From Candidatus Saccharimonadales bacterium (GTDB taxonomy: Bacteria; Patescibacteriota; Saccharimonadia; Saccharimonadales; DATKHC01): 64,000 nt of DNA. Numbering within the stretch: position 1 is the stretch's first letter; each line of letters opens with the position of its first letter. The position numbers were made by a program, and so were the translations under genes. The notes beneath the pieces were generated by a model. That model had not been told where the DNA came from, made no database searches, and was given only the letters and a program-made list of their open reading frames with translations. Where the stretch lies: NCBI GenBank assembly GCA_038317055.1, contig JBBQBA010000002.1, positions 182,967 through 246,966 of the forward strand. Reading direction: 5' to 3'. Below, piece after piece: positions 1 through 64,000 of this stretch.

Positions 1-272
1 TCAAAAGTTTCAGAGCTGACCCTGTCATATTCTGGGATACCATTCTCAACTAGTAAATTACCAACAAATATTTGTTGTATATCTGGTTCTGCCTCAAGTG
101 GAGTTAGACCAGTAAGTTCATGTACTACTTCTCTAGTTAAAATATCATGGTAAGATCTCGGATTACGATCTGCTCGCTCTCGTGTGTGTCTTTCAAATTC
201 ACTCGCAGCAAATTCCGCAGTTGCATCCATAAAACGTATATTTTCTGTAACATTTGTTTGTAGCGAGGACAT
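1..272 (-). CDS. Hypothetical protein; 5' partial ORF that runs off the window edge, divergent from the sigma factor gene
   Basis: Manual translation of the minus strand from ATG at 272..270 gives MSSLQTNVTENIRFMDATAEFAASEFERHTRERADRNPRSYHDILTREVVHELTGLTPLEAEPDIQQIFVGNLLVENGIPEYDRVSSETF with no stop before position 1. It is absent from the ORF track because it is truncated by the window edge. Confidence 0.35.
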   Translation of the reverse strand, partial: MSSLQTNVTENIRFMDATAEFAASEFERHTRERADRNPRSYHDILTREVVHELTGLTPLEAEPDIQQIFVGNLLVENGIPEYDRVSSETF

Positions 273-424
273 TATTGGTATTATAAAGATATTTATTATC
301 TAAGTCTAACTCTTTTAGTTTTGAAGATATTATATTAAATCTATTTTAAATATTTTAATGCTTATGCTTGAGTATTTTAAGATCAATCAGCATAATAAAT
401 ATATCGAAAAGGAGTATTTTATAT

Positions 425-2011
425 ATGGTAAGTATCAGTGAAAACCCTTTTTTATTTGAATCTATTGAGGATAAAGAAGATCTAAATATCGATCTTTCAA
501 CTAGGGAAGTAGTAAGCCAGGAATTAGTTGCTGTAGTAGGCGTTGTCGCTGTTGGAGTAGATAATATATCTAATTCATCACATAATCACGTAATTAATAA
601 TAGATTAAAAGTAAGTAGAATTATGAAAGGTTCTGAAGGAATAGATTCATTAAGATTTTATCTTAACGACATAGGGGAATACCCCCTTCCAACCAAAGAA
701 GATAATAACTCTTTTGCGTTTGCAATGAGGCTTGGTCTCGCTGCTAAAACTGAACTTGAATCTTTATCTCTACGAACCTCCGATAAAAAAAGAGAAGCTT
801 TAGAAATGCAAGTTCTACTAGGTGAAGAAAATAGAGATTTATTTATTAAATCTAATTTAAGACTAGTGGTGTCTTGGGCACAAAAATATTTTAGCAAAGG
901 CAAATCTTTAGAACTCTTGGATTTAATACAGGAAGGTTATTTTGGATTAGAAAAAGCTGTTGATAAATTTGATCCTGACAAGGGTTTCGCATTTAGTACA
1001 TATGCTTCTTGGTGGATTAGACAGTCTTTAGAACGCGGAATAGATAATTCTGGGTATATTATAAGAATTCCTGGTGAACGTTCTAGGCTTGTTTATGCAG
1101 TCGAACAAATTGAATTCAGATTAGAAGATTCTGGTTTAACAACTCAGAGCTTAACAGAAATCGATGAGTATATAGCTGCAGAACTTTCAGACGATATAAA
1201 TCTGGTAACAATACAAGACGTTAAAGATCTAAGAGCAGATAAAGTTACTCAACGTACTATTTCGTCAAATAAAAATTTTACAGGAATAGATGATTCAGCC
1301 GAACTACAAGATACTATTAGCGATTTTTCTAGTGATCAAGAATATACGGAAATAGAATCTAAACTAGATATGGAAAACTTACTTGCAGAATGGAGAACGC
1401 TACTAGATAAGGACGAGTATCTTCTACTAACAAGAAGGATGGGATTAAAAGAAGAAGATGTTATATCTCCATCAAATGACTTATTGGAAAAACTTCTCCT
1501 TAGAACACAATCAAACCGAAATACCCTAACAAGAGCAATTATGAAAGTCGAAAGAAATCCTGTTTTCAAAGAACTTATTAAACAATGTTATTTATTTGAT
1601 GACGAACAAACTTATTTCGATGTATATTTTATGGGTAGGTACCCGACATTTACTGATCTTACTGAATTAATAGGAAGTAAAAATAAAAAAGACGTAAATG
1701 AATATTATGATAAAGTAGCGACTCATGTGATTGGAATATTACACGACCGGTTTGGAAGTGATCAAATAGAATTAGCTGTAAGAAAAGTTTATGAAGAAAA
1801 TCACAATAGTCCAAGTACGAAAAGAGTAAGAACACCTGACATGCTGTTAAATATTATGTTAAATCGTTTTGGTTTACCGAATAATTTAGGAGATATATCA
1901 TTGTTAAATATTAGAAGTGCCGTGAACGATACTAGATATGCTGGCTATGTAGAAACGAAAGTATTATCACTTTTACTTAATCTTAAAGATGATTATTTAA
2001 TTGGGCGATAA
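425..2011 (+). CDS. Sigma-70 family RNA polymerase sigma factor (RpoD-like) with a divergent region 4 and a C-terminal extension
   Basis: Region 1.2-like DSLRFYLNDIGEYPLP. Region 2 LDLIQEGYFGLEKAVDKFDPDKGFAFSTYASWWIRQ and region 3 IRIPGERSRLVYAVEQ are present. AAGGAG at 409-414 lies 10 nt before ATG 425, so the ORF-track start at 368 is probably too early. About 150 aa follow the last recognisable sigma region. Confidence 0.8.
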   Translation: MVSISENPFLFESIEDKEDLNIDLSTREVVSQELVAVVGVVAVGVDNISNSSHNHVINNRLKVSRIMKGSEGIDSLRFYLNDIGEYPLPTKEDNNSFAFAMRLGLAAKTELESLSLRTSDKKREALEMQVLLGEENRDLFIKSNLRLVVSWAQKYFSKGKSLELLDLIQEGYFGLEKAVDKFDPDKGFAFSTYASWWIRQSLERGIDNSGYIIRIPGERSRLVYAVEQIEFRLEDSGLTTQSLTEIDEYIAAELSDDINLVTIQDVKDLRADKVTQRTISSNKNFTGIDDSAELQDTISDFSSDQEYTEIESKLDMENLLAEWRTLLDKDEYLLLTRRMGLKEEDVISPSNDLLEKLLLRTQSNRNTLTRAIMKVERNPVFKELIKQCYLFDDEQTYFDVYFMGRYPTFTDLTELIGSKNKKDVNEYYDKVATHVIGILHDRFGSDQIELAVRKVYEENHNSPSTKRVRTPDMLLNIMLNRFGLPNNLGDISLLNIRSAVNDTRYAGYVETKVLSLLLNLKDDYLIGR

Positions 2012-2995
2012 ATAATATAATAATTTTCCATTACTTCCATCATGAGTAATTGTATTTGCTTCCATCTCACCATTTCCAGTAGTCTTATCAATATTTGCTG
2101 AATTACCATAAATGAAAGTAGGTTTAGAGCCACCACTAATAACTATCTCAACATGGCCACCATTATAGTCAAAATATCCTACATCACCTGGCTTAGCTAT
2201 GTAATTATCGGTAGCTAAATGTTTTGTAAATCCCATATACTGAATATTATTGGCATCGTTTTCGTCCCAGCCATTTGATTCACCTTTAATAAATGGGTAT
2301 CCTGATTGTTTATATATATAGCTAACAAAATCAGCACACCATTCTTCGTATGAGGCTCCATTAGTGTAGGTATTAAGTAAATTCTCATGACTAGAGTTTG
2401 TTGATTTCCAAGCAATCCATTGTTTAGCTGTGTTACATGCTATAACATTACCCTTTGAACCTGAACATTGATCATTTTTAAACGAACTAGTCGGATTCCA
2501 TCCAGCTTGTGCTGTAGTGAGATAATTGCAAGAACCCAACGATAATTGGGATTCTAATTTTGTCTTATTGGACAATAAACAAAGTTGAGTATAAGGATTA
2601 AAGTATCCTCCATTTTTAAGTAGCCATACCTGTTCAGGAAGATTATTGCAAGTTGATAGAACTGCCTTCAGATTGTTGTCGTTTACTGTTAAACAATACT
2701 TTGAGTCGTGAACTATATTGAATTCATTTATATTCCAAACTTGTGCGGAGGAATCATTACATTTCCAGTTATATACCTCAGTATTATTTGCTGTTTTATC
2801 ATTATGTACGTCCATACAGTAACCATTAATACCAGACCTAATACTCGGTCCGTCTGCAGCTGCATGATTTCCAACAAATCGAACTATAGACACAGTGCTT
2901 ATTATTAAAAGTAAAATTATAATGAAAGTACTGTGCGTAAAACCAGACTGACCTAAATTTAATAAACGTTTTCTGTAAAAGTATCTTTTAATCAT
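1997..2995 (-). CDS. Secreted or membrane-anchored ricin-B lectin + CHAP domain protein (putative peptidoglycan amidase/endopeptidase)
   Basis: N-terminal TM segment FTHSTFIIILLLIISTV. QxW lectin motifs AQVWNI, EQVWLL and AQAGWNP. C-terminal CHAP signature with Cys in EEWCADFVSYIY and His in NGGHVEIVIS. Confidence 0.65.
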   Translation of the reverse strand: MIKRYFYRKRLLNLGQSGFTHSTFIIILLLIISTVSIVRFVGNHAAADGPSIRSGINGYCMDVHNDKTANNTEVYNWKCNDSSAQVWNINEFNIVHDSKYCLTVNDNNLKAVLSTCNNLPEQVWLLKNGGYFNPYTQLCLLSNKTKLESQLSLGSCNYLTTAQAGWNPTSSFKNDQCSGSKGNVIACNTAKQWIAWKSTNSSHENLLNTYTNGASYEEWCADFVSYIYKQSGYPFIKGESNGWDENDANNIQYMGFTKHLATDNYIAKPGDVGYFDYNGGHVEIVISGGSKPTFIYGNSANIDKTTGNGEMEANTITHDGSNGKLLYYLSPN

Positions 2996-3064
2996 TTTTG
3001 TTTTTGGTGTGATCGGTTACTATTTTCTCTAAATATGTAACAGTTGTCAATAAGAAGTTAGTGC

Positions 3065-3388
3065 TTAGTAATCAGAGTCTAATTTTTTCTCAGTCCTCTT
3101 ATCTTTACGTTCTATCATTTTTGAGCCACGTCGCTTCATAGTAGAGCTAATGAAAGTAGTTAAAATGCCGACTCCTACAAATATATAAAAGGTAGTAAAT
3201 ATTTTTGCGAATGGTGTAGTTGGTACAAGGTTACCATATCCAACTGTAGTTAGAGTAGTTACGCTAAAAAAGTATGAATTTAACCAAGACCATTTCTCTA
3301 CAATATGATACACCACAGTACCAAGTGTTAATGTGGCTACTGTAAGAGCTAGAATGATTCTATATAAATGTTTATCAAATGTTTCCAT
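3065..3388 (-). CDS. Minimal two-TM potassium channel (KcsA/Kcv-like), 107 aa
   Basis: Selectivity filter TLTTVGYGNLVP flanked by two hydrophobic helices, followed by a basic C-terminal tail. Confidence 0.75.
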   Translation of the reverse strand: METFDKHLYRIILALTVATLTLGTVVYHIVEKWSWLNSYFFSVTTLTTVGYGNLVPTTPFAKIFTTFYIFVGVGILTTFISSTMKRRGSKMIERKDKRTEKKLDSDY

Positions 3389-3478
3389 TATTAGTGATTA
3401 TTTCATTCATTAAGTTAATATTCAAATAATTAGCCATTTATCATCTTAATTTAATTAAATCCAAAACTGCAGTTAGGG

Positions 3479-3547
3479 TTGACAAATACTCATTATAGGT
3501 CAATAGTACAACTTATATAATAAATTTGTGTTTAGAGGAGAGATATT
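3479..3547 (+). promoter_or_regulatory. Putative sigma-70 promoter and RBS for the 3548 gene
   Basis: TTGACA at 3479-3484 has a 17-nt spacer to AATAGT. TATATAAT follows at about 3523-3531. AGGAG lies 8 nt before ATG 3548. Confidence 0.3.
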
Positions 3548-4630
3548 ATGGCTAATAACAAGGCCAGTACTAAAGAAACCGTTCTCTTGAAACAAGAAAT
3601 AGCTAATTTAAAGATAAAGAACGCTAAATTGGAAGAAGTATCGAAAAAATCAAATAAGACCACTAAACCAGTTAAACGACATGGTCGTAAAATTTTAATT
3701 GGTGTTTTTGCTGCACTTGCAACACTGCTCCTAGTATTTGGAAATATATTCTTTTGGACTGGAAGAACATTAGTTGACACTAATCGTTATGTTTCAACAG
3801 TAGGACCTCTAATAAAGCAACCACCTATTCAGTCAGCAATTGCTCAATATACAACCGACCAAGTATTTAATAATTTTGATGTTCAAGGTTATATTAAAAG
3901 TATTTTACCTCCTAAAGCAGGTATATTAGCACCAGAGTTAACATCACAAGTAAAGAATTATACTCAAACCACAATTAAGTCTCTTCTTAACAATTCTAAA
4001 GTTCAGAGTTTTTGGTATAGTTCTCTAACAAAAAGACATACTGCACTAATTAGCTTTTCAAAATCTTATACAGGTAACGGAACTATTGATGTCAGTGATA
4101 TATATGGCCAATTAAGTAAACGACTTAGTACGACTCAGCTTTCGTTCTTAGCTAACAAACAACTTCCAGACAAAGTTGGATCAATTAAAATTACTACCGT
4201 AGGCTGGCTACCAGCATTTCATAAACTAGTTACTAATATTGATCTATATCAGTTTATAACAACCAGTCTATTTATCATTACATCTGGACTAGCTATCTTC
4301 TTATCATCAAGACGTTTGAGAATGGTAGTAAAGTTAGGGCTTGTGTATGCATTCTTTATGCTAATTACTGTTTTGGCAGTAAAAATTATGCGAGGCGTGT
4401 TCGTGTCTAACATTCACCAGACCTATCAAGCAGCAGCCCAAGCAGCATATGACACTATACTTAAGTCCTTTGTGTCTCAAACATATAGTATATTGATAAT
4501 TAGCTTACTAGTGTCCTTAGCAGCTGGAATTACAGACAAGTTCAATTTAATCAATAAAGCAAAACCTCAATTATTAAAACTTCGACAAAAAATCGCACCA
4601 AAGAATTCAAAAGCAATTATTAAGAAATAG
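3548..4630 (+). CDS. Hypothetical membrane protein with N-terminal coiled coil
   Basis: The N-terminus is Lys-rich and has a heptad pattern (KQEIANLKIKNAKLEEV). TM segments are ILIGVFAALATLLLVFGNIFFW and a C-terminal group. No recognisable catalytic motif. Confidence 0.55.
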   Translation: MANNKASTKETVLLKQEIANLKIKNAKLEEVSKKSNKTTKPVKRHGRKILIGVFAALATLLLVFGNIFFWTGRTLVDTNRYVSTVGPLIKQPPIQSAIAQYTTDQVFNNFDVQGYIKSILPPKAGILAPELTSQVKNYTQTTIKSLLNNSKVQSFWYSSLTKRHTALISFSKSYTGNGTIDVSDIYGQLSKRLSTTQLSFLANKQLPDKVGSIKITTVGWLPAFHKLVTNIDLYQFITTSLFIITSGLAIFLSSRRLRMVVKLGLVYAFFMLITVLAVKIMRGVFVSNIHQTYQAAAQAAYDTILKSFVSQTYSILIISLLVSLAAGITDKFNLINKAKPQLLKLRQKIAPKNSKAIIKK

Positions 4631-4635
4631 TCTTA

Positions 4636-5169
4636 TTAGTTTAAAAGTTTTTTTGTAGATATAATACTGTTCCAATTTCTAGAAGTAGCTTTTATTTTAA
4701 GTTTATTTTCGAAAAGGGTGTTAGTGATTTTCGATCTACCATATCCATTAGCAGCGTATACATAGATACAATCATTAATTTGAACCCATTTATCATCACC
4801 ACCAATATCTGTAGCTATCATACTTATAAGTTTTTCGTCAGGTATTTCATCTAAAAATGTTACATATATTTTTTTGCTATCTAATTTTGGCATGAATGGG
4901 TTTTGTTTAATGTCGATTCTAAACTGATTCTCAGTCTTAATTATTGCCGTAATTTGATAACTGTATGCATTTTTAATTATATTTTCTATTTGTAGTTTAA
5001 CTTGTTTTATATTATTAATATTTGACTCAAAAACCAGGTTACCGGTGTGTACATAGTAACTAATATTCTTTAAACCAATCTGCTCAAGATAGTTTACTAG
5101 ATCTTTCATGTTTATCTTGTTTTTACCAGCTACATTTATAGCCCTCAATAGACACACATATCTATTCAT
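4636..5169 (-). CDS. DUF1697 family protein
   Basis: N-terminus LLRAINVAGKNKINMKDLVNYLEQIGL matches the DUF1697 hallmark (LLRGINVGGKNK...). Confidence 0.55.
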   Translation of the reverse strand: MNRYVCLLRAINVAGKNKINMKDLVNYLEQIGLKNISYYVHTGNLVFESNINNIKQVKLQIENIIKNAYSYQITAIIKTENQFRIDIKQNPFMPKLDSKKIYVTFLDEIPDEKLISMIATDIGGDDKWVQINDCIYVYAANGYGRSKITNTLFENKLKIKATSRNWNSIISTKKLLN

Positions 5170-5200
5170 ATGTTTTGATTATATCAGTACTAAAAATATA

Positions 5201-7093
5201 TTAGATTGAATTACGATGTCTTCGTGCAACGATTTGAGCACCTATGAGTGAAGCTAGAGCTAAAGTAACAATTGAGATTTCTATCATATTGTTTTTTGAT
5301 GTACTCTTTATCGATGAGGGAACAGTGATAAGATCATTTCCTACATTTGACAGATGAGAGTGATTAATAAATGATGCAAGGTTTACTGAGCTTGAGCCAG
5401 AAGATCCGGGTTGAGTACTATTAGAAGTATTTACGAATGAAGTTTTAACATTTGAACTAGTCTTAGGTAAATAATTCATAATTGGGTTAGCAGGATTAGT
5501 TGAGCTGAGCGTATTACTAGGGTCTCCAGTAGTACTTGCGCTGTTTGCAAAGTCAAGAGCTGATCCTAAACTACCGTTCCATTGTCCATATACATTAATA
5601 AACAGTATACCGAACCATCCTGAAAGATTTAGGTTGCTATTAGTTAAGTTAGCTAGACTTACATCAGTGGTTGCATTTCCGGATGTAGCATTTCCTGCAG
5701 TTGTATTGTTTGTTACCGCTGCATCACCACTTTTTGCGTTAACTTTTATATTATTATTTATCGTATCTAAAGTTGTGTTATTTAGTGTTGCAGTATTAGA
5801 GAGGTTATTTGTAACATTTTGATTGACGCCACTAGCCAATAATGCCGAAGTACTTCCCGATGGTGCGTTCATTATTAGTCCTACCCATTTACCAAGAACA
5901 TTTACAAACACTAGCAGACTATTTGCTGCTACGACTTGTTTACCGGTTAGGTTTAGTAAAGTTACATTAGTGTTAGCAGCGCCAGTTGTAGCGCTACCTG
6001 CGGTCGTGTTGTTGCCGACTGCAGCAGTACCTGATTGCGCATTTGAAAGGATATTGTTATTAATTGCTGTTGTATCAGTGTTATTCGCTATAAGACTATT
6101 ACTTATATTCGTAGAGTTCGTATTATTTGAGCCAACATTAGTATTAAGAATTTCGGGTAATAATATATTTCCAGTTAAGTCTCCATAAATATTTATTTCA
6201 CCGATAAATGATTGGCTAGAATTAATTGCTGAATTAATCAAGTTTACTACGTCCGCTACAGCTGTAGCTGAACCTGTTGTAGCGTTACCCCCAGTTGTAT
6301 TAGAATCTACGTTTGCATTCCCACTCTGAGCGTTTAAGACAATATTGTTATTAAGTGTGTTGTTATTACCATTATTTATAGTGATATTGTTAGCTACAGT
6401 GTTATTTACATTATTTAATGAGCTAGGGTTTATTAATAAATCGCCATTAACACTACCATTTAGATTAGCAACGAAAGTAGATAAACCAGATCCATTAAGA
6501 CCACTTGAGGACTGTAAAAGGTTGATTACACCAGCGGTTGATTGAGCATTACCGGTTGTTGCATTGCCCGCGGTAGTATTACCGGTCACAGATGAATTAC
6601 CAGTTGTTGCATTTGAATTAATGCCATTATTTACTGTAGCGTTATTATAACCACTAAAGAATCCGTCATTTGTAACTTGGCCTGTACCAGTTGAACTTGA
6701 GCTTGGTCCAGCCGCAGGGACCACTGCTTGGGTTGAGGGAACTATAATTTTAGGTTTAATTGAACTTTTCAACACATAGGTGTTAGTGTCAGGGTTATAT
6801 ACGTATAAGTTTGAATCCCATCTGCCTGTAAGATTGTTATATGAATAATCTCCCGGAGAAACTGGTGAAGTGATTCCGGTCTTTGGATTCCAAGTATATA
6901 ATCCATTCACCCAGTTACCTGTGGCTACGTCAAAAGTATATGAAGGGTCTGGAGGTGTAGTAGCAGCTTTAGAAGTGTTATTGCTAGGTTGTGGTGCAGC
7001 AAATGCAGGTACTGCAGTAGATCCAAACATTGTAAGCATAATAAGAACTAAAAGGCTTTGTTTAAAAACTCGGAATATTTTAACGTTTTTCAA
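5201..7093 (-). CDS. Secreted N/S/T-rich repeat surface protein with C-terminal TM anchor (paralogue of the 9041..10702 gene)
   Basis: TTG start at 7093 with GGAGGG 7 nt upstream. Signal peptide MKNVKIFRVFKQSLLVLIMLTMFGSTAVPAFA. Four repeat units carry an NTTAGNATTG/SGNA core. Blocks INIYGDLTGNILLP, LLVFVNVLGKWVGLIMNAPSGS and LSGWFGILFINVYGQWNGSLG follow the repeat cores in the same order as in the 9041 gene. C-terminal TM plus ARRHRNSI tail. Confidence 0.7.
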   Translation of the reverse strand: MKNVKIFRVFKQSLLVLIMLTMFGSTAVPAFAAPQPSNNTSKAATTPPDPSYTFDVATGNWVNGLYTWNPKTGITSPVSPGDYSYNNLTGRWDSNLYVYNPDTNTYVLKSSIKPKIIVPSTQAVVPAAGPSSSSTGTGQVTNDGFFSGYNNATVNNGINSNATTGNSSVTGNTTAGNATTGNAQSTAGVINLLQSSSGLNGSGLSTFVANLNGSVNGDLLINPSSLNNVNNTVANNITINNGNNNTLNNNIVLNAQSGNANVDSNTTGGNATTGSATAVADVVNLINSAINSSQSFIGEINIYGDLTGNILLPEILNTNVGSNNTNSTNISNSLIANNTDTTAINNNILSNAQSGTAAVGNNTTAGSATTGAANTNVTLLNLTGKQVVAANSLLVFVNVLGKWVGLIMNAPSGSTSALLASGVNQNVTNNLSNTATLNNTTLDTINNNIKVNAKSGDAAVTNNTTAGNATSGNATTDVSLANLTNSNLNLSGWFGILFINVYGQWNGSLGSALDFANSASTTGDPSNTLSSTNPANPIMNYLPKTSSNVKTSFVNTSNSTQPGSSGSSSVNLASFINHSHLSNVGNDLITVPSSIKSTSKNNMIEISIVTLALASLIGAQIVARRHRNSI

Positions 7094-7135
7094 GATAACC
7101 CTCCTAGGTCTTAGTTGTTTATATTGGTTTTCGAG

Positions 7136-7162
7136 GGCCCTGTTAGGCGAACCTTTAGGGCC
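7136..7162. promoter_or_regulatory. GC-rich hairpin (GGCCCT-15 nt-AGGGCC) between repeat-protein genes
   Basis: A 6-bp G/C stem in an otherwise AT-rich spacer. It lies about 45 nt upstream of the TTG start of the 5201..7093 gene and downstream of the 7206..7805 stop. No U-run follows on either strand. Confidence 0.3.
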
Positions 7163-7205
7163 ACTCGTTTAACCATTTACTTACTTAACTATTAACTAAT
7201 AAATA

Positions 7206-7805
7206 TTAGTTAGTAACAGTGTAAGTTACTGAAGTATTGCTAGAGTTTGTTGCATTACCGCTAGTAGCTGAGCCACCAGTTGTATTTTCTGAAACACTTG
7301 CATTTCCAGTTGAAGCGTTCTGACTATTGCTAGTATTAACGTTCAAGTTATTGTTGTTATTAACTTCTACTTTGTTGCTAACTTTTGTAATAACTTTGTT
7401 TGTTGATTCTGGACCAGTTTCAGTTATTGAACCTGCACCGGAACTTGTTGGGTCACTGCTCATTGACCATCCACCTGAACCTGCACCTGAGTTGTCAACT
7501 GAGATAACTGCAGAAGTGCTGCTGTTATTAGTTGCTGCACCAGTAGTAGCACCGCCACCAGTAGTGTTTTCGTGACTAGAAGCGTTTCCAGTTGAAGCCC
7601 ACTGTGGGTTTGTACTATTGAAGTTTAGGTTGTTATTATTATTTGTTCTCCAACAAGAACTGCTGTGAAAGACAACTACGTTGTGAGACTCAGGTCCTGT
7701 GTTAGTTATTGTTGATGATCCGGTAGCTCCAACAACTCCACCAGTCATGCCTGCGACTAGGCCTAGTGATGTTACTAGAGATGCCCCTGTTTTGAGTAAG
7801 TTCAT
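7206..7805 (-). CDS. Secreted N/S/T-rich repeat protein (short paralogue)
   Basis: Signal peptide MNLLKTGASLVTSLGLVAGMTGGVVGATG. Two copies of N..N.STGNAS..ENTTGG.AT.G.ATN.S.TS. RBS AGGAGG upstream. Confidence 0.6.
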   Translation of the reverse strand: MNLLKTGASLVTSLGLVAGMTGGVVGATGSSTITNTGPESHNVVVFHSSSCWRTNNNNNLNFNSTNPQWASTGNASSHENTTGGGATTGAATNNSSTSAVISVDNSGAGSGGWSMSSDPTSSGAGSITETGPESTNKVITKVSNKVEVNNNNNLNVNTSNSQNASTGNASVSENTTGGSATSGNATNSSNTSVTYTVTN

Positions 7806-7836
7806 ACATACCCTCCTAATTATTTAAATATTGATT

Positions 7837-7852
7837 TTGGGCGATCGCCCAA
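7837..7852. promoter_or_regulatory. Perfect 16-bp palindrome TTGGGCGATCGCCCAA upstream of the 7206..7805 gene
   Basis: Read directly from the sequence. It lies about 30 nt upstream of the AGGAGG RBS of the 7206..7805 gene and just downstream of the 7903..8388 stop. Confidence 0.4.
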
Positions 7853-7902
7853 TATCATAAAACCTAGCAAGATTTAATGATATTGACTGACCGATTATTT
7901 GC

Positions 7903-8388
7903 CTAGTTGTTAACCTCCTCAGTGCTCGACTGGGTATTAATATGCAAGCTTTGGGTTGAGGTACCATGTGAAGTAGTTGAAGATGACTGTGAATTATCAA
8001 TAGATATATTTACGTGAGATCCATTACCACCATCAACGCTTTTAGATACGGAACCATTTTCAGGTACCGGTATTTGTTGACCGTTAACAGTTACATTTGT
8101 AGTAGTTGATGCTGAGGCTGATGATCCAGATGGGTCTGGTATTGTAGTCTGACTAATATCAGGGATTACATTCTTATTTATACTTACTAGACCTGGGAAG
8201 GATCCATCGTATAATGATGAGGTAGCTGTGTTGTCTTTTATGACTTCACCACTGCGACCAATTCCAATCAGATAAATAAATGATAAGAACATAATGACGA
8301 TCAATGAGATTATAATTGCAATATTTCTAGAAAAGGGAGAATACTCATTCAAACTTTTCATTGCCAACCCTATACTGTTTATGTTCAT
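7903..8388 (-). CDS. Membrane-anchored Ser/Thr-rich protein
   Basis: N-terminal TM IAIIISLIVIMFLSFIYLIGI followed by a low-complexity S/T/N-rich ectodomain. First gene of the co-directional repeat-protein trio. Confidence 0.5.
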   Translation of the reverse strand: MNINSIGLAMKSLNEYSPFSRNIAIIISLIVIMFLSFIYLIGIGRSGEVIKDNTATSSLYDGSFPGLVSINKNVIPDISQTTIPDPSGSSASASTTTNVTVNGQQIPVPENGSVSKSVDGGNGSHVNISIDNSQSSSTTSHGTSTQSLHINTQSSTEEVNN

Positions 8389-9040
8389 TTGACCCTCCTC
8401 ACGAAATTAACTTTTCACGCTCAAATCCCATATTACATTATATGGATATAAACGCAAATATATGTAAGAATTATTGCAATTTTCTTAACATTAAATAACA
8501 GATTATGCTCTTGAGATAATGAATGATGTCAATATTACTTAATATTATTAACTAAACATAAGCATTTTGAATGAACAAACAACAAACTTGTTTCACGCTT
8601 TTGTTTATAAAATTGGTAATTTAAAGCATAATCACTTTTATTTAAAATACCTAGATAGCAGGTTATGTTGCCTGACTTTTTTTAAAATAATTAAAATATT
8701 AATATTTTTGTTCTGCAAAAATTAATAACTTTTTGTTTACTTTTGATTTATGGATAATTAATTATAAATTACTCAATATACAATTTTTAAATTATTACAA
8801 CGTTCAGATATTAACAACGATACAGACGTGAAAATGCTTGATATTTAATCCAATGGAGCTAGTAAAAATAAACTCGATTATATTGATATTGAACACTAAA
8901 TTTATAGTCATAAATTTATTACATAATTAGCCTTGACTTACAAATTAGGGGTTATACAGTAAGGGTATTAATAGGGGTTACGTATCTGTTAATTTAGCTA
9001 TAAAAATCATGACTAAATTACAAGAAGAAAACATTTAATT

Positions 9041-10702
9041 ATGAGATTGTATAAATCACTACTTATTATTAGCGCTGTTACGGGAGGCCTGTGGTTAGGT
9101 TCATCTATTCTTGGATCTACAGCTTATGCATCTACTGATACAGGTAATCTAGCAACTGATCAATCTTCTTCTCAAACAGACAACAACCCAATAAGTAACT
9201 CTAAGGTGACGACAGCTAACATACCACCCTCAACAATTCCCGTAAATAACACTATTGCTACTTTGCCAACAACAGATGCAACTATAAATAACTCAACACA
9301 GTCTAATGCTCTATCTTCTGATGCATCCGTAACCAGTAACACAACAGCAGGTGACGCAACTAGTGGTACCGCAAATGATACATCCAACACACTAAATTCA
9401 GTTAACTCTGCAACAAGTTTAAGTGGTGGAGGGATTAAGACATTTACTCAAGATATAAACGGATCTCACAACGGTGATCTGAACATTGATCCTGGTACTG
9501 TTGCACAATCATTACAAAGTCAGAATGCAGTTGCATCTACGACAAATTCTTCCGGCACTATTAATAATAATATTGACCTTGGAGCTCTAAGTGGAAACGC
9601 GAGTGTTTTAAGCAATACAACTGCGGGGAATGCAACTAGTGGTGATGCGGTTACTGAAGCAAATCTTATTAATCTTATAAATTCCGGAATCACCGATAAT
9701 AATGCGTTTCTAGGTGTAATAAATATTTATGGGGACCTAAACGGTAACATAGTATTACCCAGCAATTTAATAGATTCACTTTCCAACAACCAGAGTTCAT
9801 CTAGCAGTAATCCAACAAGCTTGACTACTGCTACAGTAAACAATAATCAAGAAGTTAATAATAATGTTAACCTTTTAGCTAAATCGGGTGACGCTAGAGT
9901 AAATAACAACACAACTGCGGGGAATGCAACTAGTGGAAATGCTTCAACTGCAGTAAATATATATAATCTGCTAAACAGCCAAATAGTAGGCGGAAATTTG
10001 TTGCTGGTTTTTGTAAATGTTTCTGGAACATGGTTTGGTCTACTTCTAAATGCACCAGCCGGGTCTACGTCAACGGCAATTGGGAGTAATATTCAACAAA
10101 GTTCAATTATTCCAAATTCTCAAACAAACATAAACAACAAAGCTTTGATTAATAACAATATTAATTTAAATTCAGTTTCTGGTAATGCGTTAGTATCTAA
10201 AAATACTACCGCGGGTAATGCAACAAGTGGTAATGCTTCTGCAATAGTGAATATTGCTAACATTCTTGGTGATCAAATCAATTTAACCGGCTGGTTGGGA
10301 ATTCTAATTATAAATGTATTTGGATCATGGAACGGCAGTTTAATTCTTCAACCTATAGCTAATACTGCAGTAGTTCTAAACCAGCCAATAAATACATACA
10401 CTAGTACGAGTATCACAACAATTAGTTATGAAACCGTAGTGACCTACTTCAATCACACTTACCACTCATTTTATGCAAATACGAACTATCCAGATACAAA
10501 CCAATCAACTACACCACCATCTAATAATGATAGCCAAGCCAAAAATTACCATGGATTAAGTAATTTTGCCAGTATTATTTCTCCAACCAGTCATATAAAC
10601 AAAAACAATGATATTGGTACTAAAGTTGCTGTCTTTGGTATAGTATTTGCCGGCATATTAATTGCATGTGAGAGAATATTCGCTTTAATTATTCGCCCAT
10701 AG
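9041..10702 (+). CDS. Secreted N/S/T-rich repeat surface protein with C-terminal TM anchor (paralogue of the 5201..7093 gene)
   Basis: Signal peptide MRLYKSLLIISAVTGGLWLGSSILGSTAYA. Four repeats with an NTTAGNATSG(N/D)A core. Blocks INIYGDLNGNIVLP, LLLVFVNVSGTWFGLLLNAPAGS and LTGWLGILIINVFGSWNGSL follow the repeat cores. C-terminal TM VAVFGIVFAGILIAC. Confidence 0.7.
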   Translation: MRLYKSLLIISAVTGGLWLGSSILGSTAYASTDTGNLATDQSSSQTDNNPISNSKVTTANIPPSTIPVNNTIATLPTTDATINNSTQSNALSSDASVTSNTTAGDATSGTANDTSNTLNSVNSATSLSGGGIKTFTQDINGSHNGDLNIDPGTVAQSLQSQNAVASTTNSSGTINNNIDLGALSGNASVLSNTTAGNATSGDAVTEANLINLINSGITDNNAFLGVINIYGDLNGNIVLPSNLIDSLSNNQSSSSSNPTSLTTATVNNNQEVNNNVNLLAKSGDARVNNNTTAGNATSGNASTAVNIYNLLNSQIVGGNLLLVFVNVSGTWFGLLLNAPAGSTSTAIGSNIQQSSIIPNSQTNINNKALINNNINLNSVSGNALVSKNTTAGNATSGNASAIVNIANILGDQINLTGWLGILIINVFGSWNGSLILQPIANTAVVLNQPINTYTSTSITTISYETVVTYFNHTYHSFYANTNYPDTNQSTTPPSNNDSQAKNYHGLSNFASIISPTSHINKNNDIGTKVAVFGIVFAGILIACERIFALIIRP

Positions 10703-10732
10703 TCGCATAGCAAAAGCTTAAATGATAAATTT

Positions 10733-10741
10733 TGATATAAT
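10733..10741 (+). promoter_or_regulatory. Extended -10 element TGATATAAT immediately upstream of trhO (possible leaderless transcript)
   Basis: TGnTATAAT is matched exactly at 10733-10741. ATG at 10749 is only about 7 nt downstream, and no SD sequence is present. Confidence 0.3.
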
Positions 10742-10748
10742 ATAGATC

Positions 10749-11639
10749 ATGCAAAAAGTTATCTTATATTATTTGTTCACTCCAATTAAAGACCCAGAAG
10801 CAGTCAGATTATGGCAAACTGATCTGGCGGAACGGTTAAATTTAAAAGGAAGAATACTTTTATCTGAACACGGAATTAATGGTACGCTTGGTGGAAATAT
10901 TGACGATCTTAAAAAATATGTAACTAAAAACAAATCTTATAAACCATTCAAGAAACTTACATATAAATGGAGTCTGGGTTCAAGTGATGATTTTCCAAGA
11001 TTATCAGTTAAGGTCAGAGACGAAATAGTTACATTTGGAGCGACTAAGGAACTACAGGTTGATGAAAACGGAGTGATTGGTGGTGGTAAGCACATTAAAC
11101 CAGAGAAACTTCATGAAATGATTAAAAATAAGCAAGTTGTTATGTTAGACGGTCGCAACCAGTATGAAGCGGCAGTAGGAAAGTTTAAGAATGCTATCGT
11201 ACCCGAAGTAGATAATACTAGAGATTTTATTAATGAAATTGAAAAACCTAAATATGATGAGCTAAAGAATAAGCCAGTTGTAGCTTATTGTACCGGCGGA
11301 ATTAGATGTGAGGTATTAACTTCACTTATGAAAAATCGCGGTTTTAAAGATGTATATCAAATTGAAGGTGGAATTGCTAAGTATATAGAGAAGTATGGTG
11401 ATGAAGGTCTATGGGAAGGTTCATTATATGTCTTCGATAAACGAATGGGCATGAAACCATCTATGGAGACAAAAGATATTGGAATGTGCACCTACTGCCA
11501 AGGTAACACTAGCAGATATATTAATTGCTCAAATAAAGCCTGTAACCAATTAATTCTAGTTTGTGATAAATGTGATCAAGAAACGTTTTGTAAGAATTGT
11601 TCGACAAACACTGTCAAAACTTTTACTAAAACTGCTTAA
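10749..11639 (+). CDS. trhO: Rhodanese-domain tRNA uridine(34) hydroxylase TrhO/YceA family (UPF0176), with C-terminal Cys cluster
   Basis: The N-terminus YYLFTPIKDPEAVRLWQ has the UPF0176 pattern. Rhodanese active-site region VVAYCTGGIRCE. C-terminal CTYCQGN...CSNKAC...CDKCD. Confidence 0.65.
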   Translation: MQKVILYYLFTPIKDPEAVRLWQTDLAERLNLKGRILLSEHGINGTLGGNIDDLKKYVTKNKSYKPFKKLTYKWSLGSSDDFPRLSVKVRDEIVTFGATKELQVDENGVIGGGKHIKPEKLHEMIKNKQVVMLDGRNQYEAAVGKFKNAIVPEVDNTRDFINEIEKPKYDELKNKPVVAYCTGGIRCEVLTSLMKNRGFKDVYQIEGGIAKYIEKYGDEGLWEGSLYVFDKRMGMKPSMETKDIGMCTYCQGNTSRYINCSNKACNQLILVCDKCDQETFCKNCSTNTVKTFTKTA

Positions 11640-11641
11640 GT

Positions 11642-12028
11642 TTACTTAGGTTTTTCTTTACGCTCAAGTTCTCGAATTTGATCATGATCTAAACCAAAGT
11701 AGTGTGCAACTTCGTGCCAAACTGTTCTACCTATACGATCGAATAATTCACTCATGTTATTACTGAAGTATTCTAATGGTTTCTGAAAAAGTGTAATTTT
11801 ATCTGGAAGAGTTTTTAAAACTCCTTGTCTTTGCGATAAAGGAACTCCCTCATATAAACCAAATAATGACTGATCGTTCCTCAACATTAGTTTATGTCTT
11901 TGTTCAAGACTTGGTTCATCTTCAACTAGAATAGCTACATTTTTAATTTTAGCTAAGTAGTCTTTCGGAAGCTGGGCGACTGCCTTATTTACAAGATCTT
12001 CAAACTCATTTCTGGATATCATTATCAT
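11642..12028 (-). CDS. Small zinc metallopeptidase-like protein (HExxHxxGxxH motif)
   Basis: WHEVAHYFGLDHD contains HEVAHYFGLDH, which is a metzincin-type HExxHxxGxxH motif. 128 aa. Confidence 0.5.
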   Translation of the reverse strand: MIMISRNEFEDLVNKAVAQLPKDYLAKIKNVAILVEDEPSLEQRHKLMLRNDQSLFGLYEGVPLSQRQGVLKTLPDKITLFQKPLEYFSNNMSELFDRIGRTVWHEVAHYFGLDHDQIRELERKEKPK

Positions 12029-12075
12029 AAATTAAGTGTAACAAATAACATTTCTGTTATTTACCAATATATTTA

Positions 12076-12600
12076 TTAATGATTTTTTAACCAGGCTATT
12101 TCTAATAGGTTATTTAATGCAAATATCTGATCCACATGTAGTTCATGTTCACCAGCAACAGGATCAGAAATTAACTCTGGATTATCGAGTGATTTAGAAA
12201 AATGTTGAACTTGCTTTGACTGTAATAGTAAACCAGTCCCATCAGGTACATATGTATCAATTCCCCTACTAAACGTATGCGGATTAACTTCTAGCTGACT
12301 TCTATGAATAATACATATTTGGTCGTCATCATGAAATTGACGTCTCAGCTCTACTTCAAAATCAGTATCACTAAGAATTACTACTTCACTATCATTTTCA
12401 TACTCATTATATGAGATGGAATTTTCAGGAGGTATATCTAATATATGATTTACTAGATCAAATAATTTAGCAGTGTCTTTAAGTCTAGTTTCTCTTTTAC
12501 CTAGCAGCTTATCCTCAGTTTTTTTTCTAATTAACTCGAGAACTCTACTGCCAATAACAACGTCTTTACCTAATCTGGTTTCTGGGTGTAATTCAAACAT
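12076..12600 (-). CDS. Hypothetical protein
   Basis: ORF of 174 aa with no recognisable motif. Co-directional with its neighbours. Confidence 0.4.
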   Translation of the reverse strand: MFELHPETRLGKDVVIGSRVLELIRKKTEDKLLGKRETRLKDTAKLFDLVNHILDIPPENSISYNEYENDSEVVILSDTDFEVELRRQFHDDDQICIIHRSQLEVNPHTFSRGIDTYVPDGTGLLLQSKQVQHFSKSLDNPELISDPVAGEHELHVDQIFALNNLLEIAWLKNH

Positions 12601-12661
12601 AAATAAGTATATATCATAACACTTATAGTCTATTATTGCAACCCTGTGATGCTTATTTTGT

Positions 12662-13387
12662 TTACTGAACGTTTATACGAGTAAACCCTTCGCCATAACT
12701 GACACCCATTTTACCGCCAGTTAATTTAGCTAAGTTTTTCATCATCTCTTGCGTCGATTTTATATCTGCCATTTGACTCGTGTGGGCTGCTAATGCTGCC
12801 ATCTTATTATCTATAGTTGCAGTTATATCAACAAAGAAATTTCCTTCACCAAAACTCGATAGTAGAAGTGTTGCGACTTTATGCGGTTGTAAGCCTTCAT
12901 CTATAAGTTCAGGAAAAGTAAGTCTGTCTCTTGCCATAGGAAAAACGGCATCTATTGTTGCTTGACCAGCTGCTCGATGATCTGAGTGATTAATAAAACC
13001 TCTTTCAGAATCAAACATTACTGTAGGGTCCGTAGTAAGCACTACATCAGGTTTTACTTTGCGTATTACTCGACAAATATCTTTTTTTAAGTCCATTGTT
13101 ACTTCCAGATATGCGTCAGGATTAGCTAAAAAGAAAGCCTCTTTACCGCCGATTGCTTTTAGGGCATTTATTTGTTCTTCTTGTCTTATTTTAATTAACA
13201 TCTCAGATGTCATTTTTGGGTCGTCTGAACCCTTGCTACCATCAGTTAAAATTAGATAGTAGACTTCGGCTCCTTCAGATGCCCAACGAGCTAAAGCTCC
13301 CGACGCACCAAAATCTAAGTCATCTGGATGGGCTGCGACTCCTAGAACTACCTTAGGTTTAAGTTCATTTGAATTTAATTCATTCAT
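12662..13387 (-). CDS. PIG-L/LmbE family N-acetylglucosaminyl deacetylase
   Basis: N-terminus VLGVAAHPDDLDFGASGALA matches the AHPDDE motif. HSDH further on. Confidence 0.65.
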   Translation of the reverse strand: MNELNSNELKPKVVLGVAAHPDDLDFGASGALARWASEGAEVYYLILTDGSKGSDDPKMTSEMLIKIRQEEQINALKAIGGKEAFFLANPDAYLEVTMDLKKDICRVIRKVKPDVVLTTDPTVMFDSERGFINHSDHRAAGQATIDAVFPMARDRLTFPELIDEGLQPHKVATLLLSSFGEGNFFVDITATIDNKMAALAAHTSQMADIKSTQEMMKNLAKLTGGKMGVSYGEGFTRINVQ

Positions 13388-13450
13388 TTAAAGTCCTTGT
13401 ATATTACGATTTGTATATACTCTATAACTTATCGTATCTGATATCAAAGA

Positions 13451-14074
13451 TTATTTAGCTGTTTCTTTTCGTTTTTTTGTAATTTTGTATGCGGCAAAAC
13501 CTATTAAAGATACAACAAAAATAATGGATACATAGAGCTGATACTTAAGAATCGTTTGTATATGGCTACCGCCGTAGTAACCAACTGCAGCCCAAGTTAA
13601 GACCCAGATTGTGGCACCAATAGTGTTATAGATTAAGAATTTTCCCCATTTCATTTCACTTGTTCCAGCAATTATCCCATTTAATTGTCTTAGACCATCA
13701 ATGAATCTGGCAACAATAACTACTTTGCCACCGTTTCTATTGAAGAAGTCTTCAAATTTCTTATATCTTTCAGGAGGAAGGAAAATATATTTCCCGTATT
13801 TATTTACTAGTTTAGTACCTCCATAGTTACCAATTGCAAAAGCGATGTTATCGCCTAAGATTGCGGCAATTATACCAACTAAAATAACAACGAATATATT
13901 AAGCTGACCTATTCCTGCAAATACAGCAGCTGCAACTAGGGTAGTTTCGCCGGGCAATGGAATACCCATACTTTCAACTAACAAAAGGCCGCCAACTCCA
14001 AAATAACCATATTGGCTAACAAATGGTGCAGCAACTTGTATTATATGCGGGATATTTTCAGGTAACTGGCTCAT
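13451..14074 (-). CDS. DedA/SNARE-associated family membrane protein
   Basis: Hydrophobic profile and VIVARFIDGLRQLNGIIAG match the DedA signature region. Confidence 0.7.
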   Translation of the reverse strand: MSQLPENIPHIIQVAAPFVSQYGYFGVGGLLLVESMGIPLPGETTLVAAAVFAGIGQLNIFVVILVGIIAAILGDNIAFAIGNYGGTKLVNKYGKYIFLPPERYKKFEDFFNRNGGKVVIVARFIDGLRQLNGIIAGTSEMKWGKFLIYNTIGATIWVLTWAAVGYYGGSHIQTILKYQLYVSIIFVVSLIGFAAYKITKKRKETAK

Positions 14075-14212
14075 AATCTTATGTTATTAAGAATAACATT
14101 AATTGAAGTAGCTGCAGGTTAACAGTAAGGATAGTTAACTTAGCAACAAATAAATCCTTATGTTTTTAACTAAATTGCATTTATAATGAAATCATTACAA
14201 TAAATAAAAATT

Positions 14213-16027
14213 ATGCCCCCAAGTCGAAATAATCGAAATCCTAATAAAAATGACAAAATGCCGAAGTCACACACTTTGGCCAGGATTAGGACGCTATATT
14301 CAATTCTTATTATTATTGGAGCAATTTTTATTGTTAGATTATTTTATTTACAGATTATTCGACATAATTACTACCAAACAGCCGCCAATAGCGATCAATT
14401 AAAACAATATCAAATTCCAGCCCAAAGAGGCATGATTCTAGCAAATAGTGCTGGTGAGACCGTACCGCTAGTACTTAATCAGTCTTTATATACATTATTC
14501 GCAGATCCACCCCTAGTTAAGAATGCGAACTCAGATGCAACTTCAATTCAAAAAATTATAGGTGGTGATGTAGCTTCATATCAAAAATCCCTAACTGTAA
14601 CCGGGACTCAATATTCGGTTTTGGCAAAACAAATTACTAAATCCCAGTCTGATGCAATTTTAGCCTTAAAATTACCAGGAATTGATACCATAGCAGGTAA
14701 CTACAGAACCTACCCTGATGGCCCACTGGCTGCATCATTACTTGGATTCGTTAACGCCAATGGTTCAGGTCAATATGGTATCGAACAAGCCTTAAACAAA
14801 ACTTTAGCTGGTACAAACGGTAAAATTAAAGCTGTCACTGACGCACAGGGCATTCCACTAGTTGGGAGTAAGGGTAATATACTAAAGAACGCTGTAAACG
14901 GAAATAACGTTGCACTTACAATTAATGTTCCCGTACAACAACAGCTAGAAACAGTGCTCCAGGCTGGTTTAAAACGGGCTCGATCTAGTTCAGGGAACGT
15001 AACTATACTAGATACTACTAACGGTAACGTAATCGCGATGGCTAATTATCCAAGTTATGATCCAGGTAATTATGCCAATGTCAGTAGTCCAAACGATTAT
15101 CAAAATGCTGCAGCAGATTCACCACTTGAAGTCGGCTCTATTATGAAAACCCTAACTGTAGCCGCAGCACTAAACACTGGATCAATAAGTAGCCCAGCAC
15201 AAGTATTTAATGATCCTGGTAGTTATACAATTGATGGTTCTAAAATTACTGATATTGCACAGGATAGCGGAGTAGATAAAGGTCCGATTTCTGTGACAAG
15301 TATTCTTGTAAACTCACTTAATACGGGTGCGACTTGGCTTTTATCTACTATGGGTGGCAGACAAGTTAACCAACAAGCACGGAATACATGGTACGACTAT
15401 ATGACTAATCATTATCATCTTGGATCTTCCACCGGCATTCAGCAAGGCTATGAGGCTAGCGGTTATATACCTGACCCAAATAAAGGTTCTGCACTTGATT
15501 TAGCATATGCTAACACTGCTTTTGGACAAGCAATGACAGCAACACCACTGCAAATGGCAGCTGCTGTTGGGGCGGCATTAAATGGAGGTACATATTTTCA
15601 GCCTAATTTAGTTCAAAGCGTTACAAACCCTACGACTGGAGTAACGACTATAAATAAACCGAAAGTATGGAAATATGGTGTAATTAAGCCGACTACATCT
15701 GCACAACTAGCTCAGATTATGGAAGAAGTAGTACATGATAATTATGTGTTTTATTCAATGAGCAAGCCACAAGCCGGATATATAATTGGAGGTAAGACTG
15801 GTACTGCTCAAATTGCCGCACCCGGTGGAGGCTATTATGCAGATAAATTCAACGGTACATTTGTAGGGTTTGTTGGTGTAAAAACACCTCAATACGTAAT
15901 TATGGTAGAAGTTAATCAGCCTAATCTACCTGAAAATAGTGTTGACACATACGCTGGTGCTGGAGCTGCCGCTCCAATCTTTGGTGGGGTTGTTAATTTA
16001 CTTATTAATGGTGGATATGTAAACTAA
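14213..16027 (+). CDS. Class B penicillin-binding protein (PBP2/FtsI-type transpeptidase)
   Basis: N-terminal TM. SxxK in GSIMKTL, SxN in VNSLNTG and KTGT in GGKTGTAQ. Confidence 0.8.
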   Translation: MPPSRNNRNPNKNDKMPKSHTLARIRTLYSILIIIGAIFIVRLFYLQIIRHNYYQTAANSDQLKQYQIPAQRGMILANSAGETVPLVLNQSLYTLFADPPLVKNANSDATSIQKIIGGDVASYQKSLTVTGTQYSVLAKQITKSQSDAILALKLPGIDTIAGNYRTYPDGPLAASLLGFVNANGSGQYGIEQALNKTLAGTNGKIKAVTDAQGIPLVGSKGNILKNAVNGNNVALTINVPVQQQLETVLQAGLKRARSSSGNVTILDTTNGNVIAMANYPSYDPGNYANVSSPNDYQNAAADSPLEVGSIMKTLTVAAALNTGSISSPAQVFNDPGSYTIDGSKITDIAQDSGVDKGPISVTSILVNSLNTGATWLLSTMGGRQVNQQARNTWYDYMTNHYHLGSSTGIQQGYEASGYIPDPNKGSALDLAYANTAFGQAMTATPLQMAAAVGAALNGGTYFQPNLVQSVTNPTTGVTTINKPKVWKYGVIKPTTSAQLAQIMEEVVHDNYVFYSMSKPQAGYIIGGKTGTAQIAAPGGGYYADKFNGTFVGFVGVKTPQYVIMVEVNQPNLPENSVDTYAGAGAAAPIFGGVVNLLINGGYVN

Positions 16028-16062
16028 TTCATCTGTATAATAAGCAGCAGGAGATTAAGAGA

Positions 16063-16473
16063 GTGGCGAAAAAGAAGCAGAAAAAAATTATTGTAAACAT
16101 GCCTTCATGGGTTTCAAGAGTTTATAGTATTTTTGCTGCGCTACTTGTTCCGTGGACAATTTATCTTGCTTATTCACTTCCACGTAGACAAATACAGAAA
16201 AACTGGGATATATCTTGGGTTGGATTAGATATAGGAATAATATTTCTTTTACTTCTTACTGGTTTTTTAGCATCTATTAAATCCAGACTTGTGATAATAA
16301 GCTTATCTGCAACAGCCAGCTTTTTACTTGTTGACGCATGGTTCGACATTATTAGTTCAAGGTCAGGCAGAGATCTTGATCAATCACTTTTTTTAGCTTT
16401 TATTATCGAAATACCGCTTTCAATTTTAGGATTTTATTTAGCTTATCGAACAATAAATAAGAACGTAGATTGA
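16063..16473 (+). CDS. Hypothetical polytopic membrane protein
   Basis: Four predicted TM helices and no recognisable motif. Confidence 0.45.
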   Translation: MAKKKQKKIIVNMPSWVSRVYSIFAALLVPWTIYLAYSLPRRQIQKNWDISWVGLDIGIIFLLLLTGFLASIKSRLVIISLSATASFLLVDAWFDIISSRSGRDLDQSLFLAFIIEIPLSILGFYLAYRTINKNVD

Positions 16474-16510
16474 TATTAATATTTAATCGAATGGGGTTAT
16501 AATAAATACC

Positions 16511-16816
16511 ATGAAAAATAACATAAGTGTTATTAAATCCTCAGGAGGCTATGTAGCCGAAATTGTAATAATCTTAATAGCTGTCGTTATTATTGCAATT
16601 GGCATTTGGCGAGTAAAAGATCATGATAAGCACAAGACTACTACAGTTACGACCGTTAATTCTAACTCAGCCGGCAGTGAAACAAGCTCGGATCCTGCAA
16701 TAAATAATTCTCTAAACTCAGTTAATTCGAGCTTAAATCAAGATAATCAAAATATTAATTCAGCGAACAATGCAGTAAACGATCAAGGAAGTCAGATTAG
16801 CGTACCGAGTCAATAG
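16511..16816 (+). CDS. Hypothetical small membrane-anchored protein
   Basis: N-terminal TM AEIVIILIAVVIIAIGIW with an N/S-rich tail. Confidence 0.4.
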   Translation: MKNNISVIKSSGGYVAEIVIILIAVVIIAIGIWRVKDHDKHKTTTVTTVNSNSAGSETSSDPAINNSLNSVNSSLNQDNQNINSANNAVNDQGSQISVPSQ

Positions 16817-16936
16817 ATAGAATATATTTAAATGTTAATCACTTTCAATTTAAAATATTTTTATAAATTTAACTTATTTGTACCAAAACCATATAATATA
16901 CTTATGTTTATTTCATTTATATTAAATGTCTAATAT

Positions 16937-17557
16937 ATGCATAGATTAAATAAAAAAGGATTTACAATAGTTGAGGTAATGATTGTACTAGCGATCGCTA
17001 CGCTTCTTTTGGTTATAGTTCTTATTGCGGTTCCAGCTCTTCAAAGAAACTCTCGAAATACCGAAAAAAAACACGATGTTAATGATTTAATTGGAGGTAT
17101 AGTTGACTATAGTTCGACAAATGGTTATTTACCTTATGGATTTTGTACTACAGGTTTAGCCGATGATCCAATAATATTTGTTAGACCAAGTATAGCAACA
17201 GATATACCTATATCAGTAAAATTAGGTTTTTTCAATCAAACTACTGAACACAATGGATCTGTTAATGGAAGTGGTGGCTGTAGTTCAATTTGGCCCGGAG
17301 GAACTTCTGGATTAGTAAGTTTAAAAGAAGTCCATTTATTAACTACTGTTCCCCAATTGTTTCCAGGCGGTCCTGCAGGAACTAATGATCATCTTGCTAT
17401 ATTTATGGACGCTACATGTACTGGTAGCATACCATCGAATCAAGATACTACATTTCCCACTTTAAAAATTATTAATACTGCTCCAGGTCAATTTGCTATT
17501 GCTTATTTAATTGAGACAGGTCAAGGTAAATATGTAGCGCAATGTACTGATGGTTGA
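16937..17557 (+). CDS. Type IV pilin (prepilin-type N-terminal cleavage/methylation domain)
   Basis: KKGFTIVEVMIVLAIATLLLVIVL matches the G-F-T-L-I-E class III signal peptide. Cys pair near the C-terminus. Confidence 0.7.
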   Translation: MHRLNKKGFTIVEVMIVLAIATLLLVIVLIAVPALQRNSRNTEKKHDVNDLIGGIVDYSSTNGYLPYGFCTTGLADDPIIFVRPSIATDIPISVKLGFFNQTTEHNGSVNGSGGCSSIWPGGTSGLVSLKEVHLLTTVPQLFPGGPAGTNDHLAIFMDATCTGSIPSNQDTTFPTLKIINTAPGQFAIAYLIETGQGKYVAQCTDG

Positions 17558-17998
17558 TAAGTGTTAATTCTATAAATTAAAGCCTTTGTCATATACATAT
17601 TTTTAGAATTGCTATATAAGACCTTATTGATAATTTCGTAGAATTTGACTATATGTAATCAGTTTTACGTGACTAAACTTCAAACTTTCTAAAAGTGTAA
17701 AACAACAAACAAAAATCCTACTATTATTAACGTCATTGCAATAAACCAGATGAATCTTAGTATTTTGGTGTTGTTTGTAACTTTAATTCCTGCTTGGTTA
17801 AATTGATTTAATCGATCATCTAGCTCTATTTGAATTTCTCCGACCGATGTAACCCATAACGCCTATAAAGAAATGTAGTTAATAGACAAAACAGCCAATC
17901 TTTTCGTACTTTTGAAATAATTGTTTAAATTTGCAATAAATTTAACAAGTACAAGCACCAGTAAGAACTATAATATATATAGTTAAGAGGTTTAATTA

Positions 17999-18964
17999 AT
18001 GTCAAAAATATATTGGTTCTTGGCTCATGAACAGTTTCAACCTGAAGATTTAGTCATACACGCTCAAGCAGCTGAAAAGGCTGGTTTTGATGGCGTAATG
18101 GTATCAGAACATCTCCAACCTTGGGTTGATGACGTGGGTGCATCTGGTTTCGCTTTTACTACTTTAGGAGCTATTGCTGCAACTACAACAAAAATTAAGA
18201 TGATTACCGGTGTAACTACTCCACTATTTAGATATCATCCGGCCGTAGTAGCTCAGGCTGCTGCTACAATAGACCGAATTTCAAACGGAAGGTTTGAACT
18301 TGGTATTGGTACGGGAGAGAATATAAATGAAGGTCCATTAGGATATAATTTTCCATCTTATAAAGAACGCTCAGACCGAATTATTGAAGCTATGGAAATA
18401 ATGAAAGCACTACTTAGTGGTGAAAAGTTAACATATACGGGTATTCATTATCAAGTAAAAGGTTTAAAGTTATACAGCCCACCGATTAGCAAGGTACCGA
18501 TACTTATGGCAGCTGGTGGCCCACAATCTGCACGTACAGCAGCAAAATATAGTGATGGAATCATAACAAGCGTTAAGAGTGTAGAAGAGACTCAGGAGAA
18601 CATAATTGATACTGTTAAGGATTGGTCAAAATTAAGATTGGCAGCTTCCCGTTGGTCAGTTTATGCAGATAGTGACGATTCAGCCTGGGAAGCATTATCT
18701 GCCCAACGTGGCCTAAGAGCTCCAAGTAGATCAATTTCAATTGATCCTTTGGAACTTCAAAAAGAAGCCGACAATCTTACTCACGAAGAAGTTTTATCAA
18801 AATATAGTCGAATTAATAAAATAGCCGACTATATAGATGTTTATGCGCCACTTATTACTGAACTCAAAGCTGATACAGTAACAATTCAAACTACTTCATT
18901 AAATCAACTAGAAACTATTGCATTGGTTGGTAATCAAGTTCTACCAGTATTACATAAGCTATAA
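17999..18964 (+). CDS. LLM-class (luciferase-like) flavin-dependent oxidoreductase
   Basis: TIM-barrel LLM hallmarks GFDGVMVSEHLQPW and FELGIGTGE. RBS AAGAGG. Confidence 0.7.
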   Translation: MSKIYWFLAHEQFQPEDLVIHAQAAEKAGFDGVMVSEHLQPWVDDVGASGFAFTTLGAIAATTTKIKMITGVTTPLFRYHPAVVAQAAATIDRISNGRFELGIGTGENINEGPLGYNFPSYKERSDRIIEAMEIMKALLSGEKLTYTGIHYQVKGLKLYSPPISKVPILMAAGGPQSARTAAKYSDGIITSVKSVEETQENIIDTVKDWSKLRLAASRWSVYADSDDSAWEALSAQRGLRAPSRSISIDPLELQKEADNLTHEEVLSKYSRINKIADYIDVYAPLITELKADTVTIQTTSLNQLETIALVGNQVLPVLHKL

Positions 18965-18975
18965 GGAGTAAATAT

Positions 18976-19848
18976 ATGAGAATTGGCTTACAGATAAACA
19001 GATTTGATTTTCCTGGAGGTGATAGCAAAATAGGTGAAAACTTTAAAAACATTGCAATATCTGCCGAAAAAGCTGGTTTTTACAGTATCTGGGTTATGGA
19101 TCATTTTTTTCAGCTACCCGCACTTGGACCATATACCGACCCAATGCTCGAAGCATATTCGGCGCTTAGCTATCTTGCCGCTATAACTAGTAAAGTTAAA
19201 TTAGGAACAATGGTAACCGGCGTAATATACCGCGACCCTGCTGTTTTATTAAATGCCGTTATTACACTTGATGTTTTATCAGCTGGTAGAGCATATTTTG
19301 GTATCGGAGCTGGATGGAACGATCAAGAAGCTAAAGCCCTAGGTTTATTAGATCCACTTAATTCTAGACGATTTGATCGGCTTGAAGATATTCTGAAATT
19401 AACACTTCAAGTTTGGCAAAATGATCGGAAAAAATTTAAAGGAAAAATCTACGAACTACCTGAGCCTTATTTTTCTCCACGACCAGTAAGTAGTCCAATT
19501 CCAATTCTAATAGGAGGCGGAGGTGAGGAAAAAACACTTAGGTACGTAGCAGAATACGGTGATGCATGTAATTTATTTTCATCAGATATGAATCTACTGA
19601 AGCACAAACTCGAAATACTTAAAAAACACTGTAAGGACGTTGGAAGAAATTATGATGATATTGAAAAAACCTCACTTGTTCGATTTTCGAGTACTGCTGC
19701 AGCCAATAACCCTGATGAATTAATTAGTAAAGCAAAAGAACTCGCAAATCTTGGAATAGAACACATCATGATATGGGCCGACAAAGACGCAGATCCAAAA
19801 TCGTATGATAAACTTACTGACACCGTTAAAACTATAAATAATTTATAG
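18976..19848 (+). CDS. LLM-class flavin-dependent oxidoreductase (tandem paralogue)
   Basis: GFYSIWVMDHFFQLP and YFGIGAGWNDQE. RBS AAGGAG. Confidence 0.7.
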   Translation: MRIGLQINRFDFPGGDSKIGENFKNIAISAEKAGFYSIWVMDHFFQLPALGPYTDPMLEAYSALSYLAAITSKVKLGTMVTGVIYRDPAVLLNAVITLDVLSAGRAYFGIGAGWNDQEAKALGLLDPLNSRRFDRLEDILKLTLQVWQNDRKKFKGKIYELPEPYFSPRPVSSPIPILIGGGGEEKTLRYVAEYGDACNLFSSDMNLLKHKLEILKKHCKDVGRNYDDIEKTSLVRFSSTAAANNPDELISKAKELANLGIEHIMIWADKDADPKSYDKLTDTVKTINNL

Positions 19849-19886
19849 ATTTAAATTTCCTAAGTTAATCAGTTAGAATACCGTAT

Positions 19887-20645
19887 ATGAGCAGACCGCT
19901 AATAAAAGTTTCAAATTTAAAAAAAGTTTACGGCGATGTAACCACTGTTGACGAAATAAGTTTTGAGGTCAATAAGGGTGAGGTATTTGGAATTCTAGGA
20001 CCGAATGGTGCAGGTAAAACTACTACGCTAGAAATGATAGAAGGTCTCCGTGATATAGATGGCGGTGAAGCGTATATAAATAACATTAATGTTGCCAAGG
20101 AAACTAATAAGGTAAGAGCAATTATTGGTGTTCAACCACAAACTCCGTCGTTCTTTGATAAAACAAGATTGTCTGAATTACTAGAGCTATGTGCAGCACT
20201 ATATGGTCGAAAAGTAGATAGCTCAGCTCTACTTGCTGAAGTTCAGTTATCAGAAAAATCAAAAAGTTATTTTGAAGATTTATCTGGGGGTCAAAAACAG
20301 AGATTTAGTGTAGCGGCAGGGCTAGTAAATGAACCACTAGTACTATTTTTAGATGAACCTTCTACTGGCTTAGATCCTCAAGCCCGTCGAAATTTATGGG
20401 AACTAGTGGAAATGATAAGTAAAAAGGGAATTACTATAATCCTAACAACTCATTACATGGAAGAGGCAGAAATGCTGTGCGACCGAGTGGCAATCATGGA
20501 TAAGGGTAAGATTTTAGTCCTTGATACACCTAAATCACTTATTAAAGAGTTATTAAAACGGGGTTTTAAAAAAGATGCCAAAGTTCAACAAGCAAGTTTA
20601 GAAGATGTATTTATTGATTTAACTGGATCTAAATTAAGAGATTAA
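19887..20645 (+). CDS. ABC transporter ATP-binding protein
   Basis: Walker A GPNGAGKTT, signature LSGGQKQR and Walker B LLFLDEPSTGLD. Confidence 0.85.
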   Translation: MSRPLIKVSNLKKVYGDVTTVDEISFEVNKGEVFGILGPNGAGKTTTLEMIEGLRDIDGGEAYINNINVAKETNKVRAIIGVQPQTPSFFDKTRLSELLELCAALYGRKVDSSALLAEVQLSEKSKSYFEDLSGGQKQRFSVAAGLVNEPLVLFLDEPSTGLDPQARRNLWELVEMISKKGITIILTTHYMEEAEMLCDRVAIMDKGKILVLDTPKSLIKELLKRGFKKDAKVQQASLEDVFIDLTGSKLRD

Positions 20646-20646
20646 G

Positions 20647-21747
20647 ATGCCTAAATATATTTACACAATTCTTACTATTGCCAAAGTATTAACAAGAAGA
20701 AATCTTAGAGATAAGACTACTCTATTTTTCTATATTGTGTTTCCGCTTATTTTCTTAGTCATCTTTGGTGGTTTATTTGGACACAACAGTGTCAGTTTCA
20801 AGGTTAATGTAATAAATCAATCTTCGAAGCCGTATTCTAAAACTTTTATTACAGAACTTAATAAGAGTAACCTTTTTAAAGTAACGAGTTCCGATTCGCT
20901 TAGTAGTTCTGAAAACCAACTAAATCGCTCACAAATCGATGGAATACTACTACTTCCAAATAACTTTGGCGAGATTAATACCAAAGGAATTCCATCAGGT
21001 AACGTAAAGATATATTTTAATCAAAGTAACCAGCAAACAGCCAGCGCAATCCAAAGCACTGTAAATGGCCTTCTCACAGGGGTTAATACTAGTTTAACTA
21101 AGTACGTGCCGCCGTTCACAGTTTCGACTGTATCAACTAATAACCATGGTCAAACTTATTTCGACTTTATATTCTCCGGAATGTTAGGATTCACAATAAT
21201 TACTCTTGGTTTATTCGGTCCAAGCCGTGCAATTCCGACTCATAAAAAATATGGAATACTTAGGCGATTTCATGCTGCCCCAGTCACTTCAGCACAATAT
21301 GTAATAGGTTTTTTACTCTCAAGTATAGTAACTGGTTTTATAGCTTTGTCTGTAATGTTTTTCGTCGGCTTCCACTTTTATCACCTTCATATGGAAGGAA
21401 CTTGGCCAAATCTAATAGTCTTCTTAATACTAGGAATCATTACTATTTTTGGTTTCGGTTTAGCAATTGGTAGTTGGGCTAAATCTGAGGATAGAGCAGC
21501 TCCACTAACGAACTTGGTATCATTTCCAATGATGTTTTTATCTGGAACTTTCTTTCCAACCTTTCTAATGCCCCTCTGGCTACAAAACATTTCTAAGTTT
21601 TTACCTCTAACACCGATCATTGATGGACTTAGAGATATTATTAGTCAAGGAAAAACAATTTTTGATTTAGGACCACAACTTCTATTAATGGGTATATGGA
21701 TAATTATTATCTATGTAATATCTTTCACAGTTTTTAAGTGGGAATAG
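20647..21747 (+). CDS. ABC-2 type transporter permease
   Basis: Starts 2 nt after the ATPase stop. One N-terminal TM, a large extracytoplasmic loop and then five TM helices, as is typical of ABC-2 exporters. Confidence 0.7.
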   Translation: MPKYIYTILTIAKVLTRRNLRDKTTLFFYIVFPLIFLVIFGGLFGHNSVSFKVNVINQSSKPYSKTFITELNKSNLFKVTSSDSLSSSENQLNRSQIDGILLLPNNFGEINTKGIPSGNVKIYFNQSNQQTASAIQSTVNGLLTGVNTSLTKYVPPFTVSTVSTNNHGQTYFDFIFSGMLGFTIITLGLFGPSRAIPTHKKYGILRRFHAAPVTSAQYVIGFLLSSIVTGFIALSVMFFVGFHFYHLHMEGTWPNLIVFLILGIITIFGFGLAIGSWAKSEDRAAPLTNLVSFPMMFLSGTFFPTFLMPLWLQNISKFLPLTPIIDGLRDIISQGKTIFDLGPQLLLMGIWIIIIYVISFTVFKWE

Positions 21748-21781
21748 ATTTATATTTAATCTAAATTAAGGAAACAATACT

Positions 21782-22402
21782 ATGAAAGTTACGAAATATC
21801 CACAAAGCTGCTTAGTGCTAGAAAAATCTAGTAAGAAAATAATAATCGATCCAGGTTCATTTGTTAGTGGCAAATATAAGGCCGAAGAATTACTTCCGGT
21901 TGATCTAATATTAATTACACACGAGCATATTGATCATATCGATCCAAAATTCCTTGACGAATTACTTGCGAGTAAAAAAGTACCAGTTGTGGCTAACACA
22001 AGTACTGCAAAATTACTAAGTGATAAAGTTACAAATATTATTGAAGATGGACAAACCCTAAATATTGAAGGATTTGAAATTACAGCCAAAGAATTACCTC
22101 ATGTTCTAATGACAGATGGTAGCGAAGGACCTCAAAATACTGGTTTTGTAATTGATAAAGCATTTTTTCACGCTGGTGATGGCATAAAACTCGCAAACTT
22201 TACTGTTCAAACAGCTGCTATTCCTATTGCTGGACCTGATATTAGTCCTAAGGATGTGTCAGATTTCATTAAACAATTAGGTTGTAAAATCGTAATTCCA
22301 ATTCATTATGACTACTACACCGCCAACCCTGCAATAATCGACAGTATGGTGCCTGGAATAAAAACAATAGTATTAGCTAACGGTGAAAGTACGGAGCTAT
22401 AA
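21782..22402 (+). CDS. MBL-fold metallo-hydrolase
   Basis: LILITHEHIDHID matches the HxHxDH motif. Downstream His/Asp in the H..GDG region. Confidence 0.65.
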   Translation: MKVTKYPQSCLVLEKSSKKIIIDPGSFVSGKYKAEELLPVDLILITHEHIDHIDPKFLDELLASKKVPVVANTSTAKLLSDKVTNIIEDGQTLNIEGFEITAKELPHVLMTDGSEGPQNTGFVIDKAFFHAGDGIKLANFTVQTAAIPIAGPDISPKDVSDFIKQLGCKIVIPIHYDYYTANPAIIDSMVPGIKTIVLANGESTEL

Positions 22403-22404
22403 AA

Positions 22405-22719
22405 ATGTATAGACAATCAGTATTAGAAGGAATAGTTAATTTCTTTGTTGGTCTTGCTGAACTTATTTTAGGTTTAAGAGTAGTTTTTTTATTTCTAAGT
22501 GCTAATCCCAATTTAGCTTTTGTTAATTGGATATATAAAACGAGCGACACGTTGATTTCTCCATTCAGGGGTATATTTACTCCTCAAGCAATTGGTCATG
22601 GACACATTCTTGATATTACTGCGTTATTTGCGATGTTAATGTATGCATTATTTGGCTTTTTACTTGGAGCATTACTACGTGCTCTATCTGGTGGCGATCA
22701 CAGCAAAAAATCATCTTAG
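22405..22719 (+). CDS. Small integral membrane protein (YggT-like?)
   Basis: 104 aa with two TM helices. ILGLRVVFLFLS...ISPFRGIF is reminiscent of YggT. Confidence 0.4.
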   Translation: MYRQSVLEGIVNFFVGLAELILGLRVVFLFLSANPNLAFVNWIYKTSDTLISPFRGIFTPQAIGHGHILDITALFAMLMYALFGFLLGALLRALSGGDHSKKSS

Positions 22720-22954
22720 TAAATACAATAAAACTGAGTGGTATGCTTAAGCATATTTTGTTAGAATGAATTAACACCTTAGATGTTGAATGTCTGTGTG
22801 TTTATTTTATTTATAGGTGAGTCTTCATATATAATGAGACACTTAAGTTCAGATATAATAGTTCGGAAAAAAATAATTATAAAACCTCGTAAATGATTTT
22901 TAAAGTTCATCAAGCACATCTGCAAACTAAAATAATAAGCTGGGGTCATAGTTA

Positions 22955-24625
22955 ATGGAAAGGACACCTACGCCGCCTAACAAGGGTTACCAAAGTATGG
23001 ATGGTTTTGTTCCAAATCGCCGAAGTCGGGTGATAAATGAGCCATTTAAAAAGAAAATGAATAATGAAAGTGGGTTACTTGGTAAACCTTCAAGAGCACC
23101 TTCAAAAAGTTTAGTTAGTCCAGCAAATGCTCGGTTGACGAACAGTGAATCTATGAAAAGTAAGACAATAGCTGGCGTCGCTTGGTCGCCGAGAATACAG
23201 GATCCTTCTTCTATCGAACTTACACGTAAAACTGGCCGCAAAAGTCATCGTGCTAAAAAAGATGAAATAAAAGAGAAGCGAAGCATTAAAAAAATTATTA
23301 AGCGTAGCGCACTAATTGGAGCCCTACTTGTTTTACTTATAGGCGGCTACGTTGGCTTCAAATTCTTCCATAATATCGACAAAGTATTTGGTGGCAACGT
23401 AATAAGCAATATATCTAGCCTATTTGGATCTACGACTCTAAAAGGTGAAAGTACTGGTAGGGTTAATATATTACTAGCCGGAGACTCTGCTGACGACCCT
23501 GGACATGCCGGTGCAAATTTAACAGATTCTATTATGTTAGTAAGTATTGATACTAAAAATAAAACTGGCTTTATGCTTAGTATTCCAAGAGATCTATATG
23601 TTAATATTCCTACTTTAGGTGGAGCTAAAATTAATGCCGCCAATACAGTAAAAAACTTTAATCAATCAGGCTATCCGTCTAATGGTATGGGTCAGCTAGA
23701 ACAAATAGTTAAACAAGATCTTGGTATTCCGGTAAATTACTATGCACTCATTAATTACACAGCATTCAGAGATTCAGTTAACGCAGTTGGCGGAATTACC
23801 GTTAATATTCAGAGTGATGATCCACGGGGTGTGTACGATCCAAATATCGGTAAATGGGACGGCGGACCGCTTAAACTTCCAAGTGGCTTAAACAATTTAA
23901 ACGGACAAACAGCTCTTAATCTAGCTAGAGCTAGAGGTGACCCTTGTTTTTGTGGTCATTATGAATATGGATTTTCTCATAGCGACTTTGACAGAACAAT
24001 GCACCAACGGCAAGAGTTAGTAGCATTGGCCCAAAAAGCAAGTTCAGCCGGTGTAATAGGAAATCCAGTAAAGTTAGGTCATTTGTTCGACTCACTTGGT
24101 AATAATGTAGAGACCGACCTTAAATTGGCTGACATAGTAAGACTAGGTTCACTAGCTAAATCGGCAAATCTGACTAAAGCACAATCAGTAACATATCAGT
24201 ATGGTGGCACTAATCCATTACTAGTTGGTCAAAGCGTAAATGGTCAGGACTTCCTTGTTCCAACAGCTGGCTTAAATGATTATGCAGCACTTCAACTTTA
24301 TTATCAGAAACTAACTACCAATAACCCTGTCGTTAAAGAAGCAGCTCCAGTTGTCGTATTAAACGGTGGTAATACAAGTGGACTAGCTAAATTATATGAG
24401 AATAGCCTAATACCAAAGGGGATTAATGTAACATCGATTGCAGATACCATTAATAACTATCCCAAGACCGAAATTATGGACAATTCCGGTGGTCTTGATC
24501 CAGCAACTAAAAAAGCACTAGTCACTATCTTTGGCAACAATGTCGTACCTAATGTTCCAACCATTAATACAACCGGTGCAAAATTTGTAGTAATTCTAGG
24601 TGACAATCAAGGTTCGCCTCAATAG
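22955..24625 (+). CDS. LytR-CpsA-Psr (LCP) family cell-wall glycopolymer transferase
   Basis: Long basic cytoplasmic N-terminus, single TM and an LCP core RVNILLAGDSADDPGHAGANLTDSIMLVSIDTKNKTGFMLSIPRDLYVNIP. The true start may lie downstream of 22955. Confidence 0.75.
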   Translation: MERTPTPPNKGYQSMDGFVPNRRSRVINEPFKKKMNNESGLLGKPSRAPSKSLVSPANARLTNSESMKSKTIAGVAWSPRIQDPSSIELTRKTGRKSHRAKKDEIKEKRSIKKIIKRSALIGALLVLLIGGYVGFKFFHNIDKVFGGNVISNISSLFGSTTLKGESTGRVNILLAGDSADDPGHAGANLTDSIMLVSIDTKNKTGFMLSIPRDLYVNIPTLGGAKINAANTVKNFNQSGYPSNGMGQLEQIVKQDLGIPVNYYALINYTAFRDSVNAVGGITVNIQSDDPRGVYDPNIGKWDGGPLKLPSGLNNLNGQTALNLARARGDPCFCGHYEYGFSHSDFDRTMHQRQELVALAQKASSAGVIGNPVKLGHLFDSLGNNVETDLKLADIVRLGSLAKSANLTKAQSVTYQYGGTNPLLVGQSVNGQDFLVPTAGLNDYAALQLYYQKLTTNNPVVKEAAPVVVLNGGNTSGLAKLYENSLIPKGINVTSIADTINNYPKTEIMDNSGGLDPATKKALVTIFGNNVVPNVPTINTTGAKFVVILGDNQGSPQ

Positions 24626-24668
24626 ATATAGTAGTTATTTATACTAAACACATTTAGAATAAGTCTAC

Positions 24669-27600
24669 ATGGAATTTGAGAGAGAATACTCTAGACTAAA
24701 CTCAGCCCAAAAAAAGGCAGTCGATTTAATAGATGGCCCACTAATTGTAATTGCCGGACCTGGAACAGGTAAAACTCAGCTACTAAGTATGAGGACAGCA
24801 AACATACTCAATCAAACCGACACGCTTCCGGAAAATATATTGTGTTTAACGTTTACTGAAGCTGCCTCCGAGAATATGCGCATTCGACTTTCAAACTTAA
24901 TCGGTAAATCAGCCAATCAAGTAGGAATATTTACTTTCCATGGTTTCGGTACTCATATTATTCAAAACTACCCTGAGTTTTTTTACGAAGCGCCATTACT
25001 TGGTCGGTTAAATGAACTAGGCGAATATAACCTACTTGAAAAGCTAATGAATAAGCTTCACCACGATAATCCTTTGGCTAAAAAAGTAAGTGGAGCGTTT
25101 TTGCATTTGCCATCAGTATTACGAATAATTAGTTGGCTAAAACAAGCTGGCTTAAACCCCGATGACTTAAGGATTGAGACTACCAAAAACCAAAGTTTTT
25201 TTAAGGCAGGAGTTAAATTATTAAATCCAGTATTTGGATCCAGCCCATCAGCAAAGAATCTAAAATTATATGTCGATTTATATAATCAGCTCGAAAAACT
25301 CTTACATAAATATCCCTGTAGAACAGGCGATCAGCTAGTTGGTGAATTATTAGATGCAATTGATAAAGTTGATCTTAGCGGCAAGTACGCTCAATCAATA
25401 ACCACATGGCGTAATAAATGGCTTAGTCAGTTTAAAAAGGGCGAATGGCAATTTGCAGATCAAGCTAAAAACACATTACTTTTAAGACTTGCTGATCTAT
25501 ATGAGAATTATCAGCAATCTCTAACGGAGAGTGGTTTGTATACATTCGACGATATGATCCTAAGAACAAACTATGCAATTGAAAATAATGAAGAGCTAAA
25601 ATTGAACTTACAAGAAAAATATCAATATATTTTAGTTGATGAATATCAAGACACAAACGGTGCTCAGGATAAAATATTAAATCAACTTGCTGATAATCCA
25701 GTTAACGAACAACGACCCAACTTAATGGTAGTAGGTGATGATGATCAGGCTATATATCGGTTCCAAGGTGCAGAGAGTTCAGTTATGCTTGACTTCATAC
25801 AACGCTGGCAACCAGAGGAAATAGTTTTAACTGAAAGTTACCGAAGTGGTCAATCACTTCTAGATCTTGCACGCGGTGTAATTTTAAATGCCGAAGATCG
25901 TCTTGAAAATTCTGATCCTAAATTAATTAAAAAACTGGTATCTAAAACAAAGCTTAAAGATACTTCAATTTCAGAAATTTATTCGGCTAGTGAAATCGAA
26001 AATTACGTAAACACTGCAAATCAAATTAAAAAGCTGATTGATTCGGGTCAAGATCCTTCAAATATTTCAGTATTAGCACCTAAACATCGTTATCTAGAAG
26101 AGTTAGTTCCTTATCTACTTAAACTAAACTTGCCTATAAATTATGAGAGACGAGAACAAGTATTACAACAACCCAGAATAATCGAATTACTCGATCTGAT
26201 AGAACTTGTAGCAGCTGCTTCGAAACACCAATCCTCAAAAATTGATTCGTTACTTGCAAAGATTCTAGCAGCTGATTATTGGCAATTAAGCGCAGAAACT
26301 TTGTGGCAACTTGCTATAGATTCGCAAAATAATCATCAAGGTTGGTTCAAATTATTGGAATCTAGTGAAAATATTATTCTTAAAAACTTTTCTGAATCAA
26401 TAAAGATACTATCAAAAGAAGCTAAGAATCAATCTTTTGATTTACTCCTAGCTTATTTAACAGGGAGTAAGTCAATTACACTTACTAATGAGAAACCGTG
26501 GAATCTTCCTTGGCGTGATTTTTATTTTTCAGATAAACAACTCGACAAAGATCCAGTAGGCTATATAAACTTTATGTCGCAGCTTGAGGCTTTAAAACAA
26601 TCTTTCAGGGAATGGCAGCCTAATACAAACAGGTTAATTACATTGAATGACTTTGATGAATTTATTAAATTATTTCAAAAAACTAAAATAAAGCTAAACG
26701 ATAACAGCCCATATACTTCATCAAAAAACGCTATTACTTTAATGACCGTATATAAAGCAAAAGGACTGGAGTGGGAAAGTGTTTTTGTATTAAATATCGA
26801 AGAAGATGTATGGGGATCAAAAACTAGAACAAGGCATGAATCGTTCAGTTTACCTACGTCGCTAAAGTGGATAGAACCGGCAAGTGACAATAGTAATGAT
26901 TTAGTTAGATTATTCTATGTTGGTATAACAAGATCACGAAAGTCACTTTTTCTTACGGGATACAAAATTAAAAGCAGTGGCTTACCGGCTGAACGACTTC
27001 AATGGTTGGAAAATTTACTTCCAGACCCCAGCCCACTAAAATCCTTACCAACAAGTGTAATTGTGAGCTCATATGAGTACAACTGGCAAGATGTTTACAC
27101 TTCGCCAACAAAAGACCTTAATCTTCTATTAAAACCCGTACTAGATACCTATAAATTAAGCTCAACACACTTAAATGATTTTCTTTCAGTTGATCGAGGT
27201 GGTCCAAAAAGCTTTTTATATAAACATATCCTAAAAGTGCCTGAAGAATTAAACCCAAATGCGATATACGGAGATTCAATTCATAAAACCCTAGAATATC
27301 TTCATAAACAATTTAACAGCTCACAAAAGCTACCGGATAAACAAGCAATAAAAGATTACTTTATAGAGAAATTAACAAATCAGCCCCTTACAAGCGAAGA
27401 ATTTAGATTTTTTAAAAAGCGTGGGGAAGATAATTTAATTGGCTGGTTAGATCTAAACCAAAAAAAGTTTAGCCCATTAGATATCAGTGAACATAATTTT
27501 AGTAGTGAGCAAATCGTTGTTGAAGGAGCTAAATTAACTGGTAAGATCGATATAATTAGAGAAGAAGGAAAGGATTATGTCACAGTAATAGACTATAAGA

Positions 27601-27953
27601 CAAGCCTTCCATTAAGTGAATGGACCGGTCATAGCGGAAATGCAGCGATAAATGTTCACAAATATCAAAATCAGCTTTTGTTTTACAAGCTTCTTTTAGA
27701 TAATTCAACATACTTAAAAAAGAAAAAACTAGCCAACAGAGGAGTTATAGAGTTTATAACTCCCGACCAAGATAATAATTATATTGAGCTTAGTTATGAT
27801 TATGAAGAGAAAGAACTTAAAAGATTAACCAAACTTGTAGGTATTGTCTGGAATAAAATTATGCTCTTGGATTTACCCAATACCGATGATTACCCCAGCA
27901 CAATTAAGGGCATCAGATCTTTCGAAGAAGATTTATTAGAAGGTAAAATTTAA
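24669..27953 (+). CDS. UvrD/PcrA-family superfamily 1 helicase fused to a C-terminal PD-(D/E)xK nuclease domain (AddA-like)
   Basis: Walker A AGPGTGKTQ, motif II VDEYQDTN, motif VI VGITRSR and C-terminal GKIDIIREEGKDYVTVIDYKTS (nuclease D...D/EYK). Confidence 0.8.
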   Translation: MEFEREYSRLNSAQKKAVDLIDGPLIVIAGPGTGKTQLLSMRTANILNQTDTLPENILCLTFTEAASENMRIRLSNLIGKSANQVGIFTFHGFGTHIIQNYPEFFYEAPLLGRLNELGEYNLLEKLMNKLHHDNPLAKKVSGAFLHLPSVLRIISWLKQAGLNPDDLRIETTKNQSFFKAGVKLLNPVFGSSPSAKNLKLYVDLYNQLEKLLHKYPCRTGDQLVGELLDAIDKVDLSGKYAQSITTWRNKWLSQFKKGEWQFADQAKNTLLLRLADLYENYQQSLTESGLYTFDDMILRTNYAIENNEELKLNLQEKYQYILVDEYQDTNGAQDKILNQLADNPVNEQRPNLMVVGDDDQAIYRFQGAESSVMLDFIQRWQPEEIVLTESYRSGQSLLDLARGVILNAEDRLENSDPKLIKKLVSKTKLKDTSISEIYSASEIENYVNTANQIKKLIDSGQDPSNISVLAPKHRYLEELVPYLLKLNLPINYERREQVLQQPRIIELLDLIELVAAASKHQSSKIDSLLAKILAADYWQLSAETLWQLAIDSQNNHQGWFKLLESSENIILKNFSESIKILSKEAKNQSFDLLLAYLTGSKSITLTNEKPWNLPWRDFYFSDKQLDKDPVGYINFMSQLEALKQSFREWQPNTNRLITLNDFDEFIKLFQKTKIKLNDNSPYTSSKNAITLMTVYKAKGLEWESVFVLNIEEDVWGSKTRTRHESFSLPTSLKWIEPASDNSNDLVRLFYVGITRSRKSLFLTGYKIKSSGLPAERLQWLENLLPDPSPLKSLPTSVIVSSYEYNWQDVYTSPTKDLNLLLKPVLDTYKLSSTHLNDFLSVDRGGPKSFLYKHILKVPEELNPNAIYGDSIHKTLEYLHKQFNSSQKLPDKQAIKDYFIEKLTNQPLTSEEFRFFKKRGEDNLIGWLDLNQKKFSPLDISEHNFSSEQIVVEGAKLTGKIDIIREEGKDYVTVIDYKTSLPLSEWTGHSGNAAINVHKYQNQLLFYKLLLDNSTYLKKKKLANRGVIEFITPDQDNNYIELSYDYEEKELKRLTKLVGIVWNKIMLLDLPNTDDYPSTIKGIRSFEEDLLEGKI

Positions 27954-27955
27954 AA

Positions 27956-27982
27956 GACCCTGCATAATTAGCGGGGCCTTTT
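27956..27982. terminator. Bidirectional intrinsic terminator between convergent genes
   Basis: GACCCTGC-ATAATTA-GCGGGGCC stem-loop (7 of 8 pairs) followed by TTTT. It lies between the UvrD-like stop (27953) and the MIP channel stop (28002). Confidence 0.5.
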
Positions 27983-28001
27983 GGGATTTCTATTTTAGTA
28001 A

Positions 28002-28685
28002 TTATTTTTTCTTAGATTTTGCTTTTACTGATGAGCTTTTTATTACTGATGGTCTAGTGCCTATAGTCATATCCGTGAATATAACGTTATATAGATTTGC
28101 ACCAACAATTAGTCCAATTACTGGTCCTGCAATGTAAGCCCAGCTTACTGATCTTGCTGCGATTGCAACTGCTGGGTTCAAAAGACCATTTGAAGCTAGT
28201 GAAGCTACAAGTATTCCCCCGAATAAACCAACTGAAAGTATTGCTGCTTTTTTAGTAGCTTCAAGTTCCTTTCTATAGGCAACTGCTGCAACTGCCATAC
28301 CAAATACAGTTGCTCCGATAGCTTCTGCGGTTAATACACGCCAGTTTACGCCGCCAGTAGCAGTCTTACTTAGGGCTTGACCCAAGAAGTACTGGGCAGC
28401 CTTCCAAGCTGCTAGACCAGCTAATAGTTGAGTAATTATTAAAACAAATGCACTCAATGATGAAATTTTTCGTATACTCCAATTTGCAATTGTTACGGCA
28501 GGATTTAATTGTGATCCACTTACTGATCCAAAAATCAAATATAAGCCTCCATATACAACTGCAGCAGCAGTAGCTGAGAAAAACTCAAAATTAGTACGCA
28601 CCAACATGGCAAGCATAGCTGACGCTAGAACATATGTTCCAACAAATTCAGCAATTACTGCAGCCACTTTCTGTCGTCCTGTCAT
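28002..28685 (-). CDS. MIP family channel (aquaporin or glycerol facilitator-like)
   Basis: Two NPA boxes, LNPAVTIANW and LNPAVAIAAR. Six predicted TM helices. Confidence 0.75.
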   Translation of the reverse strand: MTGRQKVAAVIAEFVGTYVLASAMLAMLVRTNFEFFSATAAAVVYGGLYLIFGSVSGSQLNPAVTIANWSIRKISSLSAFVLIITQLLAGLAAWKAAQYFLGQALSKTATGGVNWRVLTAEAIGATVFGMAVAAVAYRKELEATKKAAILSVGLFGGILVASLASNGLLNPAVAIAARSVSWAYIAGPVIGLIVGANLYNVIFTDMTIGTRPSVIKSSSVKAKSKKK

Positions 28686-29088
28686 AAGAACAACCCTCCT
28701 TTAAAATTTATTATGAACTTAGCATAAACCAATGTACCCCTATAATGCAATATTAAATATGGTTGATTACAAGTGTTAAAGGTAGGCTGCGGATTTGGCA
28801 GATGAATCTATATCTGTTATGAAGTGAATTCAACTATTTCTAATAGATATATAACCATTATTTAAACAGTTCCTGACTTTCTTTCTCTTCTTAGACAACT
28901 TACATTATGACTACTATTATTGCTTTAAATGGACTAGCCAATCCAAGTATTATCTAATAAATTATAAAGCCATACATTAAGCTTTTAATCTAGTGTTGAA
29001 AATATAAATAAATATAGTATGAAATATCACATTGTATTTTTTTAAAAAGGTGTAAAATATATGGACTTAAGGAAGTTACGAGGTCTAT

Positions 29089-29544
29089 ATGGCTACTCAC
29101 GAATATTTTTATCCAGACGATAGGGAAGTTACTCCCGAAGCTGAAGGTAACCCACATGTTAATTCGGGTGATTTAACAATACCTGAAATTCAGATACTTA
29201 TGCGTGGCGTTAAAGAACTAGAAAGACGCGGAAATAGCGAAGGCGGGCTTGAACAGTCTGCCGCTGACGTATTACATGCTGATCCACGTTTTTTACAAAC
29301 CGAAGAATCAAAAGAATACGAACCAGACCCAGTTGCAAGAATGCTAAGACTTACCCCAGCTGGTGCTGCATTACAATTTGTCTTAATTGCACATAATAAA
29401 CATTTACCAGTTAGTGAAAGACAGAAGGTCAGAATTAACACAGGCACTACAGAATCAGATGAAAGTCTAGTAAAAGACTCAAAAATCATAGATTTAAAAG
29501 ACAAACGAAAATCAATCGACGTAGATATTCCGACTGCAAGTTAG
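29089..29544 (+). CDS. Hypothetical acidic protein
   Basis: 151-aa ORF convergent with atpC, with no recognisable motif. GC is slightly higher than in the flanks. Confidence 0.4.
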   Translation: MATHEYFYPDDREVTPEAEGNPHVNSGDLTIPEIQILMRGVKELERRGNSEGGLEQSAADVLHADPRFLQTEESKEYEPDPVARMLRLTPAGAALQFVLIAHNKHLPVSERQKVRINTGTTESDESLVKDSKIIDLKDKRKSIDVDIPTAS

Positions 29545-29547
29545 TAA

Positions 29548-29976
29548 CTATCTATTTCTTCGGCGCTTATGAAGCTCGGCTACCTGAAGACGGACGTATT
29601 GACGATCAACAAGTTTTTGGGCATTTTCGAGACTTACTTGGTCTTTAGCCTCAGATTTCATTTTTTGAGCTAGCTCATAAGCTTTTTTCGCTTCAGCTTC
29701 GTTTATTTCTTCACCGTTATCAGCTTCATCGACTAAAACTCTTAGTGTATTATCAGAAATCTCTACTACACCACCATGTGCAGCGTAATTATCCATTTGT
29801 GAATCTGTATCTTTTGGATTCTTACGCACTGAAATTATTCCGTCAGTTGCAACTGTAATTAAGGGCATATGATCTGTTAACACACCTATTTGACCATCAA
29901 GCGTGGGAAGTAGTACTTCCGCAACATCAGCATCAAGTTTTACGCCAGTTAATGTAACTAGTTGCAGATGGATCAT
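29548..29976 (-). CDS. atpC: F0F1 ATP synthase subunit epsilon
   Basis: Last gene of the operon. N-terminal beta-sandwich LQLVTLTGVKLDADVAEV and C-terminal helical region. Confidence 0.8.
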   Translation of the reverse strand: MIHLQLVTLTGVKLDADVAEVLLPTLDGQIGVLTDHMPLITVATDGIISVRKNPKDTDSQMDNYAAHGGVVEISDNTLRVLVDEADNGEEINEAEAKKAYELAQKMKSEAKDQVSLENAQKLVDRQYVRLQVAELHKRRRNR

Positions 29977-31593
<1,617 letters not shown>

Positions 31594-31597
<4 letters not shown>

Positions 31598-32463
31598 TGT
31601 TGTATTGCCTCCGCCCCACCAGTTATTTCTGCTAATTCTTGGGTTATTGCTGCTTGTCGAGCAGTATTGAACTCTAGTGTAAGGTCATCAATTATATCAG
31701 ATGCGTTATCAGTAGCGTTCTTCATTGCTAACATTCTCATTGAATGTTCACTAGCTAGGCTCTCAAGTAAAGACTGCCATAGCTGTACTTCAATAAGTCT
31801 AGCGGTAACATTATCTAGTACCACTTCAACTGAAGGTTCAAAATTTGTAAAGCTGGTTGACTTAGATTCAGCAACATCTGAAGCCTCGGCAGGTAATAGA
31901 CTCAACTCTGAGGCAATTTGCACAAGATTAGATTTGTATACTGTATATAAAATCTCTACGCTATCAACAGTCTTATTTCGATATTGATCAATAATTGTGT
32001 TGAGAATCGGTTTAATGTCTTGTTCTGTAGGAGCATCACCAAATGCCGGGTATACCGCAAGAAGATTAATATCTTTTAATCGTCTTACATGCTGAGCACC
32101 TTGATTACCTATGGCGATAATATTGCTTTTAATACCTTCATTTCGATCTTTAATAACCGCATTTGTAAGAAGCTTAGACACATTAGAGTTATAAGCTCCA
32201 GCTAGAGTTGAGTTACTAGTTATTAAAATGTATAGCTTGGATTTAATCGTCCGCTTTTCAAATAGTGGGTGTATGGCTACCTCCGAATTTGCACTGAGTC
32301 TAGCCAGTAAATCGTAGGCAAGCTTTTGATAGTCTCGACTTTTTAATGCTCTCTCCTGAGCACGACGCATTTTACTAGCTGAAACCATTTCCATAGCTTT
32401 TGTAATTTGCTTTGTGCTCTTTATTGAACCGATTCGTCGTTTCAATACAATAGTATTTGCCAT
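31594..32463 (-). CDS. atpG: F0F1 ATP synthase subunit gamma
   Basis: N-terminus LKRRIGSIKSTKQITKAMEMVSASKMRRAQ matches the canonical gamma subunit. Confidence 0.9.
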
Positions 32464-32466
32464 AGA

Positions 32467-34017
32467 CTATTTAACCGCCTTTGGTTTTTCGCCTTCATAA
32501 CTTTTTGCTACATTTTTAGCAATTGTAATAATCGAATTTCGATCAGCTTCTTTAGGTTCCGCTCCAGTATTAATCTCTTCAGTTAGTTTTAGGTGCTTCT
32601 GACTCATCTCACGAAGTAAACTATCTTCCGCAGCCTTAATTTTCTCTACAGGTACTATGTCAAAACAACCTTCAGTTGCAGCAAGTAGTGAAACGTACAT
32701 TTGCCATATAGCTTGGGGATTATATTGATGCTGCTTAAGAAGTTCGGTTAGTCTTTGGCCACGTTCGATTCGATGTCTAGTCTCATCATCTAGATCAGTT
32801 GAGAACTGAGAAAATGCTGCTAATTCTCTAAATTGCGCCAGGTCAATTCGTAGACCCTTAGCAACGCTTTTAACAGCTTTAGTTTGAGCTGCTCCACCAA
32901 CACGACTTACTGAAAGTCCAACAGAAATAGCTGGTCTAATACCCTGATAAAACAAGTTTGTTTCCATAAAGATCTGTCCATCAGTAATTGAAATAACATT
33001 GGTTGGAATATAAGCACTAATATCACCGGCTTGAGTTTCAATTATTGGAAGGGCAGTAAGACTTCCGCCACCAAGCTCATCATTAAGTTTTGCTGCACGC
33101 TCAAGTAGTCTTGAATGGAGGTAGAAAACATCGCCAGGGTAAGCTTCACGGCCCGGTGGACGACGTAGCAATAAACTCATTTGACGATAGGCAACAGCAT
33201 GTTTTGATAGATCATCATAGATAATTAGAGCGTGTTTTTTATTGTCTCGGAAATATTCACCAATCGCACAACCTGCGTATGGAGCCAAGTATAGGAGAGC
33301 TGCAGGATCAGCAGGACTGGTTGCAACTACAATCGATTGATCCATCACGCCTTCACGCTTTAGTCGTTCAATCAGTCTTGCAACTTTACTAGATTTTTGT
33401 CCGATAGCTACGTAGATATTTATAACACCAGTTTTTTGTTTGTGTTGGTTGATCATCGTATCTACGGCAATTGCAGTCTTTCCGGTCTGTCTGTCTCCAA
33501 TAAGAAGTTCTCTTTGGCCACGACCAATTGGCACCATAGCGTCAATTGCAGTTATACCTGTCATCAATGGTTCAAACACACTTTTTCGAGCAAGTACGCC
33601 AGGTGCAGTTCGCTCAATTTTACTATTTTGTTTGGATTTAATTGGTTCACCACCATCTAATGGATTACCTAGGGGATCGATAACTCGTCCGATTAATTCG
33701 TCACCAACTGGGATTTCTAGTACCTTACCAGATAGTCTAACTTTTGCTCCGGCTTTGATATCAATATCTTCACCAAGAAGCACAGCACCGATTTCATCAC
33801 TACCTAAATTAAAGGCGAAAGCCGTAACTTTGCCGCCAGATGTCGAATCGATTTCAAGCATTTCACTGAAACCACATTTTGTTAGTCCATAAATCCAGGC
33901 GATTCCATCACCAACTCTGGTTACAACTCCAACACTCTCGATCTCCGGCCGATTTTTAAGCTCAGCGATAGCAGATCGAATGTCATTGGATAGGTCTTTA
34001 ATAGATAGTTCGCTCAC
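32467..34017 (-). CDS. atpA: F0F1 ATP synthase subunit alpha
   Basis: P-loop GDRQTGKT. 516 aa with overall alpha-subunit similarity. Confidence 0.95.
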
Positions 34018-34029
34018 TGATTACTCCTT

Positions 34030-34425
34030 TCAAGAAACAGATAATTGTTTAAATTTATTAAGTTTAGACTCGACAGATAAATCAAGCTGCTGATTTGGTA
34101 GTTCTAGTCTAACGCCAGCGATAATACTCGGATCATACTGTTTCGAGATAATTATTTTCTTAGCTTTAGGATAGAGCTTCTTAACTTCAGACTTGATGTC
34201 AGCCTCTACTTTATTTGATATATCATATGCACTAATTGCTGTAACTTCAACACTACCATCGTCTGCCCAATATTGTTGAACATCGCGAACGATTGAATCC
34301 ACGTCGTTTGTTCGATGCTCGGTAATTAAATATGCAGCAATTTCTCGTCCTAGCTTTTTTGTAATGCCATGAGCTAGAGTGTCATCTGCTACAAACTTAG
34401 ATATCTTGTGTCTTGGCGTTTTCAC
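34030..34425 (-). CDS. atpH: F0F1 ATP synthase subunit delta (short, 131 aa)
   Basis: Position between atpF and atpA. C-terminal IIAGVRLELPNQQLDLSVESKL matches the delta C-terminal motif. It is about 50 aa shorter than the typical delta subunit. Confidence 0.6.
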   Translation of the reverse strand: MKTPRHKISKFVADDTLAHGITKKLGREIAAYLITEHRTNDVDSIVRDVQQYWADDGSVEVTAISAYDISNKVEADIKSEVKKLYPKAKKIIISKQYDPSIIAGVRLELPNQQLDLSVESKLNKFKQLSVS

Positions 34426-34958
34426 GTTGTACTCCTAGATCGAAGTACTCTATCAATAAGAGCAGCATCTTTCTTTGAATCAATTTTCTCGTCAATAATT
34501 GCTTCTGTTGCTTCAGATATTAAGCCTACGATTTCTTTTTCAAGTTCTTTGCGCGCCTTAGCTGTTTCCAGTTGAATCTTTTCTTGAGCTTCTTTAGAAA
34601 TCTGTTCAACTTTTTTCTTAGCATCATCTTCGGCTGCTACAACTAACTCTCGAGCTTCTTGTTGAGCAGAATCAATGATAGTGTCAGCTTGAGACCGTGC
34701 TTCACGTAGTTTTATTGCTACTTCATCTTCTAATTCAGCACTTTTCTTTTTCATCTCTTCACCAAGTTGTACGCCACTATCAATTAATTTTCGACGATCA
34801 GCCATAATTTTTAATATTGGCTTAAAGGCAAATTTTTTCAGAATCAAAAAGACGATCACAAAACTTATGATCTGGATTAGGAAAGCTTGACCGTTAAGAC
34901 CAAGGGCACCTAGACCTGATTGGTTAACGTCGCTAAAACTATTTATTAATGGATGCAT
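34422..34958 (-). CDS. atpF: F0F1 ATP synthase subunit b
   Basis: Single N-terminal TM followed by a long charged coiled coil (ELEDEVAIKLREARSQADTII...). Confidence 0.8.
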   Translation of the reverse strand: MHPLINSFSDVNQSGLGALGLNGQAFLIQIISFVIVFLILKKFAFKPILKIMADRRKLIDSGVQLGEEMKKKSAELEDEVAIKLREARSQADTIIDSAQQEARELVVAAEDDAKKKVEQISKEAQEKIQLETAKARKELEKEIVGLISEATEAIIDEKIDSKKDAALIDRVLRSRSTT

Positions 34959-34978
34959 CTTTTTTTAAACTTAATTCC

Positions 34979-35209
34979 TTATTTGACGATAAATATTGAG
35001 GCGAATGCAAGTAGTCCAAAAAGCTCAACAATAGCCACGAAGACTAATGCTTGACCTAAGAACTTTGAAGCCTCTGGGTTTCGACCAACGGCTTGCATAT
35101 AACTGCCACCAATTAGACCGATACCAATTGCTGGTCCGATAAATCCGCCACCGATCATAAGGCCTTTTGCGATAACTGCGGTGTTGACTGTATCTGCTAC
35201 GGTAATCAT
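34979..35209 (-). CDS. atpE: F0F1 ATP synthase subunit c
   Basis: 76-aa hairpin proteolipid. GGGFIGPAIGIGLIGG glycine zipper and a conserved carboxylate in the VAIVELFGLLA helix. Confidence 0.85.
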   Translation of the reverse strand: MITVADTVNTAVIAKGLMIGGGFIGPAIGIGLIGGSYMQAVGRNPEASKFLGQALVFVAIVELFGLLAFASIFIVK

Positions 35210-35275
35210 ATTATTTTATTATCTCCTTTAATTACTTTCTTTAAAATTTTTACAAAACAAAAATATGCCCAAAAC

Positions 35276-36106
35276 CTACTCTGTCTGTAGACTCATTGTT
35301 TCAGGAACACTATCTTCGGTCAAGTCCTCATGTTCAGTTGAGGAGTTAACAGAGATAGCTAAATAGTTAACACTAAGCACAACAAATATATATGCTTGTA
35401 GTGCTCCAACAAATATTTCGATCGCGTAAAAAGGTGCTGAAGTTATTGGCGCGACAATACCGCCTAGATATGCAAATACAACAATTACAATCTCGCCGAT
35501 GGTCACATTAAGAAAAAGTCGAATAGATAGGCTTATCACTCTAGTCAGATCAAGTAGTAGCTCAAGTGATCCGATAAATAAATATAGTGGATTTTTAGGA
35601 CTACCAACGAAGAAATGACTGAAATATTGCTTGGCACCAACTTCTCGAATTGAACTAGTGTAGACATAAATCATTGTAATAACACCTGCTGCTAGAGTCG
35701 CATTTAGATCTCCGGTAAAGGGTCTAAACAGTGGTTGTCCATTATAGACAATTGCCTCGCCAACTCCCGGAACTAAACCAAGCCAGTTGTTGATTAAAAT
35801 AAAAAAGAACAGGGTAACGAAATATGGAATATATTTTTTAGCCCGTTCTTTATCTTGGAAACTGGAAGTCACCACATTTGTCATAAAATCTACGCCGGCT
35901 TCGACATATTGAATAATTCCGCCGCGAGTTTTAACTTTAACCTTTAGGGCAACAACTATAAGGGTTACAATCATTAAAAGGGCACAAATCCAACCGTAAA
36001 AGATTGAATTAGTAATAGTTATGTTACCAATTTTGAATAAGGGATCAGAACTTGTATGAACAATCGGGCCTGCAGCTGCAACTACTCGAGATAATCCACC
36101 TATCAT
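35276..36106 (-). CDS. atpB: F0F1 ATP synthase subunit a
   Basis: Polytopic membrane protein. Conserved Arg in LSIRLFLNVTIGE. Confidence 0.85.
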   Translation of the reverse strand: MIGGLSRVVAAAGPIVHTSSDPLFKIGNITITNSIFYGWICALLMIVTLIVVALKVKVKTRGGIIQYVEAGVDFMTNVVTSSFQDKERAKKYIPYFVTLFFFILINNWLGLVPGVGEAIVYNGQPLFRPFTGDLNATLAAGVITMIYVYTSSIREVGAKQYFSHFFVGSPKNPLYLFIGSLELLLDLTRVISLSIRLFLNVTIGEIVIVVFAYLGGIVAPITSAPFYAIEIFVGALQAYIFVVLSVNYLAISVNSSTEHEDLTEDSVPETMSLQTE

Positions 36107-36402
36107 TATTTTTGATCCTTATATACTTTTACGTTAAATTCATCCATTGTTTTCTTGATAACTAGAGTAGTTAGAATCATGGCAATAATAAAGCCAGTAA
36201 TTGTCCAATCAGGTAGATTGTTATATTTAACATCTAGTTTATAGCCACCGACAATTGGGATTAAAACAACTATTGCTAATTTCCAGAGCATATTAAGGGA
36301 AGCACCAATAAATTGGTTTCCTGGGGTTACCTCTTTTTTTGGTGTCTGCGCGTCATCTTTAGAGTGGGCTGCCGTCGGATGTGGCACTGCAGTCTTGATC
36401 AT
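36106..36402 (-). CDS. AtpZ/AtpI-like small membrane protein at the head of the ATP synthase operon
   Basis: 98 aa with two TM helices, immediately upstream of atpB and overlapping it by 1 nt. Confidence 0.5.
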   Translation of the reverse strand: MIKTAVPHPTAAHSKDDAQTPKKEVTPGNQFIGASLNMLWKLAIVVLIPIVGGYKLDVKYNNLPDWTITGFIIAMILTTLVIKKTMDEFNVKVYKDQK

Positions 36403-36475
36403 TTACATAATTATAGCGTTTTTAGAGGTCAGTCGCAACCTTTTAATCTGTTAGTAAAACTGATAAACTATTGTA

Positions 36476-36715
36476 ATGGTAACAGTATATTCAGCTACAT
36501 GGTGCGCATTTTGTCGTACCGCAAAAGACTATCTCGATAAACTTGGTGTTAAATACGATGTCAAAGATGTCGATCACGATGACGGTGCCGCTCAAGAATC
36601 AATGGATAAATCTCAACAGACTGGTATTCCAGTTATTGATATAGATGGGACAATAATTGTCGGCTTCGACCGTCCAAAAATTGACTCAGCTCTTCACGAA
36701 CATAAGCTTATTTAG
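36476..36715 (+). CDS. Glutaredoxin-like / NrdH-like redoxin
   Basis: YSATWCAFCRTAKDYL contains a CxxC site. Thioredoxin-fold sized (79 aa). GIPVIDIDG is typical of Grx/NrdH. Confidence 0.65.
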   Translation: MVTVYSATWCAFCRTAKDYLDKLGVKYDVKDVDHDDGAAQESMDKSQQTGIPVIDIDGTIIVGFDRPKIDSALHEHKLI

Positions 36716-36803
36716 CGTTATTAGTGATTATTGTCACACTATATATGGAGTGATTATGGTACAATACCTCTGATAAAATATGTTAGTTTAAGGAGTAAGT
36801 ACC

Positions 36804-37304
36804 ATGAGCGTAGAAGACATACATAACACCCAACCAACTTTCGAATTATCACATGCTGAAATTTTTGAAAGTTTTAACCCAGAAGACATTTTCGAACTAA
36901 AAACTTACCAAGAAGAAATTCTAAAATTAAACGGAGTAAGATGTTTAAGTCTCGGTCCTGTATCGCTTAAATTCATGACTACATATCCAGAAACCTCTGC
37001 ACAATTAACCACCAATGAAGATATGTACGATGGTATGGCCACCCCTGGTGGAATACCCCTAGAGGACATTATTGATGAAGACGAGGTCACCATAGCACTA
37101 TCAACCGCAAGAAACGGACTCAGAGTAGTCAGTGCGGCCGGCTTTGGTAAATCAAGTTATGTTGACACGCTCGGTAAACAAATTGAGGACGAACACGAAG
37201 AATATAGCCGAGCAATCAGAGCTAGACGGTCTGTAATAGCTTTTCTAGCGCTATCTACTATAGAAACATCAAATGAAGAAGATAGACTTCATGGTGCATC
37301 ATAA
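36804..37304 (+). CDS. Hypothetical acidic protein
   Basis: 166 aa with no recognisable motif. Confidence 0.4.
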   Translation: MSVEDIHNTQPTFELSHAEIFESFNPEDIFELKTYQEEILKLNGVRCLSLGPVSLKFMTTYPETSAQLTTNEDMYDGMATPGGIPLEDIIDEDEVTIALSTARNGLRVVSAAGFGKSSYVDTLGKQIEDEHEEYSRAIRARRSVIAFLALSTIETSNEEDRLHGAS

Positions 37305-37325
37305 AAGATAGTATAATTTCTAATA

Positions 37326-37895
37326 ATGCCGTTTGAAGAATATAAAACAAAAAAATCAGTAGTAATTGTATATACTGGCGAAGGCAAAGGTAAAACTAGC
37401 GCTTCAATCGGTCTTCTTGGTCGTGCCCTAGGAACGAGGTGGAAAGTCGCTTTTATTCAGTTCATAAAATACTGGGGAGTTGGTGAGCATGTCTTTATTC
37501 GTGATATAGCGCCACTATATAAAGATAATCTATTTTTTTATAAGGGCGGTAAAGGCTTTTATAACGTTAAAGGTCTTAGCGAAAAAACCATAACCAAAGC
37601 TCAACATATTCAAGCAGCAAAAGAAACTTATGATCAAGCTTATAAAAAGGCAACTTCCGGTGATTTCGACTTAGTAATTTGTGATGAAATTAATAATGCA
37701 GTTAACGATGGGTTACTTAGCAAAGCCAAATTAATAGCTTTAATTAAAGATAGGTCACCTAAAACTAGTTTATGTTTAACGGGACGTAATTTCCCGATGG
37801 ATCTCCTGGGTTTGGCTGACATTGCTACCGACATGACAAAAATTAAACATCATTTCGATGATAAGTTTATTGCTAATAAGGGTATAGATTACTGA
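37326..37895 (+). CDS. Cob(I)alamin adenosyltransferase (CobA/CobO/BtuR) family P-loop protein
   Basis: VIVYTGEGKGKTSASIGL P-loop and LVICDEINNAV Walker B-like motif. The size (189 aa) is typical. Confidence 0.6.
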   Translation: MPFEEYKTKKSVVIVYTGEGKGKTSASIGLLGRALGTRWKVAFIQFIKYWGVGEHVFIRDIAPLYKDNLFFYKGGKGFYNVKGLSEKTITKAQHIQAAKETYDQAYKKATSGDFDLVICDEINNAVNDGLLSKAKLIALIKDRSPKTSLCLTGRNFPMDLLGLADIATDMTKIKHHFDDKFIANKGIDY

Positions 37896-38713
37896 TCTAT
37901 TTTCAAACGTTTAAATAACTTAGTTTCGCTTAACTTGCCGACTTTATCGTTAATAATTATAAAAGCTGAACCGAGAAAAAGAAAAACGGCACCAAACCAG
38001 CTTAGTATCCATTTATTCATATGATGAACTCTTAGTGTTTTAGGCCAAAGCTGTAAATACTTCCACAATTTGTCTCTGTCGGTTAGGACTCGTCTCATAA
38101 ATACAGCTACATAAATTCCCGAATCATAAAAAATCTGATAACCAAGTATATGTAAGTGAATAGCTAAATCAAGATCCTCGTGAATGTCATTACGTGCACA
38201 AGTTTGTTTTTTAACATCTTTCCACTGCTTTTGAGTTATCGCCATAGTTGAGCCCCAAAGAACGTAATGTCCAAGCAAAAACCGATTAAAACGAAAAGTT
38301 ATTTGAGATTGCATATAGCCACTTAGCTTAGGAAAATGTACATTATAAAAGTATCCCGCACTTGTCCAAGCTATATTTTTATTTGCATCTTTTGAGTAAA
38401 ATTCTTTTATTCTTTCTACCCAGTGGTTTGGCAGTACTGTATCGGCGTCAATTCTGGCAATAATGTTGTATTTTGCTGAGTTAAAGCCTTTATTTCGTGC
38501 AAAATAGATACCTTGTTCTCGCTCCTGAATAACCTTAACGAAGCTGAACTTTTGAGCAATATTAACAGTATTATCAGTTGAGTTATTATCAACCACAATT
38601 ACCTCATCTGGCATAATAGTCTGAATCTTTACTGCATCGAGGCAAAGCTTTAGATGGCGTGATTCATTATATGCTGGTATAACTAATGTAAGCTTAAGCG
38701 AGTTATTTTTCAT
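37889..38713 (-). CDS. Family 2 glycosyltransferase
   Basis: LVIPAYNESRHL, VIVVDNNSTD and ARIDADTVLP (DxD) motifs. Confidence 0.7.
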   Translation of the reverse strand: MKNNSLKLTLVIPAYNESRHLKLCLDAVKIQTIMPDEVIVVDNNSTDNTVNIAQKFSFVKVIQEREQGIYFARNKGFNSAKYNIIARIDADTVLPNHWVERIKEFYSKDANKNIAWTSAGYFYNVHFPKLSGYMQSQITFRFNRFLLGHYVLWGSTMAITQKQWKDVKKQTCARNDIHEDLDLAIHLHILGYQIFYDSGIYVAVFMRRVLTDRDKLWKYLQLWPKTLRVHHMNKWILSWFGAVFLFLGSAFIIINDKVGKLSETKLFKRLKIDQ

Positions 38714-38730
38714 TTAAAGTATCATTTATT

Positions 38731-39867
38731 ATGACACAAAAAGTCTATAGACATATTAACCTACACAAGAATATCTGGCGTACATTTAAGTCTTGGTGGA
38801 AGAAAAAATGGTGGCACAAAGCATTAATAATATTATTTGTATTATTTTGGCTTGCTATTGGAACTATGTATTCAATAGGTCAATGGTATATTCACCAACA
38901 AAGTACGAAGCCATATGATCTTGGGCTATCTTTTGTGCCGGATTACGCCGCCTATTTAGGTGTTGATCCTCATCAAACACTTAATGCACTACTAACGGAT
39001 ATGCAGATAACCAATATTCGATATGTCAGTTACTGGCCGAACATAGAACCATCACCGGGTCAATTTGATTTCACTGAGCTAGATTATGAGTTTCAACAAG
39101 CAAATATTCACAACGTAAAAGTAAATTTAAGTCTTGGTCTTCGGCAACCTCGTTGGCCAGAATGTCATATTCCGCTCTGGGTAGGTAATGAACCATATAA
39201 AACCTGGGAACCGCAACTCTTGACCTTCATAGGTGCAGTAGTTGACCGATATAAAAATAATCCAGCACTAGGCTCCTACGAACTAGAAAATGAGTATTTT
39301 CTAAAAGCTTTCGGTACCTGTACTAATTATTCAAGAGATAGACTGGTTGCAGAATATAACTTAGTTAAGGGAATTGATAACAAGCACACAATTATAGTTA
39401 GTCGAAGTAACAATGCTATAGGAGTACCGATAGGTAGACCAACACCAGAGGAATTCGGTGTATCAATTTATAAACGAGTTTGGGACAGCACTTTAACTCA
39501 TCGTTATTTTGAATATCCTATCCCAGCTTGGTACTACGGCTTTTTAGCTGGAACGGAAGAACTCGTTACTGGTAAAAACACCATAATTCATGAGCTACAA
39601 GCCGAGCCCTGGCCGCCTACAGATATGGTAGTTGCATCCCAAAAAGAACAAGCAAAATCTATGAATGCACAAACACTAGCAAACCGTTTTGAATACGGTA
39701 AAGCTACTGGCATGAAAACAATTGATATGTGGGGAGCTGAGTGGTGGTATTACGAAAAAATTAAATTCAATAATCCAAGCGATTGGAATGTTGCTAAGTC
39801 GGAATATGTACAAGCTGCCGTACACAACCAATTACTATCTCAAAAGAATCAATCCCAACATAATTAA
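38731..39867 (+). CDS. Membrane-anchored TIM-barrel glycoside hydrolase-like protein (GH5-like)
   Basis: N-terminal TM ALIILFVLFWLAIGTMY. YELENEYF is a candidate catalytic acid motif and GAEWWYY a candidate nucleophile region. The assignment is tentative. Confidence 0.45.
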   Translation: MTQKVYRHINLHKNIWRTFKSWWKKKWWHKALIILFVLFWLAIGTMYSIGQWYIHQQSTKPYDLGLSFVPDYAAYLGVDPHQTLNALLTDMQITNIRYVSYWPNIEPSPGQFDFTELDYEFQQANIHNVKVNLSLGLRQPRWPECHIPLWVGNEPYKTWEPQLLTFIGAVVDRYKNNPALGSYELENEYFLKAFGTCTNYSRDRLVAEYNLVKGIDNKHTIIVSRSNNAIGVPIGRPTPEEFGVSIYKRVWDSTLTHRYFEYPIPAWYYGFLAGTEELVTGKNTIIHELQAEPWPPTDMVVASQKEQAKSMNAQTLANRFEYGKATGMKTIDMWGAEWWYYEKIKFNNPSDWNVAKSEYVQAAVHNQLLSQKNQSQHN

Positions 39868-39901
39868 CTGTTTTGATACTCTGTTAAATTAGTTCATACT
39901 A

Positions 39902-40366
39902 TTGCACATGGTTAAGCAAAAGAAGCAACCGAAGTCAATTTCTAATCGACGAGCAAGATTCGATTATGAGATCAAGGACACCCTCATAGCGGGAGTTCAG
40001 TTAACTGGTGCCGAAACTCGAGCAATTCGTCAAGGTCAAGTCGATATTAAAGGCTCATATGTAACTGTTAAAGACGGTGAACTTTGGCTTACTAATGTTA
40101 CTGTTAGCGGTTCTAATGCAGCGCCAATTGAAGAAGTTGATAAAACTAGAAGCCGAAAGTTGCTAATAAAAAGCCGAGAAATTAAAGAATTTATTGAAGC
40201 AAAAGACCAGGGCAGCACTATAGTTCCGTTAGAAATTTTAAATGCTGGAAAATACATAAAAGTAAGAATCGGCTACGGTAAAGGTAAGAAGCTTTACGAT
40301 AAACGTGCTGTACTAAAAGCTAGAGATGATAAACGTGACGTAGGCAGATTTATTAAAGGTAATTAA
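39902..40366 (+). CDS. smpB: SsrA-binding protein SmpB
   Basis: SISNRRARFDYEIKDTLIAGVQLTGAETRAIRQGQ and the C-terminal basic tail are typical of SmpB. Confidence 0.8.
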   Translation: MHMVKQKKQPKSISNRRARFDYEIKDTLIAGVQLTGAETRAIRQGQVDIKGSYVTVKDGELWLTNVTVSGSNAAPIEEVDKTRSRKLLIKSREIKEFIEAKDQGSTIVPLEILNAGKYIKVRIGYGKGKKLYDKRAVLKARDDKRDVGRFIKGN

Positions 40367-40369
40367 AAT

Positions 40370-40945
40370 TTAATCTTCAAGTTCTGGAAATGGATTAGAT
40401 AGTGCCCAATCATCTAAAAAATCTCCAACAATGCCAAGAAGAACTTTACCCAATCCTCGAACTCGGTTTAGTTTACCTTCCGTGTATTGATCTAGAATAA
40501 CTGGAATATTTATTTGCCAGTTATCATAATCATGATTAACTTCTGGCAAAATAAATAACTTACTATCTGGTTTAGGTATAACCAATACAAAATCATTTCT
40601 TCGTTCTTTTATTGAGGTAGTTCTAAAATACCCGTATTGTTGCCTTAACGCACTTGAAGTCCTAGCGGTTTTCTTTAAATCATAATCATGAGAATGTAAA
40701 ACTTCTTCAAACAATTTAAAACTTACCAATTCTCCAACATTATTAAGTATACCGCTGGGTTTAAATGGTTTTTCTTCAGTAATTTTTTGTCTATTTAACA
40801 ACTCACCTTGAACCGCAGAAACAACAAAGTTCTGACGATGATCTCTAATTTCACTTTGAATAATATCAGCTTCAGATGTATCTAGTGGTAACTCAACATC
40901 ATAAGCTTGAGACCAATGAATAATTTGCTCGGTAGTTAATTTCAT
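40370..40945 (-). CDS. Hypothetical protein
   Basis: 191-aa ORF with no motif. Confidence 0.4.
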   Translation of the reverse strand: MKLTTEQIIHWSQAYDVELPLDTSEADIIQSEIRDHRQNFVVSAVQGELLNRQKITEEKPFKPSGILNNVGELVSFKLFEEVLHSHDYDLKKTARTSSALRQQYGYFRTTSIKERRNDFVLVIPKPDSKLFILPEVNHDYDNWQINIPVILDQYTEGKLNRVRGLGKVLLGIVGDFLDDWALSNPFPELED

Positions 40946-41010
40946 ATCAATATACTATTATACAATTTTATTAAACTTTATGCTAATACTATCTATATGA
41001 GGTAAGGGTA

Positions 41011-41466
41011 TTGCCTTTAACTTTAAATGATTATATTGTTATATTCATGGTAAAAAAACTAGAAAACGAATTATTAAAAGTTGCAGGTGACATAGCCAGG
41101 TACGGAAATGAAGTTAGGCCATTTCTTGCTGATGAAAAACATATAGCCTGGTCAAGTTTAAATAAACAGTTTGAATTAAAGATGCAAGCTGTAATTAGCC
41201 ACCCTATTTATAACGATGAGGGGTTTAGTGTAGTATGGGCAAGATTGGGTTACTATGAACCGGACGAAGGTGCTGATATAACTGTTGACGTTAACAGACC
41301 TAATACAATTTCCGATGATGATGGTTTTGCTGAGTTTATACTAAATGGATTTCGAACTAACTTTAAACCAAACCCAAACCGATTATATATTCCTTATATA
41401 GAAGGAATTCAGTCACCTTTTTCTCCTGCATTTATTTCAGAAGCAAATAATTGTATAACTTCTTAG
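41011..41466 (+). CDS. Hypothetical protein
   Basis: 151-aa ORF with no motif. Confidence 0.4.
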   Translation: MPLTLNDYIVIFMVKKLENELLKVAGDIARYGNEVRPFLADEKHIAWSSLNKQFELKMQAVISHPIYNDEGFSVVWARLGYYEPDEGADITVDVNRPNTISDDDGFAEFILNGFRTNFKPNPNRLYIPYIEGIQSPFSPAFISEANNCITS

Positions 41467-42887
41467 ATCTTATAATTTGGATTTAGCCAATCCGGAATAT
41501 TTTTAGGACCCGAAGAATTGTCATTATAGATTTGTAGATCTTTTGTCTCTCTAGACCAATGATAAAGAATTGGGTCAACTATTTTCCATGACGCTAACAC
41601 TTCTTCGTTAGTTGCAAACAAAGTATGATCGCCTCTTATAGCATCAACCAGAACTCGCTCATATGCATCAGGGCTAGAATCAGCTGAGAAAAACTTACTA
41701 TAGCTAAAGTCCATGTCTACATTCTGAAGCTCATTATCTAGTCCAGGTTTTTTTACTATAAGTTCTATATCTATACCCTCATTTGGCTGAATTCGAAACG
41801 TCAAACTGTTATGCAGTGTTTGTTTCTCGGTTTCATCATTTCTTTTAAATACCACTCGTATTTCAGTTTGTTTTTTATCAAGTGACTTTCCGGTTTTAAT
41901 AACGATCGGTACGCCCATCCAACGAGGATTATTAATAGAAACCTCAATGGCGGCAAAAGTTTCAATATTTGATTTAGGATTATTTACTTCGGTTTTATAA
42001 CTTTGATATTGGCCACGGACAGCTAACTTATTAACTTTATCGGATGGTATTTGAACAACTGAGTTTAGTAGTGCCAACTTAGATTCGTGGATATCATCAC
42101 TCTCAAGAGTGTCTGGTTCTTCCATGGTAATTACTGACATAAGTTGCAACAAGTGACTTTGAACTAGATCTCTAAGCGCACCTGTTTGTTCATAGAATAT
42201 AGATCTGCCTTCAATCCCAATTGTCTCGGTAGCAGTTATATCAATTCGTGAGATATGATTGCTATTCCACAGTGATTCAAAAATAGCATTATTAAATCTA
42301 AAGTTAAGAATATTTTGAACGGTTTCTTTTGCTAGATAATGATCGATTCTGAATATTTGTTCTTCTTTGAAATGTTCTGTGGTTTCGGTTATTAATTTTT
42401 CAGCAGATTTAAGATCATAACCAAACGGTTTTTCAATAAGTAATCTTGAATCTGCATCATTATGCTGACATTTTCTATTTAATCCATTTTCTCCCAGAAA
42501 TCTAACTATCGGTCCAAAAACTTGTGGTGGGATAGACAAATAAAAAAGTCTATTCATGCACATGCCTTTGTCTTCTTCCATTTTATTCAGTTTTTCTAAT
42601 AGAGCCTTATACTCGCTTGATTCAGTTACGTTCATTGTTTGAACTTCAAATCGATCTTTCAAAAACTCAATGGCTGATTCATCATATTCTGGATAACCAG
42701 ATATTAAATCAGCAAGCATATCTTGAGTTGAAATATTTTGTCTAGTTATTCCGACTATAACTGTATTGTCGTCAAGTAGGTTTGCTTTAATTAAGCGGTA
42801 AAGTGCAGGAAATAGTTTTCGTTTTACTAGATCTCCAGTTACACCGAATATTACTATGATTGCAGGGTCAGGTTTGTTTGTTTTCAT
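41463..42887 (-). CDS. zwf: Glucose-6-phosphate 1-dehydrogenase
   Basis: NADP-binding FGVTGDLVKRKLFPALY and substrate motif RIDHYLAKE. Confidence 0.85.
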   Translation of the reverse strand: MKTNKPDPAIIVIFGVTGDLVKRKLFPALYRLIKANLLDDNTVIVGITRQNISTQDMLADLISGYPEYDESAIEFLKDRFEVQTMNVTESSEYKALLEKLNKMEEDKGMCMNRLFYLSIPPQVFGPIVRFLGENGLNRKCQHNDADSRLLIEKPFGYDLKSAEKLITETTEHFKEEQIFRIDHYLAKETVQNILNFRFNNAIFESLWNSNHISRIDITATETIGIEGRSIFYEQTGALRDLVQSHLLQLMSVITMEEPDTLESDDIHESKLALLNSVVQIPSDKVNKLAVRGQYQSYKTEVNNPKSNIETFAAIEVSINNPRWMGVPIVIKTGKSLDKKQTEIRVVFKRNDETEKQTLHNSLTFRIQPNEGIDIELIVKKPGLDNELQNVDMDFSYSKFFSADSSPDAYERVLVDAIRGDHTLFATNEEVLASWKIVDPILYHWSRETKDLQIYNDNSSGPKNIPDWLNPNYKI

Positions 42888-43789
42888 TTTGGGTTTTCTA
42901 CGTGACCGCCAAATTTATTTCGAAGAACTGCAAGAAGCTTTGTAGCATATGACACTTTTCCATTTTGAGATTGAATCCTTACATCAAAAGCTGCTTGGGT
43001 TACTGGCATTTCGATATTTAGCTCTTTAGCGGATTCGAGTGTCCATCGAGTTTCTCCTGATTCAGATACCACACCTTCGACTCCATCAAGATTAGGATTT
43101 TCAGCAAGGGCTTGTTGAGCTAATCCATTTAGACTAGATTCAATAATACTGCCATGCTGCCAAACTTCAGCTACTTTGGCTAAGTTTAGTTCTTTATACG
43201 GACCTTCTTTTAGGAGATGATAGCCTTCGGCCAAACTTTCCATTACTCCATATTCAATTGCATTATGGACCATCTTAACAAAGTGTCCGGTTCCACCAGG
43301 ACCAAAGTAGTTATACGAACCGGATGGTTTAGACAAAAGTTCAAGTACTGGTTTTATATTTTCATATCCTTCATTTGATCCACCGACCATCAATGAAAAA
43401 CCATTAGCTGCACCTAATATTCCACCACTTGTTCCAACGTCGACAAAATTAATATTTTTCGGAATAAGTTGCTCAGCACGTTTTTGGCTTTCTCGGTAAT
43501 CAGAGTTTCCGCCATCAATAAGAGTGCTTCCTTTAGGAAGTAATAGTTCCCACGCTGATATTTCTGATTCGACAAACTGAGCGGGGATCATTAACCATAT
43601 AACTGCTGGCTCACCACTAAATTTTGCTACAACATCTTCTCTCGAGCTAGCTCCAATCGCTCCTTTTGCAGCCGCAGCATCAATAGTCAAATTTGATTGG
43701 TCATAGGCAACAACTTCGATACCTCCAGCTACAAGCTTTTCTACAATTTGAAAGCCCATCTTTCCTAATCCTATAATTGCTATCTTCAT
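42884..43789 (-). CDS. gnd: 6-phosphogluconate dehydrogenase, decarboxylating (short-form, about 300 aa)
   Basis: Rossmann MKIAIIGLGKMGFQIVEKL. Overlaps zwf and pgl by 4 nt each. Confidence 0.8.
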   Translation of the reverse strand: MKIAIIGLGKMGFQIVEKLVAGGIEVVAYDQSNLTIDAAAAKGAIGASSREDVVAKFSGEPAVIWLMIPAQFVESEISAWELLLPKGSTLIDGGNSDYRESQKRAEQLIPKNINFVDVGTSGGILGAANGFSLMVGGSNEGYENIKPVLELLSKPSGSYNYFGPGGTGHFVKMVHNAIEYGVMESLAEGYHLLKEGPYKELNLAKVAEVWQHGSIIESSLNGLAQQALAENPNLDGVEGVVSESGETRWTLESAKELNIEMPVTQAAFDVRIQSQNGKVSYATKLLAVLRNKFGGHVENPK

Positions 43790-44463
43790 TTTTGATCTCC
43801 GATCATACCATTAATTATATATGCGTCTGATACTTGCTTAAATATTTGAGCTGGTTGCTCTGCTAATGATAAATCTTTATCGTGTAGGGCGGTTATCGCA
43901 GTCTCTTTATTTGCTCCAAAAGCAAAAATTAGTGCCATTGAAATTTTCTTAATTCCTTCAAATGACAGAGTTATTCGATTAAAATCTGGGGCGTCATATC
44001 CAACAACTAATTCCTGTGTTGGCTCAGTAGCAAAAGAATGTGGCAAAATTCCAGCCGTATGTCCATCAGCTCCAATTCCAAATTGTCCTATTATAAAATC
44101 TGATTCAGAAAATACCTTTTGAACACAGTTATTATATGTTTCGACAGTTTCAACTTGGTCTTGGTTATCCGATTTTATTACTGGGTAATTTTTAACCTTA
44201 TTAAAATCAATGCCGGCTTGTTGTAACTGATAATAATTTGAATCACGGTGGCCTAAAGATCCAAAACGCTCATCAACCAACATAATAGTTAGCTTTAAAA
44301 GTGCAGCTGAATTAAATTTATTAAATATACTAGCTGCAAGCTGAATATTGCTTCCACCTGATATTAACCAAGTTACTTTTTTGTATTTGGCTAGTGCAGA
44401 TTGAATATCATCAAACAGTATTTTCTCGGCTTGATCAATAGTGTTAACTTTAACGAAATGCAT
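43786..44463 (-). CDS. pgl: 6-phosphogluconolactonase (NagB/Pgl family)
   Basis: WLISGGSNI and the NagB/Pgl fold length. First gene of the pgl-gnd-zwf operon. Confidence 0.65.
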   Translation of the reverse strand: MHFVKVNTIDQAEKILFDDIQSALAKYKKVTWLISGGSNIQLAASIFNKFNSAALLKLTIMLVDERFGSLGHRDSNYYQLQQAGIDFNKVKNYPVIKSDNQDQVETVETYNNCVQKVFSESDFIIGQFGIGADGHTAGILPHSFATEPTQELVVGYDAPDFNRITLSFEGIKKISMALIFAFGANKETAITALHDKDLSLAEQPAQIFKQVSDAYIINGMIGDQK

Positions 44464-44569
44464 AGGCTTACTATACTTTATATATAGCTAAATAATAAGA
44501 TAAAGCCTATGTTTGACAACTACTTTGATTAAGCTACTATTATACAATCATCACAAAACTTAGGGAGCA

Positions 44570-45328
44570 TTGATGCGAAAACTATTCCGTAACCAAGATG
44601 GTTTAAGTCGACCTATAATAATTTTAGTAATAGTAGTGTTGCTTGTAATAATCGGAGCAGCAATTAGCCAATCAAATAAGAAAGACAATAAGACAAACAC
44701 ACAATCTAATACATCAACAACGACGGCTGTAGTGCCAATCTCTAGCGCATGTTCAAAAAACTATAACGATGACAATCTTTGCCGTTTTGCTAACTATACT
44801 GATTTAGCTAACCATCAATATATTGCGACCGGTTCAGCAATAGCATCTAGCGGTGCAAAGACTTCATTTATAATCGAAAACGATGGCAAAGGTAATTCAA
44901 AGTTAGTTTTTGGTGTAAATGGTAAACAACTTTCTCAAATAACCCTAAACGGCTACGTGTATATTCAAACCGGCGTTAATACAACCTGGCAAGAATATCC
45001 AGCAAGCAGTGCAGGCGCAGCAGCCATCAAAAATCCAGCCAATGGATTTAGTTTAAATTTTAATACTAGTACACCAGCTGATGTTAGCGTTGAAAAAATG
45101 GGAATTACTAGTTGTGGGACAAAAACAAAATCGACCTGCTATAAATATAAGGTAGTAGAAACTTCTGCACCAGGTACGTTGCAGTATATTTTATTTGATA
45201 CTCATACTTATCTTCTTAGACAATGGAGCGCAATTAATAGCACCACAAAAGAACAAATTGAAATAAACTTTAGCTATATTGGCATACCTATAACAAAGCC
45301 ATCACCAGTAAAACAGGCGACAAACTAA
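44570..45328 (+). CDS. Hypothetical secreted or membrane-anchored protein
   Basis: N-terminal TM or signal peptide IIILVIVVLLVIIGAAI, a Thr-rich linker and Cys pairs. Confidence 0.45.
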   Translation: MMRKLFRNQDGLSRPIIILVIVVLLVIIGAAISQSNKKDNKTNTQSNTSTTTAVVPISSACSKNYNDDNLCRFANYTDLANHQYIATGSAIASSGAKTSFIIENDGKGNSKLVFGVNGKQLSQITLNGYVYIQTGVNTTWQEYPASSAGAAAIKNPANGFSLNFNTSTPADVSVEKMGITSCGTKTKSTCYKYKVVETSAPGTLQYILFDTHTYLLRQWSAINSTTKEQIEINFSYIGIPITKPSPVKQATN

Positions 45329-45354
45329 ACACAAACACAATATTTTATGTTAAT

Positions 45355-46467
45355 TTATTGTTTATGTAGATTAGGTGGTTGAATCACTGTACCTCTAAAA
45401 CAACTGAGTGAGTAAGGGAAATCTTCTGTCATAACATAGTGATACATATTGAGTGTTTTTCCGTCCAAATTTATTTCACTTGTGATGCCATGACAAACAT
45501 CTAGATCACTTGTAGTTAATATATTATTTGTGCCAACGTCGGGTCCAGTGATCGGGAAACCATCAAGCGCATAACCAATTACCGTATGAACACTAACGTC
45601 TTTTATACAAGAACTAAGAGTGTGGTAATGATATTCTTTGTCCATATCCGGGTGTCCATCACAGGAGTCTTGGACTTCCCAAGCACCAGCATCACGTCCA
45701 CCAGCATCAAAAGCATTAAATAATGCAACTCCGGTTAACATTACTCCTGATTCGCCACCCATACATTGTGGAGTTCCATAAGTTGGTGTTGAAGAAAGCG
45801 CATAAGTTAGACTTTGTGCCTGAATACTATTTGGATTGCGATCATAAGCATAGGCAGGGTCAGAACTAGCAATTGGAAATATACCTGTAGGATTGTTAGG
45901 CAAGTCATTTGTAATTATTGTTCTGGTTGTGCCAGTTAAAGTGTTCGTGAAACTAGCTTGCCATACTACGCTACCATGCACTTGAACCTTTTTCGTAATA
46001 TCATACTCCGTATTATTATTTGTAAACCAAGGACCGCGCGTAAAAGCACCGCCTCCTTGGCTACCGCTTAAGTTCTGGGCATAAGTTGGACATGTAAAAA
46101 CTGACCCAACTTGAGCAGTAGAAGTGGAATATTTACCATCACCAACTGGAAGTAATCCATTTATATATTTATTTCCGTAATTTTTATTAAAGTTCAGCTG
46201 TAGCCCTTGAACCGGAGTTGATGTTGTGAGCGACTTTGTAGTCTTTATAACAGTTACCGTAGAAGCTGTTTTATTAGTTGTTCTATGAAATATTAATACG
46301 ATTGAAGTTACAACAATAATAATCAAAAACAGTGCAACCGGTATTATTAGTTCCTTTTTATGTGATTTTTTAGATGGTTCTGGTGATAGCAGAGCAGGTG
46401 GGGTTAGTGATTCAGTCGTAGGAACAGGATTTTGAGTAGGAATGGGTTCTTGCTTATCTTTATCCAT
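45355..46467 (-). CDS. YHYH domain-containing membrane-anchored protein
   Basis: Literal YHYHT motif (DKEYHYHTLSSC). N-terminal TM. Thr-rich linker. Confidence 0.5.
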   Translation of the reverse strand: MDKDKQEPIPTQNPVPTTESLTPPALLSPEPSKKSHKKELIIPVALFLIIIVVTSIVLIFHRTTNKTASTVTVIKTTKSLTTSTPVQGLQLNFNKNYGNKYINGLLPVGDGKYSTSTAQVGSVFTCPTYAQNLSGSQGGGAFTRGPWFTNNNTEYDITKKVQVHGSVVWQASFTNTLTGTTRTIITNDLPNNPTGIFPIASSDPAYAYDRNPNSIQAQSLTYALSSTPTYGTPQCMGGESGVMLTGVALFNAFDAGGRDAGAWEVQDSCDGHPDMDKEYHYHTLSSCIKDVSVHTVIGYALDGFPITGPDVGTNNILTTSDLDVCHGITSEINLDGKTLNMYHYVMTEDFPYSLSCFRGTVIQPPNLHKQ

Positions 46468-46549
46468 TTGCCTAGTATTATACTTTAAATAATTTAGTTA
46501 TAAGTATGAAATTGCAGTTTAATACGTTTATACTTATATATGTCATATT

Positions 46550-47776
46550 ATGAGACAATCCAAATCTAGCAAAAAACATTCTCACAGAGTACGACATACT
46601 ACATCGGTTGTTTTGGTGTTATTAATAATTTCCTATGTGATAACTATATTGCTTCTTCCCCTAAAACCGATTTATGCGACAAATCTTGCAAGCCCAGTTA
46701 CTGCCAGTGGTCAATTAAGTGTGGTTTGGCCAAATAGCAAACAAGCATCAATCGGAGTACTTGGTTCTGGAACTTTAATATCTAATGGTTCGCAGTTACC
46801 GACTCCAACTGCTAGTATCGCTAAAGTAGTGACTGCACTTACTGTCCTTAAAAAATATCCATTAACCGTCGGACAACAAGGACCCACTATTACAATAAAC
46901 TCTAGTGATGTGGCTGATTACAATAGTTTTGTAGCTCAAGATGGATCTGTAATAAAAGTAGTAGCTGGTGAACAAATTACCGAATACCAAGCACTTCAAG
47001 CAATGTTACTTCCTTCTGCTAATAATATGGCAGATACACTAGCTATTTGGGCATATGGATCAACAGCAAATTATATTGTTGCGGCTAATGCATATGTAAA
47101 ATCATTAAACATGTCAACGACGATAATTTCTGATCCAAGTGGCTTTTCTCCAAACACAGTTAGTACCTCAGCTGATTTAATTAAGCTAGGTGAAGCTGCC
47201 TTAAGTAATCAAGTTGTAGCCCAAATTGTTGATCAAACCAGCGCAATTCTACCGGTAGCTGGGATTGTTAAAAATGTAGATTTTTATTTGGGTGTAGATA
47301 GTCTTATCGGTATTAAAACCGGCAATACTGATCAAGCAGGTGGTTGCTTTTTATCAGCAGCTAAATATGATCTGGGTGGTGGCAATTCTATAACTGTAAT
47401 TGGAGCAGTAATGAATGCACCTAATCTGCACCAGGCTTTAATTCAAACTATTCCAATGCTTAGATCAGTTAAAAATCAAATAGTCTTAAAGACTCTGCCA
47501 GCAGAAACAGCAATAAGTACCTACAAATTACCTTGGGGTGAATCAATTAATTCTGTAACAAAATCTTCAATTGCAATTCCGTATTTACCACAATTACCAA
47601 TTAGTTATTCAAATATTTCAAATAAAGTTATTCCACCTAAAAACATCGATACACAAGTAGGCAGCGTTTCGCTTGGTGTTGGAAATGACAAAAACCGAAC
47701 AGCACTAGTTTTAAACCAAAATATTACTAAACCTTCAATATTCTGGAGATTAACTCATCCACAGTACTTTATTTAG
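46550..47776 (+). CDS. D-alanyl-D-alanine carboxypeptidase (peptidase S11, PBP5/DacA-like)
   Basis: SxxK in TASIAKVV, SxN in PSANNMA and KTG in IKTGNT. N-terminal TM. Confidence 0.7.
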   Translation: MRQSKSSKKHSHRVRHTTSVVLVLLIISYVITILLLPLKPIYATNLASPVTASGQLSVVWPNSKQASIGVLGSGTLISNGSQLPTPTASIAKVVTALTVLKKYPLTVGQQGPTITINSSDVADYNSFVAQDGSVIKVVAGEQITEYQALQAMLLPSANNMADTLAIWAYGSTANYIVAANAYVKSLNMSTTIISDPSGFSPNTVSTSADLIKLGEAALSNQVVAQIVDQTSAILPVAGIVKNVDFYLGVDSLIGIKTGNTDQAGGCFLSAAKYDLGGGNSITVIGAVMNAPNLHQALIQTIPMLRSVKNQIVLKTLPAETAISTYKLPWGESINSVTKSSIAIPYLPQLPISYSNISNKVIPPKNIDTQVGSVSLGVGNDKNRTALVLNQNITKPSIFWRLTHPQYFI

Positions 47777-47788
47777 TTATTCTTTAAT

Positions 47789-48718
47789 TCACTCGTTTAG
47801 TAGCAGTACTTCTCGAGCGTCAGTATTTTCGATACCTTTAGGATCTATACCTCTATCAATTAAATCGATTGCATATCTAGTAATATAGTTACCCCAAGCA
47901 AATAATACGTCATCAATTGCCGTACGTTCACTTTGACGTAACTTTATAAGTCCATTAGCTGCTAGTTCGTGGTCTTTATAGAAGCCAGATCCAACAGGTT
48001 CTTCACCACTGGTTTCAAGATGTCCATGATCCTCAAGAAACTGAACTTGTTCTGGAGTTGCAAAAAAAGAAGTTCTTGCAACCGGACAGCCGACGCTAGT
48101 TTTACGATCAATTCTAGCTCTAAGCTCTCTTTTAGCTGTTTCGTCTAAAACAAACTTGAATAGTCCTGTTTCTTTGTCTCTTAGTGAAACGATTATGTCG
48201 TCCTCCAGTTCTAATTCTTTTGATAGTTTTGGAATCCCTCCTGTCGGATGACGTAAGGCTGGAGCAAGTTCTCCTTGTCCCGTAAGTGCCATACTGTTCA
48301 TAAGATCACCGAACCATTCAGTTTGAAATAATTTACCATAATCCATTAAGCTAAGAGGCTCAGATATGGCATTAAAGTGTAGTAGTATATTTGAAATATG
48401 ATTACCCACACTACCAGCAATTAACGATGTAAAGTTTCTGTCACCAAATCCTTGATAGAAAATACCTCGTTCATACCAAATACCATTAATCCCACTCTCT
48501 TGTGCCGCATCACTAGCTTGATCCTGAGAATATTCTAATTCATCGCGTACATAGATAGACTCGGCTAGGGCTTTTGGGTCAAGTATAGCTATAGGAGGGA
48601 AATCTAGGTAAACAATATCGGGTATGATTGTTTCGCGGGCGTGCTTTGAAAAGACGGCTGGCGATATACTTCTGTGTATGTCTTTTCTTGTTTCTGTGAC
48701 GTCCATTACTTCTGACAT
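47789..48718 (-). CDS. Hypothetical protein (309 aa), downstream partner of the HsdR_N-like gene
   Basis: No recognisable family. It starts 39 nt after the upstream gene's stop. Confidence 0.4.
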   Translation of the reverse strand: MSEVMDVTETRKDIHRSISPAVFSKHARETIIPDIVYLDFPPIAILDPKALAESIYVRDELEYSQDQASDAAQESGINGIWYERGIFYQGFGDRNFTSLIAGSVGNHISNILLHFNAISEPLSLMDYGKLFQTEWFGDLMNSMALTGQGELAPALRHPTGGIPKLSKELELEDDIIVSLRDKETGLFKFVLDETAKRELRARIDRKTSVGCPVARTSFFATPEQVQFLEDHGHLETSGEEPVGSGFYKDHELAANGLIKLRQSERTAIDDVLFAWGNYITRYAIDLIDRGIDPKGIENTDAREVLLLNE

Positions 48719-48757
48719 AATCAGTTATTATAACATTTTCTTTAGCTTTTTACAATT

Positions 48758-49282
48758 CTAAATCGTAATTATTTCGTCATGTTTTTTAGCAAAATACTCT
48801 AAATCGCCTCTATTTACCGATTTTTTAGTTAAATATGAGGTTAAATAGCCAGTGTTTGAGTTATTTTTCTTAAAATCTATAGAAAATATCTTTTTAATAT
48901 TTAGTGGTTTTGTATATTTTATTTTATATAGTTCTAAGCTTCGAGCATTTGTCAGTATAATCCAGTCTGCACCGACTGTTGCACCGTAGTAAATAGCCTG
49001 CCTAAGGTGTTTGTTAGATAGCTGGGTTCTAATTGATTTAGCTTCTATAACGATAGATTTTCGGTTATTTAGGATTATTAAGTAATCTATGTAACCACCC
49101 ATGATAGGAAATTCGGTTTTGATATCAATTAACTCTCTATAGCCCAACACATCACTAAGTAAGTGGTTAATAATTATCCTGGTAGCTGATTCGTCTAAAT
49201 TTTCTAAATGTTTATTTAAATAAGTTGTTCTGTAGCGGTGTAGGGCGTTATTTAGCTTACTGTCTTTTAGGACTTTCTGCAT
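48758..49282 (-). CDS. Type I restriction enzyme HsdR N-terminal domain-like PD-(D/E)xK nuclease-fold protein (standalone)
   Basis: GGYIDYLIILNNRKSIVIEAKS carries a D...EAK catalytic triad pattern. LRQAIYYGATVGADWIILTNARSLELY matches the HsdR_N family profile (Qa..Y...a.w.ilTNG..w.ly). Confidence 0.55.
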   Translation of the reverse strand: MQKVLKDSKLNNALHRYRTTYLNKHLENLDESATRIIINHLLSDVLGYRELIDIKTEFPIMGGYIDYLIILNNRKSIVIEAKSIRTQLSNKHLRQAIYYGATVGADWIILTNARSLELYKIKYTKPLNIKKIFSIDFKKNNSNTGYLTSYLTKKSVNRGDLEYFAKKHDEIITI

Positions 49283-49438
49283 ATTTTGCTCGTTTACCGA
49301 CCATTAACTAGGTCTAAAAAGTTATACTACCATGTTTTTTAGTTTATTGCAAACCCTTTATGTTTAGATATACTTATTTGGCTTCACTAAACACTAGCAA
49401 TATTGATGTTTTTACTCAATAATGTAATACTTTAGTTA

Positions 49439-50017
49439 ATGGAAGATGGAAATAAAAGTGGGGGCGCTCCAGTTAATAGTTCTGAGCCTAATAAGTCAGT
49501 TTCTAGTGGTAAATCTAATAAGAATCTGTCTCTAATAATTATTGGAGTTATCTTAGTATTAGTAATAGCTGGTGGAGCTTATGCCTATCATGCATCTAAA
49601 CATAAGACAACAACCAGCACAGTCGCTTCAGGCGCACCAACTGGAAAAACTTTCAAACCGATTACGTCTGGTCCAAAAATTGTCAAAACACCGGTTACAA
49701 CCACAACAAGTTGTGGTGCTGATCCATCATGTTTTAACACCAGCTTTAAAGACTGTACTCCAGCTACACTAACATCAAGTATTTCAAATATTGCAGTTAA
49801 GTATCAGATACTCGGCCCACAGGGTGGAGGTTGCAGTATGTCATTTGTTTATACGAAAGCTAGTCAAGCCACCTGGCTTAATCAACCAATGACCTGTAAT
49901 TTTGATAATAAGCAAAGCCTACAAGCATCAGTAACAGCAGCATTCACAGATCTGTCAAAAGGCAACAATACATACTCTTGTGTTGGTCCTTTTGTAGCGG
50001 TACTTCAGCACCCATAA
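49439..50017 (+). CDS. Hypothetical secreted Cys-rich protein
   Basis: TM or signal peptide LSLIIIGVILVLVIAGGAYAY followed by a Thr-rich linker. Seven Cys in the C-terminal domain. Confidence 0.45.
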   Translation: MEDGNKSGGAPVNSSEPNKSVSSGKSNKNLSLIIIGVILVLVIAGGAYAYHASKHKTTTSTVASGAPTGKTFKPITSGPKIVKTPVTTTTSCGADPSCFNTSFKDCTPATLTSSISNIAVKYQILGPQGGGCSMSFVYTKASQATWLNQPMTCNFDNKQSLQASVTAAFTDLSKGNNTYSCVGPFVAVLQHP

Positions 50018-50123
50018 TTAAACCATTCACCTCTGTAGCTTACATTGACAATTTTAAATTTTAGTGATAGAGTATATTAATTCGTCAAGCGACGATGTTC
50101 ATTCATTCAAGGAGTTGGTGTAA

Positions 50124-50396
50124 TTGTCAACGGACACAAGGTTCATTAAAAGAGCGATCGCTCTTGAGGCTATTGCGATTGTAGTTCTGCTTGGTGCATT
50201 TATGGCTTCAATTTACTACATTGCATTCATGCATATGCCGATTGAGTGGGGAGTTTGTATGTGTATTGTAGATGTCGGGATAATCATTGTACTTATTTGG
50301 GCAATTTACAGTGAGTTCTCAAGACTCCGTCCACACATCCACACCAAGGTATCAAAGCCACTTATGTTCAAAGGTGACAAAGGTTCCGAAATGTAG
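50124..50396 (+). CDS. Hypothetical small membrane protein
   Basis: 90 aa with two TM helices. Confidence 0.4.
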   Translation: MSTDTRFIKRAIALEAIAIVVLLGAFMASIYYIAFMHMPIEWGVCMCIVDVGIIIVLIWAIYSEFSRLRPHIHTKVSKPLMFKGDKGSEM

Positions 50397-50528
50397 TTAC
50401 TTCAAAACCAGAATGTTTGAATCCCCCTAGCGTAGTCCGTAAAGATTTGATCAATACATGATCAATCCGAAAAAGAGACCTAGCGGGGACATGGCCGTAT
50501 GAAATATATCTTGTAGTCAAGGTGACGT

Positions 50529-50548
50529 TGAACCGCTCGGTTCATTTT
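50529..50548 (+). terminator. Terminator-like hairpin TGAACC-GCTC-GGTTCA followed by TTTT
   Basis: Read directly from the sequence. It lies about 130 nt downstream of the 50396 stop, in the convergent spacer. Confidence 0.3.
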
Positions 50549-50567
50549 CATCAACACAACTATTACT

Positions 50568-51155
50568 TCATACGGCTTTTTTCTTTGGTTTTTTTTCGCG
50601 TTTAAAAACCATCAAATTATTAATTAGCCAGCCCATTCTGTATCCAGCATTCATTAAAATTCTTATATATTCTTCGTCTAGGTTATCTCTTACGAAACCT
50701 TCATTAGTAAAAAAAGTATCCCAATATTCTTTAGGCTGACAATTAATATGTCCGACACCACCTTGACCGGGCTGAGCAGCCGTAAAAAAGATCGTGTCAG
50801 TTGTTTTAGCTATATTATGAATAGAAATCTCGGCATGTTCTGCGTCAATATGTTCCATTACTTCAATACAAAGCGTCAGATCAGCTTTAACTCCGATTGG
50901 AGTTTTAGTTATATCAGCAGTTTTAATCATTTTTCTAGGTATTTTTAATACCTCAGCCGAAACAGCAGAAATAGAAAAGTCCACTCCGGTAACTTTTATG
51001 CCAATGTCTAGATAAGGCTTGAGATATAATCCAGTAGCACTACCTATATCTAGTACAGATTTAGGCTTATATATCCAATTAAGTATATCTGCTAAACGGT
51101 TCGCCTGTTCAGCTTCTTCTTGGTTTATTTGGTCATAGTAATCAAGATCATACAT
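50568..51155 (-). CDS. Class I SAM-dependent methyltransferase
   Basis: Motif I VLDIGSATGLY and acidic motif II VTGVDFS. Confidence 0.65.
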   Translation of the reverse strand: MYDLDYYDQINQEEAEQANRLADILNWIYKPKSVLDIGSATGLYLKPYLDIGIKVTGVDFSISAVSAEVLKIPRKMIKTADITKTPIGVKADLTLCIEVMEHIDAEHAEISIHNIAKTTDTIFFTAAQPGQGGVGHINCQPKEYWDTFFTNEGFVRDNLDEEYIRILMNAGYRMGWLINNLMVFKREKKPKKKAV

Positions 51156-51238
51156 ATGACGAATTATACTATGCTCAAATTATGATATATAAATCTTATC
51201 TATTCTTCGTGTTCAGATGAAGCAGCTTTTGAATGAGG

Positions 51239-51424
51239 TTAAGTACGATCTTCTACTACATAAGCTAAAATTAGTGACAAGAAGAAGAAAACCAAACTTA
51301 AAAGGAAAAACAGAATAAAGCTGTGGCCTTTTCGTTTAGCGACCATAGCTGGCCAAAAAGCGATTATTACCCAAATAACAATGCCTAATAATAAATAAGT
51401 AGTGTGCATAACGTCTCCTAACAC
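51239..51424 (-). CDS. Hypothetical small membrane protein
   Basis: 61 aa with two hydrophobic helices. Weak support. Confidence 0.3.
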   Translation of the reverse strand: MLGDVMHTTYLLLGIVIWVIIAFWPAMVAKRKGHSFILFFLLSLVFFFLSLILAYVVEDRT

Positions 51425-51477
51425 TTATAGTTTACGAACATACTGTCTCACGGCTTTATCTATTAATCAATGACTTC

Positions 51478-51891
51478 TTATTCTTTAACTTTTTGTATAG
51501 ACGTACAGAACTTACAGCGCTTAGCTTTAGTAGGAATCATACTTAAACATTCACTGCATTCTTTTTCGCCTGGTTCTTTTTCGGCTTTTCGACGATTAGC
51601 AGCAGTTTGCAATCGATTTAAGGGCTGGACAACAAAGAAGAACACAACAGCGGCGATTGATATAAAGGCAATTAATGCATTTAGAAAATTACCATAATAA
51701 AAAACACTATTATTAATCGTAAAACTAAGATTAGAAAAATCTGGTTTGCCTACAATAGCAGCTATAAGTGGAGTAAATATATCTTTAACCAGCGAGGTTA
51801 CTACCGCACCAAATGCAGCACCAACAACTACGGCTACCGCTAGATCTACTACCTTGCCACGAAGAATAAACTTTTTAAAATCCTTCAACAT
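51478..51891 (-). CDS. mscL: Large-conductance mechanosensitive channel MscL with C-terminal CxxC...CxxC extension
   Basis: MLKDFKKFILRGKVVDLAVAVVVGAAFGAVV matches the MscL N-terminal/TM1 signature. The C-terminal tail is KECSECLSMIPTKAKRCKFCTS. Confidence 0.75.
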   Translation of the reverse strand: MLKDFKKFILRGKVVDLAVAVVVGAAFGAVVTSLVKDIFTPLIAAIVGKPDFSNLSFTINNSVFYYGNFLNALIAFISIAAVVFFFVVQPLNRLQTAANRRKAEKEPGEKECSECLSMIPTKAKRCKFCTSIQKVKE

Positions 51892-52166
51892 TTGTTAACT
51901 CCTAAATTTATATTTATATAATAGAACTTTTAGGGTAACTAATAAAACCATAAGTTGATATTTAGCTGAAGATTAATTATAAGCCATGTTGAAAATTTAT
52001 CTAATTTTGGTTATAATAACAGAGTAAAACTAAATAATTACTAAATTAATAAATAGTATATTTTGCAGCATTTATATTAAATAAATGATCAAAACATAAA
52101 ATTTATAAAATCAATGTCCTCACAAAATCTAAAAATGATTTATTTTTAAAACGAGAGGAATTAAAT

Positions 52167-52649
52167 ATGAGATACATGTATCCTGAAAAAGGATTACCAG
52201 AAGAACTCGCTTTATCTTATAAAATGGCCGAAGAATTTGATAGCGTTTTTGAAAAGGGAATTGAAGCTGATGTTATTGATTCACCAACAATTAGTGGCGT
52301 TACTCAGCAACTATTAATCTTGGGCATTTCTGGATCTGAGCTTGTACCAAATGGCTATTCGACATATATCGAAAGAGAAATAGTAACTACAGAAGATGAA
52401 GATTCTGTTTTTCCTGAAGGTAGCTTACTTTCCTCTAATCATAAACTAGTTATATTGGACCCAACTAGATCAGCTGAAGGTACTATTACTTATTATGCGA
52501 GTGGTGTAGACATAATGCGTCAGTCATTTATCAACAATGATGTTAATCAATTAGCCACTATGGCTTTGACGCAAAAACAGGGTAGAGAACTAATTGATTT
52601 AATAAATTCTGGCACCAGTCTAGCAGTACCTGATATCAGCATAAATTAG
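52167..52649 (+). CDS. Hypothetical acidic protein
   Basis: 160-aa ORF with no motif. Confidence 0.4.
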   Translation: MRYMYPEKGLPEELALSYKMAEEFDSVFEKGIEADVIDSPTISGVTQQLLILGISGSELVPNGYSTYIEREIVTTEDEDSVFPEGSLLSSNHKLVILDPTRSAEGTITYYASGVDIMRQSFINNDVNQLATMALTQKQGRELIDLINSGTSLAVPDISIN

Positions 52650-52657
52650 GCTGAATC

Positions 52658-53299
52658 TTATTTAATTAAATTTGTTTCTGCCAGTTTTATTAAAAGATCT
52701 TCTAGTTTTTCGATTTTAAATGAAGAATCGGGATTATGTACTTTTGAATTAAAGCGTCCAATTTGAAAACTAAAGTTCGGCAGTTCTTTTATAGGAATTG
52801 CGCCAGTTCCACTAGCAAGACTACTTCCAATTCCAAAAACCGGAGAATTTCTTCTAATACGTAAACTTAAATCGCTACAAAGATAAACCGGAGTAGCATT
52901 TAAATAGCTAATAAATAAGGTATTTTTAGGTGCAAGCACACCAATTTGATAACCGCTACCGCTCCACAGTCTTCGCCAAATTAATCTACTACTTAATCTG
53001 TAAGTAATTCCATTTCTAAATACGTCATGATTCATATCAAATTTAGATAGTGGCATTAGTGACATTTTTGTAAACAAACCTAATTTCATAGATCCAGCAA
53101 ATTTGTGTTTGCCCATAAGATTTATAAATTCTCTAGCAATAACAACCTGTTTTGGTGACAATAGCGTATTTAAGCTTGATCCCTTGTGGCTAACACTAGT
53201 TTTCCTTAGATAATTAGTTAGTCTTATCTTAATTGTTCTATCAGTATTAACAGACTTACGTTTGGCGTTAATGTGGGCTTCAATTGTGTTCGTCTTCAT
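52658..53299 (-). CDS. Hypothetical highly basic protein
   Basis: 213 aa, rich in R and K, no TM and no motif. No competing ORF lies on the plus strand. Confidence 0.35.
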   Translation of the reverse strand: MKTNTIEAHINAKRKSVNTDRTIKIRLTNYLRKTSVSHKGSSLNTLLSPKQVVIAREFINLMGKHKFAGSMKLGLFTKMSLMPLSKFDMNHDVFRNGITYRLSSRLIWRRLWSGSGYQIGVLAPKNTLFISYLNATPVYLCSDLSLRIRRNSPVFGIGSSLASGTGAIPIKELPNFSFQIGRFNSKVHNPDSSFKIEKLEDLLIKLAETNLIK

Positions 53300-53363
53300 A
53301 GTGTCTCTCTCAAGTAAGAGACACTATATCACTACGCTTGTCAAAAATTAATTGGTTAAGCTT

Positions 53364-54080
53364 TTAGAAGTATCTTCGGAAGTATTGTCTTTGAGCTAAA
53401 CCAGGTGTTCTGATAGCTGCCAGTCTTGGTTCAGGAAGTAGATCCTTTTGCGACAAGGCTAGGTTAGCTAAGTTGTTATTCACGTTGGTGGAGCTTGGAA
53501 CTAGATTAGGCTGTGGATTCTCATTTGTGTAGTAAGTATTAACTGGATTAAGCGGTACTTGATGAGGATCTACGGGTTGAGTGCCTGTTAGCTGTTGTTG
53601 AGGTACATAAATTGGTATGTATTGCGGTTGCAGGTTTTCTTGTTTAGGTTCGACTCCAGTCTTACCGTCTTCCACTGATGGTTCATCTTTTACTGCTTTC
53701 AACTTCATTGCTTTTTGGGCGTAGCTTAGAATTCCTCTTATTTGATCATGATTCCATGAACTGAAGTCCAGACACTTGTTTGAGGTAAAGATATGGAGAG
53801 TTGAGTTAAATAATCGGTAGTTAAAAGATAGTTCCTGAATCATTGAATAAGCGACTGAATCAAGTGTTAAAAACATTGGTTTATGATCTATTAGAAGTAA
53901 ACGGTGATCAGTTGCGACCAACAAACCGAACCCACCTTCATAATAACCATTTGTTGCTTTTAGAATAACTTCGTCGTCATGAAGTACATTACAAAGTTCT
54001 TTTACTTCAGCTCTTTGCCAAAATTTGTTTCTGTATCCAACTTTTGTTAGTTGTTTTAGTACGTCTGATAGTTCTACCAT
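53364..54080 (-). CDS. Bacterial PH-domain (GRAM/bPH-like) protein with Q/P/N-rich C-terminal tail
   Basis: NGYYEGGFGLLVATDHRLLLIDHKPMFLTLDSVAYSMIQELSFN and LHIFTSNKCLDFS fit a bacterial PH-domain beta-sandwich pattern. The C-terminus is low-complexity. Confidence 0.5.
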   Translation of the reverse strand: MVELSDVLKQLTKVGYRNKFWQRAEVKELCNVLHDDEVILKATNGYYEGGFGLLVATDHRLLLIDHKPMFLTLDSVAYSMIQELSFNYRLFNSTLHIFTSNKCLDFSSWNHDQIRGILSYAQKAMKLKAVKDEPSVEDGKTGVEPKQENLQPQYIPIYVPQQQLTGTQPVDPHQVPLNPVNTYYTNENPQPNLVPSSTNVNNNLANLALSQKDLLPEPRLAAIRTPGLAQRQYFRRYF

Positions 54081-54224
54081 TTTTTTCCTCCCCTTACATA
54101 TATAAGTCTATTCCTAATACCTGCATAAATCCGTTAGTTTAATCACGGAATTCGCGTACTAAAAATCACGGTACTTCTGTGTCCTAAATCACATTGCTCT
54201 TAGAGAGAATTCTTATGCTTTTTT

Positions 54225-54653
54225 ATGGTGAATTATTGCTATATAGTCGTTGTTATGGAGTTTGAACAAGTTGACGGAAAATTAAAACTGATAGCTAGCA
54301 ATCAGAGAACTGAGGGAGGATACTCAGAACATATGGTTCTAATGGATGCGACCGCTAAAACTCTTGCTCGTTGGGCTTTTAGTAAAACTTTTGGCGAGCC
54401 AACTTGGCTTCAAGTCAGCACAATGGCTGAATATTTAAAAGTCAATGAACTAGAAAGAAGCAAAGATTCACTTGCGCCAGTTGTAGATAATCATGAGCTA
54501 TTAGCATTCAAAATTGCATTAATTGGCGCAACCCTATCTACTAATGAGGATTATTCCGGCCTTGCTAAAAGTATGTTGAATCAAATAGATGTCGAATGTA
54601 CGGTTTTACTTGAAGCATCACAAATACCTGACAGCCCACGATATTGGGGTTAA
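54225..54653 (+). CDS. Hypothetical protein (start possibly at the internal Met near 54258)
   Basis: 142-aa ORF with no motif. Confidence 0.4.
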   Translation: MVNYCYIVVVMEFEQVDGKLKLIASNQRTEGGYSEHMVLMDATAKTLARWAFSKTFGEPTWLQVSTMAEYLKVNELERSKDSLAPVVDNHELLAFKIALIGATLSTNEDYSGLAKSMLNQIDVECTVLLEASQIPDSPRYWG

Positions 54654-54707
54654 GCATATGGTTTATCAGATATAGGCAATCATTTAGATATGTGACATAA
54701 TTAATAT

Positions 54708-55361
54708 ATGTTGGCCACAAACGACCAATTAAACGCTTTACTTGGGGTGTTTAAGACAGGTGACAAGTTAACTTATAAAAAAGGTGAATTTATAATCCGC
54801 CCCGGACAAAAACCCGCGGGTGTTTTTTATATCCAATCGGGACTTGTTAAAGCCTATGACATAAGTAAGTACGGCGAAGAGAACTTACTGGTTATACGTA
54901 AGGAAAAAGAGATTTTTCCGTTAATTTGGGCAGTAACTGGTCAAGAACGACACATTATTTATGAGGCTCTATCTCCAACCGTCCTCCTTCATGTTTCTAG
55001 AAGTAAATTCTATGACACCTTAAAAGAAAATCCTGAAACCATGACACCAATTCTTGATATGGTTGTAGAAATGTATCGAATTCACAGTGAACGCATTCTA
55101 AACTTAGAATATAGAAGTGTTAGAGAGAGATTAATCTCGTTCTTACTAACTATGTCACTAAGATTTGGCAAAAAAACTAAAAATGATAACGAATTAATTA
55201 TAGATGTACCGCTTAGGCATATTGATATCGCAAGCTCAATTAATGCTACAAGAGAAACTACTAGTAGAGAGATGACCTATCTCGAACATCATAATTTAGT
55301 ATCAACAAAACAATCGATCATTACTCTACTTGATATTGATAAACTCAATTCTTACCTGTAA
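54708..55361 (+). CDS. Crp/Fnr family transcriptional regulator
   Basis: cNMP-binding beta-roll GEFIIRPGQKPAGVFYIQSGLVKAY. C-terminal HTH IASSINATRETTSREMTYLEHHNLV. Confidence 0.7.
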   Translation: MLATNDQLNALLGVFKTGDKLTYKKGEFIIRPGQKPAGVFYIQSGLVKAYDISKYGEENLLVIRKEKEIFPLIWAVTGQERHIIYEALSPTVLLHVSRSKFYDTLKENPETMTPILDMVVEMYRIHSERILNLEYRSVRERLISFLLTMSLRFGKKTKNDNELIIDVPLRHIDIASSINATRETTSREMTYLEHHNLVSTKQSIITLLDIDKLNSYL

Positions 55362-55392
55362 ATAAAGCTCAAATTCTTGCTTTTAGTTTGTA

Positions 55393-55899
55393 TTGTTATA
55401 TAATATATACATGATACCAGATGCGGAATTTTTTCCCCAAGCAACACCTGAAATAGAAAGCCATTTACCGGAGGATATAAACCGGATTGAAGCAATGCAA
55501 TTGGGTATGATATCTAAACGTGGAAGACAAATGAATTATGATCATACCTTTGCTACCATCGATAATTCACTTGTTTATAGTGTAATTTCTAATCCTGTTG
55601 GCGACTCACTCAAAGTCCATCTTAGGCAACTTACTGAAGATGCCCTACCAGTAGATACATGGGTTACTATCTTGTGGTCCGATGAGTATAGAAGCTCAAT
55701 AAGTCACGTAAAAGCAACAAGATCGACTCAAGTTGGTAGTCCTTCAGTATATAGAAATAGTTCTTATGATGTTGCGCGAGATCGTCATAAATTCTTACTT
55801 GCAAGACCCAGTAATAGTCTTAGTCTTAGGGAAGTCTCGAAAACTATAAAAACCGTTCACGGGCTTCTAGTTAAAACACAACCTAGAATTCAACGCTAA
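55393..55899 (+). CDS. Hypothetical protein
   Basis: 168-aa ORF with no motif. Confidence 0.4.
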   Translation: MLYNIYMIPDAEFFPQATPEIESHLPEDINRIEAMQLGMISKRGRQMNYDHTFATIDNSLVYSVISNPVGDSLKVHLRQLTEDALPVDTWVTILWSDEYRSSISHVKATRSTQVGSPSVYRNSSYDVARDRHKFLLARPSNSLSLREVSKTIKTVHGLLVKTQPRIQR

Positions 55900-55989
55900 A
55901 TATAGTCTTAGCTATTGCAAGTATTACAGAGGTAGATTAAGATAAATATAGTCATAAGCTAAATAAATTTAAGCTAGTGGTGGGAACGT

Positions 55990-58488
55990 GTGAACAAAGA
56001 CCATTTAAAAAAACTAAACTCGACTGAGCTTATAAATCATCTCGGTAGTTCACTTGATGGGCTAACCGCTAGCGAAGCAGACTCCAGAGTTCATAAATAC
56101 GGTCCAAATATATTTAAAGATACTTCGAAGCGCAGTACTTTTTCGCTAATCTTAAAACAATTTAAAAGCTCACTTATATATCTGCTAATTGTTGCTACAG
56201 TTCTGGCATTTATCTTGGGTGACGATAGTGATGCAATTATATTGCTTGTAATTCTACTTATTAATACTGGGCTTGGTTTTTATCAGGAATATAAGTCAGA
56301 GAATGCAGTTGAAAAACTGCAAAAACTTGTTAGCAGAGAAATTCTAGTCAAACGTGATGGCAAAGACACGCTTATTTCAGAGTCACATATTACTATTGGC
56401 GATTTAATAATTCTACGTCAAGGCGATATTGTACCGGCCGATATAAGACTAACGGGTGTTTCGAATGTATCGGTTGATGAGTCTGAACTTACTGGTGAGT
56501 CGATGGCGGTAGCTAAAACGGTGCAGGGCAAAGATTCACTAGTTTTTGCTGGCAGCACCATTGAACAGGGTGAAGCCGAAGGTTATGTCTATGCTATTGC
56601 GAACCAAACAGAACTAGGTAAAATCGCCCACCTATCAAACGACACTAAAAAGACCACTAAGTACGAACAACAACTTAATTCATTTAGTTCTTTTCTAATT
56701 AGAGTTACATTTTTAACACTACTTCTTGTTTTCATAATCAAGGTACTAGTTAACAAAGACCACAATTCAATTATTGATCTTGGGCTTTTTATAGTAGCCC
56801 TATCAATTACTGTCGTACCTGAGGCAATGCCAGTAATCGCAACGCTTACTCTATCAAAAGGAGCTATGCGACTAGCAAAACAACACGTAATTGTTAAAAC
56901 CCTAACGGCAGCTGAGGATCTTGGTAATATTAATATCCTTTGTAGTGATAAAACTGGAACACTAACTCAAAATAAACAAACAGTGACCCACGTTACCGCT
57001 GATAACTTAGAGTTGTTTCAATTACTGGCGATAGCCAGCCTAGAAACTCTTGATGAGAAACGGAAGAAATTTCAAAGTTCATTTGATAGAGCTTTCATAG
57101 ATTATGTACCCGAAAAGCTTCAACGAGAAGCTGAGAATTATAAAAGACTGGCTGAGCTACCTTTTGATCCGAAGTCTAGACGTAGACGGGTAATATTTTC
57201 TGATGCCCACAAAACTTATCTTGTAGAAGTTGGATCAGTTGAAACGCTACTATCTGTTTCGCATGAACATAAACACAAGGAAAAGTATTTAGAACTAATT
57301 AAAAAAGACGGTCGAGAAGGGTTACGCCATCTTGGTATTGCCTATAAGATAATCAAGTACGACAAAAACTATAATATTTTAAAACATGAAGATAAATTAA
57401 AGTTTGTTGGTTACGCTGCTTTAGACGATCCACTTAGACCAACTACTAAACATACTATTGAGCTTGCTAGAGAACTTGGTCTGACAATTAAAATCCTCTC
57501 AGGCGATAGTCGGGAAGTAACTCATTATGTAGCCAGTGAAGTTGGACTAATATCCAAAGCCCAGCTAGCATATACTGGCGATGAATTAGATAAGCTAGAT
57601 ACAGCACAGTTTAATGACACTGTTAAAAATAATGATGTATTTGCCAGACTTGACCCCGAACAGAAGTATAAAATTATTGAAGCATTAAAAAAGCAAGGTA
57701 ATACGGTTGGCTACCAAGGTGACGGCATTAACGATGCACCAGCCTTAAAGCTAGCTGACGTTGCTATTGCTGTTAACAATGCGACTGATGTAGCTCAGGA
57801 AAGTGCGGACATACTTCTGCTTCGCAATGATCTAGGGGTAATAGTAAACGGAGTAAAATACGGCAGAACTATATTCTCTAATATTAATAAGTATATTCGC
57901 TATTCAATGATAGGAAACTTTGGAAACTTTTTTGCCTTGTCGGCACTATACCTTCTTTCAAATGCATCATTACCACTACTACCTATTCAGTTAATCCTAA
58001 CTAGTTTACTTACGGACATTCCTCTTATTACCATTGCTACAGATAATGTAGAAACGTCCGAGCTGCAGAGACCCAGTAAATACAATACACACGCGCTCAT
58101 GTTTATATCTATTTTCCTAGGAACCTTTACGGCACTATTTGAGATTCTATTCTTTACGTTAATTAAAACTCAACCTACAGGAGTCGAGCAAACAGCGTTG
58201 TTCCTTTTCCTTAACTTATCTGGACTTATAGTAATTCTCTCAGTAAGAAACAAAGACCATTTTTGGCGTGCTCCTAAGTTCTCAAGTGAGTTGAAAGTGG
58301 CACTGATAGCACTAGGGGTTATATCAATAGGAATGATCTATATTGGAATAACTAGAGAACTATTTAAGTTAACTGCACTACCTCTCAGTGTGATAGGTCT
58401 TACGATAGCCTCGACGCTTCTCTATTTGCTTGTGCTGGATATTGTTAAGGTTTGGTTCTATCAATCTAAGGTTGGCAGTAACTACTAA
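55990..58488 (+). CDS. Cation-transporting P-type ATPase (P2/P3-like)
   Basis: Phosphorylation site CSDKTGTLT, hinge GDGINDAPAL, the TGES-like segment LTGESMAV and 8-10 TM helices. GTG start. Confidence 0.85.
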   Translation: MNKDHLKKLNSTELINHLGSSLDGLTASEADSRVHKYGPNIFKDTSKRSTFSLILKQFKSSLIYLLIVATVLAFILGDDSDAIILLVILLINTGLGFYQEYKSENAVEKLQKLVSREILVKRDGKDTLISESHITIGDLIILRQGDIVPADIRLTGVSNVSVDESELTGESMAVAKTVQGKDSLVFAGSTIEQGEAEGYVYAIANQTELGKIAHLSNDTKKTTKYEQQLNSFSSFLIRVTFLTLLLVFIIKVLVNKDHNSIIDLGLFIVALSITVVPEAMPVIATLTLSKGAMRLAKQHVIVKTLTAAEDLGNINILCSDKTGTLTQNKQTVTHVTADNLELFQLLAIASLETLDEKRKKFQSSFDRAFIDYVPEKLQREAENYKRLAELPFDPKSRRRRVIFSDAHKTYLVEVGSVETLLSVSHEHKHKEKYLELIKKDGREGLRHLGIAYKIIKYDKNYNILKHEDKLKFVGYAALDDPLRPTTKHTIELARELGLTIKILSGDSREVTHYVASEVGLISKAQLAYTGDELDKLDTAQFNDTVKNNDVFARLDPEQKYKIIEALKKQGNTVGYQGDGINDAPALKLADVAIAVNNATDVAQESADILLLRNDLGVIVNGVKYGRTIFSNINKYIRYSMIGNFGNFFALSALYLLSNASLPLLPIQLILTSLLTDIPLITIATDNVETSELQRPSKYNTHALMFISIFLGTFTALFEILFFTLIKTQPTGVEQTALFLFLNLSGLIVILSVRNKDHFWRAPKFSSELKVALIALGVISIGMIYIGITRELFKLTALPLSVIGLTIASTLLYLLVLDIVKVWFYQSKVGSNY

Positions 58489-58559
58489 ACCCATTTAATG
58501 CTTTATATTTGATTAAAAGTATGTAATAGTATATACCTTAGTATTTTAAGGAGTTACTT

Positions 58560-59195
58560 GTGTCAGAAAACGTTAGATATTTAGGTATTGGGCGTCAAGT
58601 CGAAGAAGACTGGATGCTTGATTTTGAAGATTGTTTTAAAGCGAATATTGGTAATAGAGATGCAAATTTAAAACTGGTAACTCGACCTGGCGTAATTTAT
58701 GCAGATTTCAGAGGTATAGCGGCAAATCTAAGCTCAGATAATCCAATACTTCCTGTATGTAATTCATCAGAAGAAATAGTCGATAAATTAATTGAAACCG
58801 AAGTATTAGATCAGACAATAGCCCGAAGAGGAATAACTAACGCTTTCATTAAAGGTATAGAACTAAGTTCGAGACCCATAAATCTCCAAGGTGGTAGTTT
58901 ACGATTTCCTATAATTGCCAGTGTATACGATGTTAATAATTTAAGCAGTCAAGATAGGTATCAAATTTTACATGAAAAACAGGTAGTTAGAAATTCGTTA
59001 GGCATAAAAGGTGAACTGCCTAATAGTGATAGAATTCCTAGACATAAAATAAAAATAGGTTCATTAGCTTGTGTAGGGGATTTTTTAGGTGAAGGATTCT
59101 TCAAAGCTATTCGAATTGACATGGATAGTACCATAGACTTAACTCCAATCAGTCAAATTGATGACAGATTTAGAAAATCTACTACAAAGCACTAG
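58560..59195 (+). CDS. Hypothetical protein
   Basis: 211 aa with a GTG start and no motif. Confidence 0.4.
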   Translation: MSENVRYLGIGRQVEEDWMLDFEDCFKANIGNRDANLKLVTRPGVIYADFRGIAANLSSDNPILPVCNSSEEIVDKLIETEVLDQTIARRGITNAFIKGIELSSRPINLQGGSLRFPIIASVYDVNNLSSQDRYQILHEKQVVRNSLGIKGELPNSDRIPRHKIKIGSLACVGDFLGEGFFKAIRIDMDSTIDLTPISQIDDRFRKSTTKH

Positions 59196-59254
59196 CTTAA
59201 CTATATATTTGACCCCTGTTAAATAATATAGTATCGTATAGTAATTATATAAGG

Positions 59255-59479
59255 GTGTTTATGTTTCTTCAGCTACCGTTTCGATTTGCCGCTAATCTTC
59301 AAAATACAGTTCTAATAATTAACACAGTAATTATTTTAGCCCTCTTAATTACGGTTGAAATAGTCTTCTCAGAAAAACCAAAAAGCGAACGAAAAGAGCT
59401 AAAGTATTTATTGCCGGTAGTTGTAGTTATTGGCGGAATTTTAATATATGCTGCGATTAAACAAGTAGGTAAGGGTTAG
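59255..59479 (+). CDS. Hypothetical small membrane protein
   Basis: 74 aa with two TM helices, immediately upstream of the CPBP gene. Confidence 0.35.
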   Translation: MFMFLQLPFRFAANLQNTVLIINTVIILALLITVEIVFSEKPKSERKELKYLLPVVVVIGGILIYAAIKQVGKG

Positions 59480-59482
59480 AAT

Positions 59483-60334
59483 ATGACCGATAGTCCTACT
59501 TCAACTCATGAGTCTGATATTGAGAAGCCTGCCAATGTTACCTCAAAAGCTTTAATGGTTATCAATAAAAGTCGTGGAAAAATATATAGCCCGTACTTAA
59601 AACAGTTTTGGGTGTTCAGCTACATCCTGTTTTTTGTGGCTCTTTCACAACTTACACTTCGTTATGACGTTAAGGTTGGTGTCTATATGAACGGTTTAGC
59701 GATAATAGCTCTGCTTGGCTTAGCTATTTTCTATACTCGTGCCAGGAAGTTATCTTTGTCGGCTAATATCCTTCCAGTAGCTACACTTCTTAGTTTAGTA
59801 CTACCTAGGTTATCTAACTTCAGTCGAACTGTGATTTTTTACGACACTATTCTAGTCCTTGCGTTAGTTTATAGATATTTATTTATTTTTGAAGATCCAA
59901 AAGATCAACATAGAACTAAGTTTAGAAATTATGCGATCCTAATTCCTCTCATGATAATAGGTGGGCAGATACTTGGAGTCATAGGTTACGGCATGCTTCG
60001 ACATGATTATCCGTTTTACGGTACGTCGATTGCCATTGTTGCTTTTACTTCCGTTATATTTGTGTTTACTGAAGAGGTCTTCTTTAGGGGTCTCGTTCAA
60101 CTAAAGGGTAATCAAATTCTACATCCAGTTATGTCTGCTATCATGGCAATTTTAGTATTTGTTCTGGCTACTATTACGCACACGATTTCAATAGCCCCCA
60201 TATTTGCTTTAATTTTAGGGACCTCTCTATCACTTACTTATTATTTCAAACAAAACTTAGTTCTAACCGGTACATTAAACCTATCAACCAAGCTAACTTA
60301 TATTGCATTAATGGTAGCCTTTGTAATACATTAG
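59483..60334 (+). CDS. CPBP family intramembrane glutamic endopeptidase (CAAX protease-like)
   Basis: Motif 1 TEEVFFRGLVQ (EExxxR). Polytopic. Downstream His motifs. Confidence 0.65.
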   Translation: MTDSPTSTHESDIEKPANVTSKALMVINKSRGKIYSPYLKQFWVFSYILFFVALSQLTLRYDVKVGVYMNGLAIIALLGLAIFYTRARKLSLSANILPVATLLSLVLPRLSNFSRTVIFYDTILVLALVYRYLFIFEDPKDQHRTKFRNYAILIPLMIIGGQILGVIGYGMLRHDYPFYGTSIAIVAFTSVIFVFTEEVFFRGLVQLKGNQILHPVMSAIMAILVFVLATITHTISIAPIFALILGTSLSLTYYFKQNLVLTGTLNLSTKLTYIALMVAFVIH

Positions 60335-60494
60335 CGGTTATAATTTTTTATTATTGATTGTGAAAGGGAAGTGAAAATATTACTCCTGTGGATAACTTTC
60401 ATAAAGCTTTCACATTTTTATTGACCTATCTCATAATATGGGTCATTATGAGGTTTACTAGTAAACTATATATCACACTAGATAAGGAGAATAG

Positions 60495-60929
60495 ATGAAA
60501 AAATTTATCGTCAGTATCACAGGTTTACTTGCAGGACTAATACTACTACCAATGTCCGTATCTGCTGCACCTGCAACAACGAGTATATCTGGTGCAATAA
60601 CTAATAATGGATCACCTGTATTTCATGCAAAAGTTACTGTAACTTGTAACGGACATGTTAAGCATGTTTCTTCAAATAATGTTGGTGGATATTTAGCTAA
60701 CTTCAAAGCAGCTAATTGTCCAAACGGTTCACACGTAATAGTATCTGCAACTAAAAAAGGTACAGGTGGATCAAGTAGTGGTACAGTCGCTGCGCTAACT
60801 AGTAAGCTGAATGTTTCCGTGATCAATGTGTCTGTACCTGAACTCGGAACAGTCGTAGGAATAAGTGCAGCGGTCTTAGGGGCTGGATCTTTCTTGATAA
60901 TCCGACGACGTCAACTCGGTGCTCACTAA
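60495..60929 (+). CDS. Small secreted protein with PEP-CTERM-like (VPELG-TM-RRRQ) C-terminal sorting signal
   Basis: RBS AAGGAG. Signal peptide MKKFIVSITGLLAGLILLPMSVSA. A transthyretin/CarboxypepD_reg-like beta domain (ITNNGSPVFHAKVTVTCNGH). C-terminus VPELGTVVGISAAVLGAGSFLIIRRRQLGAH. Confidence 0.55.
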   Translation: MKKFIVSITGLLAGLILLPMSVSAAPATTSISGAITNNGSPVFHAKVTVTCNGHVKHVSSNNVGGYLANFKAANCPNGSHVIVSATKKGTGGSSSGTVAALTSKLNVSVINVSVPELGTVVGISAAVLGAGSFLIIRRRQLGAH

Positions 60930-61875
60930 AAAGAAAATATATAAAAATAAAAAGCTAGAAGCTGCTGCACCACTACTATTACGTACAGCAGCTTTTCTAG
61001 TATTGTTTATTTTGTTATCAGGAATCATCGGACCGAGAATAATTAGTCATGGACTCGTAAATAAATATGGCTTCCAAATATACGGTGGTGGAGGAAAGTC
61101 TTTATTATTTGGAGTAATAGTTCTACTTATATTGGTATATAGAAAAGGCTTAGATATAAAATTTAGAGCATGGGAAAAATTAAATATAGGCTGGTTAATT
61201 ATCGCTGTTATATCAGCACTAGGAGCTTGGAACTGTATTGGTATACTTATCGCTGGTAAGGGCGCAATAGGTACTCAGATACTAACTAATTTATATATCA
61301 TTGCAAGTATAGCTTTTATAGCCATTGGTACTTTTGGATTAGATAATATTAAATTATTTTACAAAAAATACAGCAAAGAACTGATAATGTCTTTCCTATT
61401 ATGCATTGCTTTTTATGGATTTATATACATTGTATATAAGTTATGGGGAATTCTGGCACTTATAGTATTACATTCTGTTAAGTGGCTATTAAATGAAACA
61501 GATATTAGCGCAAGCATTGTACCACCTAGGACATTAGTATTAAGTAAATTTGGGATTGAAGTAGCAAAGTATTGCTCTGGTATAGAATCCATAGCTCTTT
61601 TCAGCGGACTATATGCAATTTTCGCAATACTGGACTGGAACAAATTCAATCATAGAAAACTAGCTTACACATTCCCAATCGCCGTTGTTATACTTTTTGG
61701 ACTAAATATTATTAGGATATTTGTACTTATTATTGGTGGTTATTATATTAATCCGCAAATTGCGTTTAGTTTATTTCACACATATGCTGGTATGGTATTC
61801 TTTATTATATATTCTGGACTTTTCTGGGGGATATGTTACAAATGGTTACTGGTGAGAAAAAATCAAATTTCATGA
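60919..61875 (+). CDS. Exosortase/archaeosortase family membrane protein (XrtG-like)
   Basis: 318 aa with about 8 TM helices. A Cys motif KYCSGIESIA (candidate catalytic Cys) is followed 47 aa later by GLNIIRIFV (conserved N..R). GTG start overlapping the upstream gene by 11 nt. Confidence 0.5.
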   Translation: MLTKKKIYKNKKLEAAAPLLLRTAAFLVLFILLSGIIGPRIISHGLVNKYGFQIYGGGGKSLLFGVIVLLILVYRKGLDIKFRAWEKLNIGWLIIAVISALGAWNCIGILIAGKGAIGTQILTNLYIIASIAFIAIGTFGLDNIKLFYKKYSKELIMSFLLCIAFYGFIYIVYKLWGILALIVLHSVKWLLNETDISASIVPPRTLVLSKFGIEVAKYCSGIESIALFSGLYAIFAILDWNKFNHRKLAYTFPIAVVILFGLNIIRIFVLIIGGYYINPQIAFSLFHTYAGMVFFIIYSGLFWGICYKWLLVRKNQIS

Positions 61876-62756
61876 GTAAAAACAAAGTCGATTTGATTGT
61901 TGTTATACCAATTGGTCCTGACAATAACGGTTCAGATACTATAGATAGTGTTTTTTGTTATTGTATAGAATCTGTAATTATTATTGCAGTTGACGATAGC
62001 AGATCGGTCAATACAAAAAAATATTTGGATAATGTAGACCCTAGAGTCATTAGGTTATCGTCTTCAGGATATAAGGGCATAAGAGGAGCGCTATGGCTGA
62101 ATCTTATAGATGCATATAAATTTGCTATCGAAAATTATAAATTCAAAGTTCTATTAAGAATTGATACTGATGGACTAGTAATTAATAGTCATCCAGAAAA
62201 AGATGCACTCAAATTTTTTAATAGTCATCCAGGTGCAGGAATGTTGGGCGCTTATAAGAAGCGTTCAGATGGTAAAAAAAGAAATTTTATAATTGTAGCG
62301 TGCATAATATTACGCGAAACAAGCATTTATGGAATAAGTTATCCCGATAGAAGAATCTTAATTAAGGAGTTGGTCAAAGAGGCAAGAAAAAAAGGTTATA
62401 GGCTAGGAGAACATTGTCAAGGTGGTGCAGTATTTCAGTCATATTCAGCTATTGCAGCAATGTATATAAATAATAAACTTAACTCTTCTAAATTCCAACC
62501 TATGTATAACAGTGCAATAAGTGAAGACCATTTATTTAGTCTTTTAACCATACTTTTAGGATTTACGCTTGAGGATTTTGCTACCGAAGGTCTTCCAATG
62601 GGCATAAAATGGCGTGGACTCCCAGATTCCCCAGAAAATCTAGTCTTACAAAACAAGAAGATTATTCATTCAATTAAATTCTGGCAGGATATGGACCAGG
62701 AAAAAATTCGTATTTTTTTTGCAAGGAAGCGTATAAACGACAACGAACAAGCTTAG
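61872..62756 (+). CDS. GT-A fold glycosyltransferase (GT2-like), exosortase-associated
   Basis: LIVVIPIGPDN, IAVDDS and RIDTDGLV (DxD). ATGA overlap with the exosortase-like gene. The ORF-track start at 61833 is probably too early. Confidence 0.5.
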   Translation: MSKNKVDLIVVIPIGPDNNGSDTIDSVFCYCIESVIIIAVDDSRSVNTKKYLDNVDPRVIRLSSSGYKGIRGALWLNLIDAYKFAIENYKFKVLLRIDTDGLVINSHPEKDALKFFNSHPGAGMLGAYKKRSDGKKRNFIIVACIILRETSIYGISYPDRRILIKELVKEARKKGYRLGEHCQGGAVFQSYSAIAAMYINNKLNSSKFQPMYNSAISEDHLFSLLTILLGFTLEDFATEGLPMGIKWRGLPDSPENLVLQNKKIIHSIKFWQDMDQEKIRIFFARKRINDNEQA

Positions 62757-62758
62757 CT

Positions 62759-64000
62759 ATGATTGGCAATAAAGGAAATATTATTAACGTATACAATCGC
62801 TTGATGCAGGATAGTTTACGCCGCAATTCCTCATTATTAATATTGAGTCAGGCAATAAATGCAGTTGGTGCATTCTTTTTTTGGGTCGTGTGTGCTCATT
62901 TATTCGGTGCAAACATTATTGGATTATCGATAGCATTCGTGAGCTTCGCAAATTTAATATCAACATTTACTAACCTTGGTTTACCTAATACTATTGTTCG
63001 ATTTCTAGCTAGAACCAAGGATAAGTGTGGATTATTCATAGCGGCTTTTTACATTGTTTTTTTCGTTTCAGTAGTTGGTGGATTACTATGCCTTATATTC
63101 GTTAAAACTATGCTACCAAAACTAGGGTTAATTCATTCATCCACTTTCTTATCCGTAACACTTGTATTGTTGGTAACATGTACAGCTCTTAGTTCGTTAA
63201 TGGATGGAACTATATTAGCATTTCGAAAAGGGGAGTATATTCTTGGTAAAGCTATTATTGTTAATGTACCGAGGATGATATTACCATTTTTTGTTGTATC
63301 TCTTGGCATAAAAGGAATAACTGGAGTTTATGCTATAGTTTTAATTGCAGGAATTTCTTATAACTTAATTATTACCAATAAAAGATTAATTAAACTTTAC
63401 CCATTAAAGCTTAACATTGGTGAGATTAAAAAACACAAAGCATATTCGATAAGTAATTACTTCGGAGGAATGTTGGGTGTATTGCCGGGCACACTAGTTC
63501 CAATAATAATAGTAAGTATTCTCGGTTCTGAATCTGCCGCATTTTTTTATATGCCAATGCAGATTGCCGCATTTCTTAGTATAATATCTAGTTCAACGTC
63601 TCAAGCACTCCTATCAGAGTCGGCACAAACTGAAAATGTAGTGAGTCACAAGAAATATTTCAGAAATGCATTTATTCATTTATATCGTTTGCTTATACCT
63701 GCAATACTTTTACTGTGCTTGCTAGGGTGGCCTTTACTAAGGATATATGGTGCTCAGTATGCTAAGGAGGGTTACATACCTCTTCTTATACTAGCCATTT
63801 CAAGCTTGTTTGTTGGGATAAATTGGCTTGGAGATACATGGCTTAATATCCAAAAACGTTCCAAGGCTTATTTTCTGATGAATGCATTTAATGCTTTTGC
63901 TGTAATTGGTTTTATACTAATTTTTGCTTCACACGGATTGGTGGCAGTTGGAATAGGATGGTTACTAGGGCAGGTCATATCCGCTGCAATATATTTTATT
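62759..64000 (+). CDS. Wzx-like polysaccharide biosynthesis protein / MOP-family flippase (3' partial, runs off the window)
   Basis: Manual translation from ATG 62759 gives 414 codons with no stop and more than 10 TM helices (MIGNKGNIINVYNRLMQDSLRRNSSLLILSQAINAVGAFFFWVV...). Absent from the ORF track because it is edge-truncated. Confidence 0.6.
   Translation, partial: MIGNKGNIINVYNRLMQDSLRRNSSLLILSQAINAVGAFFFWVVCAHLFGANIIGLSIAFVSFANLISTFTNLGLPNTIVRFLARTKDKCGLFIAAFYIVFFVSVVGGLLCLIFVKTMLPKLGLIHSSTFLSVTLVLLVTCTALSSLMDGTILAFRKGEYILGKAIIVNVPRMILPFFVVSLGIKGITGVYAIVLIAGISYNLIITNKRLIKLYPLKLNIGEIKKHKAYSISNYFGGMLGVLPGTLVPIIIVSILGSESAAFFYMPMQIAAFLSIISSSTSQALLSESAQTENVVSHKKYFRNAFIHLYRLLIPAILLLCLLGWPLLRIYGAQYAKEGYIPLLILAISSLFVGINWLGDTWLNIQKRSKAYFLMNAFNAFAVIGFILIFASHGLVAVGIGWLLGQVISAAIYFI

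Follow-up and report, generated by a model that had tools for sequence, protein, structure and literature searches.

Several named systems of the exosortase/archaeosortase family invite comparison with the locus described here. In XrtE, the protease domain is of the CPBP/CAAX type, whilst the signal belonging to archaeosortase ArtC is PEF-CTERM. A Cys/Arg/His triad is treated as family-defining in the literature (10.1101/2023.06.07.544157; PMC1569441). The archaeosortase ArtA removes the C-terminal helix of its substrates and is required for the lipid anchoring of surface proteins (10.1101/2023.06.07.544157). Descriptions of the PEP-CTERM signal are confined to diderm bacteria, the median number of substrates in a genome being 8, and fusions of EpsH to a CAAX protease have also been documented (PMC1569441). 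A complete XrtG system is known from L. plantarum, where a protein with a Firmicu-CTERM sorting domain adjoins XrtG and two glycosyltransferases (PMC12854382). The initial annotation of our locus, which held that no XrtG substrate was known and that the arrangement as a whole was undescribed, is therefore outdated on the first point: because the L. plantarum system has been published, a substrate–exosortase pair in a monoderm bacterium is not undescribed as such (PMC12854382). What is undescribed is this exosortase subfamily, its tail motif and its taxon, and our literature search found no paper describing a Saccharibacteria exosortase/PExG system. We read the locus, which lies towards the end of the 64-kb stretch of DNA analysed (the window), as a dedicated exosortase sorting system of Candidatus Saccharibacteria with the cleavage pathway proposed below, and assign this reading a probability of roughly 0.7.

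The exosortase-family enzyme and its candidate substrate

The central gene of the locus (60919..61875; like all features below, on the forward strand) has a GTG start and encodes a protein of 318 aa that matches PF09721 (66.5 bits, cutoff 25.7) and TIGR04178 (60.7 bits, cutoff 23): judged by its sequence, the protein is a member of the exosortase/archaeosortase family, as had been proposed. The KYCSG and N-I-I-R motifs pointed out earlier are both present, 47 residues apart, and contain the putative catalytic residues Cys219 (61573-61575) and Arg266 (61714-61716), to which a putative catalytic His287 (61777-61779), conserved family-wide, can now be added. Residues C219, N263, R266 and H287 show no variation among 30 exosortase homologues, and among 83 distant relatives the aligned catalytic positions are Cys in 82/83, Arg in 83/83 and His in 83/83. 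An AF2 model (pLDDT 84.7) exhibits 8-9 TM helices, in line with the approximately eight that had been predicted and not fewer than six. The best-scoring named subfamily is XrtE (TIGR04162), although the 61.6 bits obtained lie under the cutoff of 150 and the match spans the conserved catalytic core only; XrtE is also the best NCBIfam subfamily for 52/83 of the more distant relatives. The ArtC model is matched, under its cutoff, by 22/83 of these relatives and not by the window protein, which gives weak matches to the EpsH and XrtA models. None of the curated models fits this exosortase subfamily.

The gene directly upstream (60495..60929), preceded by a GGAG Shine-Dalgarno sequence found by inspection (60485-60488), is predicted to encode the substrate, a protein of 144 aa. 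It carries a Sec-type signal peptide (aa 1-24, MKK...SVSA, followed by A) and, at aa 28-109, a prealbumin/CarboxypepD_reg-like beta-sandwich with two invariant Cys residues. The sorting signal (60834..60914) consists of the motif V114-P-E-L-G118 (aa 114-118, 60834-60848), a TM segment of 18 hydrophobic residues (aa 119-136, 60849-60902) and the basic cluster R137-R-R-Q (aa 137-140, 60903-60914), after which LGAH follows; the three-part tail had thus been recognised correctly, but its helix counts 18 residues rather than 19. This architecture is kept in orthologues: P115, E116 and G118 are invariant across 31 substrate homologues (alignment A2), the distance from the Gly to the first basic residue is exactly 18 residues in 28/31 tails, and PExG is found in 31/33 tails, with the overall pattern [VIL]PE[YFLM]G and with PEFG and PEYG as its most frequent forms. 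The exceptions include one paralogue each in loci L002 and L005, which lies beside the exosortase gene and lacks the PE motif (VPRAS and VPVFG, respectively). The motif abuts the TM segment without a spacer, a layout of signals cut by membrane-embedded enzymes and unlike that of LPXTG signals (Haft, 10.1101/2023.06.07.544157). No curated C-terminal sorting-domain model fits the tail, and the PEP-CTERM models gave no match at the locus. Further tail-bearing proteins were not found in the 64-kb window, and throughout the window and ~270 kb of flanks ORFs with the tail occur only in the vicinity of an exosortase gene. In agreement with the initial annotation, we consider the 144-aa protein to be the likely cognate substrate of the adjoining exosortase.

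Gene neighbourhood in related loci

The gene-neighbourhood counts given here rest on 23 informative related loci. Substrate homologues, one to three in tandem, adjoin the exosortase gene in 22/23 of them and lie directly upstream in 21/23, often overlapping the exosortase start, as in the window, where the two genes overlap by 11 nt. Tail and pairing are both found again in 22/23 loci, across a GC range of 35% to 59%, and so are not due to chance. In one locus (L023) the substrate position is occupied by an acidic protein whose passenger part is unrelated but which ends in an APEFG-TM-KKR tail; this indicates that it is the tail, rather than the passenger domain, that travels with the exosortase. 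The relatives belong nearly all to Candidatus Saccharibacteria, which are ultrasmall, monoderm CPR bacteria. One locus with both of the upstream genes described next is labelled Daviesbacteria, and some MAG labels are non-CPR (Verrucomicrobiia, Gammaproteobacteria and others), which may stem from mis-binning or else point to a wider distribution.

Directly before the substrate gene lies, as had been noted, the gene of a 283-aa polytopic CPBP (Rce1/CAAX-protease-like) membrane protein (59483..60334; PF02517, 28.8 bits, cutoff 22.4), a conserved neighbour in related loci: homologues are found upstream of the exosortase in 17/23 loci by phmmer, 14 of them falling into one BLAST cluster (c2). In the alignment, the EExxxR motif is mostly kept and the motif-2 His is variable, whilst the motif-3 (second catalytic) His is present in no aligned sequence and replaced by Thr in most. 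A protease role is doubtful for this protein because the second His is absent, L012, L020 and L026 have lost the EE/R motif, and in 6/23 loci no CPBP homologue was found up to 6 kb from the exosortase. It has no match to TIGR04162. Further upstream, a small gene (59255..59479) encodes a 74-aa protein with two TM helices predicted from hydropathy and no matching Pfam family; homologues of ~72 aa directly precede the CPBP gene in 12 related loci (BLAST cluster c3), and the two genes also adjoin in L026. Between the CPBP and substrate genes, a gap of 160 nt contains two overlapping sigma-70-like hexamer pairs (60409..60449), including one of the two highest-scoring consensus matches (10/12) within 58400-64000. 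These are no more than a hint of a promoter, as the total of such matches in this interval is the same as in shuffled sequence.

Downstream, four consecutive overlapping genes had been claimed: besides the 11-nt overlap, an ATGA overlap joins the third gene to the exosortase gene if its start is placed at 61872, while the ATG of the fourth lies 2 nt past the stop of the third (62756). The third gene (61872..62756, 294 aa; 307 aa if the start is 61833) had been labelled a GT-A glycosyltransferase. Its product is possibly GT-A-like, with DD and DTD motifs visible in the sequence, but its sole Pfam match is PF13712 at E = 0.046 (13.9 bits, under the cutoff of 27), and it has no NCBIfam match and no PDB sequence relative. 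The gene varies between loci and is not conserved; with no homologue in any of the 23 related loci, it is not a defining partner. The fourth gene (62759..64000, ATG start, 414 aa seen before it runs past the window end) encodes the Wzx/MOP-type flippase of the initial annotation, a call that holds marginally for the truncated protein (PF01943, 30.3 bits, cutoff 28.2). By phmmer, 12 loci have a flippase homologue no more than 6 kb from the exosortase, with 11 in one BLAST cluster (c6), and polysaccharide genes recur downstream (Wzx, GT1/GT4, GT2 and pyruvyl-transferase); genes of pssA/pssD type were not seen in the flanks. In some cases a single ORF combines the exosortase with a pyruvyl transferase (P0124/L026) or with Wzx (P0164 and P0173).

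Proposed sorting pathway and rival explanations

In the pathway that we propose, the 144-aa protein would be exported by Sec and its signal peptide removed, whereupon the C-terminal helix would hold it in the membrane with the RRR cluster in the cytoplasm and the [VIL]PE[YFLM]G motif exactly at the outer membrane face. The exosortase would then recognise this motif and Cys219, aided by Arg266 and His287, would cut, freeing the helix-RRR stub. The disulfide-containing beta-sandwich of ~90 residues would be released or, more likely by analogy to ArtA and sortase, moved to a surface acceptor, which could be a membrane lipid or a glycan produced by the Wzx, glycosyltransferase and pyruvyl-transferase genes nearby. 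The small 2-TM protein and the CPBP-like protein may be accessory partners, acting as scaffold or in stub disposal; such a role for the latter would parallel the exosortases fused to a CAAX-protease domain.

It is conceivable that nothing is cut at all, with the 144-aa protein permanently anchored by its C-terminal tail, PExG serving as a hinge or contact and the exosortase homologue acting as a scaffold of polysaccharide assembly: the fixed length of the 18-residue, Gly-rich helix could reflect helix–helix packing in a complex, and the Wzx and pyruvyl transferase fusions tie the enzyme tightly to glycan assembly. We nevertheless regard this as unlikely, as the strict conservation of Cys, Arg and His in distant relatives argues for retained catalysis and the tail shares its three-part layout with signals that ArtA-type relatives have been shown by experiment to remove (10.1101/2023.06.07.544157). 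The retention of a complete triad likewise argues against the CPBP protein as the cutter of the tag, in the manner of the myxosortases MrtX, MrtC, MrtJ and MrtS, with the exosortase involved only in polysaccharide export. For several tripartite C-terminal signals, CPBP proteins are known or predicted to be the sorting proteases (10.1101/2023.06.07.544157; PMC11980579), and the conserved CPBP neighbour has MrtS as its best, albeit weak, NCBIfam match (E = 4.5e-4). However, the signals of myxosortase type contain an invariant Cys in their motif (10.1101/2023.06.07.544157) that the Saccharibacteria tail lacks, and the degenerate active site as well as the looser gene linkage of the CPBP protein, when compared to that of the substrate, make this explanation decidedly improbable.

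A classical sortase acting on the tail as a divergent LPXTG-type signal would fit the weak NCBIfam matches of the tails to Microco_LAVTG (16/31, best E = 6.6e-5) and LPXTG_anchor (12/31), and Saccharibacteria do encode sortases (Southlakia gene table). Set against this, the motif contains no Thr and, in contrast to LPXTG signals, runs straight into the helix (10.1101/2023.06.07.544157), the tail gene is linked to an exosortase gene in every locus, and in the 64-kb window neither an LPXTG tail nor a plausible ORF with a sortase-like TLxTC signature was found; we consider such processing highly improbable. Equally hard to sustain is the interpretation as an XrtG-type, GT2-partnered system with a newly found substrate. 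The order of substrate, exosortase, possible glycosyltransferase and flippase in a monoderm does resemble the XrtG locus of L. plantarum (PMC12854382). Yet the XrtG and XrtG-associated glycosyltransferase models have no match at E <= 1, contrary to the XrtG-like label of the initial annotation, the window substrate has none to Firmicu-CTERM at E <= 10, the possible glycosyltransferase is neither a confident Pfam match nor conserved, and the named subfamilies that come closest are XrtE and, where more distant relatives are concerned, ArtC.

Comparison with named systems

The proposed dedicated system shares with XrtA/PEP-CTERM (EpsH) the enzyme family, the three-part signal and the exopolysaccharide gene setting (PMC1569441), and differs from it in the monoderm host, the PExG motif and the one to three adjacent substrates. 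The archaeosortases ArtA (PGF-CTERM) and ArtC belong to the same superfamily, with the same catalytic triad and a single-membrane envelope, and the PEF of ArtC signals resembles the PEFG and PEYG forms found here; the present clade, however, is bacterial and its substrates are tiny single-domain proteins instead of large S-layer glycoproteins. In common with XrtG/Firmicu-CTERM of Firmicutes are the monoderm host, the single dedicated substrate gene beside the exosortase and the sugar-handling genes (PMC12854382), whereas matches to the XrtG, XrtG-glycosyltransferase and Firmicu-CTERM models are absent here and the downstream glycosyltransferase-like gene is not conserved. XrtE/VPEID-CTERM (TIGR04162, 'exosortase E/protease') likewise combines a signal opening with VPE and a protease partner: in our locus, however, the motif continues with [YFLM]G rather than ID, a separate gene encodes the CPBP protein, whose active site is degenerate, and the enzyme belongs to a monoderm CPR host and is accompanied by only one to three dedicated small substrates.

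The exosortase and its locus

The 318-aa protein encoded at 60919-61875 on the + strand (GTG start) belongs to the exosortase/archaeosortase family, as the initial annotation had proposed: it scored 66.5 bits against the Pfam family Exosortase_EpsH (PF09721; cutoff 25.7) and 60.7 bits against the exosortase/archaeosortase signature of NCBIfam (TIGR04178; cutoff 23), both in excess of the curated cutoffs. None of the named exosortase subfamilies was matched above its cutoff, with 'exosortase E/protease, VPEID-CTERM system' placed highest (61.6 bits, cutoff 150) and weaker NCBIfam matches obtained for EpsH, XrtX, XrtV, XrtA and XrtQ. A database search returned 335 homologues, mostly of ~315 aa and ~50% identical, whose JGI labels already read exosortase/archaeosortase family; the nearest relatives are 58% identical, and the window itself has a GC content of 35%, which makes a Saccharibacterium its most probable source. 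An exhaustive profile search with the exosortase, covering 1.84 billion cluster representatives, yielded 1825 relatives at E <= 1e-3 and 56 at E <= 1e-30. A further homologue (P0181, 802 aa) carries a C-terminal extension of ~480 aa without a Pfam match.

The motifs KYCSG (KYC219SG) and NIIR (NIIR266) are found in the protein as originally noted. Across 30 aligned homologues C219, N263, R266 and H287 are invariant; when 83 more distant relatives (20-40% identical) were aligned with the window protein, C219 was matched by Cys in 82 of 83, whilst R266 and H287 were matched by Arg and His in all 83. In exosortases and archaeosortases, Cys, Arg and His are described as forming a putative catalytic triad that is conserved almost without exception (Haft; 10.1101/2023.06.07.544157; PMC1569441), and the likeness of Cys219 and Arg266 to the catalytic Cys and conserved Arg of the family is upheld, with His287 added by the putative triad: the locus encodes an enzyme of the exosortase family whose triad is intact. 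The AlphaFold2 model computed from the 30-sequence alignment (pLDDT 84.7, pTM 0.77) contains 8-9 membrane-length helices and hydropathy gives at least 7 clear TM segments, in agreement with the ~8 helices counted earlier and above the limit of six set for the assignment. The model also predicts a single extracytoplasmic beta-hairpin (198-214) directly before Cys219. No solved structure with meaningful resemblance to the exosortase was found by PDB sequence search or Foldseek.

The ORF list and frame translations place all previously described ORFs on the + strand. A 74-aa 2-TM protein (59255-59479, from the ORF list and its translation) and a 283-aa CPBP-type protein (59483-60334; PF02517) are followed, after a gap of 160 nt, by the 144-aa substrate ORF (60495-60929), which overlaps the exosortase ORF by 11 nt. 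The third, glycosyltransferase-like ORF (61872-62756, +) starts with ATG in an ATGA overlap, with a longer version possible from 61833, and the fourth, Wzx-type ORF (+) starts with ATG at 62759 and continues beyond the window end. The description of four overlapping genes therefore holds for the 11-nt and ATGA overlaps and fails at the third/fourth junction, where the start lies 2 nt past the preceding stop. Further upstream, again on the + strand, we found a D-Ala-D-Ala carboxypeptidase (46550-47776; Peptidase_S11), a Crp-family regulator (54708-55361; cNMP_binding and HTH_Crp_2) and an 832-aa ORF whose DKTGT motif suggests a P-type cation ATPase (55990-58488). Several ORFs of this stretch gave no Pfam match, among them one of 211 aa (58560-59195); the upstream context appears unconnected to the sorting locus. 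The whole 64-kb window gave no tRNA, tmRNA, rRNA or other Rfam match at gathering thresholds, and a promoter/terminator scan was uninformative, with the same counts as in shuffled sequence.

The predicted substrate family and its C-terminal tag

One genome per species was scanned: a single-protein query found nothing, while an alignment query gave 24 loci, of which 23 were informative. Nearly all derive from Candidatus Saccharibacteria/Saccharimonadales MAGs and one is labelled Daviesbacteria. Contigs labelled Verrucomicrobiia, Sulfotelmatobacter, Acidoferrum, Gammaproteobacteria, Pseudomonadales and Methanobacterium (L002, L007, L018, L022, L023, L024) are probably MAG binning errors, the alternative being a wider host range. 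A literature search for exosortases together with Saccharibacteria or Patescibacteria found nothing, likewise for VPEID-CTERM. For the cultivated Southlakia epibionticum, the published gene table includes sortases and a CPBP protein, while an exosortase is absent from it (PMC10633639). The same organism has a PEGA-domain (prealbumin-like) protein adjoining a sortase gene (SEML1_0326/0327), with essential (ES) calls for both in two of three call columns (PMC10633639); this pair may parallel the prealbumin-like substrate and exosortase of the window.

ORFs were called in all related loci and searched with five window proteins. A homologue of the 144-aa protein adjoins the exosortase in 22 of the 23 informative loci: it lies directly upstream in 21, often overlapping the exosortase start, and in the remaining one (L022) it sits next to the exosortase on the opposite strand. 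Several loci hold two or three tandem substrate copies, and three (L012, L018, L020) have an extra copy directly downstream of the exosortase. Since the loci range in GC from 35% to 59% and their other flanking genes vary, this linkage is functional rather than a reflection of mere relatedness. The exosortase is accompanied by a co-located, dedicated family of secreted proteins whose three-part tag is rigidly conserved. Those checked in annotation resources are unnamed or 'hypothetical protein'. A word-indexed protein search for substrate homologues gave few matches, 3 when one protein served as query and 13 for a profile; the tail statistics rest on the ORFs called in the related loci, not on this search.

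The window substrate begins with MKKFIVSITGLLAGLILLPMSVSA/APATT and ends in NVS-V114PELG118-TVVGISAAVLGAGSFLII-R137RRQLGAH, in which the hydrophobic stretch counts 18 residues and not the 19 first reported. The tail is maintained in orthologues, with PExG, TM segment and basic cluster present in 31 of 33 tails: these match [V16 I11 L3 A1]-P-E-[Y11 F10 L5 M4 V1]-G (numbers are counts), so that Y, F, L, M or V takes up the third position of the motif and P never does. The Gly-rich hydrophobic stretch that follows spans exactly 18 residues in 28 of 31 tails, after which RRR or a comparable basic cluster and a further 2-10 residues complete the protein. P115, E116 and G118 are invariant in the alignment of substrate homologues, as are two cysteines (C51, C75). 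PExG directly abuts the helix; such a motif without a spacer is typical of signals cut by membrane-embedded enzymes, unlike LPXTG (Haft; 10.1101/2023.06.07.544157).

None of the curated NCBIfam sorting-domain models fits the tails of the 31 homologues, which gave weak matches to LPXTG-type anchors and, for one member, PEFG-CTERM (E = 0.015); the window substrate matched only LpfD and LPXTG_anchor at E <= 10, both weakly. The PEP-CTERM model (TIGR02595), which has a Pro-Glu-Pro motif, did not match the window substrate; the earlier description of the tail as PEP-CTERM-like, with L in place of the second P, holds for its three-part layout. Across the locus flanks and the 64-kb window, no other ORF with a similar tail was found. 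In one related locus (L023), the ORF directly before the exosortase homologue (5968-6882) encodes a 125-aa acidic, Asp/His-rich protein (5567-5944, +; …HDDDDDEHEHGCDDDKHRDDDECVVS) that has no similarity to the beta-sandwich family, and its tail nevertheless consists of APEFG, a TM segment and KKR. The tag therefore travels with the enzyme whatever the passenger domain, which suggests that the tag could be attached to other passenger domains.

Two further features of the family were seen. In L002 (3323-3742) and L005 (5562-5999), which have several tandem copies, the copy nearest the exosortase lacks PE (VPRAS, VPVFG) and the protein ends at RRR or RRS; these may be non-cleavable or differently handled paralogues. 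Most family members also exhibit one or two N-x-S sequons directly before PExG (…LNVxxVNVS; in the window LNVSVINVS, aa 105-113, 60807-60833), a pattern that could represent a glycosylation site or simply a beta-strand.

Candidate accessory genes and polysaccharide genes

Clustering of the locus ORFs and annotation of cluster representatives revealed a conserved core of the 2-TM protein (~72 aa, 12 loci), the CPBP homologue, one or more substrates and the exosortase. The CPBP homologue lies upstream of the exosortase in 17 loci (phmmer), with 14 of the 17 in one BLAST cluster, and the window protein scored 28.8 bits against PF02517 (Rce1-like; cutoff 22.4). Taking EExxxR, FxxxH and HxxxN to be the catalytic motifs of CPBP proteins, we found EExxxR kept in most homologues and lost in the lineage of L012, L020 and L026; the window protein and 8 of its 14 homologues retain the motif-2 His, and the motif-3 His is missing from all 15 sequences, being mostly Thr, with the motif Asn kept. 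Because the catalytic motifs are incomplete, a role as scaffold or accessory protein seems more likely than proteolysis. Four EpsH-CAAX-protease fusion proteins have previously been taken as a functional link between such proteins (Haft 2006, PMC1569441).

Eight related loci (for example L007:5203-5433, -) contain a conserved candidate ORF of ~75 aa, 2-TM-like and without a Pfam family, on the opposite strand and usually between the CPBP and substrate genes (cluster c7); it is absent from the window. In place of the CPBP/2-TM pair, L010, L015 and L018 have three other genes upstream of the substrate (clusters c12-c14), for a response regulator, a histidine kinase and a conserved ~590-aa protein without a Pfam match, which hints at regulated expression in this lineage.

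The exosortase core is linked not only to the CPBP/2-TM pair but also to polysaccharide-export genes. The genes after the core are variable and comprise Wzx-type flippases, GT4/GT1 and GT2 glycosyltransferases, polysaccharide pyruvyl transferases and pectate-lyase-like proteins. In case of the window, the fourth product (414 aa seen before truncation at the window end) passes PF01943 narrowly (30.3 bits, cutoff 28.2) and is homologous to Wzx-like neighbours in related loci with E values down to 4.8e-124. For the third gene product the sole Pfam match was PF13712 (E = 0.046, 13.9 bits, cutoff 27); there was no NCBIfam match and nothing relevant in a PDB sequence search, and as database matches are absent or sub-threshold its GT-A label comes from DD and DTD motifs seen by eye. 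The exosortase itself is fused to proteins of polysaccharide assembly in several relatives: P0124 (L026:5001-7232) combines exosortase and polysaccharide pyruvyl transferase in one 743-aa ORF with the whole upstream module present, and P0164 (L027:1988-4189) and P0173 join exosortase and Wzx-type flippase, in either order. These fusions tie the exosortase to glycan assembly.

Proposed mechanism and relation to named systems

We consider it probable that the 318-aa exosortase acts upon the tail family to which the 144-aa protein belongs, and place far less confidence in any specific acceptor for the new C-terminus. By analogy, the protein would be exported via Sec and then retained in the membrane by its tag with PExG at the outer face; Cys219 would attack within or beside PExG, the helix and RRR stub would be taken off and the new C-terminus would be handed to an acceptor. 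Patescibacteria (CPR) are monoderm (PMC11665869), and in such a cell either a membrane lipid or a locally made glycan could serve as acceptor. The most far-reaching reading is more tentative, with a probability of about 0.45: Saccharibacteria and some other CPR bacteria would have an unnamed exosortase subfamily of their own, with a new sorting signal in which [VIL]PE[YFLM]G precedes a helix of 18 residues and RRR. The system would link a tiny beta-sandwich protein, itself disulfide-bonded, covalently to a surface glycan or lipid made by the adjoining Wzx/pyruvyl-transferase locus, partnered by a catalytically degenerate CPBP protein and the 2-TM protein.

Several other explanations were weighed against this. 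Identification as an XrtG system, favoured by the initial annotation, was rejected, with every membership test run having failed: XrtG is not among the NCBIfam matches of the 318-aa protein at E <= 1, the downstream gene put forward as the partner glycosyltransferase has no homologue in any of the 23 related loci in addition to its lack of NCBIfam and above-threshold Pfam matches, and Firmicu-CTERM appears neither among the matches of the window substrate at E <= 10 nor among the top families for the 31 homologues. That the CPBP protein is itself the sorting protease, in the manner of a myxosortase, is unlikely, since an invariant Cys is missing from the tag and the CPBP protein has a degenerate active site and a more loosely linked gene. 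Saccharibacteria do possess sortases, but processing of the tail by a classical sortase is also judged unlikely, as motif, spacing and gene linkage all speak against it and neither a sortase signature nor an LPXTG tail was found in the window. It is less likely, too, that the substrate is permanently tail-anchored beside a non-catalytic exosortase homologue, an arrangement that sits badly with the conserved triad.

To our knowledge, the acceptors and final location of bacterial exosortase products are not known, and most known exosortase systems involve many substrates and complex double-membrane envelopes. A single enzyme with one to three tiny adjacent substrates, a rigid tag and a single membrane would offer a simple case for reconstitution. 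How Saccharibacteria live on host bacteria is governed by their cell surface, of which little is understood; the locus provides a surface-protein module that is concrete and widely conserved among environmental members of the group, and it defines a new C-terminal sorting-domain model and exosortase subfamily for annotation resources. Its main interest lies in the minimal system and the handle on the CPR cell surface: if the most far-reaching reading is true, a single-membrane bacterium would here have a minimal exosortase system of one enzyme and one substrate, and this would be a candidate building block of that surface.

Amongst named systems, XrtE/VPEID-CTERM (TIGR04162) is matched by the window enzyme at model positions 141-291 of 516 only, below the 150-bit cutoff. 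XrtE unites exosortase and protease, the latter presumably of CPBP type, in one polypeptide, whereas here the 318 aa hold the exosortase domain only and CPBP is encoded separately with the substrate gene in between. A 'split XrtE' was rejected, given that the XrtE model does not match the CPBP protein and matches the exosortase over the common core only; the tag shares VPE with VPEID-CTERM, but reads [VIL]PE[YFLM]G and gave no VPEID-CTERM match. Besides XrtE, ArtC is the nearest named subfamily for the more distant relatives of the window enzyme, and we take the PEF/PEY forms of the tag to resemble archaeal PEF-type signals (ArtC/PEF-CTERM). In layout the locus is like XrtG/Firmicu-CTERM of lactobacilli, where the host is likewise monoderm and a single substrate gene adjoins the exosortase next to sugar genes (PMC12854382), and an arrangement of this kind, initially put forward as undescribed, has therefore been published before. 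PEP-CTERM/EpsH systems likewise sit within EPS loci (PMC1569441), and ArtA removes the PGF-CTERM helix and is required, with PssA and PssD, for lipid anchoring (10.1101/2023.06.07.544157). Within the exosortase/archaeosortase family, the system comprises a subfamily without a name, a new tag and a characteristic accessory pair.
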